NCBI GenBank assembly: GCA_965225945.1
Contig: CBDDBZ010000038.1
Span: 288,001 to 352,000 of the forward strand
Direction of reading: 5' to 3'
Source of the DNA: Alphaproteobacteria bacterium
Lineage (GTDB): Bacteria > Pseudomonadota > Alphaproteobacteria > GCA-2731375
DNA: 64,000 bases
Part shown: piece by piece, positions 1 through 64,000 of the stretch
How positions within the stretch are numbered: position 1 is the stretch's first letter
How the letters are laid out: every line of letters starts with the position of its first letter
The notes under the pieces: model-generated
The model's input: only the letters and a program-made list of their open reading frames with translations
The model's database searches: none
Told to the model about the DNA's origin: nothing
Translations under genes and position numbers: made by a program

Positions 1-1059
1 GATTTGCTGGTGATCGCCAGCAACTCGGTGTTCACTTACAAGGGCAAGGCGGTGAAGGTGCAAGAGGTCGGCCGTGATTTGGGGGTGCGCTACGTGCTCG
101 AGGGCAGCGTGCGGAAATCGAGTGATCGGGTGCGGATCAATACCCAACTGGTCGACACGACCACCGGGCGACAGTTGTGGGCCGAGCGCTATGACGAGGC
201 CGTCGAGGACATCTTCGATCTGCAAGAAAAGATCGCGCGGCGCATCGTTCGCACCCTGGCGGTGCAACTCTCGGAGATCGAAAATAGACGTGCCTTCGCC
301 AAGCCGACCTCGAGCCTCAAAGCCTATGATTACGTGCTGCGGGGCCGGGCCCTGATCAGACGAGGGGAGCGGCAGGAAAACTTCCAGGCGCGCGAGATGT
401 TTCGCCGCGCCATCGAGCTCGATCCTGATTTCGCCTCGGCCCATGCCGGACTCGGCTGGACCTACATCAATGCAATGCTTTTCGGCTGGACGGAATCGGC
501 GGGAAAGGCAATAGACCGAGCCGAAAAACTTGCGCGAAAGTCCCTGGCGCTGTCGGAATCCAACCTTCCCGGCCACGAGTTGCTGGCACGGGTATATGTA
601 ACACGCCAGCAATACGATCTGGCCATCATCGAATCCGAGCGCGTGATCGCGATCAATCCCAACGATGCGGACGGTTACGCGGAACAGGGAAATGTTCTTT
701 TGTGGTCCGGCCGGACGGACGGGGCCATTCTAGCCCTGGAAACGGCGGCGCGATTCGACCCCGGCATGAATCCTACAAATCATTGGCTACTCGCCGTCGC
801 CTACTACCTCAAGCAGCGATATTCCGACGCAATTACGCTTTTGGAACGGAATATTCGGCGCAGGAAAGACAACGCATTCGACCATGTGATGCTGGTGGCG
901 TCCTATGCGCAGACTGGCCGCTCAGCCGAAGCCGCGCAAATGGTCGAGATCGTGCGCCGAATCGACCCGTTTCTTTTAGCACGGGATTTTACGCTGTTTC
1001 GCAACCAGGCGGATACCGAGAAAGTCGCCGATGGCTTGCGTAAAGCTGGACTCCAATAG
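1..1059 (+). CDS. TolB-like/TPR-repeat protein, C-terminal part of an adenylate/guanylate cyclase- or regulator-type protein; 5' end outside window
   Basis: LVIASNSVFTYKGK...LGVRYVLEGSVRK...RVRINTQL...WAERYD motif followed by several TPRs (AIELDPDFASAHAGLG). Confidence 0.85.
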   Translation, partial: DLLVIASNSVFTYKGKAVKVQEVGRDLGVRYVLEGSVRKSSDRVRINTQLVDTTTGRQLWAERYDEAVEDIFDLQEKIARRIVRTLAVQLSEIENRRAFAKPTSSLKAYDYVLRGRALIRRGERQENFQAREMFRRAIELDPDFASAHAGLGWTYINAMLFGWTESAGKAIDRAEKLARKSLALSESNLPGHELLARVYVTRQQYDLAIIESERVIAINPNDADGYAEQGNVLLWSGRTDGAILALETAARFDPGMNPTNHWLLAVAYYLKQRYSDAITLLERNIRRRKDNAFDHVMLVASYAQTGRSAEAAQMVEIVRRIDPFLLARDFTLFRNQADTEKVADGLRKAGLQ

Positions 1060-1134
1060 AAATCCATTACAGGGCTGCTCGGCGCACACCGGGCAGGCCG
1101 GTTCGTAGTGGCCTGCCCGGCGTCGCGCGATCGG

Positions 1135-1672
1135 CTACATGTTGTCGCGAAGTTGATCTCGAAAGTTGTCCCAATTGTAGGTGGCAAATTCGATATGCGC
1201 CTTGGGCGCCTTGCGCCACACCTCACGCAGCTCCTTGGTCTTGTTCAAATACAGCTTGCCGTCGACGATGGTCCAGGCGTTCGGGTCGGCATCGGCATAC
1301 TCGCCGGCCGCCAACCCACCCGCGCAGTAGCCACCGAACTGCGGCGCATAGCGATCCGGGTTGGCGGTGAACAAATCACGGTTGTTGGCACTGGCGAATT
1401 GCCAGCGAGCATCGTTCCAGCCCTGTTCGAACTCGCTTTTGCCTTTCATCGGTTTGCCATCGGTGAAATAGGCCACGGTATCAAATCCGTGAATCGCTAC
1501 GTTGCCTTCATCGACGTTGTAGGCCGTGAACTGACGTTCGGGCTGAAACAGGGGCCCGACCACGAGGGCACCGACAATCACCGCCGCGGCGACCACGACG
1601 ACGCCATAGCACCACGACGACGCCATAGCCGAACATCGCGGGACGGGACGTTAACCAATTTGCATTGCTCAT
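1135..1672 (-). CDS. YHS-domain protein with N-terminal TM helix; reading frame from the native start broken by a 19-bp duplication (alternative in-frame ATG at 1626)
   Basis: AIHGFDTVAYF...WQFASANNRDLF...YAPQFGGYCA motif; GAGGAG RBS precedes ATG 1672; ACCACGACGACGCCATAGC occurs twice (1592-1610, 1611-1629). Confidence 0.75.
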
Positions 1673-1741
1673 CGTTGAACTCCTCATTGTTGAACTCCTC
1701 ATTTCCTCGGCTTCGGCCGATGATGGACCGTAGGCGACATC

Positions 1742-1795
1742 CGTCAAGCGCCCATGCGGTTTTGCGTCAAATTTCCGTCAAATTTCGTCAATTTT
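1742..1795. promoter_or_regulatory. Phased CGTCAA(A/T)TTT direct repeats, candidate winged-helix (SARP/OmpR-type) operator
   Basis: CGTCAA at 1742, 1765, 1776 and 1786, between the divergent YHS and BTAD genes. Confidence 0.5.
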
Positions 1796-1833
1796 CCGGT
1801 TTGAGTGAAAAAAAGGATGGGCTATGATGAGAT

Positions 1834-2769
1834 ATGGCTCATTCCGTGGAAACGGACAGGGAAGTGCCGCCGCTCCATCTCGAGCTGTTCGGCGAGGTCA
1901 AATTGTGGCGTGATCGGAGCCATGAGGTCGCGCTGCCGCGCAAGACGCAATTGCTGCTCGCCTATTTGGCCTCGAATGCCGGCGGAGACCTTACTCGCGA
2001 CAAGCTTGCCGGCCTGCTTTGGGCCGAGCGCGCGGACAGCCGAGCGCGGCAGAATTTGCGCCAATGCCTGTTCACCTTGTCCAAGGCCATCGGCGAGGAC
2101 GGCCCGCCCCTCATCCACGCGGATCGTCACCATGTCGCGCTCAATCAGGAAAGCGTCGAGGTCGACGTCTGGCACTTCGAGCGTCTGCTGGCGCATGGCA
2201 CGCCGAACGCCATGCAGCAGGCGACGAGGCTTTTTACCGGGGATTTCCTCGCCGGCTTGAGCATCGGGGACGAGATAGTGGACGCCTGGTGCGCCGCCGA
2301 ACGGGTTCGGCTGCGCGACCGATGCTATGAGGCTCTCGCGACGTTGGCGTCGCATTTTGCCGACACGGCCAATCTCGACGACGCGATCGAGGTCGGGCGA
2401 CGCCTGACCAGCCTCGATCCTCTGAGAGAAGACGGCCACCGCACCTTGATGCGCCTTTACAGCCGGGCCGGCCGTCGCGCCGAGGCGCTCAAGCAGTATC
2501 GGCTTTGCGTGGAGACCTTGCGGCGCGAGTTGAATGTCGAGCCGGAGGATGCCACGGCCAGGCTTTTCGCGGATCTCCGAGGTCACCCCGAGGCAAGCGA
2601 GGAGCCGGCAACGCCGGCTCCGGCGTCACCCGAGGAAGCGGCCACGAGGGATGAACGCGCAACGCTTGCAGGCGGATTTCTCGGCGTTCATGGATCGAAA
2701 GCCTTGGCGGTCGGCCTCGGTGTGGTGGTCGGACTCGTCGCGGTCATTCTTTGGTTCACCGTGCGGTAA
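1834..2769 (+). CDS. SARP-family (winged HTH + BTAD) transcriptional regulator with C-terminal TM helix
   Basis: LELFG...RKTQLLLAYLA...RDKLAGLLW...ARQNLRQCL; DPLREDGHRTLMRLY...RAEALKQY; hydrophobic C-terminal tail. Confidence 0.85.
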   Translation: MAHSVETDREVPPLHLELFGEVKLWRDRSHEVALPRKTQLLLAYLASNAGGDLTRDKLAGLLWAERADSRARQNLRQCLFTLSKAIGEDGPPLIHADRHHVALNQESVEVDVWHFERLLAHGTPNAMQQATRLFTGDFLAGLSIGDEIVDAWCAAERVRLRDRCYEALATLASHFADTANLDDAIEVGRRLTSLDPLREDGHRTLMRLYSRAGRRAEALKQYRLCVETLRRELNVEPEDATARLFADLRGHPEASEEPATPAPASPEEAATRDERATLAGGFLGVHGSKALAVGLGVVVGLVAVILWFTVR

Positions 2770-2798
2770 TGGCGACTCGCTGGCCGGGCCGGTCGGCG

Positions 2799-4292
2799 TC
2801 AGCCCGGATTTTGCGCCGCGTAAGCGGCGGCGAAGCGGCCGGCGCGGCGGCCGAAGACCGCGCCGGACATGAGGCCGCTGCCGCCGGGGTAATTCTCGTA
2901 AAACAGCCCGCCGACCAGCTCGCCGGCGGCATAGAGCCCGGGGATCGAGCGATTTCCCAGATCCTGTACCTCCGAGGTGCCGTTGATCTTGAGACCGCCG
3001 AAGGTGAAGGTGATGCCGGTCGTGGTGACGTAGCCGACATAAGGCGGCTGGTCGATTTTCAGCGCCCAGTTGCTCTTTGGCGGCGTGATGCCCTCGGTCG
3101 AGACGCCGTCGAGCAGCGCGGGATTATACGTGCCCGGCCGGCAGGCGGCGTTGTAGGCCGCGACGGTGCGCGCGAGGCCCGGGGCGTCGATCTCCAGCGC
3201 CTCGGCCAGCCCTTCGATCGTCTCGGCCTCCGCCTTGGTCACCTGGCGGATGCGGTATTCGTCGCGCAGCAGATGAACCGTCTGCTGGTCGAAGATCTGC
3301 ACCGCCGTGCGGCGCGGCTGGTCCATGATGGCGCGGCCGAAGCGGACATAGGTGAGGTTGCGGTAATCCTCGCCCTCGTCGACGAAGCGTTGCCCCAGAA
3401 TATTGACCATGATGCCGAGCGGATAGGAGTGCTTCTGGAAGTTGTCCCCCACCTCGCGGTCGCCGAAGGGCGGGGCCGAGATGTCCCAGCCGACGGAATG
3501 GCAGCCCGACCAGTTGCCGAAGGGTTGCGCCCCGATCGCAAGCGCCATGGCGATACCATCGCCGGTGTTGTGCCGCGTGCCGCGCACGCGGGCCAGGTCC
3601 CAGCCCGGGCCCAGGTAGCGGGCCCGCCATTCGGGATTGGCCTCGAAGCCGCCGCAGGCCAGCACCACGGCCTTGGCGGCGATGTCCTCGATTCCCGAGG
3701 GCGTGCGGAGCTCGAGCCCGGTGATCCGATAGGCCTCGTCGTGCCTGAGTTTCCAGGCCGCCGACTCGTAGCGGATCTCGATGCCCGCCCGCTCGGCGCG
3801 GGCCAGCAGAAACCCCACCAGGCCGGCACCGCCGCCCACCGCCTCGATGTTGACGCCGCCGTAGAAGCGGTGCTTACCCTCGACCAGGTAGGACTGGCGG
3901 CCGAACATCGGCACGAAGCGGACGCCGTTCTCGGCCAGCCAGGCCATCGTCGGGCGGGAATCGTCGATCAGGGTCCAGGCCAGGTCCTCGTCCGACTGGT
4001 GGTGGGTCACCTTCATCAACTGGTCGTAGAAGTGCTGGCGGTCGTGTGGCGGCAGGTCGATTTGCATCCGCTCGGCGTTCGAGAGGTCGCTCAGGATATC
4101 CTGGGCGACGTCGTCGAGCCCTTCGTGGGCGAAGCGAAATCCACCGGCGGTGAAATAGGAATTGCCGCCCTTCTCCTCCTCCGGTGCCTTTTCCAGCACC
4201 AGCAGGCTCGCGCCATTTTCGCGCGCGCTGAGCGCCGCGCAGAGCGCCGCGTTGCCGGCGCCCACCACCACCACGTCGTAAACCTCGGCCAT
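2799..4292 (-). CDS. tcuA: FAD-dependent tricarballylate dehydrogenase TcuA-like oxidoreductase
   Basis: [59 protein letters not shown]. Confidence 0.8.
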   Translation of the reverse strand: MAEVYDVVVVGAGNAALCAALSARENGASLLVLEKAPEEEKGGNSYFTAGGFRFAHEGLDDVAQDILSDLSNAERMQIDLPPHDRQHFYDQLMKVTHHQSDEDLAWTLIDDSRPTMAWLAENGVRFVPMFGRQSYLVEGKHRFYGGVNIEAVGGGAGLVGFLLARAERAGIEIRYESAAWKLRHDEAYRITGLELRTPSGIEDIAAKAVVLACGGFEANPEWRARYLGPGWDLARVRGTRHNTGDGIAMALAIGAQPFGNWSGCHSVGWDISAPPFGDREVGDNFQKHSYPLGIMVNILGQRFVDEGEDYRNLTYVRFGRAIMDQPRRTAVQIFDQQTVHLLRDEYRIRQVTKAEAETIEGLAEALEIDAPGLARTVAAYNAACRPGTYNPALLDGVSTEGITPPKSNWALKIDQPPYVGYVTTTGITFTFGGLKINGTSEVQDLGNRSIPGLYAAGELVGGLFYENYPGGSGLMSGAVFGRRAGRFAAAYAAQNPG

Positions 4293-4468
4293 GCCTCGAG
4301 CTTCCCGCTTTTCGCCACCCGGCGCGGACGGCGCCATGTTATAGGAATCGCCCAGCGAGGCGAGCTGGCCCAAGTGGCGTGGCGGGTGGCGACGGCCAGT
4401 CGCCACGCCTTGCCATGGCCGGCGCTTTGCGCCTTTGATGCCGGCGCCAGCAATCGGGGGAGAATTCC

Positions 4469-5410
4469 ATGCCCTTGCACCCGCAGATCGAGGCCGTGAT
4501 CGAGGCGCTGAACGCCTCGGGCCTGCCGCCGCTGGAATCGCTGTCGCCGACGGACGCGCGCGCGCAGATGATCGAAATGTCGAAGGCGCGGGGGCAATTC
4601 GGCCCCGACGTTGGGGGAATCGAGAGCCGCGTCCTCCCCGGCTCCGGCGGCGGCATTCCGGTCAGGATCTACCGGCCGACAAGCGCCAGTGAGCGGGCGA
4701 GCCCGGCGCTCGTCTACTTCCACGGTGGCGGCCATGTCCTGGGCAATCTCGACACCCACGACAGCCTCGCCCGCTGCCTCTGCGCGGAGGCCGAAATCGC
4801 GGTCTGCTCGGTCGACTATCGCAAGGGCCCGGAGCACAGGTTTCCCGCCGCCGTGGAGGATTGTTTCGCGGTCACCGAATGGTGCGCGGAGAACGGCGCC
4901 GAGGTCGGCATCGATGGCACGCGCCTCGCGGTCGGCGGCGACAGCTCCGGGGGAAATCTCGCCGCCGTCGTGGCGCTGCTGGCGCGTAATCGCGCCGCGC
5001 CGGCGCTGCGCCACCAACTGCTGGTCTATCCGATCGTCGATTACGCTTGCGTGGCCTCGAGTTACCAGGCTTACGGCGAGGGTTACGGCCCGCTGACCGA
5101 CGGATTGATGCGCTGGTTCCAGGTGCACTATCTGAACGATAGCCGGGAAGCCGGCGACTGGCGCGCCTCGCCGATCAAGGCGGCGGACCACGAGGGCGTG
5201 GCGCCGGCGCTCGTCATCACCGCCGAATACGACGTGCTGCACGACGACGGCCTCGCCTACGCCCGGACGCTCCGCGAGGCCGGCGTCGCGGTCCAGCACA
5301 GCGATTATGCCGGCATGATCCATATGTTCTTCGCCATGGGGCCGGAGATCGACGGCGCCCGCGAGGCCCGGGCCGAGGCGGCGGCCGCGCTGCGCCGCGC
5401 GCTCGCCTGA
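4469..5410 (+). CDS. HSL-family alpha/beta hydrolase (esterase/lipase)
   Basis: YFHGGGHV oxyanion motif, GDSSGG nucleophile elbow, D (YDVLHDD) and H (GMIHMF) of the triad. Confidence 0.9.
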   Translation: MPLHPQIEAVIEALNASGLPPLESLSPTDARAQMIEMSKARGQFGPDVGGIESRVLPGSGGGIPVRIYRPTSASERASPALVYFHGGGHVLGNLDTHDSLARCLCAEAEIAVCSVDYRKGPEHRFPAAVEDCFAVTEWCAENGAEVGIDGTRLAVGGDSSGGNLAAVVALLARNRAAPALRHQLLVYPIVDYACVASSYQAYGEGYGPLTDGLMRWFQVHYLNDSREAGDWRASPIKAADHEGVAPALVITAEYDVLHDDGLAYARTLREAGVAVQHSDYAGMIHMFFAMGPEIDGAREARAEAAAALRRALA

Positions 5411-5412
5411 GG

Positions 5413-6237
5413 CTAGAGCATTCTCCGAACCGGTAGCGACGGCACGGCGGAGATAAGGTCCGGCAAGCTCTCGACGAGCGCCAGCTCCGGCGCCCCCGGG
5501 CCCCCGCGTCGCAGCACCAGGTCGACGATCCCGGCCGCCTCGCCGAGGGCGGTTTCAAGTTCGCCGCCGGTAAGATATCTGGCGAACAGCGCGGCGGCGA
5601 AGAGGTCCCCGGTGCCGTGCGGCGGGTCGGCGAAGCGGGGCGCGCAGACCGCGTAGACGCCGCCGGGGGCGACGGCCAGCGTGGTGATCACCCGCTCCTC
5701 GACCCGCGCCGAGGTGCAGACCACGATGCCCGAGCCGGCTCGGCGCAATTCACCCGCCGCCTCGAGGACCGAATCGATGTCGGGCAGCGTGCGATCGACC
5801 AGCAGCTCCAGTTCGAAGCGATTGGGCGTCGCGATATCGGCCCGCGGCAGCAGTCGGTCGCGGAACACCTCCAGCAGGCCGTCGGCGACATAGCGCCGGC
5901 CGTCGTCGCCCATGACGGGGTCGCAGCAATAGGGGAGGTCCGCTCCGGCGCGCTCCAGGTAGTCGGCCGTCGCCTCGCCCGCCGGCACCGTTCCCAGGTA
6001 ACCGCTCAGCACCGCGTCGGGGCGAAATTCGCGGGCCTCGAGCGCGGCGAGCAAGCTTGCGACCAGACTTGCCGAGACCGCTTCGCCGACCTGACCGCCC
6101 CTGGCCGGGTGGTTCGAGAACAGCACCGTCGGCAGATGCCAGGCCTCGATTCCCAACGCCTGCAACAGCGGCACCGAGGCCCGTCCCCCGACATGGCCGT
6201 AGACGACGTGAGAGGTGATCGCAAGCACGCTCGGCAC
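5413..6237 (-). CDS. pdxY: Pyridoxal kinase
   Basis: VLAITSHVVYGHVG, PTVLFSNHP, DAVLSGYLG, DPVMGD, TPNRFEL, GTGDLF; GTG start with RBS. Confidence 0.85.
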   Translation of the reverse strand: MPSVLAITSHVVYGHVGGRASVPLLQALGIEAWHLPTVLFSNHPARGGQVGEAVSASLVASLLAALEAREFRPDAVLSGYLGTVPAGEATADYLERAGADLPYCCDPVMGDDGRRYVADGLLEVFRDRLLPRADIATPNRFELELLVDRTLPDIDSVLEAAGELRRAGSGIVVCTSARVEERVITTLAVAPGGVYAVCAPRFADPPHGTGDLFAAALFARYLTGGELETALGEAAGIVDLVLRRGGPGAPELALVESLPDLISAVPSLPVRRML

Positions 6238-6269
6238 GAAATTTCCCCTCCCCGACAAGGCGTTTCGCC

Positions 6270-6355
6270 GTCGTTTCACGTCATTTGGCTGTCATTTCGT
6301 TGTCATTCGGCTGTCGTTTGGCTATCGATTCGCTGTCATTCGCTGTCGTTTCGTT
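6270..6355. repeat. About 8 degenerate 10-11-bp tandem repeats (GTC[A/G]TTY[G/C]G[C/T]T-like) upstream of the sdh promoter
   Basis: GTCATTTGGCT GTCATTTCGTT GTCATTCGGCT GTCGTTTGGCT ATCGATTCGCT GTCATTCGCT GTCGTTTCGTT. Confidence 0.75.
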
Positions 6356-6381
6356 GACTTGGCCCCGTCACTCTTTAACAT
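6354..6381 (+). promoter_or_regulatory. Putative sigma70 promoter of sdhCDAB
   Basis: TTGACT (6354-59), 16-bp spacer, TAACAT (6376-81), about 60 bp upstream of sdhC. Confidence 0.45.
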
Positions 6382-6441
6382 CCGGCCCCGAGACGCGACC
6401 GGCCCGAAACCCCGTGGACGGGCCCTCGAGAAGGCGACGCG

Positions 6442-6831
6442 ATGGCATCCGACAAACGACCCCTATCGCCCCATCTCCTGGTTTACAAGCCACAAATCAC
6501 CATGGTGCTGTCGATCACGCATCGGATCACCGGGGTCGGATTGGGGCTCGGCACGCTTTTGATTGCCTGGTGGCTGATCGCCGCCGCCGCCGGGCCGGAG
6601 GCGTTCGAGACCGCGCGGGGCTTCATGGCATCCTTCATCGGCCGGCTGGTGCTCCTGGGCTTCACCGTGGCGCTGTTTTACCACTTGGCCAACGGCATCC
6701 GGCATCTCTTCTGGGACGCCGGCGTCGGCTTCGAGCTAAAAACCGTCGAGAGGAGCGGCTGGGCCGTCGTCGCGGCCACGGTGGCGCTGACGCTCGTGGC
6801 TTGGGTCGCGGGCTATTGGGTGAGGGGCTGA
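6442..6831 (+). CDS. sdhC: Succinate dehydrogenase cytochrome b556 subunit
   Basis: RPLSPHL, SITHRITG, YHLANGIRHLFWD. Confidence 0.97.
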   Translation: MASDKRPLSPHLLVYKPQITMVLSITHRITGVGLGLGTLLIAWWLIAAAAGPEAFETARGFMASFIGRLVLLGFTVALFYHLANGIRHLFWDAGVGFELKTVERSGWAVVAATVALTLVAWVAGYWVRG

Positions 6832-6832
6832 G

Positions 6833-7225
6833 ATGAGCGATCGCGGCTTGCGCGCGCCGCTGGCCCGGGTCCGAGGTCTCGGCTCGGCCAAGGAAGGCAC
6901 CCAACACTGGTGGATGCAACGGGTGACGGCGATCGCCCTGGTGCCGTTGGTGATCTGGTTCGCCGCCTCGATCGTCTCAGTTGTCGGCGCCGATCACGCC
7001 ACCATCGCGGCCTGGCTCGCGCGACCGCTGCCGGGCCTGATGATGATCCTGTTTCTCGCCACCAGCTTCTATCACCTGATGCTGGGATTGCAGGTGGTGA
7101 TCGAGGACTACGTGGCCGACGGCTGGTCCCGCGTCGCCGGTCTGCTGGTCATGAAGTTTGCCTGCATCGCGCTCGGATTGGCCTCGATCCTGGCGGTTCT
7201 TCGCTTCACCGTGGGGGGCTTATAA
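6833..7225 (+). CDS. sdhD: Succinate dehydrogenase membrane anchor subunit
   Basis: [32 protein letters not shown]. Confidence 0.97.
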
Positions 7226-7226
7226 G

Positions 7227-9014
7227 ATGGCCCAAGCCTATCCGATCATCGAACATAGCTATGACGTCGTCGTGGTCGGCGCCGGCGGCTCGGGCCTGCG
7301 CGCGACCATGGGGCTGGCCCAGGCCGGCCTGTCGACGGCCTGTATCTCCAAGGTCTTCCCGACCCGCAGCCACACCGTCGCCGCCCAGGGCGGCATGGCC
7401 GCGGCGCTGGGCAACATGGGCGAGGACGACTGGCGCTGGCACATGTACGATACCGTCAAGGGGGCGGACTGGCTGGGCGATCAGGACGCCATCGAATACA
7501 TGTGCCGCGAGGCGCCGCGCGCCGTCCTGGAACTGGAGCACATGGGCCTGCCGTTCTCGCGAACCGAGGAGGGCAAGATCTACCAGCGCGCCTTCGGCGG
7601 CATGACCACGCGCTACGGCGAAGGCACGGCGCAGCGGACCTGTGCCGCCGCCGACCGCACCGGCCACGCCATCCTCCATACCCTCTACCAGCAGTCGCTG
7701 CGCTACGATTCCGACTTCTTCATCGAGTATTTCGCCCTCGACCTGATCGTCGAGGACGATGTCTGCCGGGGCGTGATGGCCTGGTCGTTGGAGGACGGCA
7801 CGATCCATCTGTTCCGGGCCCACATGGTGGTGTTGGCGACCGGCGGTTACGGGCGCTGCTACTTCTCCTGCACCTCGGCCCATACCTGCACCGGCGACGG
7901 CAACGCCATGGTGTTGCGCGCCGGCCTACCGTTGCAGGACATGGAGTTCGTGCAGTTCCACCCGACCGGGATTTACGGCGCCGGCATGCTGATCACCGAG
8001 GGCACGCGCGGCGAGGGCGCCTTCCTGACCAATTCCGAGGGCGAGCGGTTTATGGAGCGCTACGCGCCGAGCGCCAAGGACCTGGCGAGCCGCGACGTGG
8101 TCAGCCGCGCCATGACGCTCGAGATCCGCGAGGGCCGCGGCGTCGGCCCGAAGGGCGACCATATCCTGTTGCACCTCGACCATCTCGATCCCGAGGTGAT
8201 CGGGGAGCGGCTGCCCGGAATCTCCGAATCGGCGCGGATCTTCGCCGGCGTCGACGTCACGGCTGAGCCGATCCCGGTGCTGCCGACGGTGCACTACAAC
8301 ATGGGCGGCATCGCCACCAATTACCTGGGCGAGATGGTGACGCTCGAGGGCGAGGATCCGGACGCGATCGTGCCCGGCCTGATGGCGCTGGGCGAGGCCG
8401 CCTGCGTCTCGGTGCACGGGGCCAACCGGCTCGGCTCGAATTCGCTGATCGATCTCGTGGTCTTCGGCCGGGCGGCGGCGCTCCGCGCGGCCGAGGTGGT
8501 CGAGCCGGGCGCGCCGCACAGCGACCTGCCACGCGGCGCGACGGACCGCTGCCTGGCGCATTTCGACAAGCTGCGCCACGCCGACGGCGACACGCCCACC
8601 GCCCGGATCCGCGACGAAATGCAGCACACCATGCAGACCAACTGCGCCGTGTTCCGCACCGGCGAGGTGCTGGCTGACGGCATGGAGCTGATCAAGGGCG
8701 TCTGGTCGCGGATGGCGCACATCAAGGTGAGCGACCGCTCCCTGATCTGGAACTCCGATCTGGTGGAGACCTTGGAGCTCGACAATTTGCTGCGCCAGGC
8801 CCTGGTCACCATGGCCGCGGCCGGCAACCGAACCGAGAGTCGAGGGGCGCACGCCCGCGAGGACTTCCCCGATCGCGACGACGACGAATGGATGAAGCAC
8901 TCGCTCTCCTGGCTCGAGGACGACGGCACGGTCGAGATCGACTATCGCCCGGTACATACCTACACGCTCACCGACGACGTGCAGTACTTCCCGCCCAAGG
9001 CGCGGGTCTATTAG
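7227..9014 (+). CDS. sdhA: Succinate dehydrogenase flavoprotein subunit
   Basis: [42 protein letters not shown]. Confidence 0.99.
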
Positions 9015-9032
9015 AGATCGAGGGGATCGGGA

Positions 9033-9812
9033 ATGGTTAAATTCGCGCTGCCGGCCAATTCCAAGGTCGGGAAAGGCAAGCACTACAAGGCCTCGGGCGG
9101 TGGCGAGGTTCGCCGCTTCCGGGTCTATCGCTGGAATCCCGACGATGGTGCCAACCCCAGCCTCGACACCTACGAGCTCGACATGGCGAGTTGCGGGCCG
9201 ATGGTCCTGGACGCGCTGATCAAGATCAAGAACGAGATCGACCCGACGCTGACCTTCCGCCGCTCGTGTCGCGAAGGGGTTTGCGGCTCCTGCGCCATGA
9301 ACATCGGCGGCATCAATACGCTCGCCTGCACCCTGGCCAACGCCGAATTTGAGGGCGACATCGCCATCTATCCCCTGCCGCACTTGCCGGTGATCAAGGA
9401 TCTGGTGCCGGATCTCTCGAACTTCTTCGCCCAATACGCCTCCATCGAGCCGTGGCTGAAGTCCAAGACTCCGGCGCCGCCCGACGGCGAGCGGCCGCAG
9501 AGCGAAGACGACCGCCGCAAGCTCGATGGCCTTTACGAATGCATCCTGTGTGCCTGCTGCTCGACCAGTTGCCCGAGCTACTGGTGGAACGACGAGCGCT
9601 ATCTCGGCCCGGCGATTCTGCTGCAGTCCTATCGCTGGCTGATCGACAGCCGCGACGATGCCACCGGCGAGCGGCTCGACGACCTCGAGGACCCCTTCCG
9701 GCTCTATCGCTGCCACACGATTCTGAACTGCGCCAAGGCCTGCCCGAAGAACCTCAATCCGGCCAAGGCGATCGCCGAGATCAAGAAAATGATGGTCAAG
9801 CGGCGAATCTAG
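9033..9812 (+). CDS. sdhB: Succinate dehydrogenase iron-sulfur subunit
   Basis: [34 protein letters not shown]. Confidence 0.99.
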
Positions 9813-9839
9813 GGGCGGCGCCAGCGAATCGCGTATCGG

Positions 9840-9865
9840 GAGCCGCCCTCGGGCGGCTCTTTTTT
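9840..9865 (+). terminator. Rho-independent terminator of sdhCDAB; target of the IIC intron
   Basis: GAGCCGCC-CTCG-GGCGGCTC followed by T6. Confidence 0.9.
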
Positions 9866-10276
9866 GTGTGCCTGGCATGGCGCTGATCTAGGAGATGGAA
9901 GTTCTCTACGGGCCGTAACGACCGGAACCGATAGCTGAAGGCAACTGCGTCGCCGCGAGGCGGGGTGGGGAGGAAGCGGGAGGCAAAATCTGGAGCGGAC
10001 GAACAGAAACCGGATATCAGGCCGGTGCGATGGGGTAAGCCAGCAATGGATGGCGAGGCCCGATAGTCGTTCGGACGTCGCATTGGTAAATCCGGCCGCG
10101 ACCGGAGGAAAGATCAGCGTCTTACCCAGGGAGATCTCCAGCGCTCTCGGGCGATCCGAGTAGCGAACCGGCGACGGGGAGCGATGGCGGTGGAGAAGTC
10201 AGCCGAGGCCATAGTAGGGGCCGAGAGGCGCCGAAGGGCCGAATCCGAGTAGCAAGGAGCAGTCTGGATCAACTCG

Positions 10277-10318
10277 ATGAGCGTGGAGCGGCGGCAAGGC
10301 GGTGTTTATCAACTGGAC
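10277..10318 (+). pseudogene. Original 5' end of the intron RT ORF (MSVERRQGGVYQLD), separated by the IS4 insertion
   Basis: Ends in CAA CTG GAC (QLD, the TSD), read in the same codon phase as QLD at 11542-11550. Confidence 0.75.
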
Positions 10319-11541
10319 CATGGTACACGACGGCATTTACGTAGGACGTTGAAAAGGTTGTAGGATTCCCGATTCACTCCACGACGAGTCAAGAGGGAAA
10401 TCATGCGAGACAACCCGATCAACGCCCTGCGTGAGACGCTACGATGCGGCTTCGCCTTTCGCAAGAGCCGTCTGGAGAGCCTTTGCGTCTTGGTCTTCGG
10501 CGTGTTCGTCGCCCGGACGGTGAACCTCTCTCACTTGGCCTGCCACTTTCCGGGGCGCGCGCGATCCAGCTCCAACTATCGGCGCCTGCAACGGTTTTTC
10601 GAGCAAGTCGATTTCGATTACGATCGCCTCGCCGAGTTCCTGGTCGCGATGATGGGGCTCCAGGCGGGGCCGTGGCGGCTGACCATGGACCGGACCAACT
10701 GGCGGCTGGGTCGCCGCGACGTCAACATCTTGATGATCGGCATCGTCAACCGCGCCATCGCCATTCCCGTGTGCTGGCGGGTGCTCGACAAGGCGGGCAA
10801 TTCCAATACCAAGGAGCGGATCGCGATCCTCGAACACGTCCTCCGGCTCTTCGGGGTCGACAAGATCGCCAGCCTCCTGGCCGACCGGGAATTCATCGGC
10901 GACGCCTGGCTGGCATGGTTGCAGGAAAAGGCCATCCCCTTTCACATCCGCATCCGATCCAACATCAAGATCGCCAACACGCGTGGTCGCATGGTCAAGG
11001 CGAGGGAGCTGTTTCGCGACCTCAAACCCGGGGAAAGCCGCATCCTCTCCAACGCCAGGCGCCTCTCGGAGGCCAGAAAACCCAAGGCCAGGCCCGTCTT
11101 CGTCGCCGCGCTCCATCTCAAGACCGGCGAACTGTTGATCGTCGTGACCAACGACGCGCCCGAGGAGGCCTTGGCCATCTACGCCCAGCGCTGGCAAATC
11201 GAGACCCTCTTCGCCGCCTTGAAAACCCGTGGCTTCAACCTCGAAGACACCCACATGACCGACCCGGAGCGCATCTCCAAGCTCACCGCCGTCCTTTCCA
11301 TCACCTTCTGCTGGGCGCACAAAGTCGGCGATTGGCTCCACGAGGCCGAGCCGATCCGCCTCAAAACCCACAAAAGGATGGCAAAATCCATCTTCCGATA
11401 CGGTTTCGAGTGGATAAGGCGACAGCTCGTCAATCCTATCGACAGGCGTCAAGCCATTGAGCTGATTCGTTTCCTCGTCCCCGGAAAACCACCAGTCCAG
11501 GTGCCCAGGCCAAAGCCAGCATGAACGAGTCGTGTACTGTG
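10319..11541 (+). mobile_element. IS4-family (ISAba1/IS10-like) insertion sequence
   Basis: IRs CATGGTACACGAC / GTCGTGTACTGTG; 9-bp TSD CAACTGGAC (10310-18, 11542-50). Confidence 0.92.
10403..11524 (+). CDS. IS4-family DDE transposase
   Basis: YRRLQRFF, LTMDRTNW, ADREFIG, YAQRWQIETLF...KTRGFNLEDTH. Confidence 0.93.
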   Translation: MRDNPINALRETLRCGFAFRKSRLESLCVLVFGVFVARTVNLSHLACHFPGRARSSSNYRRLQRFFEQVDFDYDRLAEFLVAMMGLQAGPWRLTMDRTNWRLGRRDVNILMIGIVNRAIAIPVCWRVLDKAGNSNTKERIAILEHVLRLFGVDKIASLLADREFIGDAWLAWLQEKAIPFHIRIRSNIKIANTRGRMVKARELFRDLKPGESRILSNARRLSEARKPKARPVFVAALHLKTGELLIVVTNDAPEEALAIYAQRWQIETLFAALKTRGFNLEDTHMTDPERISKLTAVLSITFCWAHKVGDWLHEAEPIRLKTHKRMAKSIFRYGFEWIRRQLVNPIDRRQAIELIRFLVPGKPPVQVPRPKPA

Positions 11542-12948
11542 CAACTGGACCTTTTTGACGAGGCCCTGATGAAGACGCTGCGCCCCGAGGCCTCCGGTGA
11601 CGGCGGAACCGGAACTGGACCCTGCGAGGAGCCACAAGCGATCACGGCGTTGGAACAGCAACGAGCCTTGACGCAAGACCTGATGGAACGGGTGGTGAGT
11701 TCAGCCAACCTGAGCCAAGCCTACAGGCGGGTGAAGGCGAATAAGGGGTCGGCGGGGGTGGATGGGATGACCATCCTAGACCTACGGCCCTGGCTCGCCG
11801 ATCACAAGGATGCGCTGGTGGCGCAGTGGGCCCGAGGCGGTTATCGGCCACAACCGGTGAAGGGGGTCTCGATTCCCAAGCCGGGGGGCGGGATGCGGCA
11901 ATTGGGCATCCCGACGGTGCTGGACCGTCTGGTTCAGCAAGCCATCCTGCAAGTCCTTCAGCCAATTCTCGATCCGGCTTTCTCGGGTTCGAGTTTTGGC
12001 TTCCGTCCGGGACGGAGCGCCCACGATGCTCTGGCCCAAGCAGGCAAATACGTCGCCGAAGGCCACGGGATCGTGGTCGACCTGGATTTGGAGACGTTCT
12101 TCGACCGGGTCAAGCACGACATTCTGATGTCCCGACTGGCTGGGCGCATTGGCGACAAGCGCCTGCTGCGCATCATCCGGCGTTTCCTGCAAGCGGGGAT
12201 GATGCAAGCCGGCGTCTGCATCCGGCGCCATGAGGGTACGCCGCAAGGCGGCCCGCTGTCGCCGCTGCTGGCCAATCTTCTACTGGACGACCTGGACCAG
12301 ATGCTGGAGGCGCGGGGCCATCGCTTCTGCCGTTACGCCGACGATGTGAACATCTATGTTCGCAGCCAGGCGGCGGGCGAACGGGTGATGGCCTCGGTGG
12401 CCAAATTCCTCCAAGGCAGGTTGCATCTTCAGATCAACCAGGAGAAAAGTGCCGTCGCTCCGGTCTGGGAACGCAGGTTCCTCGGCCACCGACTTTTGCC
12501 GGATGGATCGCTCGGCATTGCGCCCCAAAGCCTGCGGCGGGCGAAGCAACGGGTTCGCGAAATCACCCGGCGCAACCGGGGCGTCAGCCTCGCGCGCATG
12601 GTCGGCGAGCTGAACAGCTTCCTCGCCGGTTGGGTGACGTATTTCCGCCATGCCCGTTGCGGGAGACAACTACGGCGTCTCGACGGATGGATCCGCCGAA
12701 AACTGCGCTGTGTCCGGCTCAAGCAATGCAAGCGCACCAAGGCGCAAGCGGATTTTCTGCGAAGCCTTGGGGTGCCCGAATGGCGGGCATGGATCTTGGC
12801 TCTCTCCGGCAAGGGCTGGTGGCGCAAGTCCCTCAGCCCCCAAGCCACCGAGGCCATGACCCTGGCTTGGTTCGACGGCCAGGGGCTCATCCCCCTAGCC
12901 GACAGGTTCCGAGCGTTGCAACTAACCGGAAACCGCCATGGTACGTAG
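11521..12948 (+). CDS. ltrA: Group II intron reverse transcriptase/maturase
   Basis: NKGSAGVDG, IPKPGGGMRQLGIPTVLDR, GFRPGRS, DLDLETFFD, GTPQGGPLSPLL, RYADD, maturase X domain. Confidence 0.95.
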   Translation: MNESCTVQLDLFDEALMKTLRPEASGDGGTGTGPCEEPQAITALEQQRALTQDLMERVVSSANLSQAYRRVKANKGSAGVDGMTILDLRPWLADHKDALVAQWARGGYRPQPVKGVSIPKPGGGMRQLGIPTVLDRLVQQAILQVLQPILDPAFSGSSFGFRPGRSAHDALAQAGKYVAEGHGIVVDLDLETFFDRVKHDILMSRLAGRIGDKRLLRIIRRFLQAGMMQAGVCIRRHEGTPQGGPLSPLLANLLLDDLDQMLEARGHRFCRYADDVNIYVRSQAAGERVMASVAKFLQGRLHLQINQEKSAVAPVWERRFLGHRLLPDGSLGIAPQSLRRAKQRVREITRRNRGVSLARMVGELNSFLAGWVTYFRHARCGRQLRRLDGWIRRKLRCVRLKQCKRTKAQADFLRSLGVPEWRAWILALSGKGWWRKSLSPQATEAMTLAWFDGQGLIPLADRFRALQLTGNRHGT

Positions 12949-13025
12949 AACGTATGCCCGGTGGTGTGGGAGGCGGGAACCGCGAGGAACCCGCCTACCC
13001 GATTGGTTCTTCGCGGATTGAATTA

Positions 13026-14050
13026 GGCTCAATTCGTGAATTGTATGCGTCACCTTGTTACGGCGGCGGCGAGGCAGGCTCGGTCATTGGCGCCGGGGGC
13101 GAGGCCGACGAGGTGGAACCAGCTCAGGTAGTTGTCCAGATAGCGGGTGGCGATGCCGCGGCGGGGACGCAGGAAGTCCTTCAACCGGCTGTGGCGGCTG
13201 TTCACCGTCTGCACATGCAGATCGCCCCGAACCCGTTCCCCCATCGAGCGGTTGAGTGCTTCGTGGCTCACCCCGAGCGCGGCGGCGCACGGTGGGTAGC
13301 TCGCGCCGCCGTCGGAGACCAGCAGGGCGTCCTTCGCGACCACCGGGTCGAGGGCAGCCGTGAGCGCCGCCGCATCGACCCTGGGCAGCACCGCGCTGAC
13401 CGTCGTTCCGCTCCGGTCCGCCGCCATGAGAACCGGTACCTGCTCGCGCGAGAGGCCGCGCTTCTTCGCCTTGCCGCCCCGCCGCCGTGCCTTGCGCCCC
13501 AGCCCGCGCGCGCCCTTCCGGCTCTCCAGGACGTAGGTCTCGTCCGCTTCCACGATCCCCTTGAGCACCTCCGAATCGCTTCGCGCCGCCGCCAGAAACC
13601 GGTGACGCCAGCGGAACGCCGTGCTCACCGCCACGTCGCAGCGCGCCGCCGAGGCCTTCACCGTCTCCCCCTTCGCCAGCGACGCCCCGAACGACAGCCA
13701 GCGTTCCTTGTGGTGCAAGCCCGACAGCGGCGTACCGCTCAGCGCGTTGAAGGTCCTGCCGCAGCCCTTGCACTGGTAGCGCCGCAGACCCCGCGCCATA
13801 CCGCGCGAAACCGCCCCTTCGCTCGCGCAGTGCGGACAGCGCCGGGCCTCGTCCACACCAAGCTCGATCGCGGCCTTCGATGCCTCGCCCTCGCTCCGGC
13901 CCGACAGCACCGCGAGCGCCTCGCGCCGCTACGCGCGCGTCAGCCCGCGCGCCGCCGAAAGCCACACCTGGAAACCCTTGCTGTCCATAACCCAACCTCC
14001 TGACGTTCCAGGCACTCTATCACTAATGCATACAATTCACGAATTGAGCC
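13026..14050 (-). mobile_element. IS1595-family insertion sequence
   Basis: IRs GGCTCAATTCGTGAATTGTATGC / GCATACAATTCACGAATTGAGCC; 8-bp TSD TTGAATTA (13018-25, 14051-58). Confidence 0.93.
13050..13988 (-). pseudogene. IS1595 transposase with an in-frame TAG at codon 20 (13929-13931)
   Basis: AGGAGG RBS then MDSKGFQVWLSAARGLTRA*RREALAVL; Zn ribbon CPHC/CKGC; VEADETY, VSDG, HVQTVNSRHSRLK. Confidence 0.85.
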
Positions 14051-14618
14051 TTGAATTAAGCGTAGGTTGCCCAAGTAATGCCGCGTGGTACTCGAGGCAG
14101 TTGGGACATATGTGCCCCAATAAATCGACGTTTCTCAAGCAAGACGACGACGCACTATCAATTGTGACACACAATCCGATCGGGCAATCGATTACTGGAA
14201 CAGGAAATAAACGCGACAATCAGCGCCGCCCCGGCGAAACACCGTGGAAAGGTCATAGGTGAATCCCGCTTGCCGCAAAAGCTTTCCTCGGTTGTCCGGA
14301 TAAACGTTGACGATGCCGATATGCCCGATCAGGTCGTTGTCCGTGCCGAAAAACGCTTTGGGCAAGGACGAGAGGTGGCCCGCGAGTTGTGCCGACAGGT
14401 CTAGCTTTTTTATCACTTGGCGGGCCGTCCTAGCGCCGGCCCTAGCGGCGGTCCGCGAAACGCCGCGCTTGACCACGTGTTTCGCCAAAGTGCGCGTTCC
14501 GCGGGTTAGGGCAAAATCCACGGCGACTTCGGTCAATTGTTCGACCACCGGGCCGCCGTCGTCGTATTCCCACAGGGTGACTTGCAAAGTCAGGGGCTGC
14601 GACGGACCGGTCCACAGC

Positions 14619-14699
14619 CGACGTCCTTTTCCGGCGCGCTTGCTGCCGTTTTTCAGCAACGTCGACGTCCTTTTCCGGCGCGCTTGCTGCCGTTTTTCA
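14619..14699. repeat. 37-bp direct duplication with a 7-bp junction
   Basis: CGACGTCCTTTTCCGGCGCGCTTGCTGCCGTTTTTCA at 14619-55 and 14663-99. Confidence 0.95.
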
Positions 14700-14894
14700 T
14701 GTTTTTGTAGTATTTGCCGCGGCCTGGCAACGTCGAACTGTACGTGCTTCCGTTTGCGTCGACGACGACGACGCTGGCGAAAATTTCATTGGCCGGATAG
14801 AGCGCGCTGTCCTTCTGCACCTTGCGGCAGTACAGCCCCTGATAAGTCAGTGTGTATGGTGTATCGCACCCGGTTCCTTGGACACAAGTTTGTC

Positions 14895-15806
14895 TCATGC
14901 GGCGGGCCTGAGTGACATCGCGGTGTGCCACGCCTGACGAGCTTGAGCGGGGCTCAGGTAGCCGTTCTTCTCCACGATCCACTGGGCATTGTACTGTTCG
15001 ACGAACCCGCGGACGGCGTTCCGCAGCTCCGCGATGTTGCGGTAGATGCGGCCATGGATGATCTGTTCCTTGAGCGTGCGATTGAACCTCTCGGCGACGC
15101 CGTTGGTCTGGGGCTGTTCGACGAAGGCGTAGGACGGCTGGATGCCCCAGAACTTGATCTGGTTGGTGAAGTGGTCCGACAGATACTGGGAGCCGTGATC
15201 CATCCGCAAGGCCAGCCCCCGCGCCGCACCGGCGGAGGTCGAGGCATACAGCCTCGCAAGCCCCATGGAGATCGGCTGAAGGGCGGCGAAGCGGTCGCCT
15301 CGCTTGCACACATGCCAGCCGACGCACTCGGCGTTCCAATGCTCGATGGCGGTGAATATCCAGCCCCAGCCGTCGTCCACCGTGAACACCCGAACGCCGT
15401 CCGTGCCCCACATGAGGTTGGGGGCATGGGTGATGATCTCACCGACATGGGGATTTCCGCCACGGCGGCGGCAGCGATGGGGCGAGAGCAGGTTGTTCTC
15501 GCGCATCACCCGGAGCACCCGCTTGCGGGAAACACGGATGCCACGACAGACCCGAAGCCGAGCCCAGACCTTGCGGTGTCCCTCGCCCTCCCAGGGGGAT
15601 GCCTCCAGGTCGGCCTCGATGGCCACCAGCAGAGCCTCGTCCGAGATCGAGGGCTTCGGTCCCCGGCGCTTTGCTGGTGGGCGCTCAGCGGTGGCCTGCT
15701 GCCGGGATTTCATGGCGTAGAACGAGGAACGGGCAAAACCCCAGGCCGCACAGACCCGCTGGAGGCCGTAGGCCAAACCCGTGCCGGGAGAGGTGGCGGC
15801 ACTCAT
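14895..15806 (-). CDS. Transposase OrfB (HTH + integrase core)
   Basis: GEGHRKVWARL, WGTDG, LRMDHGSQY, PQTNGVAERFNRTLKEQ. Confidence 0.9.
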   Translation of the reverse strand: MSAATSPGTGLAYGLQRVCAAWGFARSSFYAMKSRQQATAERPPAKRRGPKPSISDEALLVAIEADLEASPWEGEGHRKVWARLRVCRGIRVSRKRVLRVMRENNLLSPHRCRRRGGNPHVGEIITHAPNLMWGTDGVRVFTVDDGWGWIFTAIEHWNAECVGWHVCKRGDRFAALQPISMGLARLYASTSAGAARGLALRMDHGSQYLSDHFTNQIKFWGIQPSYAFVEQPQTNGVAERFNRTLKEQIIHGRIYRNIAELRNAVRGFVEQYNAQWIVEKNGYLSPAQARQAWHTAMSLRPAA

Positions 15807-16213
15807 CGCCGCGACCTCCGCCGCCCCAAAGGGCCGGACGTCTCCGTCTTGGCCTCCAGCAGTTCCACCTGCATGATCAACTCCCCGATCCGCTTCATGG
15901 CGATGTCCAGTTCCGCCTTTACCGGATCGCCCTTGCGTTCCTTGAGCGAGGCATCGATCCCGGCGATCGCCTTCTCACGCCACTGCTCGAGCCGGAAAAT
16001 CTCCACGCCCAACTGCCGCGACAAAAGTTCCACCGGCTCGCCACGCAAAAGCCGCAGGGCAACCTCACGCTTGCGCGTCACCGTCCACCGCTGGCCAAGT
16101 CCCAGCGGGCCTGCCGGCGAAACCTGGCCCGGGGAAAACGTGGACGAGCCAAGCTCGCCCTCGTTTACCACAGGCCCATCAACAGCAACTTTGTTCTCAA
16201 AATTGTCGGTCAT
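15803..16213 (-). CDS. Transposase OrfA (HTH)
   Basis: RKREVALRLLRGEPVELLSRQLGV...LEQWREK; GGAGGA RBS; ATGA overlap with orfB. Confidence 0.8.
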   Translation of the reverse strand: MTDNFENKVAVDGPVVNEGELGSSTFSPGQVSPAGPLGLGQRWTVTRKREVALRLLRGEPVELLSRQLGVEIFRLEQWREKAIAGIDASLKERKGDPVKAELDIAMKRIGELIMQVELLEAKTETSGPLGRRRSRR

Positions 16214-16662
16214 GTTCCGGTCCTCCTTGGACACTTCGATTAAACCAATTCTGTGTCCAAGGAAATCGGGTCCGACTCAGTCAGTGTGTATGGCCGCCTG
16301 GCCTTTGCCTACTGTTGCCGTTCATGCGCCAAGTCTTGTTGCGTCTCGACGATGGCCTCTCTGTAGGCGGGGCGTCGATCAATTGCGTATGCGTGTTTGT
16401 AATCGGCCAACGCGCCTTCCCAATCGTCGAGTTTCCGTTTCGAATACCCGCGATAAAATATGCCTGGCCAAGCCGCGGATCGAACTGAAGCGCATTGTTA
16501 AAGCTGTGGACGGCGTCGCGGTGTAGCCTGTCGGTTTGCTGATGGAAACCGCGCATTAGAAAGGCAATGGACATATCATCCCGCGTCAATCGGCCGGAAG
16601 CGATGGCGAGCCTGCAGTACTCCGCCCGTGCACGGGCATTCCCCCCTTCGGCGAAGCACTGA

Positions 16663-17836
16663 TACCAATCGGCCTTGAGGGAGACTCACTTTGAGGATTC
16701 CCATGGTGGATGATTTCTGACTCAATTCCGGTGATTCGGAGTTGAGGAGGTTCACCATGGGAGCGGCGATCGGGTTACGAGAGGATTTCGATGCGGCGGA
16801 GCTGCGTCGCTTGGCGAAGCTTTCCAAGGATGCCGGCCAGAGCCGCCGGCTCTTGGCTCTCGCGGTGATCTATGACGGTGGGCGGCGGACGGATGCGGCA
16901 CGGACCGGCCACGTGGGGCTTCAGGTGATCCGAGATTGGGTGTTGCATTTCAACGCCGAGGGCCCGGACGGCTTGATCGATCGCAAGGCGCCCGGTGCGG
17001 TGGCGAAGCTCGACGATGCACAACGCCAGGCGCTGGGGGCACGCGTCGATGCGGGGCCGAACCCGGCGGTCGACGGCGTGGTGCGCTGGCGGCTGAAGGA
17101 TCTGGCGGGCTGGATCCGGGATATGTTCGCGATCTCGCTCGACGAGACCACGGTGAGCCGGGAATTGAAGGCGATGGGCTTCACGAAGATGACGGCGCGT
17201 CCGCGCCACCATGCCCAGGAGGAGGGCGTCATCGAGGATTTTAAAAAAAATTCCCCGAGCTGGTGGCGCAAGCCCGCCGGCGCCTGCCCGACGGCACCGA
17301 GATAGAAATCTGGTGGCAGGACGAAGCCCGTGTCGGCCAGAAGAACAAGATCACTCGGCGCTGGGCGCGGCGCGGAACCCGGCCCCGCGCACCGCATGAC
17401 CAGCGCACCAAATCAGCCTATATCTTCGGCGCCATCTGTCCCGAACGCGGCGTCGGCGCCGCCCTCGTGCTCCCCCACTGCGACACCCAGGCCATGCAGC
17501 TGCATCTGGAGGAGATCTCCTCCCGGGTAGGCGCGCGCGCGCATGCCCTCCTGCTCCTCGATCAGGCGGGTTGGCACACCACGGACAAGCTGAAGATCCC
17601 CGCCAACGTTACCCTCCTGCCCCTGCCACCACGCTCGCCGGAGCTCAATCCGACCGAAAACATCTGGCAGTTCATGCGCGACAACTGGCTGTCCAACTTG
17701 GTCTTCCAATCCGACGAGCAGATCATCACCTCCTGCTGCTGCGAAGCCTGGAACAAGCTCATCGATCAACCATGGAACATCACGTCCATCGGGCGGCGTA
17801 AATGGGCGCATGAGTTCTGATTAATGCCGATTGGTA
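16663..17836 (+). mobile_element. IS630-family insertion sequence (frameshift type)
   Basis: IRs TACCAATCGGC / GCCGATTGGTA; removing it restores the host reading frame (RAYQCF). Confidence 0.9.
16757..17820 (+). CDS. IS630 transposase expressed by -1 frameshift/slippage at TTTAAAAAAAA (17240-17250)
   Basis: ORF1 HTH (RRLLALAVIYDG...VVRWRLKDL); ORF2 WWQDEARVGQK, LDQAGWH, PPRSPELNPTENIW. Confidence 0.88.
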
Positions 17837-17921
17837 TAAGCTCGCGCGGTGTCGAACTCCTGTGGCGACATTGCCGACGCCGTACCCAGCAGAAAAATCG
17901 AAACAACGGCAGCACCAACTA

Positions 17922-19058
17922 GTGTTCCGATCCTAACAAAAGTTTCCCAAAGGGCTTGCGTTCTGCGATTCTGGGGGAATGACGAAGACATTGGCATGCA
18001 TCTGGCTGTCTCCCGCGGAGCGGGTGACGCTGGAAGGGTTGGTTTCTGGGCGGAACACGCCGCAGAAGCTGGTTTGGCGGGCACGGATAGTGTTGCTGTC
18101 GGCTGACGGGATCGGCACGATGACGATCGTCCGGTTGGTCGGCAAAAGTAAGGTGACGGTGTGGCGCTGGCAGGAGCGCTACCTTGCCAAAGGCATCGCC
18201 GGACTGCGCCGCGATGCGACGCGACCGGGACGCAAGCCGCCGCTGAGCGCCGAGGTGATCGAGCGGGTTGTGCATAAGACCTTGCACGAGACGCCGGAGG
18301 CGGCGACGCATTGGAGCATCCGCAAGATGGCCCGTGCCGTCGGCCTCAGCTACACCAGCGTGCAGCGGATCTGGAAGGCGCACGGCCTCAAGCCGCACCT
18401 GGTGAAGACCTTCAAGCTGTCGAATGACGAGCACTTCGTCGAGAAGGTGCGCGATATCGTCGGTCTCTATCTCGATCCGCCGGACAAGGCGCTGGTTCTC
18501 TCGGTCGACGAGAAGAGCCAGATCCAGGCGCTCGACCGCACACAGCCCGGCTTGCCGATCAAGAAGGGCCGAGCCGGCACCATGACGCATGACTACAAGC
18601 GCCACGGCACGACGACATTGTTCGCCGCGCTCGACGTCGCCACCGGCAAGGTCATCGGCCACTGCATGAAGCGGCACCGCCATCAGGAATGGCTGAAATT
18701 CCTGCGCCGTATCGACGCCGAGACGCCCAAGAAGCTCGACCTGCATCTGATCGCCGACAACTACGCCACCCACAAGCATCCCAAGGTCAAGGCGTGGTTG
18801 GCAAAACATCCTCGCTTCCATATGCACTTCACTCCGACATCCGCCTCCTGGCTCAGCCAGGTCGAACGCTTCTTCAGCCTGATCACCAGCGATCAAATCC
18901 GTTGCGGCGTGTTCAAGAGCGTCGCCGAACTCGAAACAGCCATTCAGAAATACCTCGAGCACCACAATGCCGATCCAAAACCCTTCGTATGGACCGCTTC
19001 CGCCACCGCCATACTCGAAAAAGTCGCTCGTGGGCGACAGGCGTTAGAGTCGGTACAC
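17922..19058 (+). mobile_element. IS630-family insertion sequence inserted at CTAG (TA duplicated)
   Basis: CTAGTGTTCCGATCCTAAC ... GTTAGAGTCGGTACACTAG. Confidence 0.9.
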
Positions 19059-19061
19059 TAG
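17979..19061 (+). CDS. IS630 transposase
   Basis: SVDEKSQIQALDR, HDYKRHGTTTLFAAL, DNYATHK, FTPTSASWLSQVERFF. Confidence 0.95.
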   Translation: MTKTLACIWLSPAERVTLEGLVSGRNTPQKLVWRARIVLLSADGIGTMTIVRLVGKSKVTVWRWQERYLAKGIAGLRRDATRPGRKPPLSAEVIERVVHKTLHETPEAATHWSIRKMARAVGLSYTSVQRIWKAHGLKPHLVKTFKLSNDEHFVEKVRDIVGLYLDPPDKALVLSVDEKSQIQALDRTQPGLPIKKGRAGTMTHDYKRHGTTTLFAALDVATGKVIGHCMKRHRHQEWLKFLRRIDAETPKKLDLHLIADNYATHKHPKVKAWLAKHPRFHMHFTPTSASWLSQVERFFSLITSDQIRCGVFKSVAELETAIQKYLEHHNADPKPFVWTASATAILEKVARGRQALESVH

Positions 19062-19312
19062 CGAATCACATATCGAAGCACAGCGTACGAGAACTCGCAT
19101 CGAATCGCCCCCCGAACACAATTGTAATAAAACCGGCATTCTCCGGATGACCGTCGGTTCCGGTCATCAGAGTAGCCATTTGAGCCCTTGTAGGCAAAAT
19201 TCCGAGGTTGAGGGGCGTGGGCAAGACGCTCCGCTTGCCTCCCGGATTGGCGCCGAGGTTGGTCCTGTGGCGCTCACACGCTTGGGGTCCGCCTGGGGTC
19301 ACACGCCTTGGG

Positions 19313-19525
19313 TCAGGTCTTGTATCTTGCATCGGCTCGTGCTTCCCAGGCCTTGATGATCCTGTTGAGGGAGGAACGGTGCAGGCCCGCCTCGTCGGCA
19401 ATCCGGATCGTGTCGCGGCGCATGGTGTCGCCATGGTCGCGATAGGCCCGCGCCAACCCTTCCGCGCGATCGCGCTCGCGCAGGGCGTCGAGCGTTTCGG
19501 GCGCGGCGCCCGTCAGCGGAACTTC
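19313..19525 (-). pseudogene. Probable C-terminal HTH remnant of a REP-associated tyrosine (Y1/RAYT-type) transposase
   Basis: AYRDHG...IADEAGLHRSSLNRIIK...ARYKT* ending in AAGACCTGACCC and followed by TGACCCC-type repeats; no HUH/Y1 domain present. Confidence 0.5.
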
Positions 19526-19622
19526 CGAACGCGCCGGAAAAGGGGTCATTCGAACGCGCCGGAAAAGGGGTCATTCTGCTTTTTGGTCCGTTCGGTCGAT
19601 TAAAGTACAATGACCCCTTTTT
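19526..19622. repeat. REP-like inverted-repeat element with a tandemly duplicated left arm
   Basis: CGAACGCGCCGGAAAAGGGGTCATT x2 (19526-50, 19551-75); inverted arm AATGACCCCTTTT from 19609. Confidence 0.8.
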
Positions 19623-19660
19623 TTCGACGCCGACAACGCGCCGGCGATCGAGCCATGCCC

Positions 19661-20662
19661 TCAGCCGAAGGCGGCGCCCAAGGGCCGGAGCGCCGTCTCC
19701 AGCTCGGCCATGATCTTGGCCACGACCTCGCCGGCGGGCGCCACCTCCGCGATCAGGCCGGAGCCCTGGCCCGCCGCCAGCACGCCATGTTCGACGTCGC
19801 CCTCGATCCGGCCCCGGTGGCTGGCTGGCCGGCCGATCTCGATCATCTGTCGGGGGTAGGGCAGGATCTCGTGCTCTCGGCCCTCCCAGGAACGGGTGAA
19901 GGCGTTCTTGATCATCCGGTTGGGCTTGCCGGAATTGGCCAGGCTCACGATCGTGCCGTCCTCGTCGATCTCGACGATCCGATTCTTGTAGTTGATGTGG
20001 CCGCGGGCTTCCTCGGTGGCGATGAAGCGGGTCCCCATCCAGACGCCGACGGCGCCGAGCGCCAGCGCCGCCAGCAGTCCCCGACCGTCGACCAGACCGC
20101 CCGCCGCCAGCACCGGGACCGGCACCGTGTCGACCACCTTGGGCACCAGCACCATGGTGCCGACGCGCCCGACATGGCCGCCCCCCTCGTGGCCGGAGGC
20201 GATGACGATATCGACGCCGGCTGCCGCGACCCGGGCGGCCTGGCGCGAGGTGCCGACCAGCGCCATTACCGTCATGCCACGGGCGTGCGCGTCGGGGATC
20301 ACCTCGGCCGGGTTGCCCAGGCCGGAGACCAGGACCTGCAGGTCTTCCGAGAGCGTGACCTCGATGTGCTCGCGCACCTGCTCGCTATAGGCGGCCGCTT
20401 GGCCGTCGCGAGGCTCGACGCGGGCGAAGAGGATGTCGACGCCGAGCGGATTGTCGGTCATCTCGCGCGCCATCCCGATCTCGCGCCGAAGCTCCTCGCC
20501 GCTCATGAAGGCGGAGCCGATGACGCCGAGCCCGCCGGCGGCCGAGACCGCGCCGGCGAGCCGGCCGTGCGCGACCTGGAACATGCCGGCCTGGGCGATC
20601 GGATACTTGATGCCGAGCTTGCGGCAAAACGGATTTTCGGACAGCAGCGAATCGAGATCCAT
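19661..20662 (-). CDS. Nitronate monooxygenase / 2-nitropropane dioxygenase (FabK-like) flavoprotein
   Basis: PIAQAGM, AVSAAGGLGVIG, GHEGGGH, LAAGGLVDGRG, GVWMGTRF, AGQGSGLI. Confidence 0.9.
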   Translation of the reverse strand: MDLDSLLSENPFCRKLGIKYPIAQAGMFQVAHGRLAGAVSAAGGLGVIGSAFMSGEELRREIGMAREMTDNPLGVDILFARVEPRDGQAAAYSEQVREHIEVTLSEDLQVLVSGLGNPAEVIPDAHARGMTVMALVGTSRQAARVAAAGVDIVIASGHEGGGHVGRVGTMVLVPKVVDTVPVPVLAAGGLVDGRGLLAALALGAVGVWMGTRFIATEEARGHINYKNRIVEIDEDGTIVSLANSGKPNRMIKNAFTRSWEGREHEILPYPRQMIEIGRPASHRGRIEGDVEHGVLAAGQGSGLIAEVAPAGEVVAKIMAELETALRPLGAAFG

Positions 20663-20701
20663 GGTCTCCCCTTTCTCGCGACGTCGTGCCGGCCCCTCGC
20701 C

Positions 20702-21919
20702 CTACCCCAGACGATGTCGTTGCGCGCGGGGAATGAGAAACAAGCTCGCAAGCTGCGCCAGCGCCTCGTCGTCGCCCGCGAGCAAACGCTGGCTCGCCCG
20801 CAACAAGGCCGCGCCGATCCAGGTCTCGCCCCAGAACCAATCGGCCAGATCGCGCGAGGTCGCGGCTCCGGGACGCGCGGTGACGGCCTCGGTGTACCAG
20901 GCCCTGAGATCCTCAACGGCGAGCTTCAGATGCTCCGCCAGGGGCGTCCGGGGATCGGGGTTCTCCGGCAAGCCCTCGACGAACGAGACGGCGAAGCGGG
21001 CCGCATCCTCGATTGTGCGGCCGCTCAAGCCGAATGTCGTGCGTCCACGCCTTTCGAGCGCGTGGGCGTACCAGGGTGCGAGTTTGCCGATCTCCGCGAT
21101 TACCGCCGCCGCGAGATCGGTGGTTTCCGCCACTCTCGCTGGCGACAGATCGATCGGACAGACCCAGCCCGGGCCGTCGTCCGCCGGACCCGCCGGTGCG
21201 TCGACGGAATAGTCGCGCAGCAGAACCGGACCCACCTCGGACTCCAGCAGAGAGAGCGCCGCGCGGACGACGGCACCCTGGAACGCCGCGTCGCCCGGAG
21301 CCCCGAAGGGGCGGCCCAACTCGAAGGGCACCCAGAGCGCGCGGGGTGGACGGATTGCCTCGACGTGCTCGCGCACGAGGCCGATCAGCACCGTCGCGAT
21401 GCCCTCGTCCTCCAGGAAGTGACCGAGACCGCTCACGGCGGTCGTGCAGTTGGGTCAGACCGGACATAGCAGGACGGCGTTGACCCGGTCCTCCTTCAGC
21501 AGCCCCGCCACCTCGCGCGCCGTCGCCTCGAGCTGATGGGGGCGGATCGCCGCGCCCATGAAGCTGTAATGCAGGTTCGCCAGCGAGCCGATCTCGCCCG
21601 CCACCGCCATCTCGCGCAGGCGGTCGATCGGAAACACGACGTTCACGTCCTGCTGAAAGCCGCTCCGGTCGAAGTTGACCGAGGTATGCCCCATCAACAG
21701 CTCGTCGCCGGTGGTATCGCCCGCGATCACCCGATAGCTCGCGTCCGACAGCGCGAAATGCCGCTCGCCGCGCGGCAGCAGCCCCGCCGTCGTCACCAGA
21801 GCCACGCGCCGCTCGGCCAGCGGTGGGCCGCTTACCCAGGGTGTCGTCTCGAAGGCAACGCAGGGAATAGCCCGGTAAGCAGCGGCCAAGTCCTCTTCGA
21901 GGTCCGCCAACCTAACCAT
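20702..21919 (-). CDS. Selenoprotein of the GrdB/PrdB (reductase selenoprotein B) family with a C-terminal extra domain; Sec at 21455-21457; 405 aa
   Basis: RVALVTTAG...DVNVVFPIDRL...HYSFMGA...NAVLLCPV-TGA-PNCTTAVSGLGHFLEDEGIATV...RPPRALWVPFELGRPFG; frame continuous through TGA, giving UxxC. Confidence 0.9.
21427..21443 (-). promoter_or_regulatory. Bacterial SECIS-like hairpin
   Basis: GACCGC-CGUGA-GCGGUC starting 11 nt after the UGA, G at loop position 2. Confidence 0.75.
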
Positions 21920-21941
21920 GGCTAGTCACTCCCCTCTCCCC

Positions 21942-22976
21942 CTAGCCGCTCGCCTCGAGCCGGTAGACCCGGCTCGCCGTGTCGTGGAAGAGGGCGGCCT
22001 TCTCGTCGGCGGAACAGCCGGCGGCGATCCGCTTGAAGCTGTTCCACAGCACGCCATAAGAGCAGCTCAGCTTGTCGACGGGGAAGTTGCTCTCGAACAG
22101 GCAGCGTTCGGGACCGAAGCGCTCGATCACATGTTCGTACCAGCGCCGCGTCGCCGCCGCCAGCGCCTCCGAGCTCGGCGGCTTCTCTCGGCTGTGCCAG
22201 CCGAAGCCGTTGATCCGCATATTGATGCCGCCGAGCTTGGCGACCACGTTGGGGCATTCCGCGATGGCGTCGATCCGGGGCTTCCAGGCCTCGAAGATCT
22301 CTTCCCGCTTGCCGGCGAAGGGGCCGACGCCGAGCGGGCCACCGAAGTGGTTTAGGATCATCGTGGTCTCGGGGAAGGCCTTGGCCAAGGGCGGCACGTC
22401 GGCCAACTGGGGATGGTAGAGCCAGGTCTCGAAGGAGAGGCCGAGCGGCGCCAGATGGCGGAAGCCCTCGCGGAAAATGCTGTCGTGGAACAGTTCGGGC
22501 GGCGGATTGGAGAGCGAATTGTGGACCGTATCGGTCTCGACCCATGCGGCGCCGTGACGAATGCCCCTGAAGCGGCCGCAGCCCGCCTCGATCAGCGCCT
22601 CCAGCACCGCCTTGGCGCCGTCGCCCCGTCGCAGATCGGCGTGACCGACGATGCCGGCGGCGACCCGGGTGGGCCCGTAGAGCCCGGAAGCGCTCATCGC
22701 CGCGATGCCGCCCGCGAACTCGACCTCGCCGACGGTCCGCATTTCGGGCGCGACGTCGGCGCCGTACATCGCGGCGCATTCGATGTAGACGGTGGAGACG
22801 ATATTGTGGCCGCTGGCGAGGTCGGCCAGCAGATCGTCCAGTAGATAGCGCTCCTGGACCTGGACGCCGGGATACTTGACGTCCCAGAGATGATGGTGGG
22901 AATCGCAGATCGGCAGCTCGGGCTCCAAGGCCGCTTCCACGACCTGATCGAGCCAGGCTTGATTGGCGGATGTCAC
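21942..22976 (-). CDS. Amidohydrolase_2-family metal-dependent hydrolase
   Basis: CDSHHHLW, RFRGIRH, ILNHFGGP, FGPERCLFESNFPVD; GTG start after GAGGAGG. Confidence 0.9.
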   Translation of the reverse strand: MTSANQAWLDQVVEAALEPELPICDSHHHLWDVKYPGVQVQERYLLDDLLADLASGHNIVSTVYIECAAMYGADVAPEMRTVGEVEFAGGIAAMSASGLYGPTRVAAGIVGHADLRRGDGAKAVLEALIEAGCGRFRGIRHGAAWVETDTVHNSLSNPPPELFHDSIFREGFRHLAPLGLSFETWLYHPQLADVPPLAKAFPETTMILNHFGGPLGVGPFAGKREEIFEAWKPRIDAIAECPNVVAKLGGINMRINGFGWHSREKPPSSEALAAATRRWYEHVIERFGPERCLFESNFPVDKLSCSYGVLWNSFKRIAAGCSADEKAALFHDTASRVYRLEASG

Positions 22977-23105
22977 GATCGATTCCTCCTCGCCGGCGAG
23001 TCCATGGCGGGCCGGAGCATAGGCGAGGGCGGTGATGTTGGCCAAGCCGGTGGGGAGCGGGGTGGCGGCGGCGGGCGCGACATCGCTCTCGCCGGCCGCG
23101 CGGGG

Positions 23106-24248
23106 CTATCGCCCTCGTGACGGCAGGCGCACCAGCGCGGTCGCCTTGGCGGAGAGTTCGCCGTCCTGGTTGCGGGCTTCCTGGCGGATCGCCACCGCTG
23201 GGTGGCCCTCGTCCTCCAGCTTGCCGGTAACCTCGCCGGTGATGAAGAGCGTGTCGCCTTCGGGGTTGTGGCGGCGGATCTCCGAGCGGTGGTGGCGGAG
23301 GAAGCCGTCGTCGCCCATCCAGTCGGTCAGCTGGTGGGTCAGCCAGGAGCAGCGCTCGGGCCCGTAGTCGTAGGCCGCCGGCGCGCCGACCTCGCGGGCG
23401 AACTCGCTCTCCCAATGGACCCGCTCCGGGCAGTCAGGAATGCCGTACTTGTTGGCGATGCCGAGCCCGGGGTGCAGCGTCACCTGGCGCCAGGCGAGCT
23501 TGTGGGCACGGATGTAGAGGCCGCCCCAGCCTTGCGCGTAGGCGATGAAGCCGGTCACCGTCATCGGCCCCTTGACCATCACCGGCAACCTCTCGCCCAC
23601 CTCCACCTCCTCGATGAAGCGCGGCTCGGGCCCCCGGACCTCGGCCTCGGCGTAGTGGCGGAAGATCTCCGCCAGCTCCGCCTCGGTGTAGCGGTGCGGC
23701 GGCTTCGCCTTCACGTCGGCGTATTTGGTGCCTTCCTCGCGGGCCTGGTCGCGATTCGTGCGGAAGCACCAACTGTCGCCCTGGGCCAGCAGGTCGCCCT
23801 CGCGATCACGGAAATCGACGTGATAGATCTGCCGCACGGCGCGCCCGGCGAAGCGGGTCTGGTGCTCGATCAGGTCCTTGAGCCAGGCCTCGGTCCGGAC
23901 CTCCGTGTTGCGCGCGATCGCCCGATGCCAGGTGAATTCGGCGCCGGCCCACATCGCGTGCACCCCCGGCAGGCCGCCGACATAGCCGCTGATGATGCGG
24001 GAGAGCGCGAAGAGGAAGCTCGGCGGGGCGACGACGTCGCCATGTTTGGTGCCCCGCGCGTAGGCCGGATCGCACCACAGCGGATTGTCGTCGCCGATGC
24101 CGTGGGCGTAGTGGCGGATCGCATCGCGCGTCGCCTCATGGCACCAGGGCTCCAGCGTATCCTCGATTTTCCGCCCGATCCGCTGACGCAGTGCCTCCAG
24201 CGCCGCCTCGGTGATCCTCGGGTAGCGGCGTTCAAACGTCTCGGCCAT
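23106..24248 (-). CDS. MaoC/FAS1-like double hot-dog acyl-CoA dehydratase
   Basis: DAIRHYAHGIGDDNPLW, APPSF, ERVHWE...AYDYGPER...WMGDDG. Confidence 0.85.
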   Translation of the reverse strand: MAETFERRYPRITEAALEALRQRIGRKIEDTLEPWCHEATRDAIRHYAHGIGDDNPLWCDPAYARGTKHGDVVAPPSFLFALSRIISGYVGGLPGVHAMWAGAEFTWHRAIARNTEVRTEAWLKDLIEHQTRFAGRAVRQIYHVDFRDREGDLLAQGDSWCFRTNRDQAREEGTKYADVKAKPPHRYTEAELAEIFRHYAEAEVRGPEPRFIEEVEVGERLPVMVKGPMTVTGFIAYAQGWGGLYIRAHKLAWRQVTLHPGLGIANKYGIPDCPERVHWESEFAREVGAPAAYDYGPERCSWLTHQLTDWMGDDGFLRHHRSEIRRHNPEGDTLFITGEVTGKLEDEGHPAVAIRQEARNQDGELSAKATALVRLPSRGR

Positions 24249-25824
24249 GACCGTCCTCCACGCTGAAGATCTCCGCCGGATGTCCGCCTTCGGCCTCGCG
24301 TCCGCGTAAGGTCGAGCGATTGACCTTTCCCGCCTCGGTCTTCGGCAAGCGGGCCGAGAAGGCGACCAAGCGCGGATATTCGTGCCGGCCGAGCCGCGCG
24401 CGGGCGAGTTCCCGCAATTCCAGCGCGAAGCCCATGTCGGGCGCCCTGTCGCTGACGATGAAGGCCTTGACGATCTGGCCCCGGGCGGCGTCGGCGACGC
24501 CGATCGCCGCCGCCTCGGCCACATCGGCGTGCTTCAGCAGCGCATCCTCGATCTCCACCGCGCTCATCGTCCAGCCGGCGGAGATGATCACGTCGTCGGC
24601 CCGGCCGTCGTGATAGAAGTAGCCGTCGACGTCGGTATGGGCTCGGTCCTTGGTCGCGATCCATTTGCTCCGACGGCGTACCATGATCTCGCCGACCACC
24701 CCGGGCGGGCATTCCCGGCCCTCGGAATCGTGGATCCGGACGTCGAGCCCCGGCATCGGCTTGCCGAGGGAACCGGGCCGGACCTCGATGTCGTCCGCGC
24801 CCGGATAATTGCCGAGGATCACGCCCACCTCGGTGGTGCCGTACATGGAACACACGGCCACGCCGAAGGCGGCCAGCGCGAAGGCGGCCGTGGCGCCGTC
24901 GATCGGCTCCCCGGTGAAGGAGAGCTTGCGAAGCGCATGGCGAAACGCGCCGGCCCGGCCCGAGGTGCGCATCATCCGATAGTGGGTCGCGGCGGCGGAG
25001 AGGTTCTCGACGCCATGCGCCGCCAGCACTTCCAGATAGCGCGCCGGATCGAACGGTCCGGCCCAGGCGCTCAAGGAGGCGCCGAGGCCGAGCGGGCCGA
25101 GCGTGCCGTGCCACAGCCCGTGGCCCCAGGCGGGCGAAGAGGGGCAGGCGAAGACCTCGCCTGGCCTGACGCCGGTGGCGTAGAGCGCCGCGACCGCCAC
25201 CGTCACCACCGCCTGATGGGTGTGGCGTACCGCCTCCGGCAACTGCCGTGTGGTGCCGGAGGTGTACTGCAACATCGCCAAGTCGCTTGGCCCCGTCGCC
25301 CAGGCGAACTCGGACGGTCGTGCCGCCACCTCGCCCATGAAGGCATCGCCGCACGCGACCACCTCGAAGTCGGCTCGGCCCCTGGCCCGGTCGGCCAGCA
25401 CCGGCTCGATCAGCAGCAGCCGGGGCGCGCAATCGTCGAGCCGGGCGGCCAGCGCGTCGGTGCCAAAGAGGGTGAAGAGCGGTACCGCCACCGCGCCCGC
25501 CTTCATCGTGCCCAGCAGGCTCATGTAGAAGGCGCGGCCCGGCTCCAGCATGATCGCCACCCGCTCGCCCGGCGGGACGCCGCGGGCTGCGAGCCAATTG
25601 GCGAAGCGCCCGGCATCGTCGGCGAGATCGTCCAGGGCGATGGTCTCGTCCGCCCGGTCCAGGCCGGCGATGCGGATCGAGAGGCTCTTGCCGCGATGGC
25701 GGTCGAGGCATTCGTGCGCGATGTTGAGGCGTTCCCGATTGCCGTCGAACAGGGCCCAGAGCGCGTCGCGCGAGAAGTGCAGCTGAGCCCCGGCATGGCT
25801 CGAAAGGTCGGTCAGAGGGATCAT
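24232..25824 (-). CDS. AMP-binding acyl-CoA synthetase
   Basis: YTSGTT, YGTTEVG, GRADDVIISAG, LPKTEAGKV. Confidence 0.9.
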   Translation of the reverse strand: MIPLTDLSSHAGAQLHFSRDALWALFDGNRERLNIAHECLDRHRGKSLSIRIAGLDRADETIALDDLADDAGRFANWLAARGVPPGERVAIMLEPGRAFYMSLLGTMKAGAVAVPLFTLFGTDALAARLDDCAPRLLLIEPVLADRARGRADFEVVACGDAFMGEVAARPSEFAWATGPSDLAMLQYTSGTTRQLPEAVRHTHQAVVTVAVAALYATGVRPGEVFACPSSPAWGHGLWHGTLGPLGLGASLSAWAGPFDPARYLEVLAAHGVENLSAAATHYRMMRTSGRAGAFRHALRKLSFTGEPIDGATAAFALAAFGVAVCSMYGTTEVGVILGNYPGADDIEVRPGSLGKPMPGLDVRIHDSEGRECPPGVVGEIMVRRRSKWIATKDRAHTDVDGYFYHDGRADDVIISAGWTMSAVEIEDALLKHADVAEAAAIGVADAARGQIVKAFIVSDRAPDMGFALELRELARARLGRHEYPRLVAFSARLPKTEAGKVNRSTLRGREAEGGHPAEIFSVEDGHGRDV

Positions 25825-25982
25825 GTCGAAACTCGATTGGGCCACGTCGGAGGCGGTGAAAGCGGAATTTAGCGGATTTTTCCCGGCCGTCGAGTGCGCG
25901 GTCCGAGGCCAAGCGGGCCGGCGTCCGCTTTCTTCGTTTCCACGGCTCTGGCATCATGGCGGGCGGAGCATGGAGAGGACGC

Positions 25983-26636
25983 ATGGCACAACGGCAACGG
26001 TCCCGGCTCGGCCGGCCTCGCTTGGGGCCAGTGCTGGCGGCGCTGGTCGTGGCGCTGATGGCGGCCTACATGTTCCACCTCTCCGGCGGCATGGCGGGCG
26101 AGTTCCGAAGCCATGCCGGCGAATTTCTGGTGGCCGACGAATCGATGCCCGACGGCCGCTTTCGCCAGAGCGTCATCTTGATGATCCGCCATGACGAGGA
26201 GGGCGCCTTGGGCGTGATCGTCAACAAGCCGCTCGCCGTGGACGCCAAGATCCCGCTCTGGGCGCTGATCGGCGAGCTGGACGACAAGGGCCCGGAATAC
26301 CAGAAGGAAGTCGCGCTCAATTTCGGCGGGCCGGTCGACCGGCGACGGCTCTTCGTGGTGCACGACGACAGTTACGCGAACGAGGGCACGATCCGGCTCT
26401 CGGCCGGGTTGGCGGCGACGCTCACCGCGGCACCCGTGCACGACATCGCGAAGGGCGAGGGACCGAGTCAGCTGTTGCTGACGCTCGGCTACGCCGGTTG
26501 GGGACCGGGTCAGCTCGAGTTCGAGATTGCGCGGGGAAGTTGGCACTGGGTGGCGGCCGACGCCGAAATGGTGTTCGGCGGCGCGGATACGCAGAAGTGG
26601 ACGCGCGCCTACGCCCGGCGCGGGATCGATCTTTAA
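25983..26636 (+). CDS. YqgE/AlgH-family protein with N-terminal TM/signal segment
   Basis: FLVA...MPDGRFRQSVI, GALGVIVNKP, FGGPV, LGYAGWGPGQLEFEI. Confidence 0.88.
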   Translation: MAQRQRSRLGRPRLGPVLAALVVALMAAYMFHLSGGMAGEFRSHAGEFLVADESMPDGRFRQSVILMIRHDEEGALGVIVNKPLAVDAKIPLWALIGELDDKGPEYQKEVALNFGGPVDRRRLFVVHDDSYANEGTIRLSAGLAATLTAAPVHDIAKGEGPSQLLLTLGYAGWGPGQLEFEIARGSWHWVAADAEMVFGGADTQKWTRAYARRGIDL

Positions 26637-26653
26637 TGGATAGAATCCACTAG
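26634..26653. repeat. Collapsed footprint of the CTAGTGGATAGAATCCAA MITE family
   Basis: TAATGGATAGAATCCACTAG = left-end start fused to right-end finish through the shared ATCCA. Confidence 0.55.
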
Positions 26654-26675
26654 GGTTGGCGCCGAAGGGAGGGTG

Positions 26676-27050
26676 ATGCGACAGCTACGAATGCTGATCG
26701 GGGACGTGGTGCTCCGGGCAGACCTGCTGGAGACGCCGACGGCGGAGGCGATCTGGGCGGCGCTGCCGTTCGAATCGCGCGCCAGCACCTGGGGCGACGA
26801 GGTCTATTTCCAGACCCCCCTCGCGCTCGACGCTGAGGCCGATGCCCGCACCGTGGTGGAGCTGGGGGAGATCGCCTTCTGGCTCGCCGGCAACTGCATC
26901 GCCATCTGTTTCGGCCCGACTCCGGTGAGCCACGGCGAGGAGTCGCGGCTGGCGAGCCCCGGCAACGTCTGGGCCCACGCGGTGGACGATGTCGGCCTGC
27001 TGGCCCGGGTGGCCGACGGCGACGGCGTGCGCGTCGAGGCAACGGAATAG
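26676..27050 (+). CDS. Cyclophilin-like fold protein
   Basis: TPTAEAIWAALP, WGDEVYF, GEIAFW...ICFGPTP. Confidence 0.85.
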   Translation: MRQLRMLIGDVVLRADLLETPTAEAIWAALPFESRASTWGDEVYFQTPLALDAEADARTVVELGEIAFWLAGNCIAICFGPTPVSHGEESRLASPGNVWAHAVDDVGLLARVADGDGVRVEATE

Positions 27051-27063
27051 GGGGCCGGGAGCG

Positions 27064-27354
27064 ATGACGGAGGAACCAGGCCGCGCGATCGACCCGGAAC
27101 GCGTGGCGGTGGCGTGGCGGAGCCGCGGCTATTCCTGCCACCGCATGGTCGATCCGCCGGGCCAGTGCTGGCGCGATTTCGTCCACGCCGAGAACGAGTT
27201 GCTCGTCGTCGTCGAAGGTCGCCTCGAGCTCGAGGTCGAAGGCCAAATCCGGGAGGTCGGCCCGGGCGAGGAAGTCTTCATCCCCGCCCGCGCCCGCCAC
27301 ACCGTGCGAAACACCCACCAGGCCCCGACCCACTGGCTCTTCGGCTACGATTGA
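27064..27354 (+). CDS. Cupin-domain protein
   Basis: HAENELLVVVEG...PGEEVFIPARARHTV. Confidence 0.85.
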   Translation: MTEEPGRAIDPERVAVAWRSRGYSCHRMVDPPGQCWRDFVHAENELLVVVEGRLELEVEGQIREVGPGEEVFIPARARHTVRNTHQAPTHWLFGYD

Positions 27355-27444
27355 TACCAAGCGACATAGAGCACGATCGCCCTACGCAAGGCGGGCCGCG
27401 GCTGCTATGTTGAGGCCTCGTCAAAAGAGCGCGGAGAAGACCCC

Positions 27445-28467
27445 ATGAGCGAGATCGCAAGCTTCGTCGATTCGACCGAGTTCAGCGACGATGGCCCGGC
27501 GCTGGCGGCCCGTCTGGCGGAAGACGGCTATCTCTTTCTGCGGGGTCTGCTGCCGCGCGACGAGGTGATGGCGGTCCGCGCCCGCCTGCTGGAGCTGGCG
27601 GCGGCCGGCGGCTGGCTCGATCCCGACCAGCCGGTCGAGGCCGGCATCGCGCGGCCCGAGGCCGCCTGCAAGGACCCCGAGCCCGAATTCCTCCGCGTCT
27701 ACGGGCCGATGTGGAAGGACGAGGCGTTGCACGGGCTGCGCCTGCACCCCGACGTCACCGGTCTGTTCGAGCGGATCCTGGGCGAGGCGGTGTTGACCCA
27801 CCCGATGTTCGTCCTGCGCAGCATCTTCCCGCAACGCGAGAACTTCGATTTCACCACCGGCATGCACCAGGACAAGGTGCATATCGGCGGGGCCACCAAC
27901 CACGCGCTCTGGGTCCCGATCGGCGATTGCCCGAGGGAGAAGGGCTCGCTCGCCGTCGCCGCCGGCTCGCACAAGGCGGGCGTGCTCGATTTCGAGGTCG
28001 GCTCCGGCGCCGGCGGCATGAGCCTCGTCGGCCAGATCCCCGGCACCTGGGTCGGCGGCGACTTCGAGGCGGGCGACGGGCTGATCTTCTCCGATACCAC
28101 CGTGCACAAGGCACTCCCCAACCGGAGCGGCGAAATCAGGCAGTCCTTCGATGCCCGCTACCAGGCGGCGAGCCAGCCGATCGCCGAGCGCGAGCTGAAG
28201 ACCTATGCCGACATGTTCGCCTGGGAGGAGGTCTACGAGGGCTGGGAATCGAGCGAGCATCGATACTACTGGCGGAAGCTCGAGCCCCGGATCATGCCCT
28301 TCGACAACAGCTATTACGAGCGCCGCGACACCATGGCCTTCGAGATGGCGGCCCGCGGCGAGACGGCGGCGCGCGACGCGCTCCTCAGGATCATCCAGCG
28401 CGACAGCGATGGCGACAAACGAGCTCGCGCAAGGGCCTTGCTCGCCAGGCTCGACGCCGCCGCCTGA
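27445..28467 (+). CDS. Phytanoyl-CoA dioxygenase (PhyH) family Fe/2OG dioxygenase
   Basis: DGYLFLRGLL, HQD, WVPIGD, GSHK, TVHKALPN, RQSFDARY. Confidence 0.88.
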   Translation: MSEIASFVDSTEFSDDGPALAARLAEDGYLFLRGLLPRDEVMAVRARLLELAAAGGWLDPDQPVEAGIARPEAACKDPEPEFLRVYGPMWKDEALHGLRLHPDVTGLFERILGEAVLTHPMFVLRSIFPQRENFDFTTGMHQDKVHIGGATNHALWVPIGDCPREKGSLAVAAGSHKAGVLDFEVGSGAGGMSLVGQIPGTWVGGDFEAGDGLIFSDTTVHKALPNRSGEIRQSFDARYQAASQPIAERELKTYADMFAWEEVYEGWESSEHRYYWRKLEPRIMPFDNSYYERRDTMAFEMAARGETAARDALLRIIQRDSDGDKRARARALLARLDAAA

Positions 28468-28504
28468 GCGGGCGGGCCTGGAAGACGGGGCGGGACTCGC
28501 CCAG

Positions 28505-29182
28505 ATGCCGGGATTTTCGAGGCGCGCCTTCCTGACGCTGGGCGGCGCCGGCCTGCTGGCCTCCTGCGATACCGGCTACGACGATTTCCAGTTTGCCGCG
28601 ATCAAGCAGTACTACGATGTCTATTTCGCCCGGGACGAGGGGCTGCCGATCACGCGCGAGCAGATCGAGAAGCAACCCTATGCGATGATCCATCTGCGGA
28701 CCCCTGGCAATGCCGGCGCGGTGCTGGTGCTGGCCCGGGTCTGGGGGCGAGAGTTGCACTGGATCTCGGCCGACCGGAACATCGTCGCCACCCTCGACGG
28801 TCGGCCGGTCCGCACCGTCGGCCTGCCGGAGAACATCCGCGAGACCCGCTCCCTCGGCGTCGATCCGGTGGCGAGCGGCCTGCATCGCATCACCGCCGGC
28901 ACCAAGGCCAAGCGGATCATGGATTTCGACGACGAGCAGCGTTACGGCCGCATCGTGACATCGCGTTACACGCCCATCGAGCGCCAGAAGGTCACCATCG
29001 CCGATCTCACCTACGACCTGCTCCTCGTCGTCGAGCGGAACCGGATCGCGGCCGACGACTGGGAGTTCGAGAACCGCTTCTGGGTCGACCCCGACAACGG
29101 CTTCGTCTGGAAGAGCCTGCAGCACGTCAGCCCCCACTTCGACCCCTTCGAGATCGCGGTGTTGAAGCCGGCCGCGATCTGA
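28505..29182 (+). CDS. YjbF/GfcB-like lipoprotein with Tat-type signal
   Basis: SRRAFL twin-arginine plus LLASC lipobox; PYA...WISAD...GRPVRTVGL; ENRFWVD...VWKSLQHVSP. Confidence 0.7.
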   Translation: MPGFSRRAFLTLGGAGLLASCDTGYDDFQFAAIKQYYDVYFARDEGLPITREQIEKQPYAMIHLRTPGNAGAVLVLARVWGRELHWISADRNIVATLDGRPVRTVGLPENIRETRSLGVDPVASGLHRITAGTKAKRIMDFDDEQRYGRIVTSRYTPIERQKVTIADLTYDLLLVVERNRIAADDWEFENRFWVDPDNGFVWKSLQHVSPHFDPFEIAVLKPAAI

Positions 29183-29301
29183 GGCGCCCTGCCCCGGATG
29201 GCGTGGCGTCTGGACGCCGCGCTCGTGGAAGGGCTTGAATTGCCCGCCACGGACCCGACAATGGCGCCACCTACGAATGGCCCGAGGCGGGGAGAACAGC
29301 A

Positions 29302-31209
29302 ATGAGCCGCACATACGACGAGGTTTATGGCGCCTGGCGCGCGGATCCGGAGGCCTTCTGGGCCGAGGCGGCGGAAGACGTCGAGTGGTTCCGGCGCTGG
29401 GACCGGGTGCTCGACGACGACGCGGCGCCGCTCTTTCGCTGGTTCGTGGGCGCCGAGACCAACACCTGCCACAACGCGCTCGACCGCCACGTCGCCGCCG
29501 GCCGCGGCGACCAGCCGGCGGTGATCTACGATTCCCCCCTCGCCGGCAACCTGAAGCGCACGCTCACCTACGCCGAATTACAGGCCGAGGTGGCGCGGGC
29601 CGCCGGCATGCTGCGCGGCCTCGGCGTCGCGAAGGGCGACCGGGTGATCATCTACATGCCGATGGTGCCGGAGACGGTGGTGGCGATGCTGGCCTGTGCC
29701 CGGATCGGCGCGATTCATTCCGTCGTCTTCGGCGGCTTCGCCGCGAACGAGCTGGCGACGCGGATCGACGATGCCCGACCCAAGGCCATCCTGTCCGCCT
29801 CCTGCGGGATCGAGCCGGGCCGCGTGGTGCCCTATAAGCCGCTGCTCGACGGTGCGATCGAGATGGCCCGGCACAAGCCGGAGAAGACCGTGGTCCTGCA
29901 ACGCGAGATGGAGCCGGCCGAGCTGATGAGCGGCCGCGACCTCGATTGGGCCGACGCGATGGCCGCCGCCACGCCGGCCGACGTGGTGCCGGTGGCGGCG
30001 ACCGATCCGCTTTACATCCTCTATACCTCCGGCACCACGGGCGTCGCGAAGGGCGTGGTGCGCGACAACGGCGGCCATCTGGTGACGCTCAAATGGTCGA
30101 TGAAGAACATCTACGGGATCGATCCCGGAGAGACCTATTGGGCGGCCTCCGATGTCGGCTGGGTGGTCGGCCACTCCTATATCGTCTACGCGCCGTTGTT
30201 CCACGGCTGCACGACCATCCTCTACGAGGGCAAGCCGGTCGGCACGCCCGATCCCGGCGCCTTCTGGCGGGTGATCTCCGAGCATGGCGTCGCCGCGCTC
30301 TTTACCGCGCCGACCGCGTTCCGCGCGATCAAGAAAGAAGATCCGGAAGGGAGCCATATCGCCAATTATGATCTCTCGGCCTTCCGCACCCTCTTCCTCG
30401 CCGGCGAGCGGGCCGATCCCGACACCGTGCAATGGGCCGAACGAATGCTCGACCGCCCGGTGATCGATCACTGGTGGCAGACCGAGACCGGCTGGCCGAT
30501 CGCCGCCAATTGCGTCGGGCTCGGCCAGCTCCCGGTCAAGTATGGCTCCGCCACCAAGGCGGTGCCGGGCTACGACGTGCGCGTCGTCGACGCCGAGGTC
30601 AACGAGATGGCCCCGGGTGAGACCGGCGCCATCGTGCTCAAGCTGCCGCTGCCGCCGGGCAGCCTGGCGACGCTCTGGCAGAACGACGAGGGTTTCAAGC
30701 AGTCCTATCTGGAGGAGTTTCCCGGCCACTACAAGACGGCGGACGCCGGCTATATCGACGAGGAGGGCTACATCTTCGTCATGAGCCGGACCGACGACAT
30801 CATCAACGTGGCGGGCCACCGGCTCTCGACCGGCGGCATGGAGGAGGTGCTGTCGGCCCACCCGGATGTCGCCGAATGCGCGGTGATCGGCGTCGCCGAC
30901 CCGTTGAAGGGCCAGGTGCCGTTGGGCCTGGTGGTGTTGAAGGCCGGCGTCACCAGGGCCGAGGCCGAGATCTGCCGCGATCTGGTGGGCATGGTGCGCG
31001 GCCGGATCGGCCCGGTGGCGGCGTTCAAGACCTGTGCCGTGGTGGCGCGGTTGCCGAAGACGCGGTCGGGCAAGATCCTGCGCGGCACCATGCGAAGCAT
31101 CGCCGACGGCGAGGACTATACGCCGCCGGCGACGATCGACGATCCGGTAATCCTGGACGAAATCACGGGGGTGTTGGGGGAGGTTGGGTATCCGGGGGAG
31201 GGGGATTAG
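29302..31209 (+). CDS. prpE: Propionyl-CoA synthetase
   Basis: YTSGTTGVAKGVVRDNGGH, DHWWQTETG, RTDDIINVAGHRLS, LPKTRSGKILR. Confidence 0.92.
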   Translation: MSRTYDEVYGAWRADPEAFWAEAAEDVEWFRRWDRVLDDDAAPLFRWFVGAETNTCHNALDRHVAAGRGDQPAVIYDSPLAGNLKRTLTYAELQAEVARAAGMLRGLGVAKGDRVIIYMPMVPETVVAMLACARIGAIHSVVFGGFAANELATRIDDARPKAILSASCGIEPGRVVPYKPLLDGAIEMARHKPEKTVVLQREMEPAELMSGRDLDWADAMAAATPADVVPVAATDPLYILYTSGTTGVAKGVVRDNGGHLVTLKWSMKNIYGIDPGETYWAASDVGWVVGHSYIVYAPLFHGCTTILYEGKPVGTPDPGAFWRVISEHGVAALFTAPTAFRAIKKEDPEGSHIANYDLSAFRTLFLAGERADPDTVQWAERMLDRPVIDHWWQTETGWPIAANCVGLGQLPVKYGSATKAVPGYDVRVVDAEVNEMAPGETGAIVLKLPLPPGSLATLWQNDEGFKQSYLEEFPGHYKTADAGYIDEEGYIFVMSRTDDIINVAGHRLSTGGMEEVLSAHPDVAECAVIGVADPLKGQVPLGLVVLKAGVTRAEAEICRDLVGMVRGRIGPVAAFKTCAVVARLPKTRSGKILRGTMRSIADGEDYTPPATIDDPVILDEITGVLGEVGYPGEGD

Positions 31210-31320
31210 GCGAACGAGCGACCCGGCGGCGAAGGGGGCTGGTTGCCCGGTTGAGGGGCAATTTTGTGGGAAATATTGATGCCCGTTCCTTGAGACAGAG
31301 TTGTGTAGGTCCCAGATAAA

Positions 31321-31357
31321 ATATGCCCTTGACAGCATATGATCTCAAATGCATGAT
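31321..31357 (+). promoter_or_regulatory. TA operon promoter/operator, probably leaderless
   Basis: TTGACA (31329-34), 17-bp spacer, CATGAT (31352-57), ATG at 31364; palindrome ATATGC-N8-GCATAT straddles the -35. Confidence 0.65.
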
Positions 31358-31363
31358 TGGCAC

Positions 31364-31728
31364 ATGACCTGGGAAGTCGAATTTGATCCGGTCTTCGATC
31401 CGGAGTTTGACGCGCTCCCCGCCCAGGTGCAGGACGAGTTGCTTGCCCATGCGAAGCTTCTCGAAACATTCGGCCCGACGCTGGGCCGTCCCAGGGCCGA
31501 TACGCTGAACGGATCGCGCCACGCCAATATGAAGGAGCTTCGATTCGATGCCGCGGACGGCGTGTGGCGCGTGGCCTTTGCCTTCGACCCGAAGCGGCCG
31601 CCATCCTGCTCGTGGCCGGCGACAAATCGGGAGGCAGTGAAAGGCGCTTCTATAAGGCACTGATCAGGAAGGCGGACGATCGTTTCGATGCGCATCTGGA
31701 AAGATTGAAAGAGGAAAGGAGGGAGTGA
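31364..31728 (+). pseudogene. RelE/HigB-type toxin, frameshifted near 31597
   Basis: GPTLGRPRADTLNGSRHANMKELRF...AFDPKR, then AILLVAGDKSGGSERRFYKALIRKADDRFDAHL in a shifted frame. Confidence 0.85.
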
Positions 31729-32066
31729 TGACGAGGCTACGGGAAAGGATGGAGAAGCTGGCGAAGACGCGTCGGGGGAAGGTCGAGGCACGTGTAGGGG
31801 AGCTTATTGGCGAAGAACTGTCGCTACGGGATTTACGCAAGGCCCGCCGTCGCACCCAGGTTCGTCTGGCCAAGGAACTCGGTATCAATCAGGAGAACGT
31901 ATCGCGTATCGAAAAGCGGACCGATCTGCTGATTTCCACGCTGAGCGGTTATGTCGAGGCCATGGGCGGCACGTTGCGCCTGGTAGCGGAATTTCCCGAC
32001 CGCCCGCCGATCGTGTTGCGCGGTATTGGCGCGCTCGACGGGGAAGAGCGCCCGTCAAAACGCTGA
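31728..32066 (+). CDS. HigA-type XRE antitoxin
   Basis: LRDLRKARRRTQVRLAKELGINQENVSRIEKRTDLLISTL. Confidence 0.9.
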   Translation: MTRLRERMEKLAKTRRGKVEARVGELIGEELSLRDLRKARRRTQVRLAKELGINQENVSRIEKRTDLLISTLSGYVEAMGGTLRLVAEFPDRPPIVLRGIGALDGEERPSKR

Positions 32067-32321
32067 CGTTCCCGCTGGGATCGTGGAGGACAGTTTACTA
32101 TTTTCGGCGTCCCGCCTATGCCTGACGTTGGCGCGTTGCCCAAGACGCCAGAAGCCAGGAACCGCCCTTCATCTCATGGTGGAGAGGTCGCCCTGGACCC
32201 GGGCAAAAGCGGTCACCATGAAATGAAGGACGGAACACGGTCGGAAGAGTAAAGCCACCTTTGTGTTTTTTGCTCCAGAGCCGTCGCGCGCGCCAGCGCC
32301 CGGCGGGACACCGACGCCCCC

Positions 32322-33449
32322 TCAAGGCCGCTCGATCACCATCTCGTAGAGCCGGCCCTGGTAGCGCACCCAGAACCGCTCGATGTCCGTCGCCAGCAGC
32401 GCGTTCAGCTTGCGAGAGTTCTGGTAGTCGTGGTGGATGAGGTAGCGGCCGCTCCGCTTGTCGACCGCCGTGCCGGGTGACGCGATCGCCCGCTCGATGT
32501 CGGGGAAGACGCCGCTTTGCATCTCGCCCGGCGGGATCTCGATGACCGGCCCGCCGCGCGCGGCGCCGGCGACGAGCCGCGCGGTCAGCGTCGGTGTCTT
32601 GGGGTAGTAGCCGAGGCGCTGCATCTCGCGGCCGGTAGAGAGCAGGGCCTCGCCCTCGCGCATCCCCTGGCGGCGAAAACGGTCGACCAGGCGCCCATGG
32701 GTGCCCCGCATCTCGCGCAGCCGATTGACCTCAGGGGCGTGAGAATGCTCCTCGATCCAGCGTTTCGCCACGCCGTCGGGATAGCTCGACTGGTGATCGC
32801 CGCCCGCCAGGAGGACTCGGACCTCGCCCGTGCCATGGTCCACCAGCAGAATCGCGCTCGGGTAATAATCCGGGCCGGGGGGCGCCATCAGCTCGACCTC
32901 GCCCGCGACCGCGTCCTCCAGATAGCCGCCGATCGGCACGTGCTCGCGCGACCACTCGGACCGCTCCTCCAGCCGCCCGGTCTGGTTGTTCCAGCGGGCG
33001 AGGACGCCGTAAATCTCACTGCGTGGCCGGGTCGGGATCGACACCCGGATCGCGTATTCCAGCGCGCCGTTCTCGGCGTGGCGCAGGCGGACCGACGGCA
33101 GGGTGTAGAGCCGCCCGCGATAGGTCCGGAGCCAGCGGCCCTCGAGAGGCGAGGGCGGCCATTCGCGCAAGCTCTCGATGCGGCCCGTCGCCGGATCCAG
33201 CCGGCGCAGCCGAAAGCGGTCGCTTAAAGTCCAGGCGTGCGCCGGCGGGCTGAAGAACTCGTAACCGAGACCCCAGGAGAAGCCGGTGGTCTCGCGCTCG
33301 ATATAGAGCACCTTCAGGCCGTCGGAATCGAAGATCGGCGCATGATAGCCGAGCCGGGTGTCGAGGCCGGCGCGCATCACCACGGCCAAGAGGCCGAGCC
33401 CGAGTACCGCGGCCCCGCCGACGATCCAGAACCAGTGTTTTCTTGCCAT
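32322..33449 (-). CDS. Hypothetical membrane-anchored protein
   Basis: 375-aa ORF with GGAGGG RBS and N-terminal TM helix; no recognised motif. Confidence 0.7.
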   Translation of the reverse strand: MARKHWFWIVGGAAVLGLGLLAVVMRAGLDTRLGYHAPIFDSDGLKVLYIERETTGFSWGLGYEFFSPPAHAWTLSDRFRLRRLDPATGRIESLREWPPSPLEGRWLRTYRGRLYTLPSVRLRHAENGALEYAIRVSIPTRPRSEIYGVLARWNNQTGRLEERSEWSREHVPIGGYLEDAVAGEVELMAPPGPDYYPSAILLVDHGTGEVRVLLAGGDHQSSYPDGVAKRWIEEHSHAPEVNRLREMRGTHGRLVDRFRRQGMREGEALLSTGREMQRLGYYPKTPTLTARLVAGAARGGPVIEIPPGEMQSGVFPDIERAIASPGTAVDKRSGRYLIHHDYQNSRKLNALLATDIERFWVRYQGRLYEMVIERP

Positions 33450-33652
33450 GCGGCCTTGCCCTCCAGGGCGACAGGATATCCCCATGACGTGGCGTTCGGC
33501 CCGCGCGCGTGCAAGTATCGCCGCCGCACCCCGGCCCGGGCGGTCGTTGCGTCTCGGAGGCACTCGACATGAACGGGATTGGTTCCGCGACGGAGACTCG
33601 GCGCCACGACGACGGCGCCCGAAGCGCCGTCCACGCCTGATCCCTGGCGGCG

Positions 33653-34909
33653 ATGAACGAGGCAAGCGGGGCCGACGACGAGAAGGCCGCGCCGGGCCTC
33701 GCCCGCGTCCTCGGCCTCGTCTTCCTGCCTTTCGCCTGCGGCTATTACCTCTCCTACCTCTACCGCAGCACCAACGCGGTGATCGCGCCCGATCTGGTGG
33801 CCGACATCGGCCTGTCGGCGAGCGAGCTGGGCCTGCTGACGGCCGCCTATCCCTTGGCCTTCGGGCTGTTTCAGGTCCCGCTCGGGCTGCTGCTCGATCG
33901 CTTCGGGCCGCGCCGCGTGCAGGCCGTGCTGATGCTGGTCGCGGCCTTGGGGGCGCTCGGTTTCGGCCTCGGCCGCGACCTGGCGAGCCTGACGCTGTTT
34001 CGCGCCATCATCGGCATCGGTGTCTCCGGCGGGTTGATGGCGGCCTTCAAGGCGGTGACCATGTGGTTCCCGCCGGCCCGCTGGCCGCTCGCCAACGGCT
34101 GCTTCCTGGCCACCGGCGGGCTCGGCGCCTTGAGCGCCACGGTGCCGCTCGAATTCGCGCTGAGCTTCGCCGATTGGCGCACGATCTACCTCGCCCTCGC
34201 GGGCTTCAACTTCGTCGTCGCCGGCCTGATCTTCCGGTTGGTGCCGGAACGTGCCAGCGGGGCTGAGGAGACCGGTTTCGCCGCCGCCGTCTCGGGCCTG
34301 GGGCGGATCTTCCGCGATTCCCTGTTCTGGCGTTTCGCGCCGATTTGCATCGCCACCTTCGGCGCCAGCTTCTCCTTCCAGGGGCTGTGGGCCGGGCCCT
34401 GGCTCGCCGACGTGATCGGCCTCTCCCGCGACGCGGTGGCGCTGCACCTGATGGTGACCACGGGGCTGCTGGCGCTCGGCTCGATTCTGATCGGCGTGGT
34501 CGCCGACCGGCTGGTGGCCCGCGGCATCACGCTGGCTGCCATCGTCGCCTGGGGGGCGCTGCTGTTCATCCTGACGCAGGTGCCGCTGGCGCTCGACTGG
34601 CGGGCGGCGGCGCTCGTCCCCGTCGCCGGGATCGGCCTGCTCTCCAACATCGGCACGCTCTGCTATGCCCGGCTCAGCCAGCACTTCGGCGGCGCGGCGA
34701 GCGGGCGCGCCAACACCGGGCTCAACGTCCTGGTCTTCACCGGCGCCTTCGCCATCCAATACCTGATCGGCGCCATCCTCGACCTCTGGGGCCCGGATGC
34801 GACGGGGCGCTACCCGGCCGTCGCCTATCAGGCCGCCTTCGCCACTCTGATGGTCCCCCAGGTCCTCGCCTGGTTCTGGCTGCTGCGTCGCGGCCGGCCG
34901 GCGCGCTGA
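33653..34909 (+). CDS. MFS transporter
   Basis: About 12 TM segments; GLLLDRFGPRR motif A. Confidence 0.92.
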   Translation: MNEASGADDEKAAPGLARVLGLVFLPFACGYYLSYLYRSTNAVIAPDLVADIGLSASELGLLTAAYPLAFGLFQVPLGLLLDRFGPRRVQAVLMLVAALGALGFGLGRDLASLTLFRAIIGIGVSGGLMAAFKAVTMWFPPARWPLANGCFLATGGLGALSATVPLEFALSFADWRTIYLALAGFNFVVAGLIFRLVPERASGAEETGFAAAVSGLGRIFRDSLFWRFAPICIATFGASFSFQGLWAGPWLADVIGLSRDAVALHLMVTTGLLALGSILIGVVADRLVARGITLAAIVAWGALLFILTQVPLALDWRAAALVPVAGIGLLSNIGTLCYARLSQHFGGAASGRANTGLNVLVFTGAFAIQYLIGAILDLWGPDATGRYPAVAYQAAFATLMVPQVLAWFWLLRRGRPAR

Positions 34910-35031
34910 GGCCATGCCCGAGCGGGTTGCACCACCCGCGCCGAGCCGAGGACCGCGTTTTCGCGTGCTTGGCCGGCGGCGATCGGTCAAGATGGCGCCG
35001 AATTCCCGCCACCAGCCCGGATCCCGCCGTC

Positions 35032-35757
35032 ATGTCAGCCGAAATCGTCGCCGAACTCGCCCCGGGCGGTACCTTGCGTGCCGCCATCAACACTGCCAAC
35101 TTCCTGCTCGTCACCGCCAAGAGCGACAGCGGCGATCCGCAGGGCGTGGCGCCGGATCTCGCGGGCGAGATCGCCAAGCGCTTGGGCGTCCCCCTCGCCC
35201 TCGTTCCCTTCGCGACACCGGGCGAGCTGGCGGACGCGGCGGGAAGCGACGTCTGGGACATCGGCCTGATCGGGGCCGAGCCGGCCCGGGCCGAGATCAT
35301 CGCCTTCACCGCCGCCTATGTGGAGATCGAGGCGACCTACCTGGTGCCCGCCGGCTCCCCCCTCGACTCGATCGCGGCGGTCGACGCGCCCGGCGTCAGG
35401 ATCGCGGTAACGGATCGCAGCGCCTATGGCCTCTGGCTCGACCGCAACATCCGGCATGCCGAGCTGGTGCGCACCAAGGGCCTGGATTCGGCTTACGAGA
35501 CGTTCGTCGCCGAGGGGCTGGAGGCGCTGGCCGGCCTGCGCCCCCGCCTGCTCACCGATATCCAGAAGCTCCCCGGCGCCCGCATCCTCGACGGCCAGTT
35601 CGCCGCCGTGCAGCAAGCGGTCGGCACGCCCAAGGCCAACCGGGCGAGCGCCGCCTTTCTGGCGCAATTCGTCGAGGAGGCGAAGGCGAGCGGCCTGATT
35701 GCCAGCCTGATCGAGCGTCACTCGGTCATAGGACTCTCGGTGGCGCCCCCGGCGTGA
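35032..35757 (+). CDS. Family-3 substrate-binding-domain protein
   Basis: ELAPGGTLRAAINTAN, GVAPDLAGEIAKRLG, YVEIEATYLV. Confidence 0.85.
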   Translation: MSAEIVAELAPGGTLRAAINTANFLLVTAKSDSGDPQGVAPDLAGEIAKRLGVPLALVPFATPGELADAAGSDVWDIGLIGAEPARAEIIAFTAAYVEIEATYLVPAGSPLDSIAAVDAPGVRIAVTDRSAYGLWLDRNIRHAELVRTKGLDSAYETFVAEGLEALAGLRPRLLTDIQKLPGARILDGQFAAVQQAVGTPKANRASAAFLAQFVEEAKASGLIASLIERHSVIGLSVAPPA

Positions 35758-35777
35758 GGCGGCGGTCCGATCATGCT

Positions 35778-36830
35778 CTAGTAGCCCCGCTCCCAGTCGA
35801 GGACGTTCTGGAGCGGCCGGCCGGCGAGGTAGGCGGCGAGGTTGTTCAGGAAGACCTCGACCGAGCGGTGGCGATCCGCGTCGCCGGCGGCAGAGATGTG
35901 CGGCGTCAAGACCACCCGGGGATGCGACCAGAGCTCAGGCAGCGGCAAGCCTTCGAACTCGCCGTCATAGACGTCGAGCACGGCGCCCCGGAGATGTTCG
36001 CGCTCGAGCGCCGCCAACAGCGCCGCCTCGTCGATGATCTCGCCCCGGGCGACGTTGGTGATGACGCTGCCCTCTTTCATCCGGGCGAAGCGTTCGGCGT
36101 TGAAGAGGTGCGTCGTCTCCGGCGTCCACTGACAACAGACCGCGACGAAATCGCTCTCCGCCAGATAGCGGTCGAGATTCTCGGGCCCGCCCAGCTCGGC
36201 GAACCCCGGGGCCTGCTCGCCGTTCGGGTGGCGCCGGGTTCCCACCACGCGCATGCCGAGCGCGGCGGCGATGCGGCCAAGCTCGCGGCCGATCCCGCCG
36301 GCGCCGACGACGCAGAGCGTCTTGCCGTCGATAAGCCGCGGCCGGTAGGCGCGATGGTCGAAGTCTCCGGCCGCCCGGTCGTGGGCCGCCTGGTTCAGGC
36401 CCTTGGCGAAATGCAGGATGCCGGCGATGGTGAATTCCGCCATCGCCAGCGTGTTGCCGGCGCCGCGCGAGGTGGTGACCACCACGTCGCTGCCCCAGAG
36501 GTCGCCGCGCAGCAGGTTGGAGGCGCCGGCAGGGCGCTGGTGGAACCATTCGAGCTTTGGCGCGCGCGAGCGCAGGTCGAGCGGGAAGGGCCAACCGCCG
36601 AGGATCACCTCCGCCTCTCCGAGCAGGCCGTCGCGCGCCTCCCGCGTGCCCTGCCCCATGGCCTCGGGCGCCAGATAGCGCGCGACGGTGTGGGCGGGCC
36701 AGGTTTCGCGAATCTCGCCGTCGAACCAGCCGCCCGCGTCGGTCAGCCGAATGCCGGGGCCGACGGCCTGGATCCGCGCCTTGTCCGCGGCACTCAGCCG
36801 CTGGATGCAGAGAAGGTTCAGCTCGCGCAT
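35778..36830 (-). CDS. D-2-hydroxyacid dehydrogenase family protein
   Basis: VVGAGGIG, NVARGEII, LDVY, LTPHIS. Confidence 0.9.
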   Translation of the reverse strand: MRELNLLCIQRLSAADKARIQAVGPGIRLTDAGGWFDGEIRETWPAHTVARYLAPEAMGQGTREARDGLLGEAEVILGGWPFPLDLRSRAPKLEWFHQRPAGASNLLRGDLWGSDVVVTTSRGAGNTLAMAEFTIAGILHFAKGLNQAAHDRAAGDFDHRAYRPRLIDGKTLCVVGAGGIGRELGRIAAALGMRVVGTRRHPNGEQAPGFAELGGPENLDRYLAESDFVAVCCQWTPETTHLFNAERFARMKEGSVITNVARGEIIDEAALLAALEREHLRGAVLDVYDGEFEGLPLPELWSHPRVVLTPHISAAGDADRHRSVEVFLNNLAAYLAGRPLQNVLDWERGY

Positions 36831-36856
36831 GGTCGATCTCCCGCTGGTTATCCCAA

Positions 36857-38617
36857 TCAGGCGATCCGGTCGCCCTTGGCCGCGGGCTGGCGGGCCCGGC
36901 TGTCGACGCCCGGCAGCATCTTCGCCGGATCGCGGGTGACGCGGACGTCGATCACGCTCGGCAGGGTTCGCTCCGCCATCCCCTCGGCCAGCGCGGCCGG
37001 GAGCTGCTCCGGCGTCTCCACCCGAATGCCGTGGCAGCCGAAGGCGCGGGCGATCTCGGCGTAGTTCAACTCTTCCAAGTCGCTCGACTGGAAGCGGCCG
37101 CCGAACAGCGCCTGTTGCAACGCCTTGACGTAGCCGGAAGCGGCGTTGTTGACCACGACCAGGGTGAAGGCGGTGCCGAGACGGCGCGCCGTCTCCAGCT
37201 CGCCGATGGTCATGTTGAGGCCGCCGTCGCCGGTGATCGAGACCACCGGGCGATCCGGCGCCGCGAGCTGCGCGCCCATCGCGCCGGGCAGGCCATAGCC
37301 GATCGAGGCGAGCCCCCGGTTGGCGATATAGCCGCGTCCGGCCTGCTTGGTGTCGTAGAGCAGCCCGGTCCAGTGCGCGGCGAAGCCGCCGTCGGCGACC
37401 AGGATCGCCTCGGCCGGCAGCGCCTGGTTCAGCTCGTGACAGAGCCTGGCCATGTTGACCGGCGTCTCGTCGGAAGTGAGCCGTGGCGTCACCTCGGCGA
37501 TCCAGGCCTCGCGCATGCGGGCGATGTCGGCGGCGAGCGCCGAGCGCTCGCCGGATTGCTGGTCGACGTCGTCCAGCATCGCGTCCATCAGATCGTCGAT
37601 CCCGGCTTCCGCGTCGCTCCAGAGCGCGATGTCGGCGGGCACCGAGCGGCCGATCTCCTCCGCCAGGATCTCCAGATGGATCATCGGAATTCCCCGGGGC
37701 GGCAGGACGTAGCGCTTGGTGGCGATCTCGCCGAGCTTGCAACCGACGACGAGGATGGCGTCGCTCGCCTCCATCACGTCGTTGGCGAAGCGGGAATAGC
37801 GGCCGAAGAGGCCGAGCGACAGCGGATGCGTGCAGGGGATCGAACCCTTGCCGCTGAGGGTATGGGCGACGGGGATGGTGTGCTGCTCGGCGAAGGCGGT
37901 CAGCGTCGCCTGGGCACCGCTCAAATGCACGCCGCCGCCGGCCAGGATGATCGGCCGCTTGGCCCGGGCCAGCACTTCGGCGGCGCGCGCCAGCTCGGTC
38001 TTGTCGGGGCGGATGCGGTGGGCCGGAATCGCGATCGCCGAGAGGTCCGGGGCGAGTTCGGCCTCGGAGAATTCGTGGGCACCGTGGCAGACGTCCTCGG
38101 GCACGTCGAGCAGCACCGGGCCCGGGCGGCCGGAGGTGGCGACCTGATAGGCGCGGCGCACCAGTTCCGGCAGGCGGCGGATGTCCTCGACCCGGATCAC
38201 CTGCTTCACCGCGGGCGCCAGAATGTCGAGCTGGCGGGCCTCCTGGGTCATGTTCTTGCCCGAGTGGAGGCGGTTGGTGTCGCCCGCGAGCGCCACGATC
38301 GGCACGCCGGCGTTGAGCGATTCCACCAGGCCCGTCACCAGGTTGGTGACCCCCGGCCCGAGCGTGCCGTCGCAGATCCCGGGCCGCCCGGCGATGCGGG
38401 CCCAGGCGTCGGCCGCGAAGGCGCCGGCCCTCTCGTCGTTGATCAGCGTGTGGGTCAGGCCGGCGTCGCGGATCGAATCGTAGAACGGCAGCAACTGAAA
38501 GCCGCCCATGCCGAATCCCGGCGCCGCGTCGTGCGCCTTCAGCATGCGGGCCAGGACCTGGCCCCCGGTCATCTCGCGGGGCGGATCGTTCGGGCGATCG
38601 GGGCTGTCGTCTGACAT
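36857..38617 (-). CDS. Thiamine pyrophosphate-dependent enzyme (acetolactate synthase-like)
   Basis: MTGGQVL, NDERAGAFAAD, GPGVTN, GRPGPV, GDGGLNM...VVNN. Confidence 0.9.
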   Translation of the reverse strand: MSDDSPDRPNDPPREMTGGQVLARMLKAHDAAPGFGMGGFQLLPFYDSIRDAGLTHTLINDERAGAFAADAWARIAGRPGICDGTLGPGVTNLVTGLVESLNAGVPIVALAGDTNRLHSGKNMTQEARQLDILAPAVKQVIRVEDIRRLPELVRRAYQVATSGRPGPVLLDVPEDVCHGAHEFSEAELAPDLSAIAIPAHRIRPDKTELARAAEVLARAKRPIILAGGGVHLSGAQATLTAFAEQHTIPVAHTLSGKGSIPCTHPLSLGLFGRYSRFANDVMEASDAILVVGCKLGEIATKRYVLPPRGIPMIHLEILAEEIGRSVPADIALWSDAEAGIDDLMDAMLDDVDQQSGERSALAADIARMREAWIAEVTPRLTSDETPVNMARLCHELNQALPAEAILVADGGFAAHWTGLLYDTKQAGRGYIANRGLASIGYGLPGAMGAQLAAPDRPVVSITGDGGLNMTIGELETARRLGTAFTLVVVNNAASGYVKALQQALFGGRFQSSDLEELNYAEIARAFGCHGIRVETPEQLPAALAEGMAERTLPSVIDVRVTRDPAKMLPGVDSRARQPAAKGDRIA

Positions 38618-38644
38618 GGGCACTCGCTTCGTGCTTGAGTTGCT

Positions 38645-39472
38645 TTAGCCGTGATGGCGGCGGATGGCGGCGGCGAAGGCCGGCAGGTCCATGGCGAGCA
38701 CGACCCCGGCGGCCTTCGCGACCTGGTTCATGCGGCTGACCCGGCCGCTCGCCCAGTGCGAGCGCGCGTCGCCGATGCGAGCGGTCCGGTGGTCCACGGT
38801 GACGCCGGCGATGCCGCGATCATCGAGCACAGGCAGCCGGCCGATACCGGCCTCGTCGATGCCGATGCCGGCGTCGTTGAAGGCGGCGGCGACCACGTCA
38901 TGGCGGATGGCGCCGGCCGGATCGCCCCCCATGAGGCCGCCGTGGGAACCGGCGACGATGATGTCGGGCGCGTCTTCCGGGCGCACAAGGGAAGTGGAAT
39001 CGATTCCCCAGACCCGGGGGCCGGTTTCGGCGTCGTCGAGCAAGAAGCGGGCCTCCTCGTAGAGGGGCGCATCGCCGCTGGGCGCGGGGGCGTCGCACAT
39101 CCGTTCCGCCGCCGCTTGCGCCGCCATGGCGGTCTCGACGCCGGCGGCGGCGGCGGCCTCGTTCAGATGGCTGATCCGACCGCGCGCCGCGATGTCCACG
39201 CCGTCGCCGATGCGGGCGCTCAGATGGCTCACCGTGGCCGCCGCCAGGCCCAGCCGATCGAGGTAGGGAAGCGCGCCGATCCCCGCTTCCTCCATGCCGA
39301 CGCCGGCATCGCTCAGGATCACGGCCCGAACGCCGGCGGCGGCGGCGAGGTAGCCGGCATAGACGCCGCCGTGGCTACCGCCGATCAACACGTTGCCGCG
39401 ATGCGCCGCCCCGAGTTTGGTGACGGAGTCCGCGATCAGCACTCGAGGCGCCTCGCCGTTGCCATGCGTCAT
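38645..39472 (-). CDS. Hypothetical protein made of two tandem DS...GSHGG...DAG...ARIGD domains
   Basis: Internal duplication visible in the translation. Confidence 0.8.
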   Translation of the reverse strand: MTHGNGEAPRVLIADSVTKLGAAHRGNVLIGGSHGGVYAGYLAAAAGVRAVILSDAGVGMEEAGIGALPYLDRLGLAAATVSHLSARIGDGVDIAARGRISHLNEAAAAAGVETAMAAQAAAERMCDAPAPSGDAPLYEEARFLLDDAETGPRVWGIDSTSLVRPEDAPDIIVAGSHGGLMGGDPAGAIRHDVVAAAFNDAGIGIDEAGIGRLPVLDDRGIAGVTVDHRTARIGDARSHWASGRVSRMNQVAKAAGVVLAMDLPAFAAAIRRHHG

Positions 39473-39706
39473 GGTGAAATCGTGCTTTCCCGCCGATGGT
39501 CGAGGGCACTTCTACCCGTCGGTAAAACCTTATACAAGGGAGCGAACCCAGCTCGCGAGCGGGTCGGAGGGACGTTGCTTGGCACCTGCGCGTTACAACC
39601 TCGACGTTGACCGTCGGCTCGGCCATTACCGCGCCGTGGCACGATTCCGCTCGGGAGGTGGTGGCGGAGTCAACGTGAGCTGAAGACGGCGGGAAACGGG
39701 GGCGCG

Positions 39707-40474
39707 GTGCTGCTGACCGGCGCCTCGGAGGGGATCGGCCGGGCCCTCGCGCACGTCTTCGCGGCCCGGCGCCACGACCTGGTGCTGAGCGCACGCAACG
39801 GCAAGCGGCTGGAAACCCTGGCGGCGGAGCTCGAAAGCGCCCACGGCGTCCGGACCTGGATCGTGGTCCAGGACCTGGGTCGGCGTGACGCCGCCCAGGC
39901 GCTGCACGACGGCGTCGCGAAACTCGACGTCGAGATCGAGATCCTGGTCAACAACGCCGGCTACGGCCTCCATGGCCCCTTCCTGGACCGGGAGCTCGAC
40001 GGCCTGCTCGGCATAATCGACGTCAACGTGCGCACCTTGGTGGCGCTCTCGCATCTCCATGGCGATGAAATGCGCCGGCGCGGGCGCGGGCGCATCCTGA
40101 ACGTCGCTTCCACCGTCGCCTTCCTGCCGGGGCCGACCATGGCGGTCTATTTCGCCAGCAAGACTTTCGTCTTCCGCTTCACCGAATCGCTCCGCGCCGA
40201 GCTCGCCGGCTCGGGTGTGAGCGTCACCTGCCTTTGCCCCGGCATGACCGAGGCCAAGTTCCAGGAGCGGGCGGGAATGACCAACATCCGCCTCGCCGGG
40301 CTCACCATGGCGAGCGCGGAATCGGTGGCGGAGGCGGCTTACGAGGGGCTGATGGCCGGCCGCGCGGTGGTGCTGCCGGGCTTGCGCAACAAGCTCGCGC
40401 CCTTCGCCGAGCGCTTCATGCCGCGCTTCGTCATGCTGAAGTGTGGAACGGCGTGCAAAGTTGACCCCTGTTAA
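39707..40474 (+). CDS. SDR oxidoreductase; native C-terminus (IIHALMSRR*, 42995-43024) displaced by IS21; start uncertain
   Basis: TGASEGIG, LVNNAGYG, YFASK, CPGMT. Confidence 0.8.
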   Translation: MLLTGASEGIGRALAHVFAARRHDLVLSARNGKRLETLAAELESAHGVRTWIVVQDLGRRDAAQALHDGVAKLDVEIEILVNNAGYGLHGPFLDRELDGLLGIIDVNVRTLVALSHLHGDEMRRRGRGRILNVASTVAFLPGPTMAVYFASKTFVFRFTESLRAELAGSGVSVTCLCPGMTEAKFQERAGMTNIRLAGLTMASAESVAEAAYEGLMAGRAVVLPGLRNKLAPFAERFMPRFVMLKCGTACKVDPC

Positions 40475-40556
40475 GGGGTGATCGGCGTCCAAATTTGACC
40501 CCCTGAGCCTGGCTAGTCCAAGTCACCTCGTTTTTGGGCGGACGAGGTGGTGGGGG

Positions 40557-42068
40557 ATGTTGGTCGTGGAGACGATAGCGCGGATCCGGCGGGAGTATTT
40601 CGTCAAGGGGAAGCCGATCAAGGAGATCGTGCGGGACGTGAAGGTCTCGCGCAACACGGTGCGCAAGGTGATCTGTTCGCAGGCGACGGCGTTCACCTAC
40701 GACCGGCGGGTCCAGCCGATGCCGAAGCTGGGGCCGTGGACGGCCGAGCTGGAGCGGATGCTGGAGGCCAACGAGACCAAGTCGAAGCGGGAGCGGCTGA
40801 CGCTGCTACGGATCTCCGAAGCCCTCGAGGGTCTGGGCTATGGCGGCGGCTACGACGCGGTGCGGCGCTACGCCAAGGCGTGGCGGTGGCGCCGTTCGGC
40901 ATCGACGGCGCAGACCTATGTGCCGTTGGTGTTCTCGCCGGGCGAGGCCTATCAGTTCGACTGGAGCCACGAGTACGTGGTGCTGGCGGGGGTGACGACC
41001 AAGGTCAAGGTCGCGCACGTCCGGCTGTGCCACAGCCGAATGTTCTTCGTCCGCGCTTATCCGCGCGAGAGCCAGGAGATGGTGTTCGACGCCCACGACC
41101 GGGCATTCCGGCTGTTCCAGGGTGCCTGCCGGCGAGGCATCTACGACAACATGAAGACGGCGGTGCAGACCGTCCTCATCGGCAAGGAGCGCGCGTTCAA
41201 CCGGCGCTTCGTGCAGATGTGTGGCCACTACCTGGTCGAACCGACAGCATGCACGCCGGGAGCGGGATGGGAGAAGGGGCAGGTCGAGAACCAGGTCGGG
41301 ATCATCCGCGGTCGGTTCTTCACCCCGCGGCTGCGCTTCAAGACCTACGACGAGCTCAACGCCTGGCTCTTGGACCAGTGCGTCGCCTACGCCCGGCGTC
41401 ATCCCCACCCGGTGTTCAAGGACAGGACTGTCTGGCAGGTGTTCGAGGACGAGCGTCCGTCCCTGGTCGGCTATCGCGGGCCGTTCGACGGCTTCCACGC
41501 GGTCCCGGCGTCGGTGTCGAAGACCTGCCTGGTGCGCTTCGACAGCAACAAGTACAGCGTGGCGGCGCGCGCCGTCGGCCGTCCGGTCGAGGTCCATGCC
41601 TACGCCGATCGCATCGTCATCCGCCAGGACGGCGAGATCGTCGCCGAGCATGCCCGGCGCTTCGGCCGCGACCAGACCGTCTATGACCCGTGGCACTACG
41701 TGCCCGTGCTGGCGAGGAAGCCCGGTGCGCTTCGTAACGGCGCGCCGTTCAAGGACTGGGCGCTGCCCGGCGCCCTGGGTCGCGTGCGCGTCCGGCTCGC
41801 CGGCCACGACGACGGCGACAGGCAGATGGTCGAGATCCTCACCGCCGTGCTGGCGGATGGGCTGGCGGCGGTGGAGGCCGCCTGTGCCGAGGCGCTCGCT
41901 GGCGGCGTGTGCAGCGCCGACGTCGTGCTCAACATCCTCAATCGTCGGCGCCAGCCGTCCGAGACGGCGCCGATCCCGACGCCCGCGAACCTGCGTCTTC
42001 GCTTTGAGCCGGTGGCCGATTGCACCCGCTACGACCGCTTGAGGGGGGTCGGCCATGGAGCGCCATGA
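40557..42068 (+). CDS. istA: IS21 transposase
   Basis: [28 protein letters not shown]. Confidence 0.96.
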
Positions 42069-42783
42069 GGTCCTGGAGATGATGGCCGCACTCAAGCTCG
42101 CCGGCATGCGCGACGCGTTCGACGAGGTGCTCGCCGACGGCCTCAAGCGCCAGCATCCGATGCAGCGAATCATCGGCGAGCTGTTGAAGGCCGAGATCGC
42201 CGACAAGCAGGCGCGATCCATCAAGTACCAGATGAGTGGCGCCAAGCTGCCGCTGGCCAAGGAGCTGGCCGACTTCGACTTCACCGACACCCCGGTCAAC
42301 GAGCCGCTGGTCCGCGAGTTGGCGGTCGGCGGCTTCCTGGCCAACCAGCGCAACGCCGTGCTGATCGGCGGCACCGGCACCGGCAAGAGCCATCTCGCCG
42401 TCGCCATCGCGCGGGCCTGCATCCGCGATGGCGCCCGGGGCCGCTTCTTCAACGTCGTCGACCTGGTCAACCGGCTCGAGGCCGAAGCCCGCGCCGGCCG
42501 CCAGGGCCGGCTCGCCGATCAGCTGGCCCGGCGCGACCTCGTCATCCTCGACGAGCTCGGCTACCTGCCCTTCGCCCAAACCGGAGGCCAGCTGCTGTTC
42601 CACCTCGTCAGCCGGCTCTACGAGCGCACCTCGATCATCGTCACCACCAACCTGACCTTCGGCGAATGGCCGTCCGTCTTCGGCGACGCCAAGATGACCA
42701 CCGCGCTCCTCGATCGTCTGACGCACCACTGCGAGATCATCGAGACCGGAAACGACTCCTGGCGCTTCAAGAATCGGTCCTAA
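42055..42783 (+). CDS. istB: IS21 helper ATPase
   Basis: [26 protein letters not shown]. Confidence 0.96.
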
Positions 42784-43135
42784 AGGCAACCGATCCACCT
42801 GCCGCCCGGTCGCCCAGGTGGGCCCACAGGAACCTCCCACGCGCGGTCCGCCGCCAGCCGCGTGGTGGGCGCGTCGGCCCGCGCGCGGGCCCCTCCTATG
42901 GACTACCTGTACGACCTCCGCCGTGCATCCCCAAAGGGGTCAACATTGCACGCCGATAGGGGGTCAATGTTCAACGCCGATTGACATGCTGAAGATCATC
43001 CACGCCCTGATGAGCCGGCGCTGACGCACGGAGCGTGGCGGGCGAGGGCTCGCGTGGGCGCGATTAACCGGACGGCAAGACTTTTTCCCTAACTTCGATG
43101 ACGGAATCGCTATCCACATCGAGGGATAACCAGTC

Positions 43136-43468
43136 ATGCAATATGCTGCTGGTGCCGACTTGGAGGCGCACGAACGCCGCATCGACAAGCGATGGAAAGT
43201 GTTCGAGGTAGCGCTGCTCAGCGGGCAGGCCGGCGCTCGGGCCTGCGTCATCGCCAACCTCTCGGCGACAGGCGCGCTGGTCTCCGCCGAACTGGAATTG
43301 GCGATGGGCGCGGAGGTCGTCTTCGAGGTGGAGGATATCGGCCCGCTTCCCGCCACCGTGATGCACCGGCGCGGCTCGCTCATCGGCCTCAAGTTCGAGC
43401 TGGACCGGATCGACAATGCCGAGATCCATGCTTGGCTGGCGGAAGTCGAGAAAGAAGGCGCGGCCTGA
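43136..43468 (+). CDS. PilZ-domain protein
   Basis: ERRIDKR (RxxxR) and NLSATGA (D/NxSxxG). Confidence 0.8.
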   Translation: MQYAAGADLEAHERRIDKRWKVFEVALLSGQAGARACVIANLSATGALVSAELELAMGAEVVFEVEDIGPLPATVMHRRGSLIGLKFELDRIDNAEIHAWLAEVEKEGAA

Positions 43469-43476
43469 TACATCCC

Positions 43477-43494
43477 CTAGTGGATAGAATCCAA
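43477..43494 (+). repeat. Solo left end of the CTAGTGGATAGAATCCAA MITE family
   Basis: 18-bp identity to 60486-60503. Confidence 0.7.
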
Positions 43495-43590
43495 TCCCGC
43501 CATCTTTGGTAGAATTCAAAACCTGACGAAGCCTCTGTCACATGGACCGGTCATATCCTGTGTTGGCGACAGGGGTTGGCGGCGGGGCGG

Positions 43591-45501
43591 TCAAGCTTTA
43601 TCTCCGTTGGTATAATCCATGATCCGTTGGGCCGCGTCCTCGGCGCTAATTCGCGTCGTGTCCAGCCTGATCTCGGGATTCTCCGGGGCTTCGTAGGGCG
43701 AGTCGAGGCCGGTGAAGTTCTTGATCTCGCCCGTCCGCGCGCGGGCGTAGAGGCCCTTGGGATCGCGCGTCTCGCAGACCGCAAGCGGCGTGTCGATGAA
43801 GATCTCGACGAATTCGTGCCTGTCCACCAGCTCGCGGACCATGTCACGCTCCGCCCGGAAGGGCGAGATGAAGGACACCAGGACGATCAATCCCGCATCC
43901 AGCATCAGCTTCGCGACCTCGCCGATACGGCGGATGTTTTCCACCCGGTCGGCCTCGGTGAAGCCGAGGTCGCGGTTGAGGCCGTGGCGCACGTTGTTGC
44001 CGTCCAGCAGACAGGTATGGCGCCCCTCGGCCTGCAGCTTGCGCTCCAGCAGGTTGGCGATGGTCGACTTGCCCGAGCCCGAGAGCCCGGTGAACCATAG
44101 AATTCGCGGCGTCTGCCGCTTCTGCCCGGCCCGGACCGCCTTGTCGATGTCGACGGCCTGCCAGGGGATGTTTTGCGCCCTACGCAGTCCGAAGTCGATC
44201 ATGCCGGCGGCGACGGTCTGGTTGGAGACGCGATCGATCAGAATGAACGATCCGGTGGCGCGGTTCTCGGCGTAGGCATCGAAGGCGATTTCGGCGTCGA
44301 GGGCGAGGTTGCAGACGCCGATCTCGTTCAAGCCAAGCACCTTGGCGGCCTCGCGGCGCGGCGAATGGAGGTCGATGCGCCCCTTGATTTGGGTCACCGA
44401 GGCCCCGACTACCCGGTTGGCGGCCTTCAGCAAATAGCCGCGGCCCGGCAGCAGATCGAGCTCGTGCAGCCAGATGATGGTGGCCTGGAACTGATCGGCT
44501 TGCTCGGGCCGGGCGCCGGCCGGCGCGATCAGGTCGCCTCGGGCGACGTCCATTTCGTCCGCGAGCGTCAAGGTTACCGCCTCGCCGGCGCGGGCCTCTT
44601 GCCTGTCGCCTTCCCAGGTGACGATCCGCTCGACCCGGCTGGCACGCCCGCCCGGCAGCACCACGATCTCCTCGCCGGGGCGAATACGCCCCGACGCGAT
44701 GGTGCCGGCATAGCCCCGGAAGTCCGAGTTCGCCCGGTTGACCCACTGCACGGACAAGCGAAACGGCCGTGCCTGGATGTCGGAGGCCACGTAGACGGTC
44801 TCCAAATGCGACAGCAAGGTCGGTCCGCGATACCAGGCCATGTTCGCGCTTGACCCCACGATGTTGTCACCCCTCAAGCCCGACAGCGGCACCGCGTGCA
44901 CATCCTCGAGCCCGATCTCGCCGGCGAAGGCGTGGAAATCCTCGGCGATCGTCTCGAAGACCCCCTGGTCCCAGGCCACCAGATCCATCTTGTTGACGGC
45001 CAGAACCACATGGCGGATGCCGAGGAGGGCCGAGATTCGGGTGTGCCGCCGCGTCTGCGTCACCACGCCGCCCCGCGCGTCCACCAGGATCACCGCCAGT
45101 TCCGCAGTGGAAGCACCCGTCGCCATGTTGCGCGTGTACTGCTCGTCTCCGGGGCTATCGGCGACGATGAACTTGCGTTTCGCCGTGGCGAAATAGCGAT
45201 AGGCGACGTCGATGGTGATGCCCTGCTCGCGCTCGGCGGCCAGGCCGTCGAGCAGCAGCGCCAGGTCCATCTCGTGGCCCTGGGTACCGAACTTGCGGCT
45301 GTCGAGCTCCAGCGCGCGAAGCTGGTCCTCGAGGATCAGCTTCGAATCGAACAGGATCCGCCCGATTAGCGTGCTCTTCCCGTCACCGACGCTGCCGCAG
45401 GTGATGAAGCGCAGGACGTCGAGCTCGCCTCGGGCCGCCATATGGCCTTCGATGGCACCGGTTGCCGCCTCGACGCCGACGGTGGGTCGACTCTCCGCCA
45501 T
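43591..45501 (-). CDS. cysNC: Bifunctional sulfate adenylyltransferase subunit 1 / APS kinase (CysNC/NodQ type) with motif substitutions
   Basis: [28 protein letters not shown]; [19 protein letters not shown]. Confidence 0.93.
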
Positions 45502-46403
45502 CAGAAGTAACCCTCGCGCTTCTTCTGCTCCATCGAGGCCTCCGCGTCGTGGTCGATAACCCGTCCCTCGCGCTCCGAGCTGCGCGCGACGAGCATCTCG
45601 GAGAGGATTTCGGGCAAGCTCGTGGCACTCGATTCGATGGCCCCGGTAAGCGGGTAGCAGCCCAGCGTCCGGAACCGCACCAGCTTCATCGCCGGCACCT
45701 CGCCGCGGGCCAAGGGCATTCGGTCGTCGTCGACCATGATCAAGCTCCCCTCGCGCGCCACCACCGGTCGCGGCGCGGCAAAATAGAGCGGCACTAGGGG
45801 GATGTTCTCAAGGTGGATGTATTGCCAGATGTCGAGTTCGGTCCAGTTCGACAGCGGGAATACGCGCAAGCTCTCGCCGGGCCCGACGCGGGTGTTGAAA
45901 AGGTTCCAGAGTTCGGGCCGCTGGCTCTTGGGGTTCCACTGGTGGTTGGCGTCGCGGAACGAGAAGATGCGCTCCTTGGCGCGGCTTTTCTCCTCGTCGC
46001 GCCGCGCCCCGCCGAAGGCGGCATCGAAGTCGTGCCGGTCCAGGACCTGCCGCAAGGCCTGGGTCTTCATCACCTCGGTGTGCACCGAGGAGCCGTGGGT
46101 GAACGGCCCTATGCCGCGATCCAAGCCCTCCTGGTTGACGTGCACGATCAGCTCGAGGCCGAGTTCGCCCGCCGTGCGGTCGCGAAACGCGATCATCTCG
46201 CGGAACTTCCAGGTGGTATCGACGTGAAGCAGGGGGAAAGGCGGCTTCGCGGGATGAAACGCCTTCATCGCCAGGCGCAACATCACCGAGGAATCCTTGC
46301 CGATGGAGTAGAGCATCACCGGCCGGCGGCATTCGGCCACCACCTCGCGCATGATGTCGATGCTTTCCGCCTCCAAGCGGGCGAGGTGGCTGAACTTGCT
46401 CAT
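45501..46403 (-). CDS. cysD: Sulfate adenylyltransferase subunit 2
   Basis: [38 protein letters not shown]. Confidence 0.97.
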
Positions 46404-46648
46404 GAAGTGGGGCCTGTTCGAACTGGCCGCTCTGTAGCCATCGCCATATTCCAAGTCAAGCTGGCCACTCCGTATCGGCGCGGGCCTGCGTTATCGACGG
46501 TCGTTCGCGTCGACCGCTTCCAGCCCCGGAAACCAGTCGTCGATCCGACCGAGCCGCTCGTTTGGTTCCGTGAAACAGCGGTGGCCCGACCGGCGGACGG
46601 CTTTCGCCAAATCCAGCATGACGCCCGGACGCGTCTCGACCCCCGATT

Positions 46649-47071
46649 TCAGGATCCCGACCTCGCCTGAACCCAGTTCTCGATCTCCAGGTCGTCGATG
46701 CGCCGGAATTCCCGTTCGTTGTTGGTGACGAGAACGAAATGTTCCGACCTGGCGTGCGCCGCAATCCAAAGATCGTTGTTTCCGATGATCTCTCCCCTCG
46801 CTTCCAGCTCCGCCCTGATCGATCCATAAGCGCGAGCGGCATCGACGGGGAGCGGAAGTACGGTCAGGAAGCTCGCAAGCTCGTCCAGCTTGCCCATGGC
46901 CGATGCAGCATCGCTACTCTTCGCCGCACCAAATACGAGCTCACCAAAGGTAATGATCGACAAGGCCGCTTCGCCGATGGCAAGGCGTTTGAATCGCTCC
47001 AATAGCTCGGGCGGTCTTCGCTGGCGGATGTAGATGCAGATGTTCGTATCGAGGAGATACTTGGGCACCAT
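46649..47071 (-). CDS. vapC: VapC PIN-domain toxin
   Basis: YLLDTNICI, GELVFG, IGNNDLWIAAHA, LVTNNEREF. Confidence 0.95.
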   Translation of the reverse strand: MVPKYLLDTNICIYIRQRRPPELLERFKRLAIGEAALSIITFGELVFGAAKSSDAASAMGKLDELASFLTVLPLPVDAARAYGSIRAELEARGEIIGNNDLWIAAHARSEHFVLVTNNEREFRRIDDLEIENWVQARSGS

Positions 47072-47302
47072 TCAAAGGCTTTCGCGCGACTGCGGCGGGC
47101 TATCGTTGCGACCATCTGCCATGAAGTCCTCGGGCAATTCGGCCAAAATTTCGAAGGCGCGTCCCATGTCGCGAATCTTTTCGCGCAGCACGACCTCATC
47201 GCCTCTTCTGAAGATCTCGACCTCCTGGCCGCGGAAGCGGAACTGCTTCGGCAGGCGGACGGCCTGACTGTTTCCGGAACGAAATATACGGGCTGTCGGC
47301 AT
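47072..47302 (-). CDS. vapB: VapB AbrB-type antitoxin
   Basis: ARIFRSGNSQAVRLPKQFRF. Confidence 0.95.
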   Translation of the reverse strand: MPTARIFRSGNSQAVRLPKQFRFRGQEVEIFRRGDEVVLREKIRDMGRAFEILAELPEDFMADGRNDSPPQSRESL

Positions 47303-47314
47303 CATCGACTCCAA

Positions 47315-47338
47315 TGTATATACAGGAACGTATATATT
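47315..47338. promoter_or_regulatory. Candidate vapBC operator palindromes
   Basis: TGTATATACA and CGTATATAT just upstream of vapB. Confidence 0.55.
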
Positions 47339-47411
47339 TTTTAAGACATGTCAACGCCAGCCTCCTCGCGCGTCTCGCCCCGTGGCGCGGCGCGTCGGGC
47401 CGCCCGTTGCG

Positions 47412-47720
47412 TCAAGCCCGGGCCGGGTCGGGGCCGACGACCGCGCTCTCCAAGCGTTTCTTTCGCGACGCCCTGCGGACGCGCCTGGCACGATGTGCTT
47501 GGTCGTCGTCGGGCGTGAGGCGGGTGATGGTGGACTTGGCGATCAGGCAAAACCCGCCGTCGCCGTCGACGAAGGGCAGGAAGGGCCGCGGGGAGTCGAG
47601 GATGTCGGAGACACGCATATCCGAGGGGACGAAGATGAACCCCTCCAAGCTCTCGCCGTCGAAGGTCTTCAAATTGACGGCGACGCGGCTCCTCGGTTGC
47701 CATTGCGGATTTTGCTGCAT
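47412..47720 (-). CDS. Small hypothetical protein
   Basis: LEGFIFV...RVSDIL...FLPF...LIAKSTI pattern; plausible RBS. Confidence 0.6.
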   Translation of the reverse strand: MQQNPQWQPRSRVAVNLKTFDGESLEGFIFVPSDMRVSDILDSPRPFLPFVDGDGGFCLIAKSTITRLTPDDDQAHRARRVRRASRKKRLESAVVGPDPARA

Positions 47721-47811
47721 TTCCGGCCAGCTTCCTCGCGCGTCTCGACCGCCGCCCGCTCGCAGTCGGGCCGCCCGAGATGTAGCGCCGAAAAGGTTGA
47801 AATCGTCTTAA

Positions 47812-48417
47812 TCATCGCGCCTGGCGCGGCGCTCGATCCTGCAGCGCGGCCAGGAAGGCGGCGCCATCGCGGGCCAGGAAGGCCTCGGCGGCGAGCGCCG
47901 CGAAAGTCCGGAGCACGATCAGATCCGGCTCGGAAAAGGTGTGCCGTGCCCGAGCCGCCATAATGAGCTGCCCCATCATCTCCGCGCCCCGCGTCATCGG
48001 CCCATAGAGCGTCGAGCCCATCCGCGCCGTCTTCAGGATCTGCTTGAAATCGCCATGTTCGTCGGTGTCGGCGAGGAGCAGCGCCGAGCGTGTCCGGTAG
48101 ACGCGGCCCGGATGGCCGGTATCGATCGGGATGCGGAGGCGGTGCTGCTCGGCGGGAAAGCCGCGCTCGGCGACGAGGACGTGACCGCTCGCCTCGGGCA
48201 GGACCAGGAAGAAGCCGGCGACGAAGAACTGCGTCTCGCCCTGCTTCAACGCGCCCGGCACGAGATCCGCCGAGCGGTCGCCCAAGAGCTCGAAGACCGC
48301 GTCGGTGACGAGACGGAGCGCCGCCTCCGCCTCGTCCACCGCCGCGAGCGCCGCACCGAGCCCGGCCAGGCTATCCAGCGCGGTCCGGCGGAAGACGTCG
48401 AGGTCGCGCCCGCTCAA
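47812..48417 (-). CDS. Stand-alone GAF-domain protein
   Basis: TTG start overlaps the upstream TGA; LVAERGFP...GHPGRVY...STLYGPM...FSEPDL. Confidence 0.75.
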   Translation of the reverse strand: MSGRDLDVFRRTALDSLAGLGAALAAVDEAEAALRLVTDAVFELLGDRSADLVPGALKQGETQFFVAGFFLVLPEASGHVLVAERGFPAEQHRLRIPIDTGHPGRVYRTRSALLLADTDEHGDFKQILKTARMGSTLYGPMTRGAEMMGQLIMAARARHTFSEPDLIVLRTFAALAAEAFLARDGAAFLAALQDRAPRQAR

Positions 48418-49283
48418 CTTGGCCCGTCCGCCGGATGGACCGCGCGCCAGCGCGCCGCGATCTCCGCCCGGGTGGCGAGCCAGGCCCCTTGGTGGCGCTT
48501 GACGTGGCGGATGAAGGAATCGAGCGCGCCGATCCGCCCCGGCCGGCCGATGATCCGCAAGTGGACGCCGAGCGACATCATCCGCGCAGGCCCCCCCGCC
48601 GCCTCCCGGTGCAACCAGTCGAAGCTGTCGATCGCGTAGTCGAGCCATTGCCTCGGTGTCAGCGCCGGCGCGGTCCACATCTTCATGTCGTTGGAATCCA
48701 TCGCATAGGGCAGCACCAGGATCGGCTTGCCACAGGCCCGGTCCCAGAACGGCAGATCGTCCGAATAGTCGTCCATGTGGTAGCCGAAGCCCTCTTCGAT
48801 CAGCAGGCGCCGGGTATTCTCGCTCAGCAAGTAGCGCGACAGCCAGCCCTCCGGCGCCCGTCCGGTGGTCCGCTCGATGCTGTCGCGGGCGGCCCGGATG
48901 AAAGTGCGTTCCGCCGCCTCGTCCATGGCGAACTGGTGCACCCAGCGGTGACCGTGGGCGCAGACTTCATGGCCCCGGGCGGCGATCTCGGCGGCGAGCT
49001 CGGGCGCCCGCTCCAAGGCGATTGCCGCGGCGGTGAAGGTGACGGCGATCCCGTGGCTGTCCAAGAGCCGCATGACCCTAGGGGCGCCGGCCTTGATGCC
49101 GTAGCGGTAGTTGCTCTCGTTGCCGTAGTTGCGGACCGGCTTGCGGAGCACCACGCTCAGTTCGTCGACCGGGTCCGGACCCCGATCGCCGTCGGCGATG
49201 CTCATCTCCGCACCCTCCTCGACGTTGACGACCAGCGAGACGGCAAGCCCGCCCTCTTCCGGCCAGCGCATCGCGACATCCAT
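48414..49283 (-). CDS. Polysaccharide deacetylase family protein (PuuE allantoinase-like)
   Basis: VNVEEGAE, ESNYRYG, HEVCAHGHRW, DLPFW, MSLGVHLRIIGRPGR. Confidence 0.88.
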   Translation of the reverse strand: MDVAMRWPEEGGLAVSLVVNVEEGAEMSIADGDRGPDPVDELSVVLRKPVRNYGNESNYRYGIKAGAPRVMRLLDSHGIAVTFTAAAIALERAPELAAEIAARGHEVCAHGHRWVHQFAMDEAAERTFIRAARDSIERTTGRAPEGWLSRYLLSENTRRLLIEEGFGYHMDDYSDDLPFWDRACGKPILVLPYAMDSNDMKMWTAPALTPRQWLDYAIDSFDWLHREAAGGPARMMSLGVHLRIIGRPGRIGALDSFIRHVKRHQGAWLATRAEIAARWRAVHPADGPS

Positions 49284-49424
49284 GGCGTTATTCTCCCCCG
49301 TGGCCATCACCGCGTGGTCCTCCCCGCGTGACGCGAGGCTCGCCGCCGGGCCGCCAAGCTGTCAAGTGAGGCGTCCGGCTTGCTAGACTTCGCGCAACTG
49401 AGGACCGAGCGAAGGAGAGCGACG

Positions 49425-50912
49425 ATGGACGATCCGACACGGGCGGGTGCCCTGGAGCTGGCGGCTGAGATCCGCGCCGGCCGGCTGACGGCGGGCGAGG
49501 TGGTGGCGGCGCATCTCGCCCGGATCGAGGAGTTGAACCCGATCGTCAACGCCGTCTGCACCCTCAACCCCGACGCGGTGGCGGAGGCGGAAGCGGTCGA
49601 TGCCCGCAACCGGGCGGGCGGGGCGCCGCGCGCTCTCGACGGCGTGCCCTTCCTCGCCAAGGACAACCTGTGGACCAAGGGGCTTCGCACCACCTATGGC
49701 TCCCGCCTGCTGGAGGATTTCGTTCCCGACGTCGATTCGATCGCGATTCAACGACTGCGCGCGGCCGGCGCCGTGCTGGTGGGCAAGACCAACACGCCGG
49801 AGTTCGCGCACGACGTGAACACCGCCAACTTCCTGTTCGGCACCACCCGCAACCCTTGGGACCTGAACCGCACCGCCGGCGGCTCCAGCGGCGGCAGCGC
49901 GGCGGCGCTGGCCGCGCGCTTCGCGCCGCTCGCGCTCGGCACCGACCTCGGCGGCTCGATCCGGGGGCCATCGTCGTTCAACAACACGGTCGGCATCCGG
50001 CCCTCGCCCGGACGGGTGCCGGCCTGGCCCACGGATCTCGCCTGGGGCGCCATGGTCTCCAGCGTCACCGGGCCGATGACCAGGAGCGTCGCCGACGCGG
50101 CGGCGATGCTGGCGACAATCTCCGGGCCCGACGACCGCGATCCCGCGACGTTGCCCGAGGACGGTATGGACTATCTGGCGGCCGCGAGTGCGCCGCCGCC
50201 GCTCCAGGGCAAGCGCATCGCATATACCCCCGATATCGGCGGCCTGGTGCCGGTGGCGCCGGAGGTGGCGGCCATGGCCCGGGCGGCGGCGATGCGCTTC
50301 CGCGAGCTCGGCTGCGAGGTGGTCGAGGACTGCTTCGATGCCGCCGGCCTGGTGGAGATCATCTCCGGCACCCGCTCCTTCGCCATGGTCGCGCGTTACG
50401 CCGAGCGTTACGAGGCGCACAAGGAGCTGATGACCCCGCCGCTGCTGGCCCAGATCGAGGCGGGCCTCGCCACCGACATCGCCGCCATGACAGGTGCGGA
50501 GCGAATGCGGGGCGAGTATTGGCAGCGGGTGCGGGTTTTCCTCGAGAGCTACGACTACATCATCACGCCGACGGTCGGCGTGCCGGCCTTCCGGCTCGAT
50601 GCGCCGCTACCAAGCAAGATCGGGGAGCGGGTGGTCGAACGCTATTACGATTCCTTCCTCACCACCTACGCCTTCTCGTTGACCGGACTGCCGATCGTCG
50701 CCGTGCCGGCGGGACTTAGCGCGGAGGGCCTCCCCGTCGGCATCCAGATCGTCGGCCGCCGCCTGCGCGACGACGAGGTGATCGCCGCCGGCGCCGCTTA
50801 CGAGGCGCTGGCACCGGAGCTCTTCCGCACGCCCGAGATCGACCCCGCGAGCGCGGTGGAGCTGGGCGAGGCCTTTTCCTCCCCCGGCCTGGTGCTGAAG
50901 CGGCCGATGTGA
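49425..50912 (+). CDS. Amidase-signature family amidase
   Basis: KDN, GKTNTPEF, GGSSGGS, GTDLGGSIRGP. Confidence 0.93.
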   Translation: MDDPTRAGALELAAEIRAGRLTAGEVVAAHLARIEELNPIVNAVCTLNPDAVAEAEAVDARNRAGGAPRALDGVPFLAKDNLWTKGLRTTYGSRLLEDFVPDVDSIAIQRLRAAGAVLVGKTNTPEFAHDVNTANFLFGTTRNPWDLNRTAGGSSGGSAAALAARFAPLALGTDLGGSIRGPSSFNNTVGIRPSPGRVPAWPTDLAWGAMVSSVTGPMTRSVADAAAMLATISGPDDRDPATLPEDGMDYLAAASAPPPLQGKRIAYTPDIGGLVPVAPEVAAMARAAAMRFRELGCEVVEDCFDAAGLVEIISGTRSFAMVARYAERYEAHKELMTPPLLAQIEAGLATDIAAMTGAERMRGEYWQRVRVFLESYDYIITPTVGVPAFRLDAPLPSKIGERVVERYYDSFLTTYAFSLTGLPIVAVPAGLSAEGLPVGIQIVGRRLRDDEVIAAGAAYEALAPELFRTPEIDPASAVELGEAFSSPGLVLKRPM

Positions 50913-51478
50913 TGGCGATGCGTGAAATCACGTTGGCGTTGGAGCCGCTGACCCATGCGGCCTTCGCGCCCTATGGCGCGATAGTGGGCGGCGAGGGACG
51001 CGCGGCGGACTTCGAGGCGGAGCACCTGTGGAACTGGCGGGTGCCGTTCGAAGCCGACGGGCCGACCCAGGTGCTGTTGATCCGCTACAAACACGGCCCG
51101 CCCGTCTTCAGCCGGATGGAACGGCATTTCCATGTGACCCAAGGCTTCATGCCCTTGGGCGGCGTCGCCTCGGCGATGGTGGTGGCGCCACCGAGCGACC
51201 CCGAGGACGCCGAAGCGGTGCCGCCACCCGAGGCGGTCCGCGCCTTCCTGCTGACGGGCGAGGCGGGCGTGATCCTGCACCGGGGCACCTGGCACGCGCT
51301 GCAGCGCTTTCCCCTGGAGCCGCCGCATGTCGACGTCGCCTTCCTGACCGACGCCGCGACGCAGAGCGAGATCGAAGCGAGCGGCACCGCCGGCACGCCG
51401 CCGTTAAGGACGCAGGTCGTGGATTATGCGGAGCGCGAGGGCGTGCGGTTTCGCATCGAGGGGATCACGCCGCCATGA
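50912..51478 (+). CDS. Ureidoglycolate lyase-like cupin
   Basis: EPLTHAAFAPYG, MERHFHVTQGFMP, GTWHA. Confidence 0.8.
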   Translation: MAMREITLALEPLTHAAFAPYGAIVGGEGRAADFEAEHLWNWRVPFEADGPTQVLLIRYKHGPPVFSRMERHFHVTQGFMPLGGVASAMVVAPPSDPEDAEAVPPPEAVRAFLLTGEAGVILHRGTWHALQRFPLEPPHVDVAFLTDAATQSEIEASGTAGTPPLRTQVVDYAEREGVRFRIEGITPP

Positions 51479-51515
51479 GATCAAGGGCGAGAGATGACGT
51501 TCCCCGCCGTTCCCT

Positions 51516-52592
51516 TCAAGCCGCCACATTCTCCGCCGCCCGCGCCCGCTCCTCCGCCAGCAATCGCCGCTTGCGGTCCAAGCCCCAGCGATAGCCGCCG
51601 AGGCCGCCGTCCTCGCGGATCGCGCGGTGGCAGGGAATCGCGATCGAGACCGGGTTGGTGGCGCAGGCCCGGCCGACCGCGCGCTGGCCCTTGGGCAGGC
51701 CCAGGTGCTGCGCGATTTCCGAATAGGTCCGGGTCTCGCCCGCCGGGATCCGCGTCAGCTCCTCCCAAACGCGGCGCTGGAAGGCGGTCCACCGCACGTC
51801 CAACGGCAGTTCGAGAGGCGGCATGCGACCCGACAGATGCGCCACCACCGCGTCGGTCCAGGCGCCGAGCACCGCGTCGTCGCGCCGCATCGTGGCGCGC
51901 GGATACTCCGCCCGCAGTTCCGCCTCCAACGCCCGCGCATCGTCGCCGAACGCGATGAAGGCGACCCCACGCGTGGTCGCCGCGACCAGCAGCAGCCCCA
52001 AGGGAGAGTCGGCCACGGCAAAGGCCATGGCGGCGCCGGCGCCCCCCTTGGCATAGCTCGCCGGTGTCATGCCCAGTTCGCCCGGCGCCCGCTCGTAGAC
52101 CCGGCTGGAGGCGCCGTAGCCGGCCTCGTAGACCGCGCCCGTCACCGCCTCGCCCGCCTTCAAGCGATCCTTCAGCCGCGCGAGGCGCAGCGCGTCGGCG
52201 TAGCCCGACGGGCTGAGGCCCATAACCCGCTTGAAACTCTTCTGCAAATGATGCGGGCTGACGCCCAGCGCCGCGCCCAAGTCCGCCAAGCCCGGCGCGC
52301 CGTCCAAGCCTTCGTCGAGCGCGGTCTCGATCAGGGCGCAGACCCGCCTGGCGGTCTCGACGTGGGGGTCGGTCGGCTTGGCCGTGTCCGGGTCGCAGCG
52401 CTTGCAGGCGCGAAAGCCGGCGAGCCGGGCCGCCTCCGGCGTCGGGTAGAAATCGACGTTCTCCCGCTTCGGGGTCCGGCTCGGGCAGCCCGGCCGGCAA
52501 TAGATCCCGGTGGTCTTGACCGCGATGATGAAAGTGCCGGCGGCTCGGCGATCGCGCGCTTGGGTCGCCTGCCACATGTCCTCGGTGCGCAT
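51516..52592 (-). CDS. ada: Bifunctional Ada regulator / O6-methylguanine-DNA methyltransferase
   Basis: TTGIYCRPGC, GFRACKRC, AraC HTH, IPCHR. Confidence 0.95.
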   Translation of the reverse strand: MRTEDMWQATQARDRRAAGTFIIAVKTTGIYCRPGCPSRTPKRENVDFYPTPEAARLAGFRACKRCDPDTAKPTDPHVETARRVCALIETALDEGLDGAPGLADLGAALGVSPHHLQKSFKRVMGLSPSGYADALRLARLKDRLKAGEAVTGAVYEAGYGASSRVYERAPGELGMTPASYAKGGAGAAMAFAVADSPLGLLLVAATTRGVAFIAFGDDARALEAELRAEYPRATMRRDDAVLGAWTDAVVAHLSGRMPPLELPLDVRWTAFQRRVWEELTRIPAGETRTYSEIAQHLGLPKGQRAVGRACATNPVSIAIPCHRAIREDGGLGGYRWGLDRKRRLLAEERARAAENVAA

Positions 52593-52727
52593 ATTCTACT
52601 CCTCGTCGTCGTGTTTCGACGATGGATGTAGCGCAGCCCGGACGGCACGAATATCCGGATCCTGCGGCCACGGTCGAAGAGTTTATCACGCGCGCGATGG
52701 CAAGATGGAGGCAAGAGTGTCTGACCA

Positions 52728-52891
52728 AGGATAAGGGGACACAATACTTATCTTCATGAAGATAAGTATCCTGTTCCCCTTATCCTGTTCCCCTTATCCT
52801 GTTCGTGTCCCCTTATCCTGTTCCCCTTATCCTGTTCCCCTTATCCTGTTCCCCTTATCGTTCCCCTTATCCTGTTCCCCTTATCCTGTTC
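52728..52891. repeat. AT-rich palindrome followed by about 8 tandem copies of its right arm (14-bp CCTGTTCCCCTTAT)
   Basis: Perfect 26-bp core ATACTTATCTTCATGAAGATAAGTAT (52744-69); arms AGGATAAGGGG / CCCCTTATCCT; units start at 52770. Confidence 0.92.
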
Positions 52892-52941
52892 GGCGGATGG
52901 CGAGATGGAGACGAGGGCGCCAGCGACGCGGCCAGACACCG

Positions 52942-54537
52942 TCAGTGCCGAAAATGCCGCGTGCCGGTGAAGACCATGGCGAGGCCGGCGGCGTTGGCGG
53001 CCGCGATCACTTCCTCGTCGCGGATCGAGCCGCCGGGCTGGATCACCGCCGTCGCCCCCGCATCGGCCGCCGCCAGCAAGCCGTCGGCAAAGGGAAAGAA
53101 GGCGTCCGAGGCCACCACCGAGCCCTCGGTCCGCGCGGTCGTCTCGCCCGCCGCGTCGCCCGCCTCGCGCGATTTCAGCGCGGCAAGGCGGGCACTGTCG
53201 AGGCGGCTCATCTGTCCGGCGCCGACGCCGACCGTGGCGCCGTCCTTGACGTAGACGATGGCGTTCGACTTGACGTGCTTGGCGACGGTGTCGGCGAACA
53301 CGAGGTCGCGGGTCTCGGCCGCGCTCGGCGCCCGCTCGGTGACGACGCGAAGGTCCTCCGCCCGGCTCTGCGCGCCGTCGCGCGACTGTGCCAGGATGCC
53401 GCCGGCCGCCGAGCGGAAGACCATGCCGGCGGCGCCCGGGTCCGGCAGGTCGCCACTCAGCAGCAGGCGCAGGTTCCCTTTGGCGGCGATGATCTCAGCT
53501 GCCGCCTCCTCGGCGTCGGGGGCGATGATCACCTCGGTGAAGATCTCGGCGATTCGCGCCGCCGTCGCGGCGTCGAGTCTCCGGTTGAGGGCGATGATAC
53601 CGCCGAAGGCGCTGACCGGATCGCAGGCGAGCGCCCGGGCATAGGCGGTCTCCAGATCCTCGGCCAGCGCCACGCCACAAGGGTTGGCGTGCTTGATGAT
53701 AGCCACCGCCGCCGAGGCATGGGGTGGAAACTCCGCCACCAGCTCGAAGGCGGCGTCGGTGTCGTTCAAATTGTTGTAGCTGAGCGCCTTGCCTTGCACC
53801 TGGCGCGCCGTGGCGACGCCCGGCCGCGCCGTGCCCGAGACATAGAACGCGGCAACCTGGTGCGGGTTTTCGCCATAGCGCAGGACCTCCCGGCGTCGCC
53901 CGGCGAGCACCAGGCGCTCGGGGAAGCGCTCGCCGACCTCGCCCGCGAACCAGTCGGAGATCGCCGCGTCGTAAGCCCCCGTCGCGGCGTAAGCCTTGGC
54001 GGCGAGCGAACGCCTGAGCGCCAGCGTCGTCGCGCCGTCGTTCCCGGCCATTTCCGCCAGCACGGCCGCCTGATCGTCGGGGTCGACCAGCACGACGACA
54101 TGGGCGTGGTTCTTGGCCGCCGAGCGCAGCAGCGCCGGCCCGCCGATGTCGATGTTTTCGATACAGGCGAGCGCATCGGCGCCGGAGGCGACCGTCGCCT
54201 CGAAGGGATAGAGGTTGACCGCCACCAGGTCGATCGCGCCGATTCCGTGCGCCGCCATCGCCTCGCGGTCGGCGGGATCGTCGCGCCGGGCGAGGATGGC
54301 GCCATGGACCGCCGGGTGCAGCGTCTTCACCCGCCCGTCCATCAGCTCGGGGTATCCGGTGAGCTCGCTCACTTCGCGCACGGGGACGCCGGCCTCGGCG
54401 ATTGTACGGGCCGAGCCGCCGGTGGAGACGATCTCGACCCCGTGCGCGGCGAGCGCGGCGGCGAATTCGGCCAGGCCGGTCTTGTCCGAAACGGAGATCA
54501 AGGCCCGCCGGACGGGGACCAGATCGCGCGCGCTCAT
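52942..54537 (-). CDS. purH: Bifunctional AICAR transformylase / IMP cyclohydrolase
   Basis: [55 protein letters not shown]. Confidence 0.99.
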
Positions 54538-54600
54538 GAGGCTGCTCCAGGCGGTCGGGACACTTCGCCCCCGCCTATAGCATGGGCGCCCGGCCGCTTG

Positions 54601-54770
54601 CTATTCCGCCGCGTCGACCCGCTTCGCGGGGTCGGCGAAGGCGGCCATCAGCTCCGCTCCCACGGCCTCGGCGCGCACCACGTTCCGCGCCTTGACGTGA
54701 CCGAAGCCGCGAATCATGTCCCGAATCTCGGCGATCAAATGAGCCCGTGCGGCGATGTCGAGGCGGGCTT
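54601..54770 (-). pseudogene. C-terminal remnant of an indolepyruvate ferredoxin oxidoreductase-family gene
   Basis: IAEIRDMIRGFGHVKARN...AAE* resembles the family's conserved IRG(F/Y)GHVK terminus; upstream part absent. Confidence 0.55.
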
Positions 54771-54832
54771 CACGCCGGCCCCGACGAGCCCTACCATGGC
54801 GGCGAGTTCGGAAGCGAGCGGGGGGCGCGACC

Positions 54833-55090
54833 ATGGCGAAGGACAGCGCGGGCAAGCGGGGACGGATCCTGCTCGCTGGCTTGATCCTGGCGCTGTCGGT
54901 GCCGTTTGGCTTCGTCATCGCCCTTGTGGTCACGCCCTTTCTCTGGTGGATGGAAATCCGGGCCGCGTTTGCCTTCGCGGCGCAACCGGGACCCAAGCTG
55001 TACGTCATCGTGCTCTCGGTCCTGTTCGTATGGGGCGTGCTCTACGCCATCAGCGCCATGGTGATCAGGTACCGCCGAAACCAGCGTTGA
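54833..55090 (+). CDS. Small two-TM membrane protein
   Basis: 85 aa with two hydrophobic helices. Confidence 0.6.
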   Translation: MAKDSAGKRGRILLAGLILALSVPFGFVIALVVTPFLWWMEIRAAFAFAAQPGPKLYVIVLSVLFVWGVLYAISAMVIRYRRNQR

Positions 55091-55170
55091 AGCGCCGCTT
55101 CGAAGGCGTGACCATCGGTGGCGATCGGCCGCGCTGAAACGACATATCGGTTTCTCGGGAAGGGGAAAGC

Positions 55171-56232
55171 ATGAGCAAGCGAATCGCGATCGTCGGCGCC
55201 GGCGCCGTCGGCAGCCACGTCGGCGGCTATCTGGTGAAGAGCGGCCACGAGGTCATCTTCATCGATCCCTGGCCGGAGCACGTCGAGGTCATGCGCAACG
55301 ACGGCCTGACGCTGGCCGGGCTGAGCGAGCCCGAGTGCTTCACCGTGGCCGTCCGCGCCATGCATCTCACCGAGCTCGAATGCCTCTCCCGCGAGCCCGG
55401 CATCGACATCGCCTTCGTCTGCACCAAGTCCTACGACACCGAATGGGCGACGGTGATGATCCGGCAATATCTGGCGCCGGATGGCTTCGTCGTTTCGCTC
55501 CAGAACGGCATCAACGAGGACCGCATCGCCCGAATCGTCGGCTGGGGCCGCACGGTCGGCTGCATCGCCTCGATGATCTCAGTCGAACTGCACGCGCCGG
55601 GCCAGGTCCGCCGCAACGTCGCCCTCGGCGGGGAAAGACACACCGTGTTCCGCGTCGGCGAGGCGCACGGCCGCATCACGCCCAGAATCGAGGAGGTGGC
55701 GCAAATGGTCTCGGCCGCCGACAGCTCCAAGGCGACCAGCAACCTCTGGGGCGAGCGTTGGTCGAAGCTGGTGGCGAACTCGATGCGGAACGGCCTCTAC
55801 GCCGCCGCCGGTCTCGCCGGCGGCGCCGTCGACCTGATGGACACGCCGCGGATCGTGGCCCTCAAGCTCGCGACCGAAGCCGTGGTGGTCGGTCGCGCCC
55901 AGGGCTTCGTGCTGGAGACGATTTATGGGCAATCGCCGGACGCGCTTTATGCCGCCGGCACCGGCGACGCGGCCGCCTTCAAGGAGCTGGAGGCCTCGCT
56001 GATCGAGCGGGCCCGCAAGTCCAACGCCGCCGCGACCCACCGGCCCTCGATGGCGCAGGACATGGCCAAGGGGCGGCGCACCGAGATCGAGTTCCTGAAC
56101 GGCCTGGTGGTCGAGCGGGGCGAGCTCGTCGGCGTGCCGACGCCGACCAACCGGGCCATGATCGAGCTGGTGCAACGGGTCGAGCGCCGCGAGGTCCCGG
56201 CCTCGGTCGAGCTGCTGAACGAGTTGATGTGA
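55171..56232 (+). CDS. Ketopantoate reductase (PanE/ApbA) family protein
   Basis: IVGAGAVG, CTKSYDT, SLQNG, RWSKL, SMAQD...RRTEIEFLNG. Confidence 0.9.
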   Translation: MSKRIAIVGAGAVGSHVGGYLVKSGHEVIFIDPWPEHVEVMRNDGLTLAGLSEPECFTVAVRAMHLTELECLSREPGIDIAFVCTKSYDTEWATVMIRQYLAPDGFVVSLQNGINEDRIARIVGWGRTVGCIASMISVELHAPGQVRRNVALGGERHTVFRVGEAHGRITPRIEEVAQMVSAADSSKATSNLWGERWSKLVANSMRNGLYAAAGLAGGAVDLMDTPRIVALKLATEAVVVGRAQGFVLETIYGQSPDALYAAGTGDAAAFKELEASLIERARKSNAAATHRPSMAQDMAKGRRTEIEFLNGLVVERGELVGVPTPTNRAMIELVQRVERREVPASVELLNELM

Positions 56233-56252
56233 GCACGGGAGGTCGTTTCGTC

Positions 56253-56729
56253 GTGGGGGAGGAAGGCTTGGAGCTTCGCATCAACGGCGAGAGGCGATCG
56301 CTCGCCGGCGATCCCGAGACGCCGCTCGTCTTCGTGCTGCGCAACGAGCTGGGGCTGACGGGCACCAAATACGGCTGCGGACTGGAACAGTGTGGCAGTT
56401 GCGCCGTCCTGGTCGACGGCGAGGCGCGCCTGAGCTGCGTCACGCCGGCCAGCGCGTTCCAGGGCCGCGACGTCGTGACGGTCGAGGCGCTGGGCGAGGA
56501 TGCGGTCGGGGCCCGGGTGATCGAGGCCTTCATCGCCGAGGCGGCGGCGCAGTGCGGCTATTGCACGCCGGGCCTGGTGGTCGCCGCGACCGCGTTGCTG
56601 AAGGCCGAGCCTGCGCCGAGCGAGGCAGCGATCCGCCGGGCGCTTTCCGCCCATCTCTGTCGTTGCGGCTCGCACCACCGCGTGCTGCGCGCGGTCCGCC
56701 GGGCCGGGGGCACGGGCGATCGCGACTAA
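56253..56729 (+). CDS. (2Fe-2S)-binding small subunit of a xanthine dehydrogenase-family enzyme
   Basis: GTKYGCGLEQCGSC, QCGYCTPG, LCRCG; start uncertain. Confidence 0.9.
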   Translation: MGEEGLELRINGERRSLAGDPETPLVFVLRNELGLTGTKYGCGLEQCGSCAVLVDGEARLSCVTPASAFQGRDVVTVEALGEDAVGARVIEAFIAEAAAQCGYCTPGLVVAATALLKAEPAPSEAAIRRALSAHLCRCGSHHRVLRAVRRAGGTGDRD

Positions 56730-58869
56730 TCCCAGCCTGACCAAGCAACCCCGGGTCGATGCGTGGATCTCGCTGGCGCAAGAGGGGCGCGTTCTGGTGC
56801 GCAGCGGCAAGGTCGATATCGGCCAGCGCGTTTCCGATGCCATCCTCAGGATCGCGGCCGACGAGCTGGACGTCGATCCGGCCCGCGTCGTGGTCGAGGC
56901 GCGGCGGACCGGCGTCAGCCCCGACGAGGGCGTCACCTCCGGCAGCAACTCGATGGAGGAGTCCGGCACGGCCATGCGCCTCGCCGCCGCCACCCTCAGG
57001 CGCGAATTGGTGGCCCGCGCGGCCGCCGCCTTCGGCGTCGCGGTCGAGGGCATCGAGGTCGACGACGGCGAGCTGCGGTCCCGCGCCACCAACCAGTCGA
57101 CCACCTATTGGCGCCTCGCCGCCGAGGCCCCGCTGGAACTCGAGATCGATCCGGAGGTCCGGGCGAAGGCGCCGGAAGCCTACCGGGTGGTCGGCGGGGA
57201 TATGCCGGCCCTGGGCATCGAGGACCTGGTGCGCGGCCGGACCCGCTTCGTCCACGACTTAGGGCTGGACGGCATGCTGCATGCCCGCGTGGTTCGCCCG
57301 GCGCGGGAGGCGGCAAAGCTCGCCGGCGTCGACGAGGCGGCTATCGGGCGGCTCGGCCAGGCCGGCATCGAGGTGGTCCGCGACGCCAGCTTCCTCGCCG
57401 TCGCCGGGGCCGACGAATGGTGCGTCGTCGCCGCCGCCGAGGAACTCGGCCGCGCCACCACCTGGTCGCTCGGTCCCGAACTCGACGTGACGCCGCTCGA
57501 CCGCCAGCTGCTGGAGCGGCCCAGAGAAAGCTATCCGGTGATCGACGGCACGCCGACGAGCGCCCCGGTGCCGCCCGCGCCCTCGGCCCCGGCCTCGGCC
57601 GTCACCTCTCGCCACGCCCGCTACGTGCGGCCCTATGTGCTGCACGGCTCGATCGGCCCGTCGGCAGCGCTGGCGGTGATGGAGGCGGGAGATCTCGCCG
57701 TCTGGACCCAGAGTCAGGGAATCTACCCGCTCCGCGCCAGCCTCTCGGCGCTTCTGGCCATGGAACTCGAGCGGATCACCGTCCATCACGCGCCGGGCGC
57801 CGGCTGCTACGGCCACAACGGGGCGGACGACGCGGCGCTCGAGGCGGCGCTGGTGGCCCGCGCGCTCCCGTCCCGCCCGATCCTGCTGAAATGGACCCGG
57901 GCGGACGAGCACGGCTGGGAGCCCTTCGGCCCCGCCATGTTGATGGATCTGGCGGCGAGCCTCGACGGCGAGGGCAACGTCGTCGCCTGGTCGCACGAGG
58001 TCATGAGCGACACCCACATCGCCCGGCCCCGGCCGGGCACGCCGGGGCTCGGGCCCGAGCGGCTGTTGGCCACCCGCTATTTGGGCGAAGGCTCGCCCCG
58101 GCCGGCGCCGGTGGCGAACATGACCCACCACGGCGGCATCCACCGGAACGCCGAACCGATCTATCGCTTTCCCGATCCCCATATCGTCAAGCACCTGGTC
58201 CTGGGCCTGCCGCTCAGGACCTCGGCGCTCCGCACCCTCGGCGCCTTCGCCAATGTCTTCGCTATCGAATCCTTCATCGACGAGCTGGCGCTCGCTGCCG
58301 GCGAGGACGCGCTCGCCTTCCGGCTCCGCCATCTCGACGATTTGCGCGCGGCCGAGGTGCTGCGCCGGGCGGCGGAGGCGATCGGCTGGGACCGGCCCCG
58401 GCCCGAGGGACGCGGTCGGGGTCTCGCCATGGCGCGATACAAGGCGACCAAGGCCTATGCCGCGATCGGCGTCGAGCTTTCGGTGCCTGAGGACGCGGGC
58501 ATCCGCTTGCATCGCGCCGTGGTGGCCAGCGATGCGGGCCAGATCGTCGATCCCGACGCGCTCCGCGCCCAGCTCGAGGGCGGCTTCCTGCAAGCGGCGA
58601 GCTGGACGCTTCTGGAGGCCGTCGCCTTCGACCGCGATTCGGTCACCAGCCGGGACTGGGAGAGCTATCCGATCCTCGGTTTCGACGCGGTGCCGGAGAT
58701 CGAGACAATACTGGTGGACCGGCCGGGTGAGCCGTATCTCGGCGCGGGCGAGGGGGCCGCGGTACCGACCGCCGCGGCGATCGCCAACGCCGTCTTCGAG
58801 GCGACCGGCGTGCGCGCCCGCCGCCTGCCGCTGACACCCGAAACCCTGCGCGCGGCCGCCTCGGAGTGA
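56719..58869 (+). CDS. Molybdopterin-binding large subunit (NicB/IorB-like); no canonical start before the conserved N-terminus, first GTG at 56797
   Basis: SGKVDIGQ, TSGSNSM, HGSIGPS, GAGCYGHNGADD, AQLEGG, GAGE...AAIANA. Confidence 0.85.
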   Translation: MATNPSLTKQPRVDAWISLAQEGRVLVRSGKVDIGQRVSDAILRIAADELDVDPARVVVEARRTGVSPDEGVTSGSNSMEESGTAMRLAAATLRRELVARAAAAFGVAVEGIEVDDGELRSRATNQSTTYWRLAAEAPLELEIDPEVRAKAPEAYRVVGGDMPALGIEDLVRGRTRFVHDLGLDGMLHARVVRPAREAAKLAGVDEAAIGRLGQAGIEVVRDASFLAVAGADEWCVVAAAEELGRATTWSLGPELDVTPLDRQLLERPRESYPVIDGTPTSAPVPPAPSAPASAVTSRHARYVRPYVLHGSIGPSAALAVMEAGDLAVWTQSQGIYPLRASLSALLAMELERITVHHAPGAGCYGHNGADDAALEAALVARALPSRPILLKWTRADEHGWEPFGPAMLMDLAASLDGEGNVVAWSHEVMSDTHIARPRPGTPGLGPERLLATRYLGEGSPRPAPVANMTHHGGIHRNAEPIYRFPDPHIVKHLVLGLPLRTSALRTLGAFANVFAIESFIDELALAAGEDALAFRLRHLDDLRAAEVLRRAAEAIGWDRPRPEGRGRGLAMARYKATKAYAAIGVELSVPEDAGIRLHRAVVASDAGQIVDPDALRAQLEGGFLQAASWTLLEAVAFDRDSVTSRDWESYPILGFDAVPEIETILVDRPGEPYLGAGEGAAVPTAAAIANAVFEATGVRARRLPLTPETLRAAASE

Positions 58870-58982
58870 GGCGCCGAGGTCGCCCCGACATCGCCTTGCG
58901 CCCCCGCCCGCGCCCGTCTAGTTTGCGCGCCGCCGGGCCCTTCGGCGGGTTCAAGTGGGATTTTTGGGGGAGTCACGCGCCC

Positions 58983-59123
58983 ATGGTGGAAACCGGAGGC
59001 ATCGCTCGGGAGCGATTGCGTCACCTCATCGAGCGGGTCGAACGCCTGGAGGACGAGCGCCGCGCGCTTGGCGCCGACGCGCGCGAGATTTACGCCGAGG
59101 CCAAGGCGCTCGGGATGGAATGA
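58983..59123 (+). pseudogene. Truncated GapR/DUF2312 nucleoid protein (46 aa)
   Basis: LRHLIERVERLEDERRALGADAREIYAEAKALG then stop; C-terminal half missing. Confidence 0.7.
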
Positions 59124-59124
59124 G

Positions 59125-60456
59125 ATGACGACGAGACGAATCGACAAAGTCGCGGTCATGGGCGCCGGCACCATGGGCAGCGGCATCGCCGCCCTTTGCG
59201 CCGCCAACGGCATCGAGGTTCTGCTGTTGGACCTGGCGAGCCGCGAGGGCGAGCGGAACGCTGTCGCCGCCGGGGCCAAGGCTGCTATGCTCGAGGGCCG
59301 CGCGCCGCTGCTGGAGGCGGCGGCCGACGCCGAGCGGATCACGATCGGCAATTTCGACGACGACATGGGCCGCCTCGGGAGTGTGGACCTGATCGTCGAG
59401 GCGATCGTCGAGGACCTGGGCGCCAAGCGGGCGCTCTTCGAGAAGCTGGAGGCGGCGCGCCGCGACGGCTCCATCGTCACCACGAATACCAGTGGCATCC
59501 CGCTCCGCGACATCGTCGCCGGCCTGCCCGAGCGGCTTGGCCGGGACGTCGCGGTCACGCATTTCTTCAACCCCGTCAAAGTGATGAAGCTGGTGGAGCT
59601 GGTCGCGGGCGAGGCCACCATGGGCGATGTCGTCGAGTGCCTGGAGAGCTTTCTCAGGCACCGCCTGTCGAAGGGCGTGGTGCGGGCCAAGGATACGGTC
59701 AACTTCATCGCCAACCGGATCGGCTGTTTCTGGTTGCTCGCCGGCTTGGCGGAGGGCGAAGCGGCGATCGCCAAGGGTGTCTCGATCGAGACCATGGACG
59801 CGGCGATGAGCGCCCCGGTGGGGGTGCCCGCCACCGGCCTCTTCGGTCTGGTCGACCTGATCGGCCTCGACGTCTTGGGGCTGATCGCCGCCAATCTCAA
59901 CGACAACCTACCAGCGGGCGATGCCGGGCGCGACTATATCGCGCTGCCGGCGGGCATCCAGGCGATGCTCGATGGCGGCCAGCTCGGGCGCAAGTCCGGC
60001 GGCGGCTTCTACCGCATGACCAAGACCGACGACGGCGGGCGGCTGCGCGAGGTTTACGATCATCACGGGCGCGTTTGGCGCGACGTGGGCGCGGCGGACT
60101 TGAGCGAGGGCGAGCGGGACCTCGCCGGCCTCCTCTTCGCCGAGAGCGCCGTCGGCCGCTACGCCTGGGACGTGATGGGCCGGACGCTGCTCTACGCCGC
60201 CGATCTGGTGCCGGAGATTTCCGACGACATCGTCGGCATCGATTCCGCCATGCGCTGGGGCTTCGCCTGGAAGCAGGGCCCCTTCCAGATGCTGGACAGG
60301 CTCGGCCCGGCGCGCGTGGCGGCCCGCTTGGAGGCCGAGGGCCGGCCCGTGCCGGCGATGCTGCGCACGCTTCGCGAAACCGGCGGCGAGAGCTTCTATC
60401 GCGCCGACGGGGCCGAACATTTGGGCCCGGACGGCTCCTATCATGGGGTAAGATGA
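59125..60456 (+). CDS. 3-hydroxyacyl-CoA dehydrogenase (FadN-like, without C-terminal hydratase domain)
   Basis: VMGAGTMGSGIA, EAIVE, TNTSG, HFFNP, NFIANRIG, MRWGF. Confidence 0.9.
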   Translation: MTTRRIDKVAVMGAGTMGSGIAALCAANGIEVLLLDLASREGERNAVAAGAKAAMLEGRAPLLEAAADAERITIGNFDDDMGRLGSVDLIVEAIVEDLGAKRALFEKLEAARRDGSIVTTNTSGIPLRDIVAGLPERLGRDVAVTHFFNPVKVMKLVELVAGEATMGDVVECLESFLRHRLSKGVVRAKDTVNFIANRIGCFWLLAGLAEGEAAIAKGVSIETMDAAMSAPVGVPATGLFGLVDLIGLDVLGLIAANLNDNLPAGDAGRDYIALPAGIQAMLDGGQLGRKSGGGFYRMTKTDDGGRLREVYDHHGRVWRDVGAADLSEGERDLAGLLFAESAVGRYAWDVMGRTLLYAADLVPEISDDIVGIDSAMRWGFAWKQGPFQMLDRLGPARVAARLEAEGRPVPAMLRTLRETGGESFYRADGAEHLGPDGSYHGVR

Positions 60457-60485
60457 GGAACCGAGGCCCCGGAGATAGCGCGGGG

Positions 60486-60772
60486 CTAGTGGATAGAATC
60501 CAACACATGGTGCCCCTACGATCCCATATACTGGTTTCTCGGCAGGAGGGCGCCCGCCGGCGATGCCGGCACATCGTCAAGGGTGCCCGACGCAGCGAGA
60601 AGCCAGGATTTGGGAGAAGCCAGGATATGGGACCCGAAGGGCGGCTTCCCGAGCCCGCCGGACGCGTTGCCCGGCGCTTGTGATGCGCCCCCATCACGGC
60701 GCACCAGGCGCCTTTCCGGACGAGCTCGGGAAACCGTCGTAGGGGTACCATATGTTGGATTCTATCCACTAG
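60486..60772. mobile_element. Non-autonomous MITE (287 bp including CTAG ends), probably IS630-type
   Basis: About 36-bp terminal IRs CTAGTGGATAGAATCCAACACATGGTGCCCCTACGA / TCGTAGGGGTACCATATGTTGGATTCTATCCACTAG; internal IR; no transposase. Confidence 0.85.
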
Positions 60773-60791
60773 GGACCAGGGAGGCATCGAG

Positions 60792-61343
60792 ATGCGACGG
60801 TCGGGTTCATTCGCGCCGATACTTGTGGGCTGTCTTCTGCTGGCGAGCACCCTGGCGCAAGCCGCCGGCGAGACGACGCTCGATCGTTTCTTCGGCGAAT
60901 TCGTCGGCCGGACGAATTCCGAACGCGACCGGGGGCTCGACGAGCGGGATCTATCCATCACGATCGCGCCGGGCAAGAAGAAGGGCTTCTCCCTCGCCTG
61001 GACGACCGTGATTCCGCGCGTCGACGGCACCACGTCGCGCAAGTCCATCAAGATAAATTTTCAGCCGAGCAAGCGGGAATACATTTACAGCGCCGGCATG
61101 CAACAGAACTATTTCGGCGGTTGGGTGCCACTCGACCCGATGAAGGGGGAGCCCTACTACTGGGCGCGGGTTCGGGGCGATACGATGACCGTCTACGCCC
61201 TGCACGTGATCGACGACGGCTCCTATGAGATACAGGTCTCCGAACGCCGGCTGACCGACGACGGCATGGCTCTGACCTTCACCCGAACGCGGAGAGGCGA
61301 GATCCTCAAGACCATAACCGGCGTCCTGAAGCGGAAGAAGTAG
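60792..61343 (+). CDS. Secreted hypothetical protein, beta-rich
   Basis: GGAGG RBS; signal peptide ...LLLASTLAQAA. Confidence 0.8.
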   Translation: MRRSGSFAPILVGCLLLASTLAQAAGETTLDRFFGEFVGRTNSERDRGLDERDLSITIAPGKKKGFSLAWTTVIPRVDGTTSRKSIKINFQPSKREYIYSAGMQQNYFGGWVPLDPMKGEPYYWARVRGDTMTVYALHVIDDGSYEIQVSERRLTDDGMALTFTRTRRGEILKTITGVLKRKK

Positions 61344-61374
61344 CGCACCCCCCCGTCCACCCCTCGCCCCGATC

Positions 61375-61409
61375 CTAGCGGGTACCATATGTTGGATTCT
61401 ATCCACTAG
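61375..61409. repeat. Solo right end of the MITE
   Basis: 61380-61409 identical to 60743-60772; CTAG on both sides. Confidence 0.85.
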
Positions 61410-63026
61410 CGGCCTGTCGGACTGAGGTCCGCGAGAAGGGGTGTGGACGGATCGGGATGTGGAGAGGTCATGGGTTCGGGCATCTTTCGTGAGGACATGG
61501 CGTCCGGCCGCTTGCTCGCGTGTATCGCGAGGCGAGCATACACTTTAGGCCCTTTCGCGAGGACACGGAGTTGGGCCGCTTGCTCACGCGTATTGCAGGG
61601 TGAACATTCTTTTGATGTTCCAAGCCAGGGTCACCAAGTTCCATTCGCCCCTGACCTTGTCCAGGCCGCGTAGCGAGAACTGGCGGAAGCCCATCACCGA
61701 TTTGATGATGCCGAACACCGGTTCCGGCGTTTGCTTGCGCAGGGCGTAGAGTTGCCGGCCCTCGGGCGAGGCCAGTCGATGGCGCATCGCTTCCAGCGGC
61801 GTCGGGTTCTCCGGGGGCGGCGGTGCTCCGGCGAAGCGGTCCTTCCAGGAGAGATGATGGTGCTCCCGAGCGGGCGCGATCAGCGGCGCGATCCCGGCCT
61901 CGGCGCAGGCCTTCACGTTGGCCTCGCTGAAGTAGCCGCTGTCCGCCAGCAGGGTCTCGGGCGCGCCCAGCGCCTCGGAGAGCCGCTCGAGCGCTTCCAG
62001 CGCCGGCTCGATGTGTTGCTTGTCGTTGGGGGCCTGGACCACATCGTTGGTGACCACCAGCAGGCTGTCGACCGCCACCGTGGCCTGGGCGTTGTAAGAC
62101 TGTTCGAAGCCACCGCCGGCCACCGGCATGATGCGCGAGTCCGCGTCCGTCAGATTGACTTGGTCCTTCGGCCCGGGCCCGGCCACCGGCGGCTTGGGCG
62201 GACGGCCGCCCGGCTTGCGGCCCGTCTTCTCGGCCTTCTCCGCGCGCGCCTAGAGCTTCGCCTCGTACTCGGCCCGCTCCCGCTCATGGCGTTCGCGCGC
62301 CCGCGCCTCGATCGCCGCCTTGGCCTCGGCGATGCGGGCCAGACGATCCTCGCGCCGGGCCAGTTCTTCCGGTACCGACATCCCGTCCGGCACATCCGCC
62401 GCATCGGCCGCCTCCGCCAGCCTCATCAGTTCCACCACCTCGGCCTTCAACCGGGCTTCGATCTCGCAGGCGTGTTTCCACGACAAGGCACTGTGGCGGC
62501 TCGCGTTGGCATGCACCTTGGTGCCGTCCAGCGCCACCGTGCCCAGCTTCAGCAGCCCGGTTTCCCGAGCCAGCAGCAGCACCTCGACGAACAGCCCTTC
62601 GATCGAAACGAGAAAGCGCCGCCGGAAGCTGGCGATGGTGTCGTGGTCGGGATGGTCGTTGGCGGCGATGAAGCGGAAGGCCACCGAATCATAGCTCGCG
62701 CGCTCCAGCTTGCGGCTCGAAAACACTCCCGTGGCGTAGCCGTAGACCAGAAGCCCCAGCAGCACGCTCGGGTGATAGGACGCCGAGCCCGAGCCGCGAT
62801 AGGCCTTCACGAACGCCGAGAGGTCCAACTGCTCGATCACCTCGACCACGAAGCGCGCCAGATGCCGCTCGGGAAGCCATTCATCCACCGACGGCGGCAG
62901 CAGAAACCCCGTCTCGCGGTCCACCGCTCGGAAGTTGCTCATCACGGCCTCCATCAATCGCGGGCGAATCAATCGATGCCATCGAATCAGATCACACCCC
63001 TCGGCTCAAGTCCGACAGGCTGCTAG
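61406..63026 (-). mobile_element. IS1182-family insertion sequence at CTAG
   Basis: CTAGCGGCCTGTCGGACT ... AGTCCGACAGGCTGCTAG. Confidence 0.9.
61584..62942 (-). pseudogene. IS1182 transposase with an in-frame TAG at 62250-62252
   Basis: LLPPSVDEWLP, SSRKLE, PDHDTIA, DGTKVHANAS, then NLTDADSRIM, LADSGY, EPVFGIIK in the same frame across the TAG. Confidence 0.88.
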
Positions 63027-63201
63027 GGGAGCGCTATCGACGACGTGCGGTCGATCCCGTCCCGCCCTCGCTTCACGCCATTCGCCCTGCCATTCGTTCT
63101 GGTCGAGTCGGGTCGGAATCGTTTACACTCACGGGCGACGACATCGGCCGGCCGGCGGGGCGCGGCCCGGCGGGGCCGACCGCGATGCGAGGGTGCGACA
63201 C

Positions 63202-63915
63202 ATGTTCAATCTCAAGCGCCAACGACAATTCGACAAGGTAAAGCTCGTCTATGGCTCGCACGGCAACCGGGACGACGGGCTCTGCGCGATGGAAGTGGTC
63301 GCCTATCTCGCGGGCGAGAGCCATTCGGACCATCCCGACTGCGCCTGTCCGGTGCTCACCGGCTACACCATCCGGATGAACGACGCCATGACCGACGACT
63401 GGCGCCAGCGGCTGAAGCCCTATCTGCCGTTGCTGATCGAGAGTCGCGACGGGCGCGAGGTCGAGCGGGCCGAGCTCCTGGCCTGGCGCGCGGTCCAGGT
63501 GTTCCTGCCGTTGGCGCTGGACGCCTGCCAGCTGCCGGACCTCGCCCGTCGATTCCGAGCCATGTCCGGTCGGCTCGACCGGGCGGCCGACGCGGCCTAT
63601 GCCGCCTATGGCGCGGCCAGCGGGTCGTCGGCCCGCTCGCGGGCCGTCAATACCGGACAGGCCTGCGCCATGCACGCGGCCCGGGCGGCCTATGCCGCGC
63701 ACGCGGCCGGCGCCGCCAGGGCGCCGCATATCGGCCGCGCGGTCGAGGCCTCCGATGCCGCCGACGCGGCGATCGCCCTGACACGGGTCCTGCCGGCGGG
63801 GGAGGTCTGGCCGCTGGCGCTGGAGGCCTTGGACGCGGCGCTGGAAATCGGCGCCGACGCACGGGCGGCCCAGATGGAAGCGCCGCGCCCGGCGGAACTC
63901 GTCGCCGGTCGCTGA
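63202..63915 (+). CDS. Hypothetical protein with GSH...C-x-ME...SDHP-x-C-x-CP motif and Ala-rich helical tail
   Basis: GAGGG RBS; GSHGNRDDGLCAMEVVAYLAGESHSDHPDCACPVL. Confidence 0.75.
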   Translation: MFNLKRQRQFDKVKLVYGSHGNRDDGLCAMEVVAYLAGESHSDHPDCACPVLTGYTIRMNDAMTDDWRQRLKPYLPLLIESRDGREVERAELLAWRAVQVFLPLALDACQLPDLARRFRAMSGRLDRAADAAYAAYGAASGSSARSRAVNTGQACAMHAARAAYAAHAAGAARAPHIGRAVEASDAADAAIALTRVLPAGEVWPLALEALDAALEIGADARAAQMEAPRPAELVAGR

Positions 63916-64000
63916 GCCGATCCGAGCCGACGGCCGAGGCGGCGGCGAAGACGGGCGGGCATCATGGCTAGCGATGACGAGGGCGATGACGAGGACGCCC

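Follow-up and report, generated by a model that had tools for sequence, protein, structure and literature searches.

An IS4-family element nested in a group IIC intron gives the intron reverse transcriptase a new in-frame start, probably as a chance fit

In the window, the whole 64,000-nt stretch of DNA that was analysed, a group IIC intron was found to carry an IS4-family element in the early codons of its reverse transcriptase (RT) gene, and the right end of this IS supplies an in-frame start to the remainder of the RT. We consider it probable that this arrangement is an ordinary nesting of mobile elements, in which the in-frame start is a neat chance fit. Judged from its sequence, the intron copy is most likely crippled or inert, since only a 28-codon stub can now be read from the native start, 1.2 kb separates the two strands of a conserved RNA hairpin, and Trp has replaced a near-invariant Leu. 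The chimera appears to be passed on by vertical descent at a single locus rather than to move as a composite, and the restored start is no reason to class the element as something else.

The intron (9866..13003, + strand) is 3138 bp long with the IS, and 1906 bp once the IS and one of the two duplication copies are subtracted. It lies just past the terminator of an sdhB-like gene (9033..9812, +), which is the 5' exon and the source of the terminator and is preceded by an sdhA-like ORF (7158-9014); both names come from reading the translations. The intron target motif is an intrinsic terminator hairpin with a 10-pair stem and a T run (9838..9861, +), followed by GTGTG at 9866. The intron ends, GTGTG at 9866 and CCCGAT at 13003, were set by the limit of homology among the three intron copies of the genome. 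The ribozyme was recognized by the Rfam models group-II-D1D4-3 (domain I-IV segment, 9949..10120, +; 133.2 bits with a gathering threshold of 32, E 2.3e-28) and group-II-D1D4-1 (10160..10239, +; 51 bits, gathering threshold 35). Domains V and VI and the 3' splice site (12931..13003, +) have identical letters, to the last base, in all three genome copies, and the Rfam model Intron_gpII gave 27.4 bits, below its gathering threshold of 40, so the assignment of these domains rests on the displayed alignment and on the identity among the copies. An earlier reading of the sequence alone had listed all RT motifs, domains V and VI and both splice ends as present; this was correct for the RT domains and the splice ends, while domains V and VI could be seen but only at a sub-threshold score. 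Domain V opens with CCGCC where the model has GAGCC, which gives the CGC triad typical of IIC introns.

Other features also place the element in group IIC, namely an RT with a maturase and without an endonuclease domain, insertion at a terminator, the ribozyme domains and a 5' GUGUG. The absence of an endonuclease domain is shared with the GsI-IIC, O. iheyensis and B. halodurans introns. As in known IIC introns, the site was directly after a terminator hairpin and T run in 5/5 of the close copies with a native 5' flank that were examined (the window copy, copy 3 and three copies of the sister genome G001). The accessible part of PMC3898094 describes the DNA hairpin of terminators as the recognition determinant of IIC introns. 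Unlike known IIC introns, the window RT is extended at its N-terminus by about 55 residues, which overlap two conserved RNA hairpins, and the window copy holds a 1.2-kb IS there and a second IS in the 3' exon. This second IS is an IS1595-family element (13026..14050, -) that begins 22 nt past the splice site, is flanked by TTGAATTA duplicated at 13018-25 and 14051-58, and has dozens of copies in the genome at 99% identity or more.

The native RT start is ATG 10277, and codons 12-14, CAA CTG GAC (QLD), occupy 10310-10318. By direct reading and by comparison with the other copies, these 9 bp were found as a target duplication, with CAACTGGAC at 10310..10318 (+; Q12 L13 D14) on the left and CAACTGGAC at 11542..11550 (+) on the right. 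The same 9 bp are present once, in the context GGTGTTTATCAACTGGACCTTTTTGAC, in both intron copies of the genome that are IS-free at this place. The IS between them (10319..11541, +; 1223 bp) was delimited by comparison with full-length copies and has imperfect terminal inverted repeats; its ends are CATGGTACACGAC and GTCGTGTACTGTG, the right end being a near-complement of CATGGTACACGAC. Its inverted repeats, a fixed-length duplication and an IS4-type DDE transposase identify it as a member of the IS4 family, and the transposase gene (10403..11524, +; 373 aa) matched Pfam DDE_Tnp_1 and NCBIfam NF033591 (264.1 bits, cutoff 152). The native start and codons 1-14 now form the 28-codon stub (10277..10363, +), which runs into the IS and stops at TAG 10361-63.

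The transposase stop, TGA 11522-24, overlaps ATG 11521, and the final 21 nt of the IS read exactly ATG AAC GAG TCG TGT ACT GTG (MNESCTV). The resulting fused RT/maturase ORF (11521..12948, +; 475 aa; stop TAG 12946-48) crosses the right inverted repeat as MNESCTV and continues into QLDLFDE and native codons 12-479, all 468 of which are open, with seven residues standing in for 11 native ones. It contains RVT_1 complete (1-205 of 205) and GIIM in Pfam, and it matched positions 2-352 of 353 of TIGR04416 with 395.6 bits, compared with a cutoff of 300. The sequence-only reading had described an IS4 at RT codons 12-14 that duplicated QLD, a TGA/ATG overlap read in frame through the inverted repeat, and a nested IS in the domain IV/ORF region of an otherwise complete intron; the sequence and the IS-free copies bear out all of this.

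The properties of the IS across the genome suggest how such a fusion can arise. There are 48 full-length copies, mostly 99.8-100% identical, and 57 right ends, and a perfect 9-bp target duplication was found in 42 of the 48. The outward ATG with its following codons, ending in GTG, is present on all 57 right ends. Since every IS end reads ATG plus six sense codons outward, insertion on the right strand and in the right frame automatically yields a fused ORF, so the only matches required were those of strand (1 in 2) and frame (1 in 3). Read-through of at least 100 open codons past the IS end was seen in frame 0 at 10/57, in frame 1 at 9/57 and in frame 2 at 14/57 ends, and this three-frame control ruled out an enrichment of in-frame fusions among the IS copies. 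The earlier caution that the in-frame fit might be due to chance was thus upheld. Of the 56 other read-throughs, the 8 longest were scanned with Pfam, which left out the three of 100-108 aa and all shorter ones; three of the 8 reached a domain, but only 60-80 residues past the IS end, and the insertions behind these three probably lie upstream of genes. The IS prefers T at positions -5, -4 and -1 before the duplication (27-34 of 42 sites), and the intron site carries TTTAT ahead of the duplication, matching this T-rich flank. In the ordinary nesting that we propose, the IS4-family element, grown to about 50-60 genome copies, would have transposed into one copy of a terminator-targeting IIC intron, and it would have landed in the apical loop of an RNA hairpin, helix 3, just downstream of the T-rich flank.

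Helix 3 overlaps RT codons 8-24, and the IS sits in its 28-nt apical loop. Its 5' strand (10299..10310, +) is now separated by 1260 nt, formerly 28 nt, from its 3' strand (11571..11581, +). In the 16-row intron alignment A1, which omits the divergent locus L057 and the duplicate loci L025, L044 and L046, 8/11 pairs of this helix showed compensatory changes, and 92.6% of the cells were paired compared with 33-44% after sliding the partner. The second conserved hairpin, helix 4 (11583..11629, +), lies inside RT codons ~21-37 and had compensatory changes at 5/11 pairs.

The intron was then compared with its other copies. The genome holds three of them, 3/3 with IS insertions of some kind, and the IS at RT codons 12-14 is present only in the window copy. 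In copy 2 the 479-aa RT ORF is intact and keeps its native start (L001:2904-4343); the window copy differs from copy 2 by three nucleotides over 1404 nt, all nonsynonymous. The sister genome G001 contains at least 22 near-identical copies of a 1907-bp intron, and no intron-IS junction was found among them. Aligned with this 1907-bp intron, the window intron is gap-free over the 5' 453 nt and has a single gap over the 3' 1462 nt. The number of near-identical copies in G001 points indirectly, on sequence grounds, to self-splicing or retromobility of the intron family. In another genome, G002, the IS and an intron of 80% identity are both present but not joined. The exact left junction had no match in genome_contigs or metagenome_contigs, scans which may leave out near relatives of the window's genome and in which one base change hides a match. 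As far as tested, then, the IS-bearing form is single-copy, the other two genome copies having no IS at the site, and the proposal that intron and IS retrohome together as a composite was not borne out in the genome, in G001 and G002 or in the two collections.

The 475-aa fused ORF was also found, still open, in three other assemblies (P0128, P0132, and P0134) with 1-3 residues different, on one contig per assembly, where it is known from the ORF alone. It is therefore open in 4/4 assemblies that carry it, and this indicates that the arrangement persisted through some strain divergence. Recurrence of the chimeric junction at several loci or genomes, as seen for IStrons, was not found, though these three assemblies are known from the ORF alone. 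In Logan contigs from two DNA-type runs searched with 9500-13300, a joint from 10309 to 11542 represents the IS-free form and fits copies 2 and 3. No Logan contig joined the spliced exons (9865 to 13004) in two DNA-type and two RNA runs, and none bridged the IS-RT junction in the two RNA runs; because Logan contigs end at repeats and lose rare forms, these absences count neither for nor against expression or splicing. One RNA contig extends as far as 11542, beyond which it follows the flank of another IS copy. DNA that covers this stretch was found in sponge-metagenome runs.

The importance of the lost N-terminus was evaluated with homologous RTs. A DLFDE-type motif was found within the first 60 residues in 118/119 homologues, and at the native position in 108, which indicates that homologous RTs start upstream of QLD. 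The notion that they start downstream of it, which would have made the overlap irrelevant, therefore fails. Conservation among the 16 aligned introns covers the native start ATG and adjoining nucleotides, and the ATG is conserved across phyla. A few homologues open with MAYQTDLFDE or MTYQTDLFDE, some of them starting only three residues before Q, so a swapped N-terminus may be tolerated. The new ATG 11521 has a poor Shine-Dalgarno sequence (AGG 11 nt upstream). Two further in-frame starts lie downstream, ATG 11569 (GAGG 5 nt upstream) and ATG 11683. The former was rejected as the native start of the family, because most homologues have Leu in place of its Met and because it is the upstream ATG that is conserved. 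The near-invariant residue mentioned above is position 103, which is L in 118/119 homologues and W in the window copy; of the three other fused forms, P0128 and P0132 lack this L103W change.

These downstream starts raise the question of whether the RT/maturase is still obtained without the IS ATG, from ATG 11569 or ATG 11683 or in trans from copy 2, with an intron that may splice from sdh read-through and is poorly mobile or immobile. We regard this as rather unlikely. The GsI-IIC RT, the best solved relative (E 7e-136), is a well-studied active IIC RT that lacks the first ~50 residues; residue 3 of its structure (6ar1) aligns to query residue 54, and the residue of ATG 11683 corresponds to its natural N-terminus. 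The homologue P0069 likewise begins with MERV, GAGG-N5-ATG can be read at ATG 11569, and the ORF of copy 2 is intact. On the other hand, the Leu found in place of the 11569 Met in most homologues disfavors that start, and the retention of the N-terminal extension with DLFDE in nearly all homologues suggests that it is needed. Supply in trans is disfavored by the general view that intron-encoded proteins work chiefly in cis.

A coupled tnp-RT bicistron, in which translation terminates at TGA 11522-24 and restarts at ATG 11521, and the fused RT splices the intron and retrohomes with the IS as cargo, is quite improbable. The ATGA overlap with its in-frame ORF, the complete RT and maturase domains, and the splice ends and domains V/VI shared with the other copies would all agree with it, as would the open ORF in every assembly that holds it. 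No + strand terminator-like site was found within the IS, and a start upstream of QLD matters, as the homologues indicate. These points are opposed by the occurrence of one copy per genome or assembly, each 475-aa form on 1 contig, by the absence of the junction from G001, G002 and both collections, and by an ATG that is generic to the IS with no enrichment of frame 0. The weak Shine-Dalgarno match, the split hairpin and L103W at a near-invariant site also argue against it. Moreover, the cargo of 1232 nt is larger than the size reported to abolish Ll.LtrB retrohoming: according to the accessible part of PMC8524655, cargo in domain IVb lowers the splicing and retrohoming of this intron, and cargo >1 kb abolished its retrohoming in L. 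lactis, Ll.LtrB being a IIA and not a IIC intron. It is highly improbable that the IS right end serves as a portable start, by which genes hit in frame near their 5' end would go on being translated through termination-reinitiation, and that it thereby kept the RT working so that the IS-bearing intron persists splicing through at least four strains or even, in the boldest form, occasionally retrohomes with the IS cargo.

The ordinary nesting of mobile elements, which we prefer, also has observations against it. The RT ORF remains open over its 468 native codons and persists as a fused ORF in three further assemblies, and outside domain IV the ribozyme is near-gapless to a relative that, present in at least 22 copies, is evidently active. 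Stop/start overlaps of the ATGA type are well known from translationally coupled genes. Since some homologues start three residues before Q, the exchanged N-terminus may be tolerable; the limit on cargo size was reported for a IIA intron, and L103W is missing from P0128 and P0132.

According to the accessible part of PMC2504315, truncation or fragmentation affects many bacterial group II introns, and they are found associated with IS elements. The window element resembles ordinary IS-nested introns in its DDE transposon, its clean duplication and the IS hits in all three intron copies of the genome. It differs from ordinary nesting in that an overlap of stop and start codons happens to give the RT an in-frame start again, the whole RT remaining open. 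We know of no description of an IS restoring an intron RT start by such an overlap, and none was found in a limited literature search. Like IStrons, chimeras of a group I intron and an IS200/IS605-type element, the window element physically joins an intron ribozyme and a DNA transposon, a union that the accessible part of PMC4227781 describes for IStrons. However, IStrons have a group I intron, are found as one and the same chimera at many loci and are mobilized via the IS part, whereas the window chimera is single-copy, has the IS inside the intron instead of beside it, and joint mobility was not seen. The four-base stop/start overlap between two ORFs on one strand is like that of coupled overlapping genes (ATGA/TGATG). 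Unlike in coupled genes that evolved in operons, this overlap was made by transposition and lacks a strong ribosome-binding site, and the coupling is putative.

As the evidence stands, the element mainly shows an IS burst in an IS-rich genome eroding a IIC intron family. Were the fused RT produced in active form, nature would here provide an example of a DNA transposon carried within a retroelement, and of an IS whose end mitigates the damage done by its own insertion; this would be of interest to engineers of cargo-carrying targetrons. Two by-products of the analysis are more solid. The first ~55 codons of a widespread RT family overlap two covariation-supported RNA hairpins, and the sister genome G001 holds the intron in head-to-tail arrays.

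The group II intron (9866–13003) begins with GTGTG at 9866, directly after an intrinsic terminator (9838–9861, 10-pair stem and T run) lying 3' of an sdhB-like ORF (9033–9812), upstream of which is an sdhA-like ORF (7158–9014). Its exact ends were set by comparison of the three copies in the window's own genome, G000, in which the window occupies C38:288001–352000. GTGTG is the start of homology in the window copy (copy 1) and copy 3, the 5' end of copy 2 being truncated by another IS, and CCCGAT ends the homology in all three. The Rfam models group-II-D1D4-3 (9949–10120, 133 bits) and group-II-D1D4-1 (10160–10239, 51 bits) matched above threshold, and the domain V/VI match (12931–13003) was sub-threshold (27.4 bits vs 40). 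The intron-encoded protein scored above the TIGR04416 cutoff, and its best solved relative was the GsI-IIC reverse transcriptase (RT; E 7e-136). In a Pfam scan both RVT_1 and GIIM were complete and an endonuclease domain was absent. Directly 5' of copies 1 and 3, and of three copies examined in the sister genome G001, is a hairpin with a T run. Since PMC3898094 describes such a site as the target of group IIC introns, the intron was filed as group IIC.

An IS4-family element of 1223 bp (10319–11541, ends CATGGTACACGAC and GTCGTGTACTGTG) is inserted in this intron; its bounds were taken from 48 full-length copies, 42 of which have a perfect 9-bp target duplication. Here the duplication is CAACTGGAC (10310–10318 and 11542–11550), equal to codons Q12, L13 and D14 of the RT ORF, whose native start is ATG 10277. 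The two G000 introns free of IS at this site carry a single CAACTGGAC in undisturbed sequence, confirming the sequence-only reading that the IS landed at codons 12–14 and duplicated QLD. The 373-aa transposase (10403–11524; IS4 family, NF033591, 264 bits) ends in a TGA (11522–24) that overlaps ATG 11521. From this ATG the last 21 nt of the IS encode MNESCTV, and the frame continues into QLDLFDE..., 475 aa in total, while the native start now yields a 28-codon stub ending at TAG 10361–63. The overlap, the read-through and the intact RT had all been described correctly, to every coordinate, and RVT_1 and GIIM are complete in the fused ORF. The anatomy of the nesting is real.

The same reading had gone on to propose an intron-IS composite element with a re-supplied RT start. 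This failed its main test here, the junction not recurring at more than one locus, and we consider the ordinary nesting of one mobile element in another, in a genome rich in IS elements, the probable explanation. Only the window copy among the three G000 introns has the IS4 element at this site, and all three contain IS insertions: copy 2 (L001, G000:C38:400800–407300) is hit at the 5' end by an IS630-like element, in domain I by an IS256-like one and at the RT stop by a 1135-bp insert, and the inserts of copy 3 (L002, G000:C24:69800–78000) are one of 4135 bp that carries an IS21-like gene and one of 748 bp within the RT. Two of the inserts breaking copies 2 and 3 are uncharacterised. G001 contained at least 22 copies of a 1907-bp intron (91–95% identical) and no copy of the IS4 element; in genome G002 the IS4 element and an intron of 80% identity are both present without being joined. 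The exact left IS-intron junction had no match in the public collections genome_contigs and metagenome_contigs. The suggested search for further IS-bearing introns thus found none in these genomes and collections. A result in the opposite direction came from proteins of three other assemblies. Three further 475-aa forms starting MNESCTVQLD (P0128, P0132 and P0134, from the protein collection) differ from the window form by 1–3 residues, so the fused arrangement exists elsewhere with its frame still open. Each is on one contig, which fits a single inherited locus; a second locus is also possible.

At its right end the IS4 element carries an outward ATG that opens a run of seven codons, in 57 of 57 ends in G000. 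Because these codons belong to the IS itself, an in-frame fusion needs only the correct strand and frame. As a control, the open length of all three frames beyond the 57 ends was compared: at least 100 codons were open in 10 (frame 0, that of the ATG), 9 (frame 1) and 14 (frame 2), and the ATG frame showed no enrichment over the other two. Three of the eight longest other read-throughs reached a Pfam domain (ABC_sub_bind, HpcH_HpaI and FliX), with the terminal IS ATG in frame with genes for an ABC substrate-binding protein (L003, G000:C32:242520–243605), an HpcH/HpaI aldolase (L004, C15:19002–19916) and FliX (L008, C14:36428–37024). These IS copies are probably upstream of the genes, not inside them, since the domains begin 60–80 residues past the IS end. 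The element prefers T at three positions ahead of the duplication (-5, -4 and -1) and A directly behind it, and the TTTAT upstream of the intron site matches this preference. With an outward ATG always present at its end, the IS produced the stop/start overlap by a neat accident.

Of the best 120 relatives, nearly all have 479 aa and start MSVERQQG..YQxDLFDE. A DLFDE-type motif occurs within the first 60 residues of 118 of 119 homologues, in 108 of them with the native spacing from the start, and the start ATG has the same position in introns of Acidobacteriota, Planctomycetota, Alphaproteobacteria and others. Homologous RTs therefore do start upstream of QLD, contrary to a refuting condition set by the sequence-only reading, and the IS does cut the conserved ORF. 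The GsI-IIC RT starts at the residue aligned with query residue 52–54 and one homologue begins MERV; the N-terminal extension is dispensable for a catalytic RT. Two in-frame ATGs follow, at 11569 (GAGG 5 nt upstream) and 11683, and copy 2 retains the 479-aa ORF intact, native start included (L001:2904–4343), and its product could act in trans. The new ATG matters less in view of the GsI-IIC and MERV starts, these ATGs and the copy 2 ORF. That RT reaches the intron by another route is unlikely, and that the fused RT is made is slightly more so. Upstream of ATG 11521 there is only AGG, 11 nt away.

Sixteen introns were aligned around the ORF start, and the consensus fold contained two hairpins with strong covariation: helix 3 (10299–10310 with 11571–11581; compensatory changes in 8/11 pairs) and helix 4 (within 11583–11629; 5/11). 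Paired cells made up 92.6% overall vs 33–44% with partners slid by 1–3 columns, and none of 500 shuffles reached the observed covariation score. Helix 3 has a 28-nt apical loop, and the IS was inserted into it 8 nt past the last pair; 1260 nt now separate the two strands. In a smaller invariant hairpin, AAGGAG (10255–60) would pair with the start-codon region; it showed no covariation. In other introns the protein binds mainly at the start region of domain IV. If it does so here too, the split hairpin could impair assembly. The segments 10253–10310 and 11571–11629 are contiguous in IS-free copies, e.g., L001:2862–3032. The first ~55 codons of the RT family overlap the two covariation-supported hairpins, which may explain the cross-phylum, nucleotide-level conservation of the low-complexity peptide GDGGTGTG.

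According to PMC8524655, cargo in domain IVb of Ll.LtrB lowers splicing and retrohoming, and cargo >1 kb abolished retrohoming in L. lactis. The IS cargo here is 1232 nt; as that limit was measured in a IIA intron, it calls for caution and is not proof. The fused RT differs from copy 2 at three of 1404 nucleotides, all nonsynonymous (window to copy 2: I41V, A98T and W103L). At position 103, 118 of 119 homologues have Leu; the window copy and P0134 have Trp. The direction of these changes, too few for a test, suggests relaxed constraint.

There has been a massive recent IS expansion in G000. The IS4 element has about 48 full-length copies and 57 right ends, IS1595-family copies are similar in number, and most are 99.4–100% identical. 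One IS1595-family element (13026–14050, 1025 bp, TTGAATTA duplication), with dozens of G000 copies at ≥99% identity, lies 22 nt downstream of the intron 3' splice site. From its translation alone, the ORF at 14895–15806 (-) resembles orfB of an IS3-type transposase. Introns of G001 were located around C1 315436, 317343 and 319250 and C9 21212/23118 and 30985/32891 (loci L012, L020 and L021). Several starts are exactly 1907 bp apart, the intron's own length, so these copies form head-to-tail tandem arrays. DNA of the present stretch is contained in sponge-metagenome runs.

Follow-up and report, generated by a model that had tools for sequence, protein, structure and literature searches.

Two open reading frames (ORFs) lie in one frame on the minus strand of a 64,000-nucleotide (nt) stretch of alphaproteobacterial DNA, referred to here as the window. 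The question raised by this locus is whether they are separate genes or a single gene whose internal UGA is read as selenocysteine (Sec). The initial annotation proposed the latter, a UGA-recoded protein with the UxxC motif of GrdB and PrdB, and this proposal is supported by PF07355 and NCBIfam alignments, by homologs with Cys in place of Sec, and by covariation in a hairpin downstream of the UGA. Judged from sequence comparisons, both ORFs very probably form one gene for a Sec-containing, long-form member of the PrdB/GrdB (PF07355) superfamily, with UGA-155 read as Sec by means of the hairpin.

One gene interrupted by a UGA codon

The first ORF (21455..21919, minus strand; 154 amino acids [aa], ending in AVLLCPV) and the second (20702..21436) occupy the same frame. 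Between 21919 and 20702, the sole stop before the final one is the TGA of codon 155 (Table 1), which confirms by translation that a TGA alone divides the two. When this TGA is read as U, the product is 405 residues long and only one codon is recoded, giving U155 within LLCPV-U-PNC-TTAVSG (DNA, ccg gtc TGA ccc aac tgc acg acc gcc gtg agc ggt ctc).

Table 1. Features of the long-form gene and its immediate neighbors, in window coordinates.
Feature	Coordinates	Strand	Basis
Whole gene, predicted long-form PrdB/GrdB-like selenoprotein	20702..21919	minus	405 codons + stop; one frame, one TGA; PF07355, TIGR04483; Cys homologs of 405-427 aa at full length
PrdB/GrdB-like alpha/beta core, residues 33-229	21233..21823	minus	TIGR04483 alignment; AF2 pLDDT mostly above 85
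UGA codon 155, U of UxxC	21455..21457	minus	Cys in 8/8 full-length homologs; TGA in 80/80 other-species loci
Cys158 codon, C of UxxC, presumed resolving thiol	21446..21448	minus	Invariant in homolog alignments; role presumed
SECIS-like hairpin GACCGC-CGUGA-GCGGUC, 11 nt after UGA	21427..21443	minus	Folding, RNAalifold, covariation
C-terminal helical domain, residues 238-405	20705..21208	minus	No Pfam/NCBIfam family; AF2 seven helices
Upstream gene, Amidohydro_2 family	21942..23045	minus	PF04909, 116.7 bits; stop 22 nt before selenoprotein ATG
Downstream gene, nitronate monooxygenase-like FMN enzyme (NMO)	19661..20662	minus	PF03060, 223.3 bits; 39 nt after selenoprotein stop

As had been anticipated of standard pipelines, the gene is split in public records. 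Among the 120 best matches in a collection of 5.8 billion proteins, 8 are full length (337 to 708 aa) and 112 are pieces of 222 to 256 aa that cover only the 53 to 60% of the query lying after the TGA, indicating that gene callers cut the family at the same place.

The portion behind the TGA is under purifying selection. In comparison with the ortholog of the congener G002 (78% identity; Nei-Gojobori method), dN/dS is 0.17 before the TGA, 0.13 in residues 156 to 237, and 0.24 in the C-terminal domain. The low values after the TGA indicate that the part behind the "stop" was translated over most of the divergence between this gene and that of G002.

Conservation of codon 155

In all 8 full-length database homologs, the U column is occupied by Cys within the motif P-V-C-P-x-C, of which the second Cys is invariant. 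We searched the genomes of 40 relatives with stops read through, and matches occurred in 24 of the 24 genomes from the same family, with up to 11 per genome. Codon 155 is spanned by 36 of the 37 rows from relatives that score at least 250 bits, and 35 of these 36 contain exactly one in-frame TGA, the remaining row (G033) containing none. Among the 24 distinct genes excised from relatives, the homologous codon is TGA in 23 and TGC in G033.

The same codon is conserved well outside this family of organisms. At least 540 loci encode a relative (counting one genome per GTDB species), and the homologous codon is TGA in 80 of the 80 loci kept from other species, 70 of which were obtained through a codon pattern (which also caught four tandem second copies) and 10 through tblastn. 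The carriers, MAGs and isolates alike, are labeled as Rhodospirillales, SAR116/Puniceispirillum, Reyranella, Hyphomicrobiaceae, Stellaceae, Burkholderiales, Gammaproteobacteria, Chloroflexota, Desulfobacterota, and others. A second UxxC paralog, intact and with its own TGA (U175 in LVPL-U-PVC), resides in the same genome (G000:C21:86909-87508); it represents a short form (about 300 aa) that lacks the C-terminal domain and also occurs commonly in relatives.

The TGA signal goes beyond chance, given that the two halves match a single protein family and that the TGA column is conserved. These comparisons bear on the alternative that the TGA is a true stop between separate genes or, through a sequencing error, a miscalled TGC. 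The list of ORFs does show two of them, as do public gene calls, but TGA persists at the loci from other species and in 23 of the 24 genes from relatives, which counts against a stop or a miscall, and the second ORF lacks a conserved start: the frame is continuous, and homology extends across the TGA to full-length Cys proteins. We regard this alternative as extremely improbable.

The initial annotation also drew attention to a further Cys three residues before Sec (CxxUxxC). This residue is present here but is not a feature of the family: 2 of the rows in a 29-row alignment have Cys at U-3, as do 5 of 74 genes taken from other species, and the residue is lineage-specific. Cys254, for its part, is present in 26 of the same 29 rows.

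A conserved hairpin downstream of the UGA

A perfect 6-bp stem with a CGUGA loop had been noted 11 nt past the UGA, and it is there (Table 1). Folded alone (23 nt), the hairpin has a free energy of -10.4 kcal/mol (z = -2.2; 6 of 200 shuffles as good), and it is contained in the minimum free energy (MFE) structure of the 43 nt starting at the UGA. When 71 nt are folded, another structure is chosen, with a stability no better than that of shuffles (z = +0.98), and thermodynamics alone therefore proves nothing in DNA of 66% G+C. A lower stem pairing the UGA with GGUCA in the 43-nt fold was dropped as a candidate, since by eye it was not conserved in the other aligned sequences.

Covariation was evaluated in two alignments, one of the 66 nt from the UGA in 24 distinct genes (from this genome and its relatives) and one of 75 sequences from named genomes. 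RNAalifold returned the same helix for the 24 genes, pairing columns 15 to 20 with 26 to 31 and leaving the third pair open. Standard pairs account for 89.6% of cells in each alignment, and 4 of the 6 pairs have changed on both sides in each, with 7 such cells in the smaller alignment and 17 in the larger. The covariation score was reached by 0 of 500 shuffles in either alignment, a control that does not amount to a probability. Sliding the 3' partner by 1 to 3 columns lowers the proportion of paired cells to 18 to 67% (24 sequences) and 22 to 68% (75 sequences). In place of the C-G and G-C pairs of most other sequences, this gene and its G002 ortholog have A-U and C-G.

The helix is short (6 bp), and 27 of the 75 sequences leave its third pair open. 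In the lone Cys form (n = 1), the helix is poorer and the MFE structure differs. In the structural model, the residues encoded by the two arms are spaced about four positions apart along a single alpha-helix, and part of the covariation could therefore stem from coupling at the protein level.

Under the proposed mechanism, the ribosome would read UGA-155 as Sec, with the hairpin acting as a bacterial SECIS. The putative SECIS resembles that of Escherichia coli fdhF type in lying directly 3' of the UGA, with an apical loop that begins 17 nt after the UGA and has G as its second base; unlike that element, its hairpin comprises only 6 bp. The bSECISearch rules of Zhang and Gladyshev reportedly call for an apical loop starting 16 to 37 nt after the UGA and for a G in the first two loop bases.

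Relationship to PrdB and GrdB

The PF07355 (GRDB) model matches residues 34 to 152 with 45.7 bits against a cutoff of 22, and U155-P-N-C158 forms the U/C-x-x-C redox motif at the conserved place. The NCBIfam models for PrdB, GrdF, GrdH, the selenoprotein B subfamily, and GrdB all align across residues 33 to 229, through the TGA, and all score below their cutoffs. The best of them, TIGR04483 (PrdB), attains 102.5 bits over residues 33 to 226, compared with an equivalog cutoff of 300, and TIGR01918 (selenoprotein B subfamily) attains 49.8 bits, compared with 65.45.

The D-proline reductase subunit PrdB of Clostridium sticklandii and C. difficile has a homologous core (the alignment covers positions 26 to 219 of the 238 in TIGR04483) with Sec in a UxxC at the same place. 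The protein described here differs in falling below the equivalog cutoff, in having roughly 170 additional C-terminal residues, in having no PrdA that could be found, and in its aerobic alphaproteobacterial setting with variable gene neighbors. To GrdB, GrdF, and GrdH (about 435 residues), it corresponds through their C-terminal half (profile positions 222 to 428), including the UxxC, but it is without their N-terminal half of about 220 residues, scores below the subfamily cutoff, and has no GrdE that could be found.

The partner subunits PrdA and GrdE are covered by PF09338, which had no match in this genome, the same search being silent in 14 of 14 control genomes as well; PF09338 was also absent from the 44 neighbor proteins scanned (15 + 29). 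Since no PrdA or GrdE partner was found, the long-form enzyme is probably not a D-proline reductase. A genuine PrdB, or a glycine or betaine reductase B subunit, working with a pyruvoyl partner as in clostridia, would account for the best NCBIfam match being TIGR04483 and for the placement of the UxxC, and the name "proline reductase PrdB" is the one used in the survey passages cited below. Nevertheless, we consider such an identity very unlikely in view of the score below the equivalog cutoff, the additional 170-residue domain, the lack of PF09338 among neighbor proteins, and the variation of those neighbors between genera; the lack of PF09338 from the genome is a weak point, since the controls were silent too.

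Structure of the protein and its C-terminal domain

AlphaFold2, supplied with the 29-row alignment, yielded a model with a pLDDT of 87.1 and a pTM of 0.87, consisting of an alpha/beta core (residues ~33 to 237), a disordered linker, and then seven helices. Residues U155 and C158 are situated in this model at the N terminus of helix 156-171, directly after strand 148-152. The product would thus be a core with U155-x-x-C158 at a helix N terminus and, behind it, a seven-helix domain specific to the family. Folded alone by AlphaFold2, the C-terminal domain again has seven helices (pLDDT, 86.8).

Searches for relatives of known structure gave little for either part. A profile of 29 members found no solved relative by sequence (best E, 0.47), and Foldseek found no match in the PDB at an E of ≤0.001 with the whole model or with the C-terminal domain. 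In a wide search with VIA-align, the core had only generic Rossmann or periplasmic-binding-like matches (best Z, 8.8; rmsd, 3.2; 135 residues aligned). The best VIA-align match of the C-terminal domain (Z, 5.0; rmsd, 3.9; 98 residues aligned) is below the level reached by unrelated helical proteins, and no fold was therefore assigned to the helical domain.

The C-terminal domain is nonetheless widespread. Its profile matches 991 cluster representatives at an E of ≤0.001, 214 of them at an E of ≤1e-30. Among the best 150 of these 991 representatives, 149 are 128 to 291 aa long and one is a full-length Cys form (P0010, 411 aa); in representatives of about 245 aa, the domain starts near residue 76, as expected of a piece that begins after the TGA. 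Nearly all of the 991 representatives are fragments from behind the TGA, and the domain, which follows the PrdB-like core, is therefore a fixed part of the long-form family and not a fusion peculiar to this gene. The initial annotation was right in placing the extension outside classical PrdB and in calling it uncharacterized (it matched no family in Pfam or NCBIfam), but the extension is constant in the family and does not mark a special fusion at this locus. The long-form family is large and occurs in Alphaproteobacteria, Burkholderiales, Chloroflexota, and others.

Gene neighborhood and possible function

The gene belongs to a same-strand run that encodes an AMP-dependent ligase, a hot-dog dehydratase-like protein, the Amidohydro_2 protein, the selenoprotein, and the NMO-like enzyme, after which come IS elements. 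Among the relatives, only the congener G002 has the order Amidohydro_2-selenoprotein gene-NMO in common with this genome. The G002 ortholog has a frameshift near codon 32.

Other relatives have other neighbors. The long-form gene is positioned between genes for a family III CoA-transferase and a D-2-hydroxyacid dehydrogenase at 5 loci and beside a TauD/TfdA dioxygenase gene at 5 loci, including that of the Cys form, and P0011 is a natural fusion of the long-form protein to TauD. In three genera, the long-form gene adjoins the gene for the SelD fusion, SelA, or SelB. Within the 2.5-kb flanks of 80 loci from other species, TauD occurs at 11, CoA-transferase III at 11, 2-hydroxyacid dehydrogenase at 9, and Sec machinery at 5; NMO and Amidohydro_2 each occur beside the gene at 0 of 80, and no partner gene is constant.

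We infer the chemistry of the long-form enzyme by analogy with PrdB. The selenol would act as a nucleophile and attack a substrate carbon or another electrophile, Cys158 would resolve the adduct to an Se-S bond, and a thiol or flavin reductant would reduce this bond again. The resolving role of Cys158 is one that we presume from PrdB and GrdB chemistry. Tentatively, the long form may be no proline reductase but a self-contained selenoenzyme, in which the seven-helix domain would replace the substrate-holding function of the pyruvoyl subunit and which might perform a novel reductive carbon-heteroatom cleavage or redox step as small organic acids or osmolytes are degraded aerobically. Such a self-contained enzyme would fit the recurrent partners, TauD/TfdA (including the one fusion) and the CoA-transferase with the D-2-hydroxyacid dehydrogenase.

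Sec machinery of the genome

Insertion of Sec at codon 155 would need tRNA-Sec, SelD, SelA, and SelB. The recoding put forward in the initial annotation implies that the corresponding genes occur in this genome, and this held in part: the assembly (96.55% complete, 39 contigs) contains selC and selD, but searches of it found neither selA nor selB. The tRNA-Sec scores 71.3 bits with RF01852 and is called by ARAGORN as tRNA-SeC with the anticodon TCA. SelD (TIGR00476, 290.1 bits) makes up the C-terminal half of a 738-aa Pyr_redox_2 fusion that is encoded 1.4 kb from the tRNA-Sec gene. The sole match of the assembly to SelA (TIGR00474, PF03841) is a DgaE-family protein, and its matches to SelB (TIGR00475, PF09107) are EF-Tu (twice), IF2, CysNC, and others, with no SelB winged-helix domain. 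A tblastn search of the assembly with SelA and SelB of the congener G001 returned no ortholog.

SelB scored above the cutoff in 16 of the 25 genomes searched; within the same family, this was so for 14 of the 15 other genomes, among them both congeners. SelA and SelB are present in both congeners and are adjacent in G001. The sequences flanking selAB in G001 and G002 correspond to the interiors of contigs here (C24, C39, C38, and C25), indicating that there is no simple gap at a contig end; however, the flanks in G001 and G002 differ from each other, and synteny therefore does not decide whether selAB was lost. The genome contains more than 55 copies of one 1.03-kb IS, one of them at window positions 13022 to 14050 (IS1595-type transposase), and in G002 a copy with 97% identity is found directly next to selB. 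The abundance of this IS and the near-identical copy beside the selB of G002 make IS-mediated loss of selAB plausible.

These observations lend themselves to an alternative in which the gene is a relic in this genome: the family would be of Sec type, but selA and selB would have been lost, perhaps by IS activity, so that translation would proceed only to codon 154 and the gene would be en route to a pseudogene. In addition to the lack of SelA and SelB from the assembly, the interior mapping of the congeners' flanks, and the IS copies, this reading draws on the presence of 2 PrdB-like genes here versus 7 matches in each congener. It is at odds with the intact state of the tRNA-Sec, the SelD fusion, and both UGA genes and with the purifying selection after the TGA, though the latter is averaged over both lineages.

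Sequencing runs provide a further hint against such a loss. Four mixed-community runs hold 92 to 97% of the sampled words of the window. When the contigs of these runs (1433 to 1977 per run) were compared with the selAB region of the congener, some matched its molybdopterin-oxidoreductase and selB stretch at ~82 to 86% identity; one such contig, of 2066 nt, spans L040:7907-8716 with 119 differences. The depths of these contigs are near those of contigs matching the flanks that are present in this genome (10 to 13 versus 13 to 17 in X15 and 18 versus ~20 in X17), which would suit genes left unassembled or unbinned. Because the runs are mixed communities, the selB-like and oxidoreductase-like contigs are not assignable to this organism and serve as a hint only.

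Whether this organism still inserts Sec is a point that we infer from the above. It likely has selAB, the absence of which would reflect a gap in assembly or binning, and we view the relic alternative as rather unlikely. There is a smaller possibility that the genome retains intact UGA genes, tRNA-Sec, and SelD after a real loss of selA and selB and has been caught in the course of giving up the Sec trait; if true, the lack of selA and selB from a genome swollen by IS copies would constitute a small case study of Sec-trait gain and loss.

Earlier surveys and present annotation

Proteins of this description have been counted before. In the Sargasso Sea, "Proline reductase (PrdB)" with UxxC was the third most abundant known selenoprotein family, represented by 42 Sec genes and 1 Cys homolog (PMC1088965; Zhang, Fomenko, Gladyshev 2005), and the entry "Proline reductase PrdB, pfam07355, UxxC" comprised 235 Sec and 110 Cys forms in the GOS data (PMC2398784; Zhang and Gladyshev 2008). 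"Proline reductase" was also counted in non-Stickland bacteria, e.g., Anaeromyxobacter (PMC1794560), and the label is kept in reviews (PMC9312934, PMC13188914). The marine "PrdB" family of the 2005 and 2008 surveys is like the present one in its pfam07355 assignment, its UxxC with Sec, its numerous Sec and scarcer Cys forms, and its occurrence in bacteria of oxic water, a likeness that extends to these descriptors of the cited passages. The survey and review passages in question (PMC1088965, PMC2398784, PMC1794560, PMC9312934, PMC13188914) mention neither the C-terminal domain nor a division into long and short forms, and a text search of the literature for PrdB-like or GrdB-like proteins returned nothing relevant, only unrelated Synergistota papers.

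The gene therefore adds one member, real but ordinary, to a selenoprotein family that has apparently been listed in surveys since 2005. Its description as hidden is apt for gene callers but not for the selenoprotein literature, in which, going by the passages cited, PF07355 UxxC proteins of oxic seawater have been counted as PrdB since 2005. For the window, the outcome is the correction of one split gene call. Beyond the window, nearly every public record of the long-form family is a fragment starting after the Sec codon and no curated model names the family, such that a common selenoprotein of aerobic Proteobacteria is invisible in annotation. The TGA form is carried by a cultured organism, Reyranella soli NBRC 108950 (locus L137), which makes the function of the family testable.

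Sec machinery and a second PrdB-like gene in the source genome

The long-form PrdB/GrdB-like selenoprotein gene is accompanied in the source genome (G000) by a second PrdB-like selenoprotein gene of about 305 codons, which carries U175 in the motif LVPL-U-PVC and is a short form without the helical domain. SelD in this genome makes up the C-terminal half of a 738-amino-acid fusion protein, the other part of which is a pyridine-nucleotide-disulfide oxidoreductase domain, and the tRNA-Sec adjoins the fusion gene. In another relative, G007, the long-form gene is immediately preceded by the same type of SelD fusion.

In the congener G001, selA-selB is directly preceded by a molybdopterin oxidoreductase gene, a counterpart of which was not found in G000. 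A weak SelB match within the window was rejected, the GTPase in question being a CysN-CysC fusion.

Coordinates of features in the window, the source genome (G000) and related genomes
Feature	Location	Strand
SelD fusion	G000:C30:101320-103873 (locus L022:7321-9874)	
Second PrdB-like selenoprotein gene, short form	G000:C21:86909-87508 (locus L024:1287-2247)	minus
CysD + CysN-CysC fusion (sulfate adenylyltransferase/APS kinase)	window 43591-46454	minus
Molybdopterin oxidoreductase gene	L040:3703-6432 (G001)	
1.03-kb IS, IS1595/ISXO2-type transposase	window 13022-14050, ORF 13050-13910	minus
rve-type integrase	window 14895-15806	
IS630-type DDE_3 transposase, split	window 16742-17820	
IS630-type DDE_3 transposase, intact	window 17979-19061	
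Tandem long-form genes	loci L063, L064, L066, L068	

Long-form genes in a congener and in other species

The closest orthologue of the long-form gene, with 78% identity, is in the congener G002 (contig C3, locus L059). About 7 nt are missing near its codon 32 (around position 9110 of the locus), placing the first 31 codons in another frame; this loss could be a sequencing error, or could reflect a shorter start or early decay.

Among the genomes of other species, the best match (L062, 68% identity) has the same GACCGC…GCGGUC hairpin as the long-form gene of the window. Its contig, which spans only 2,647 bases and is labelled as a Nitrosopumilus sp. MAG (that is, binned as an archaeon), is most likely alphaproteobacterial and mis-binned.

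Long-form genes occur as tandem pairs at 4 of the 80 loci from other species, with one TGA per gene and a spacing of about 1.23 kb. TauD genes neighbor the long-form gene at 11 of these 80 loci, and in the database protein P0011 (708 amino acids, from a MAG classified as Alphaproteobacteria) the long protein, in its Cys form, is naturally fused to a TauD/TfdA dioxygenase.

Mobile elements

The 1.03-kb IS in the window recurs at more than 55 further sites in G000, at about 97% identity and spread over its contigs, and represents a massive IS expansion. A near-identical copy directly adjoins selB in G002. Additional mobile-element genes, encoding an integrase and two IS630-type transposases (one of them split), occupy positions 14895 to 19061 of the window, just downstream of the operon that contains the long-form gene.
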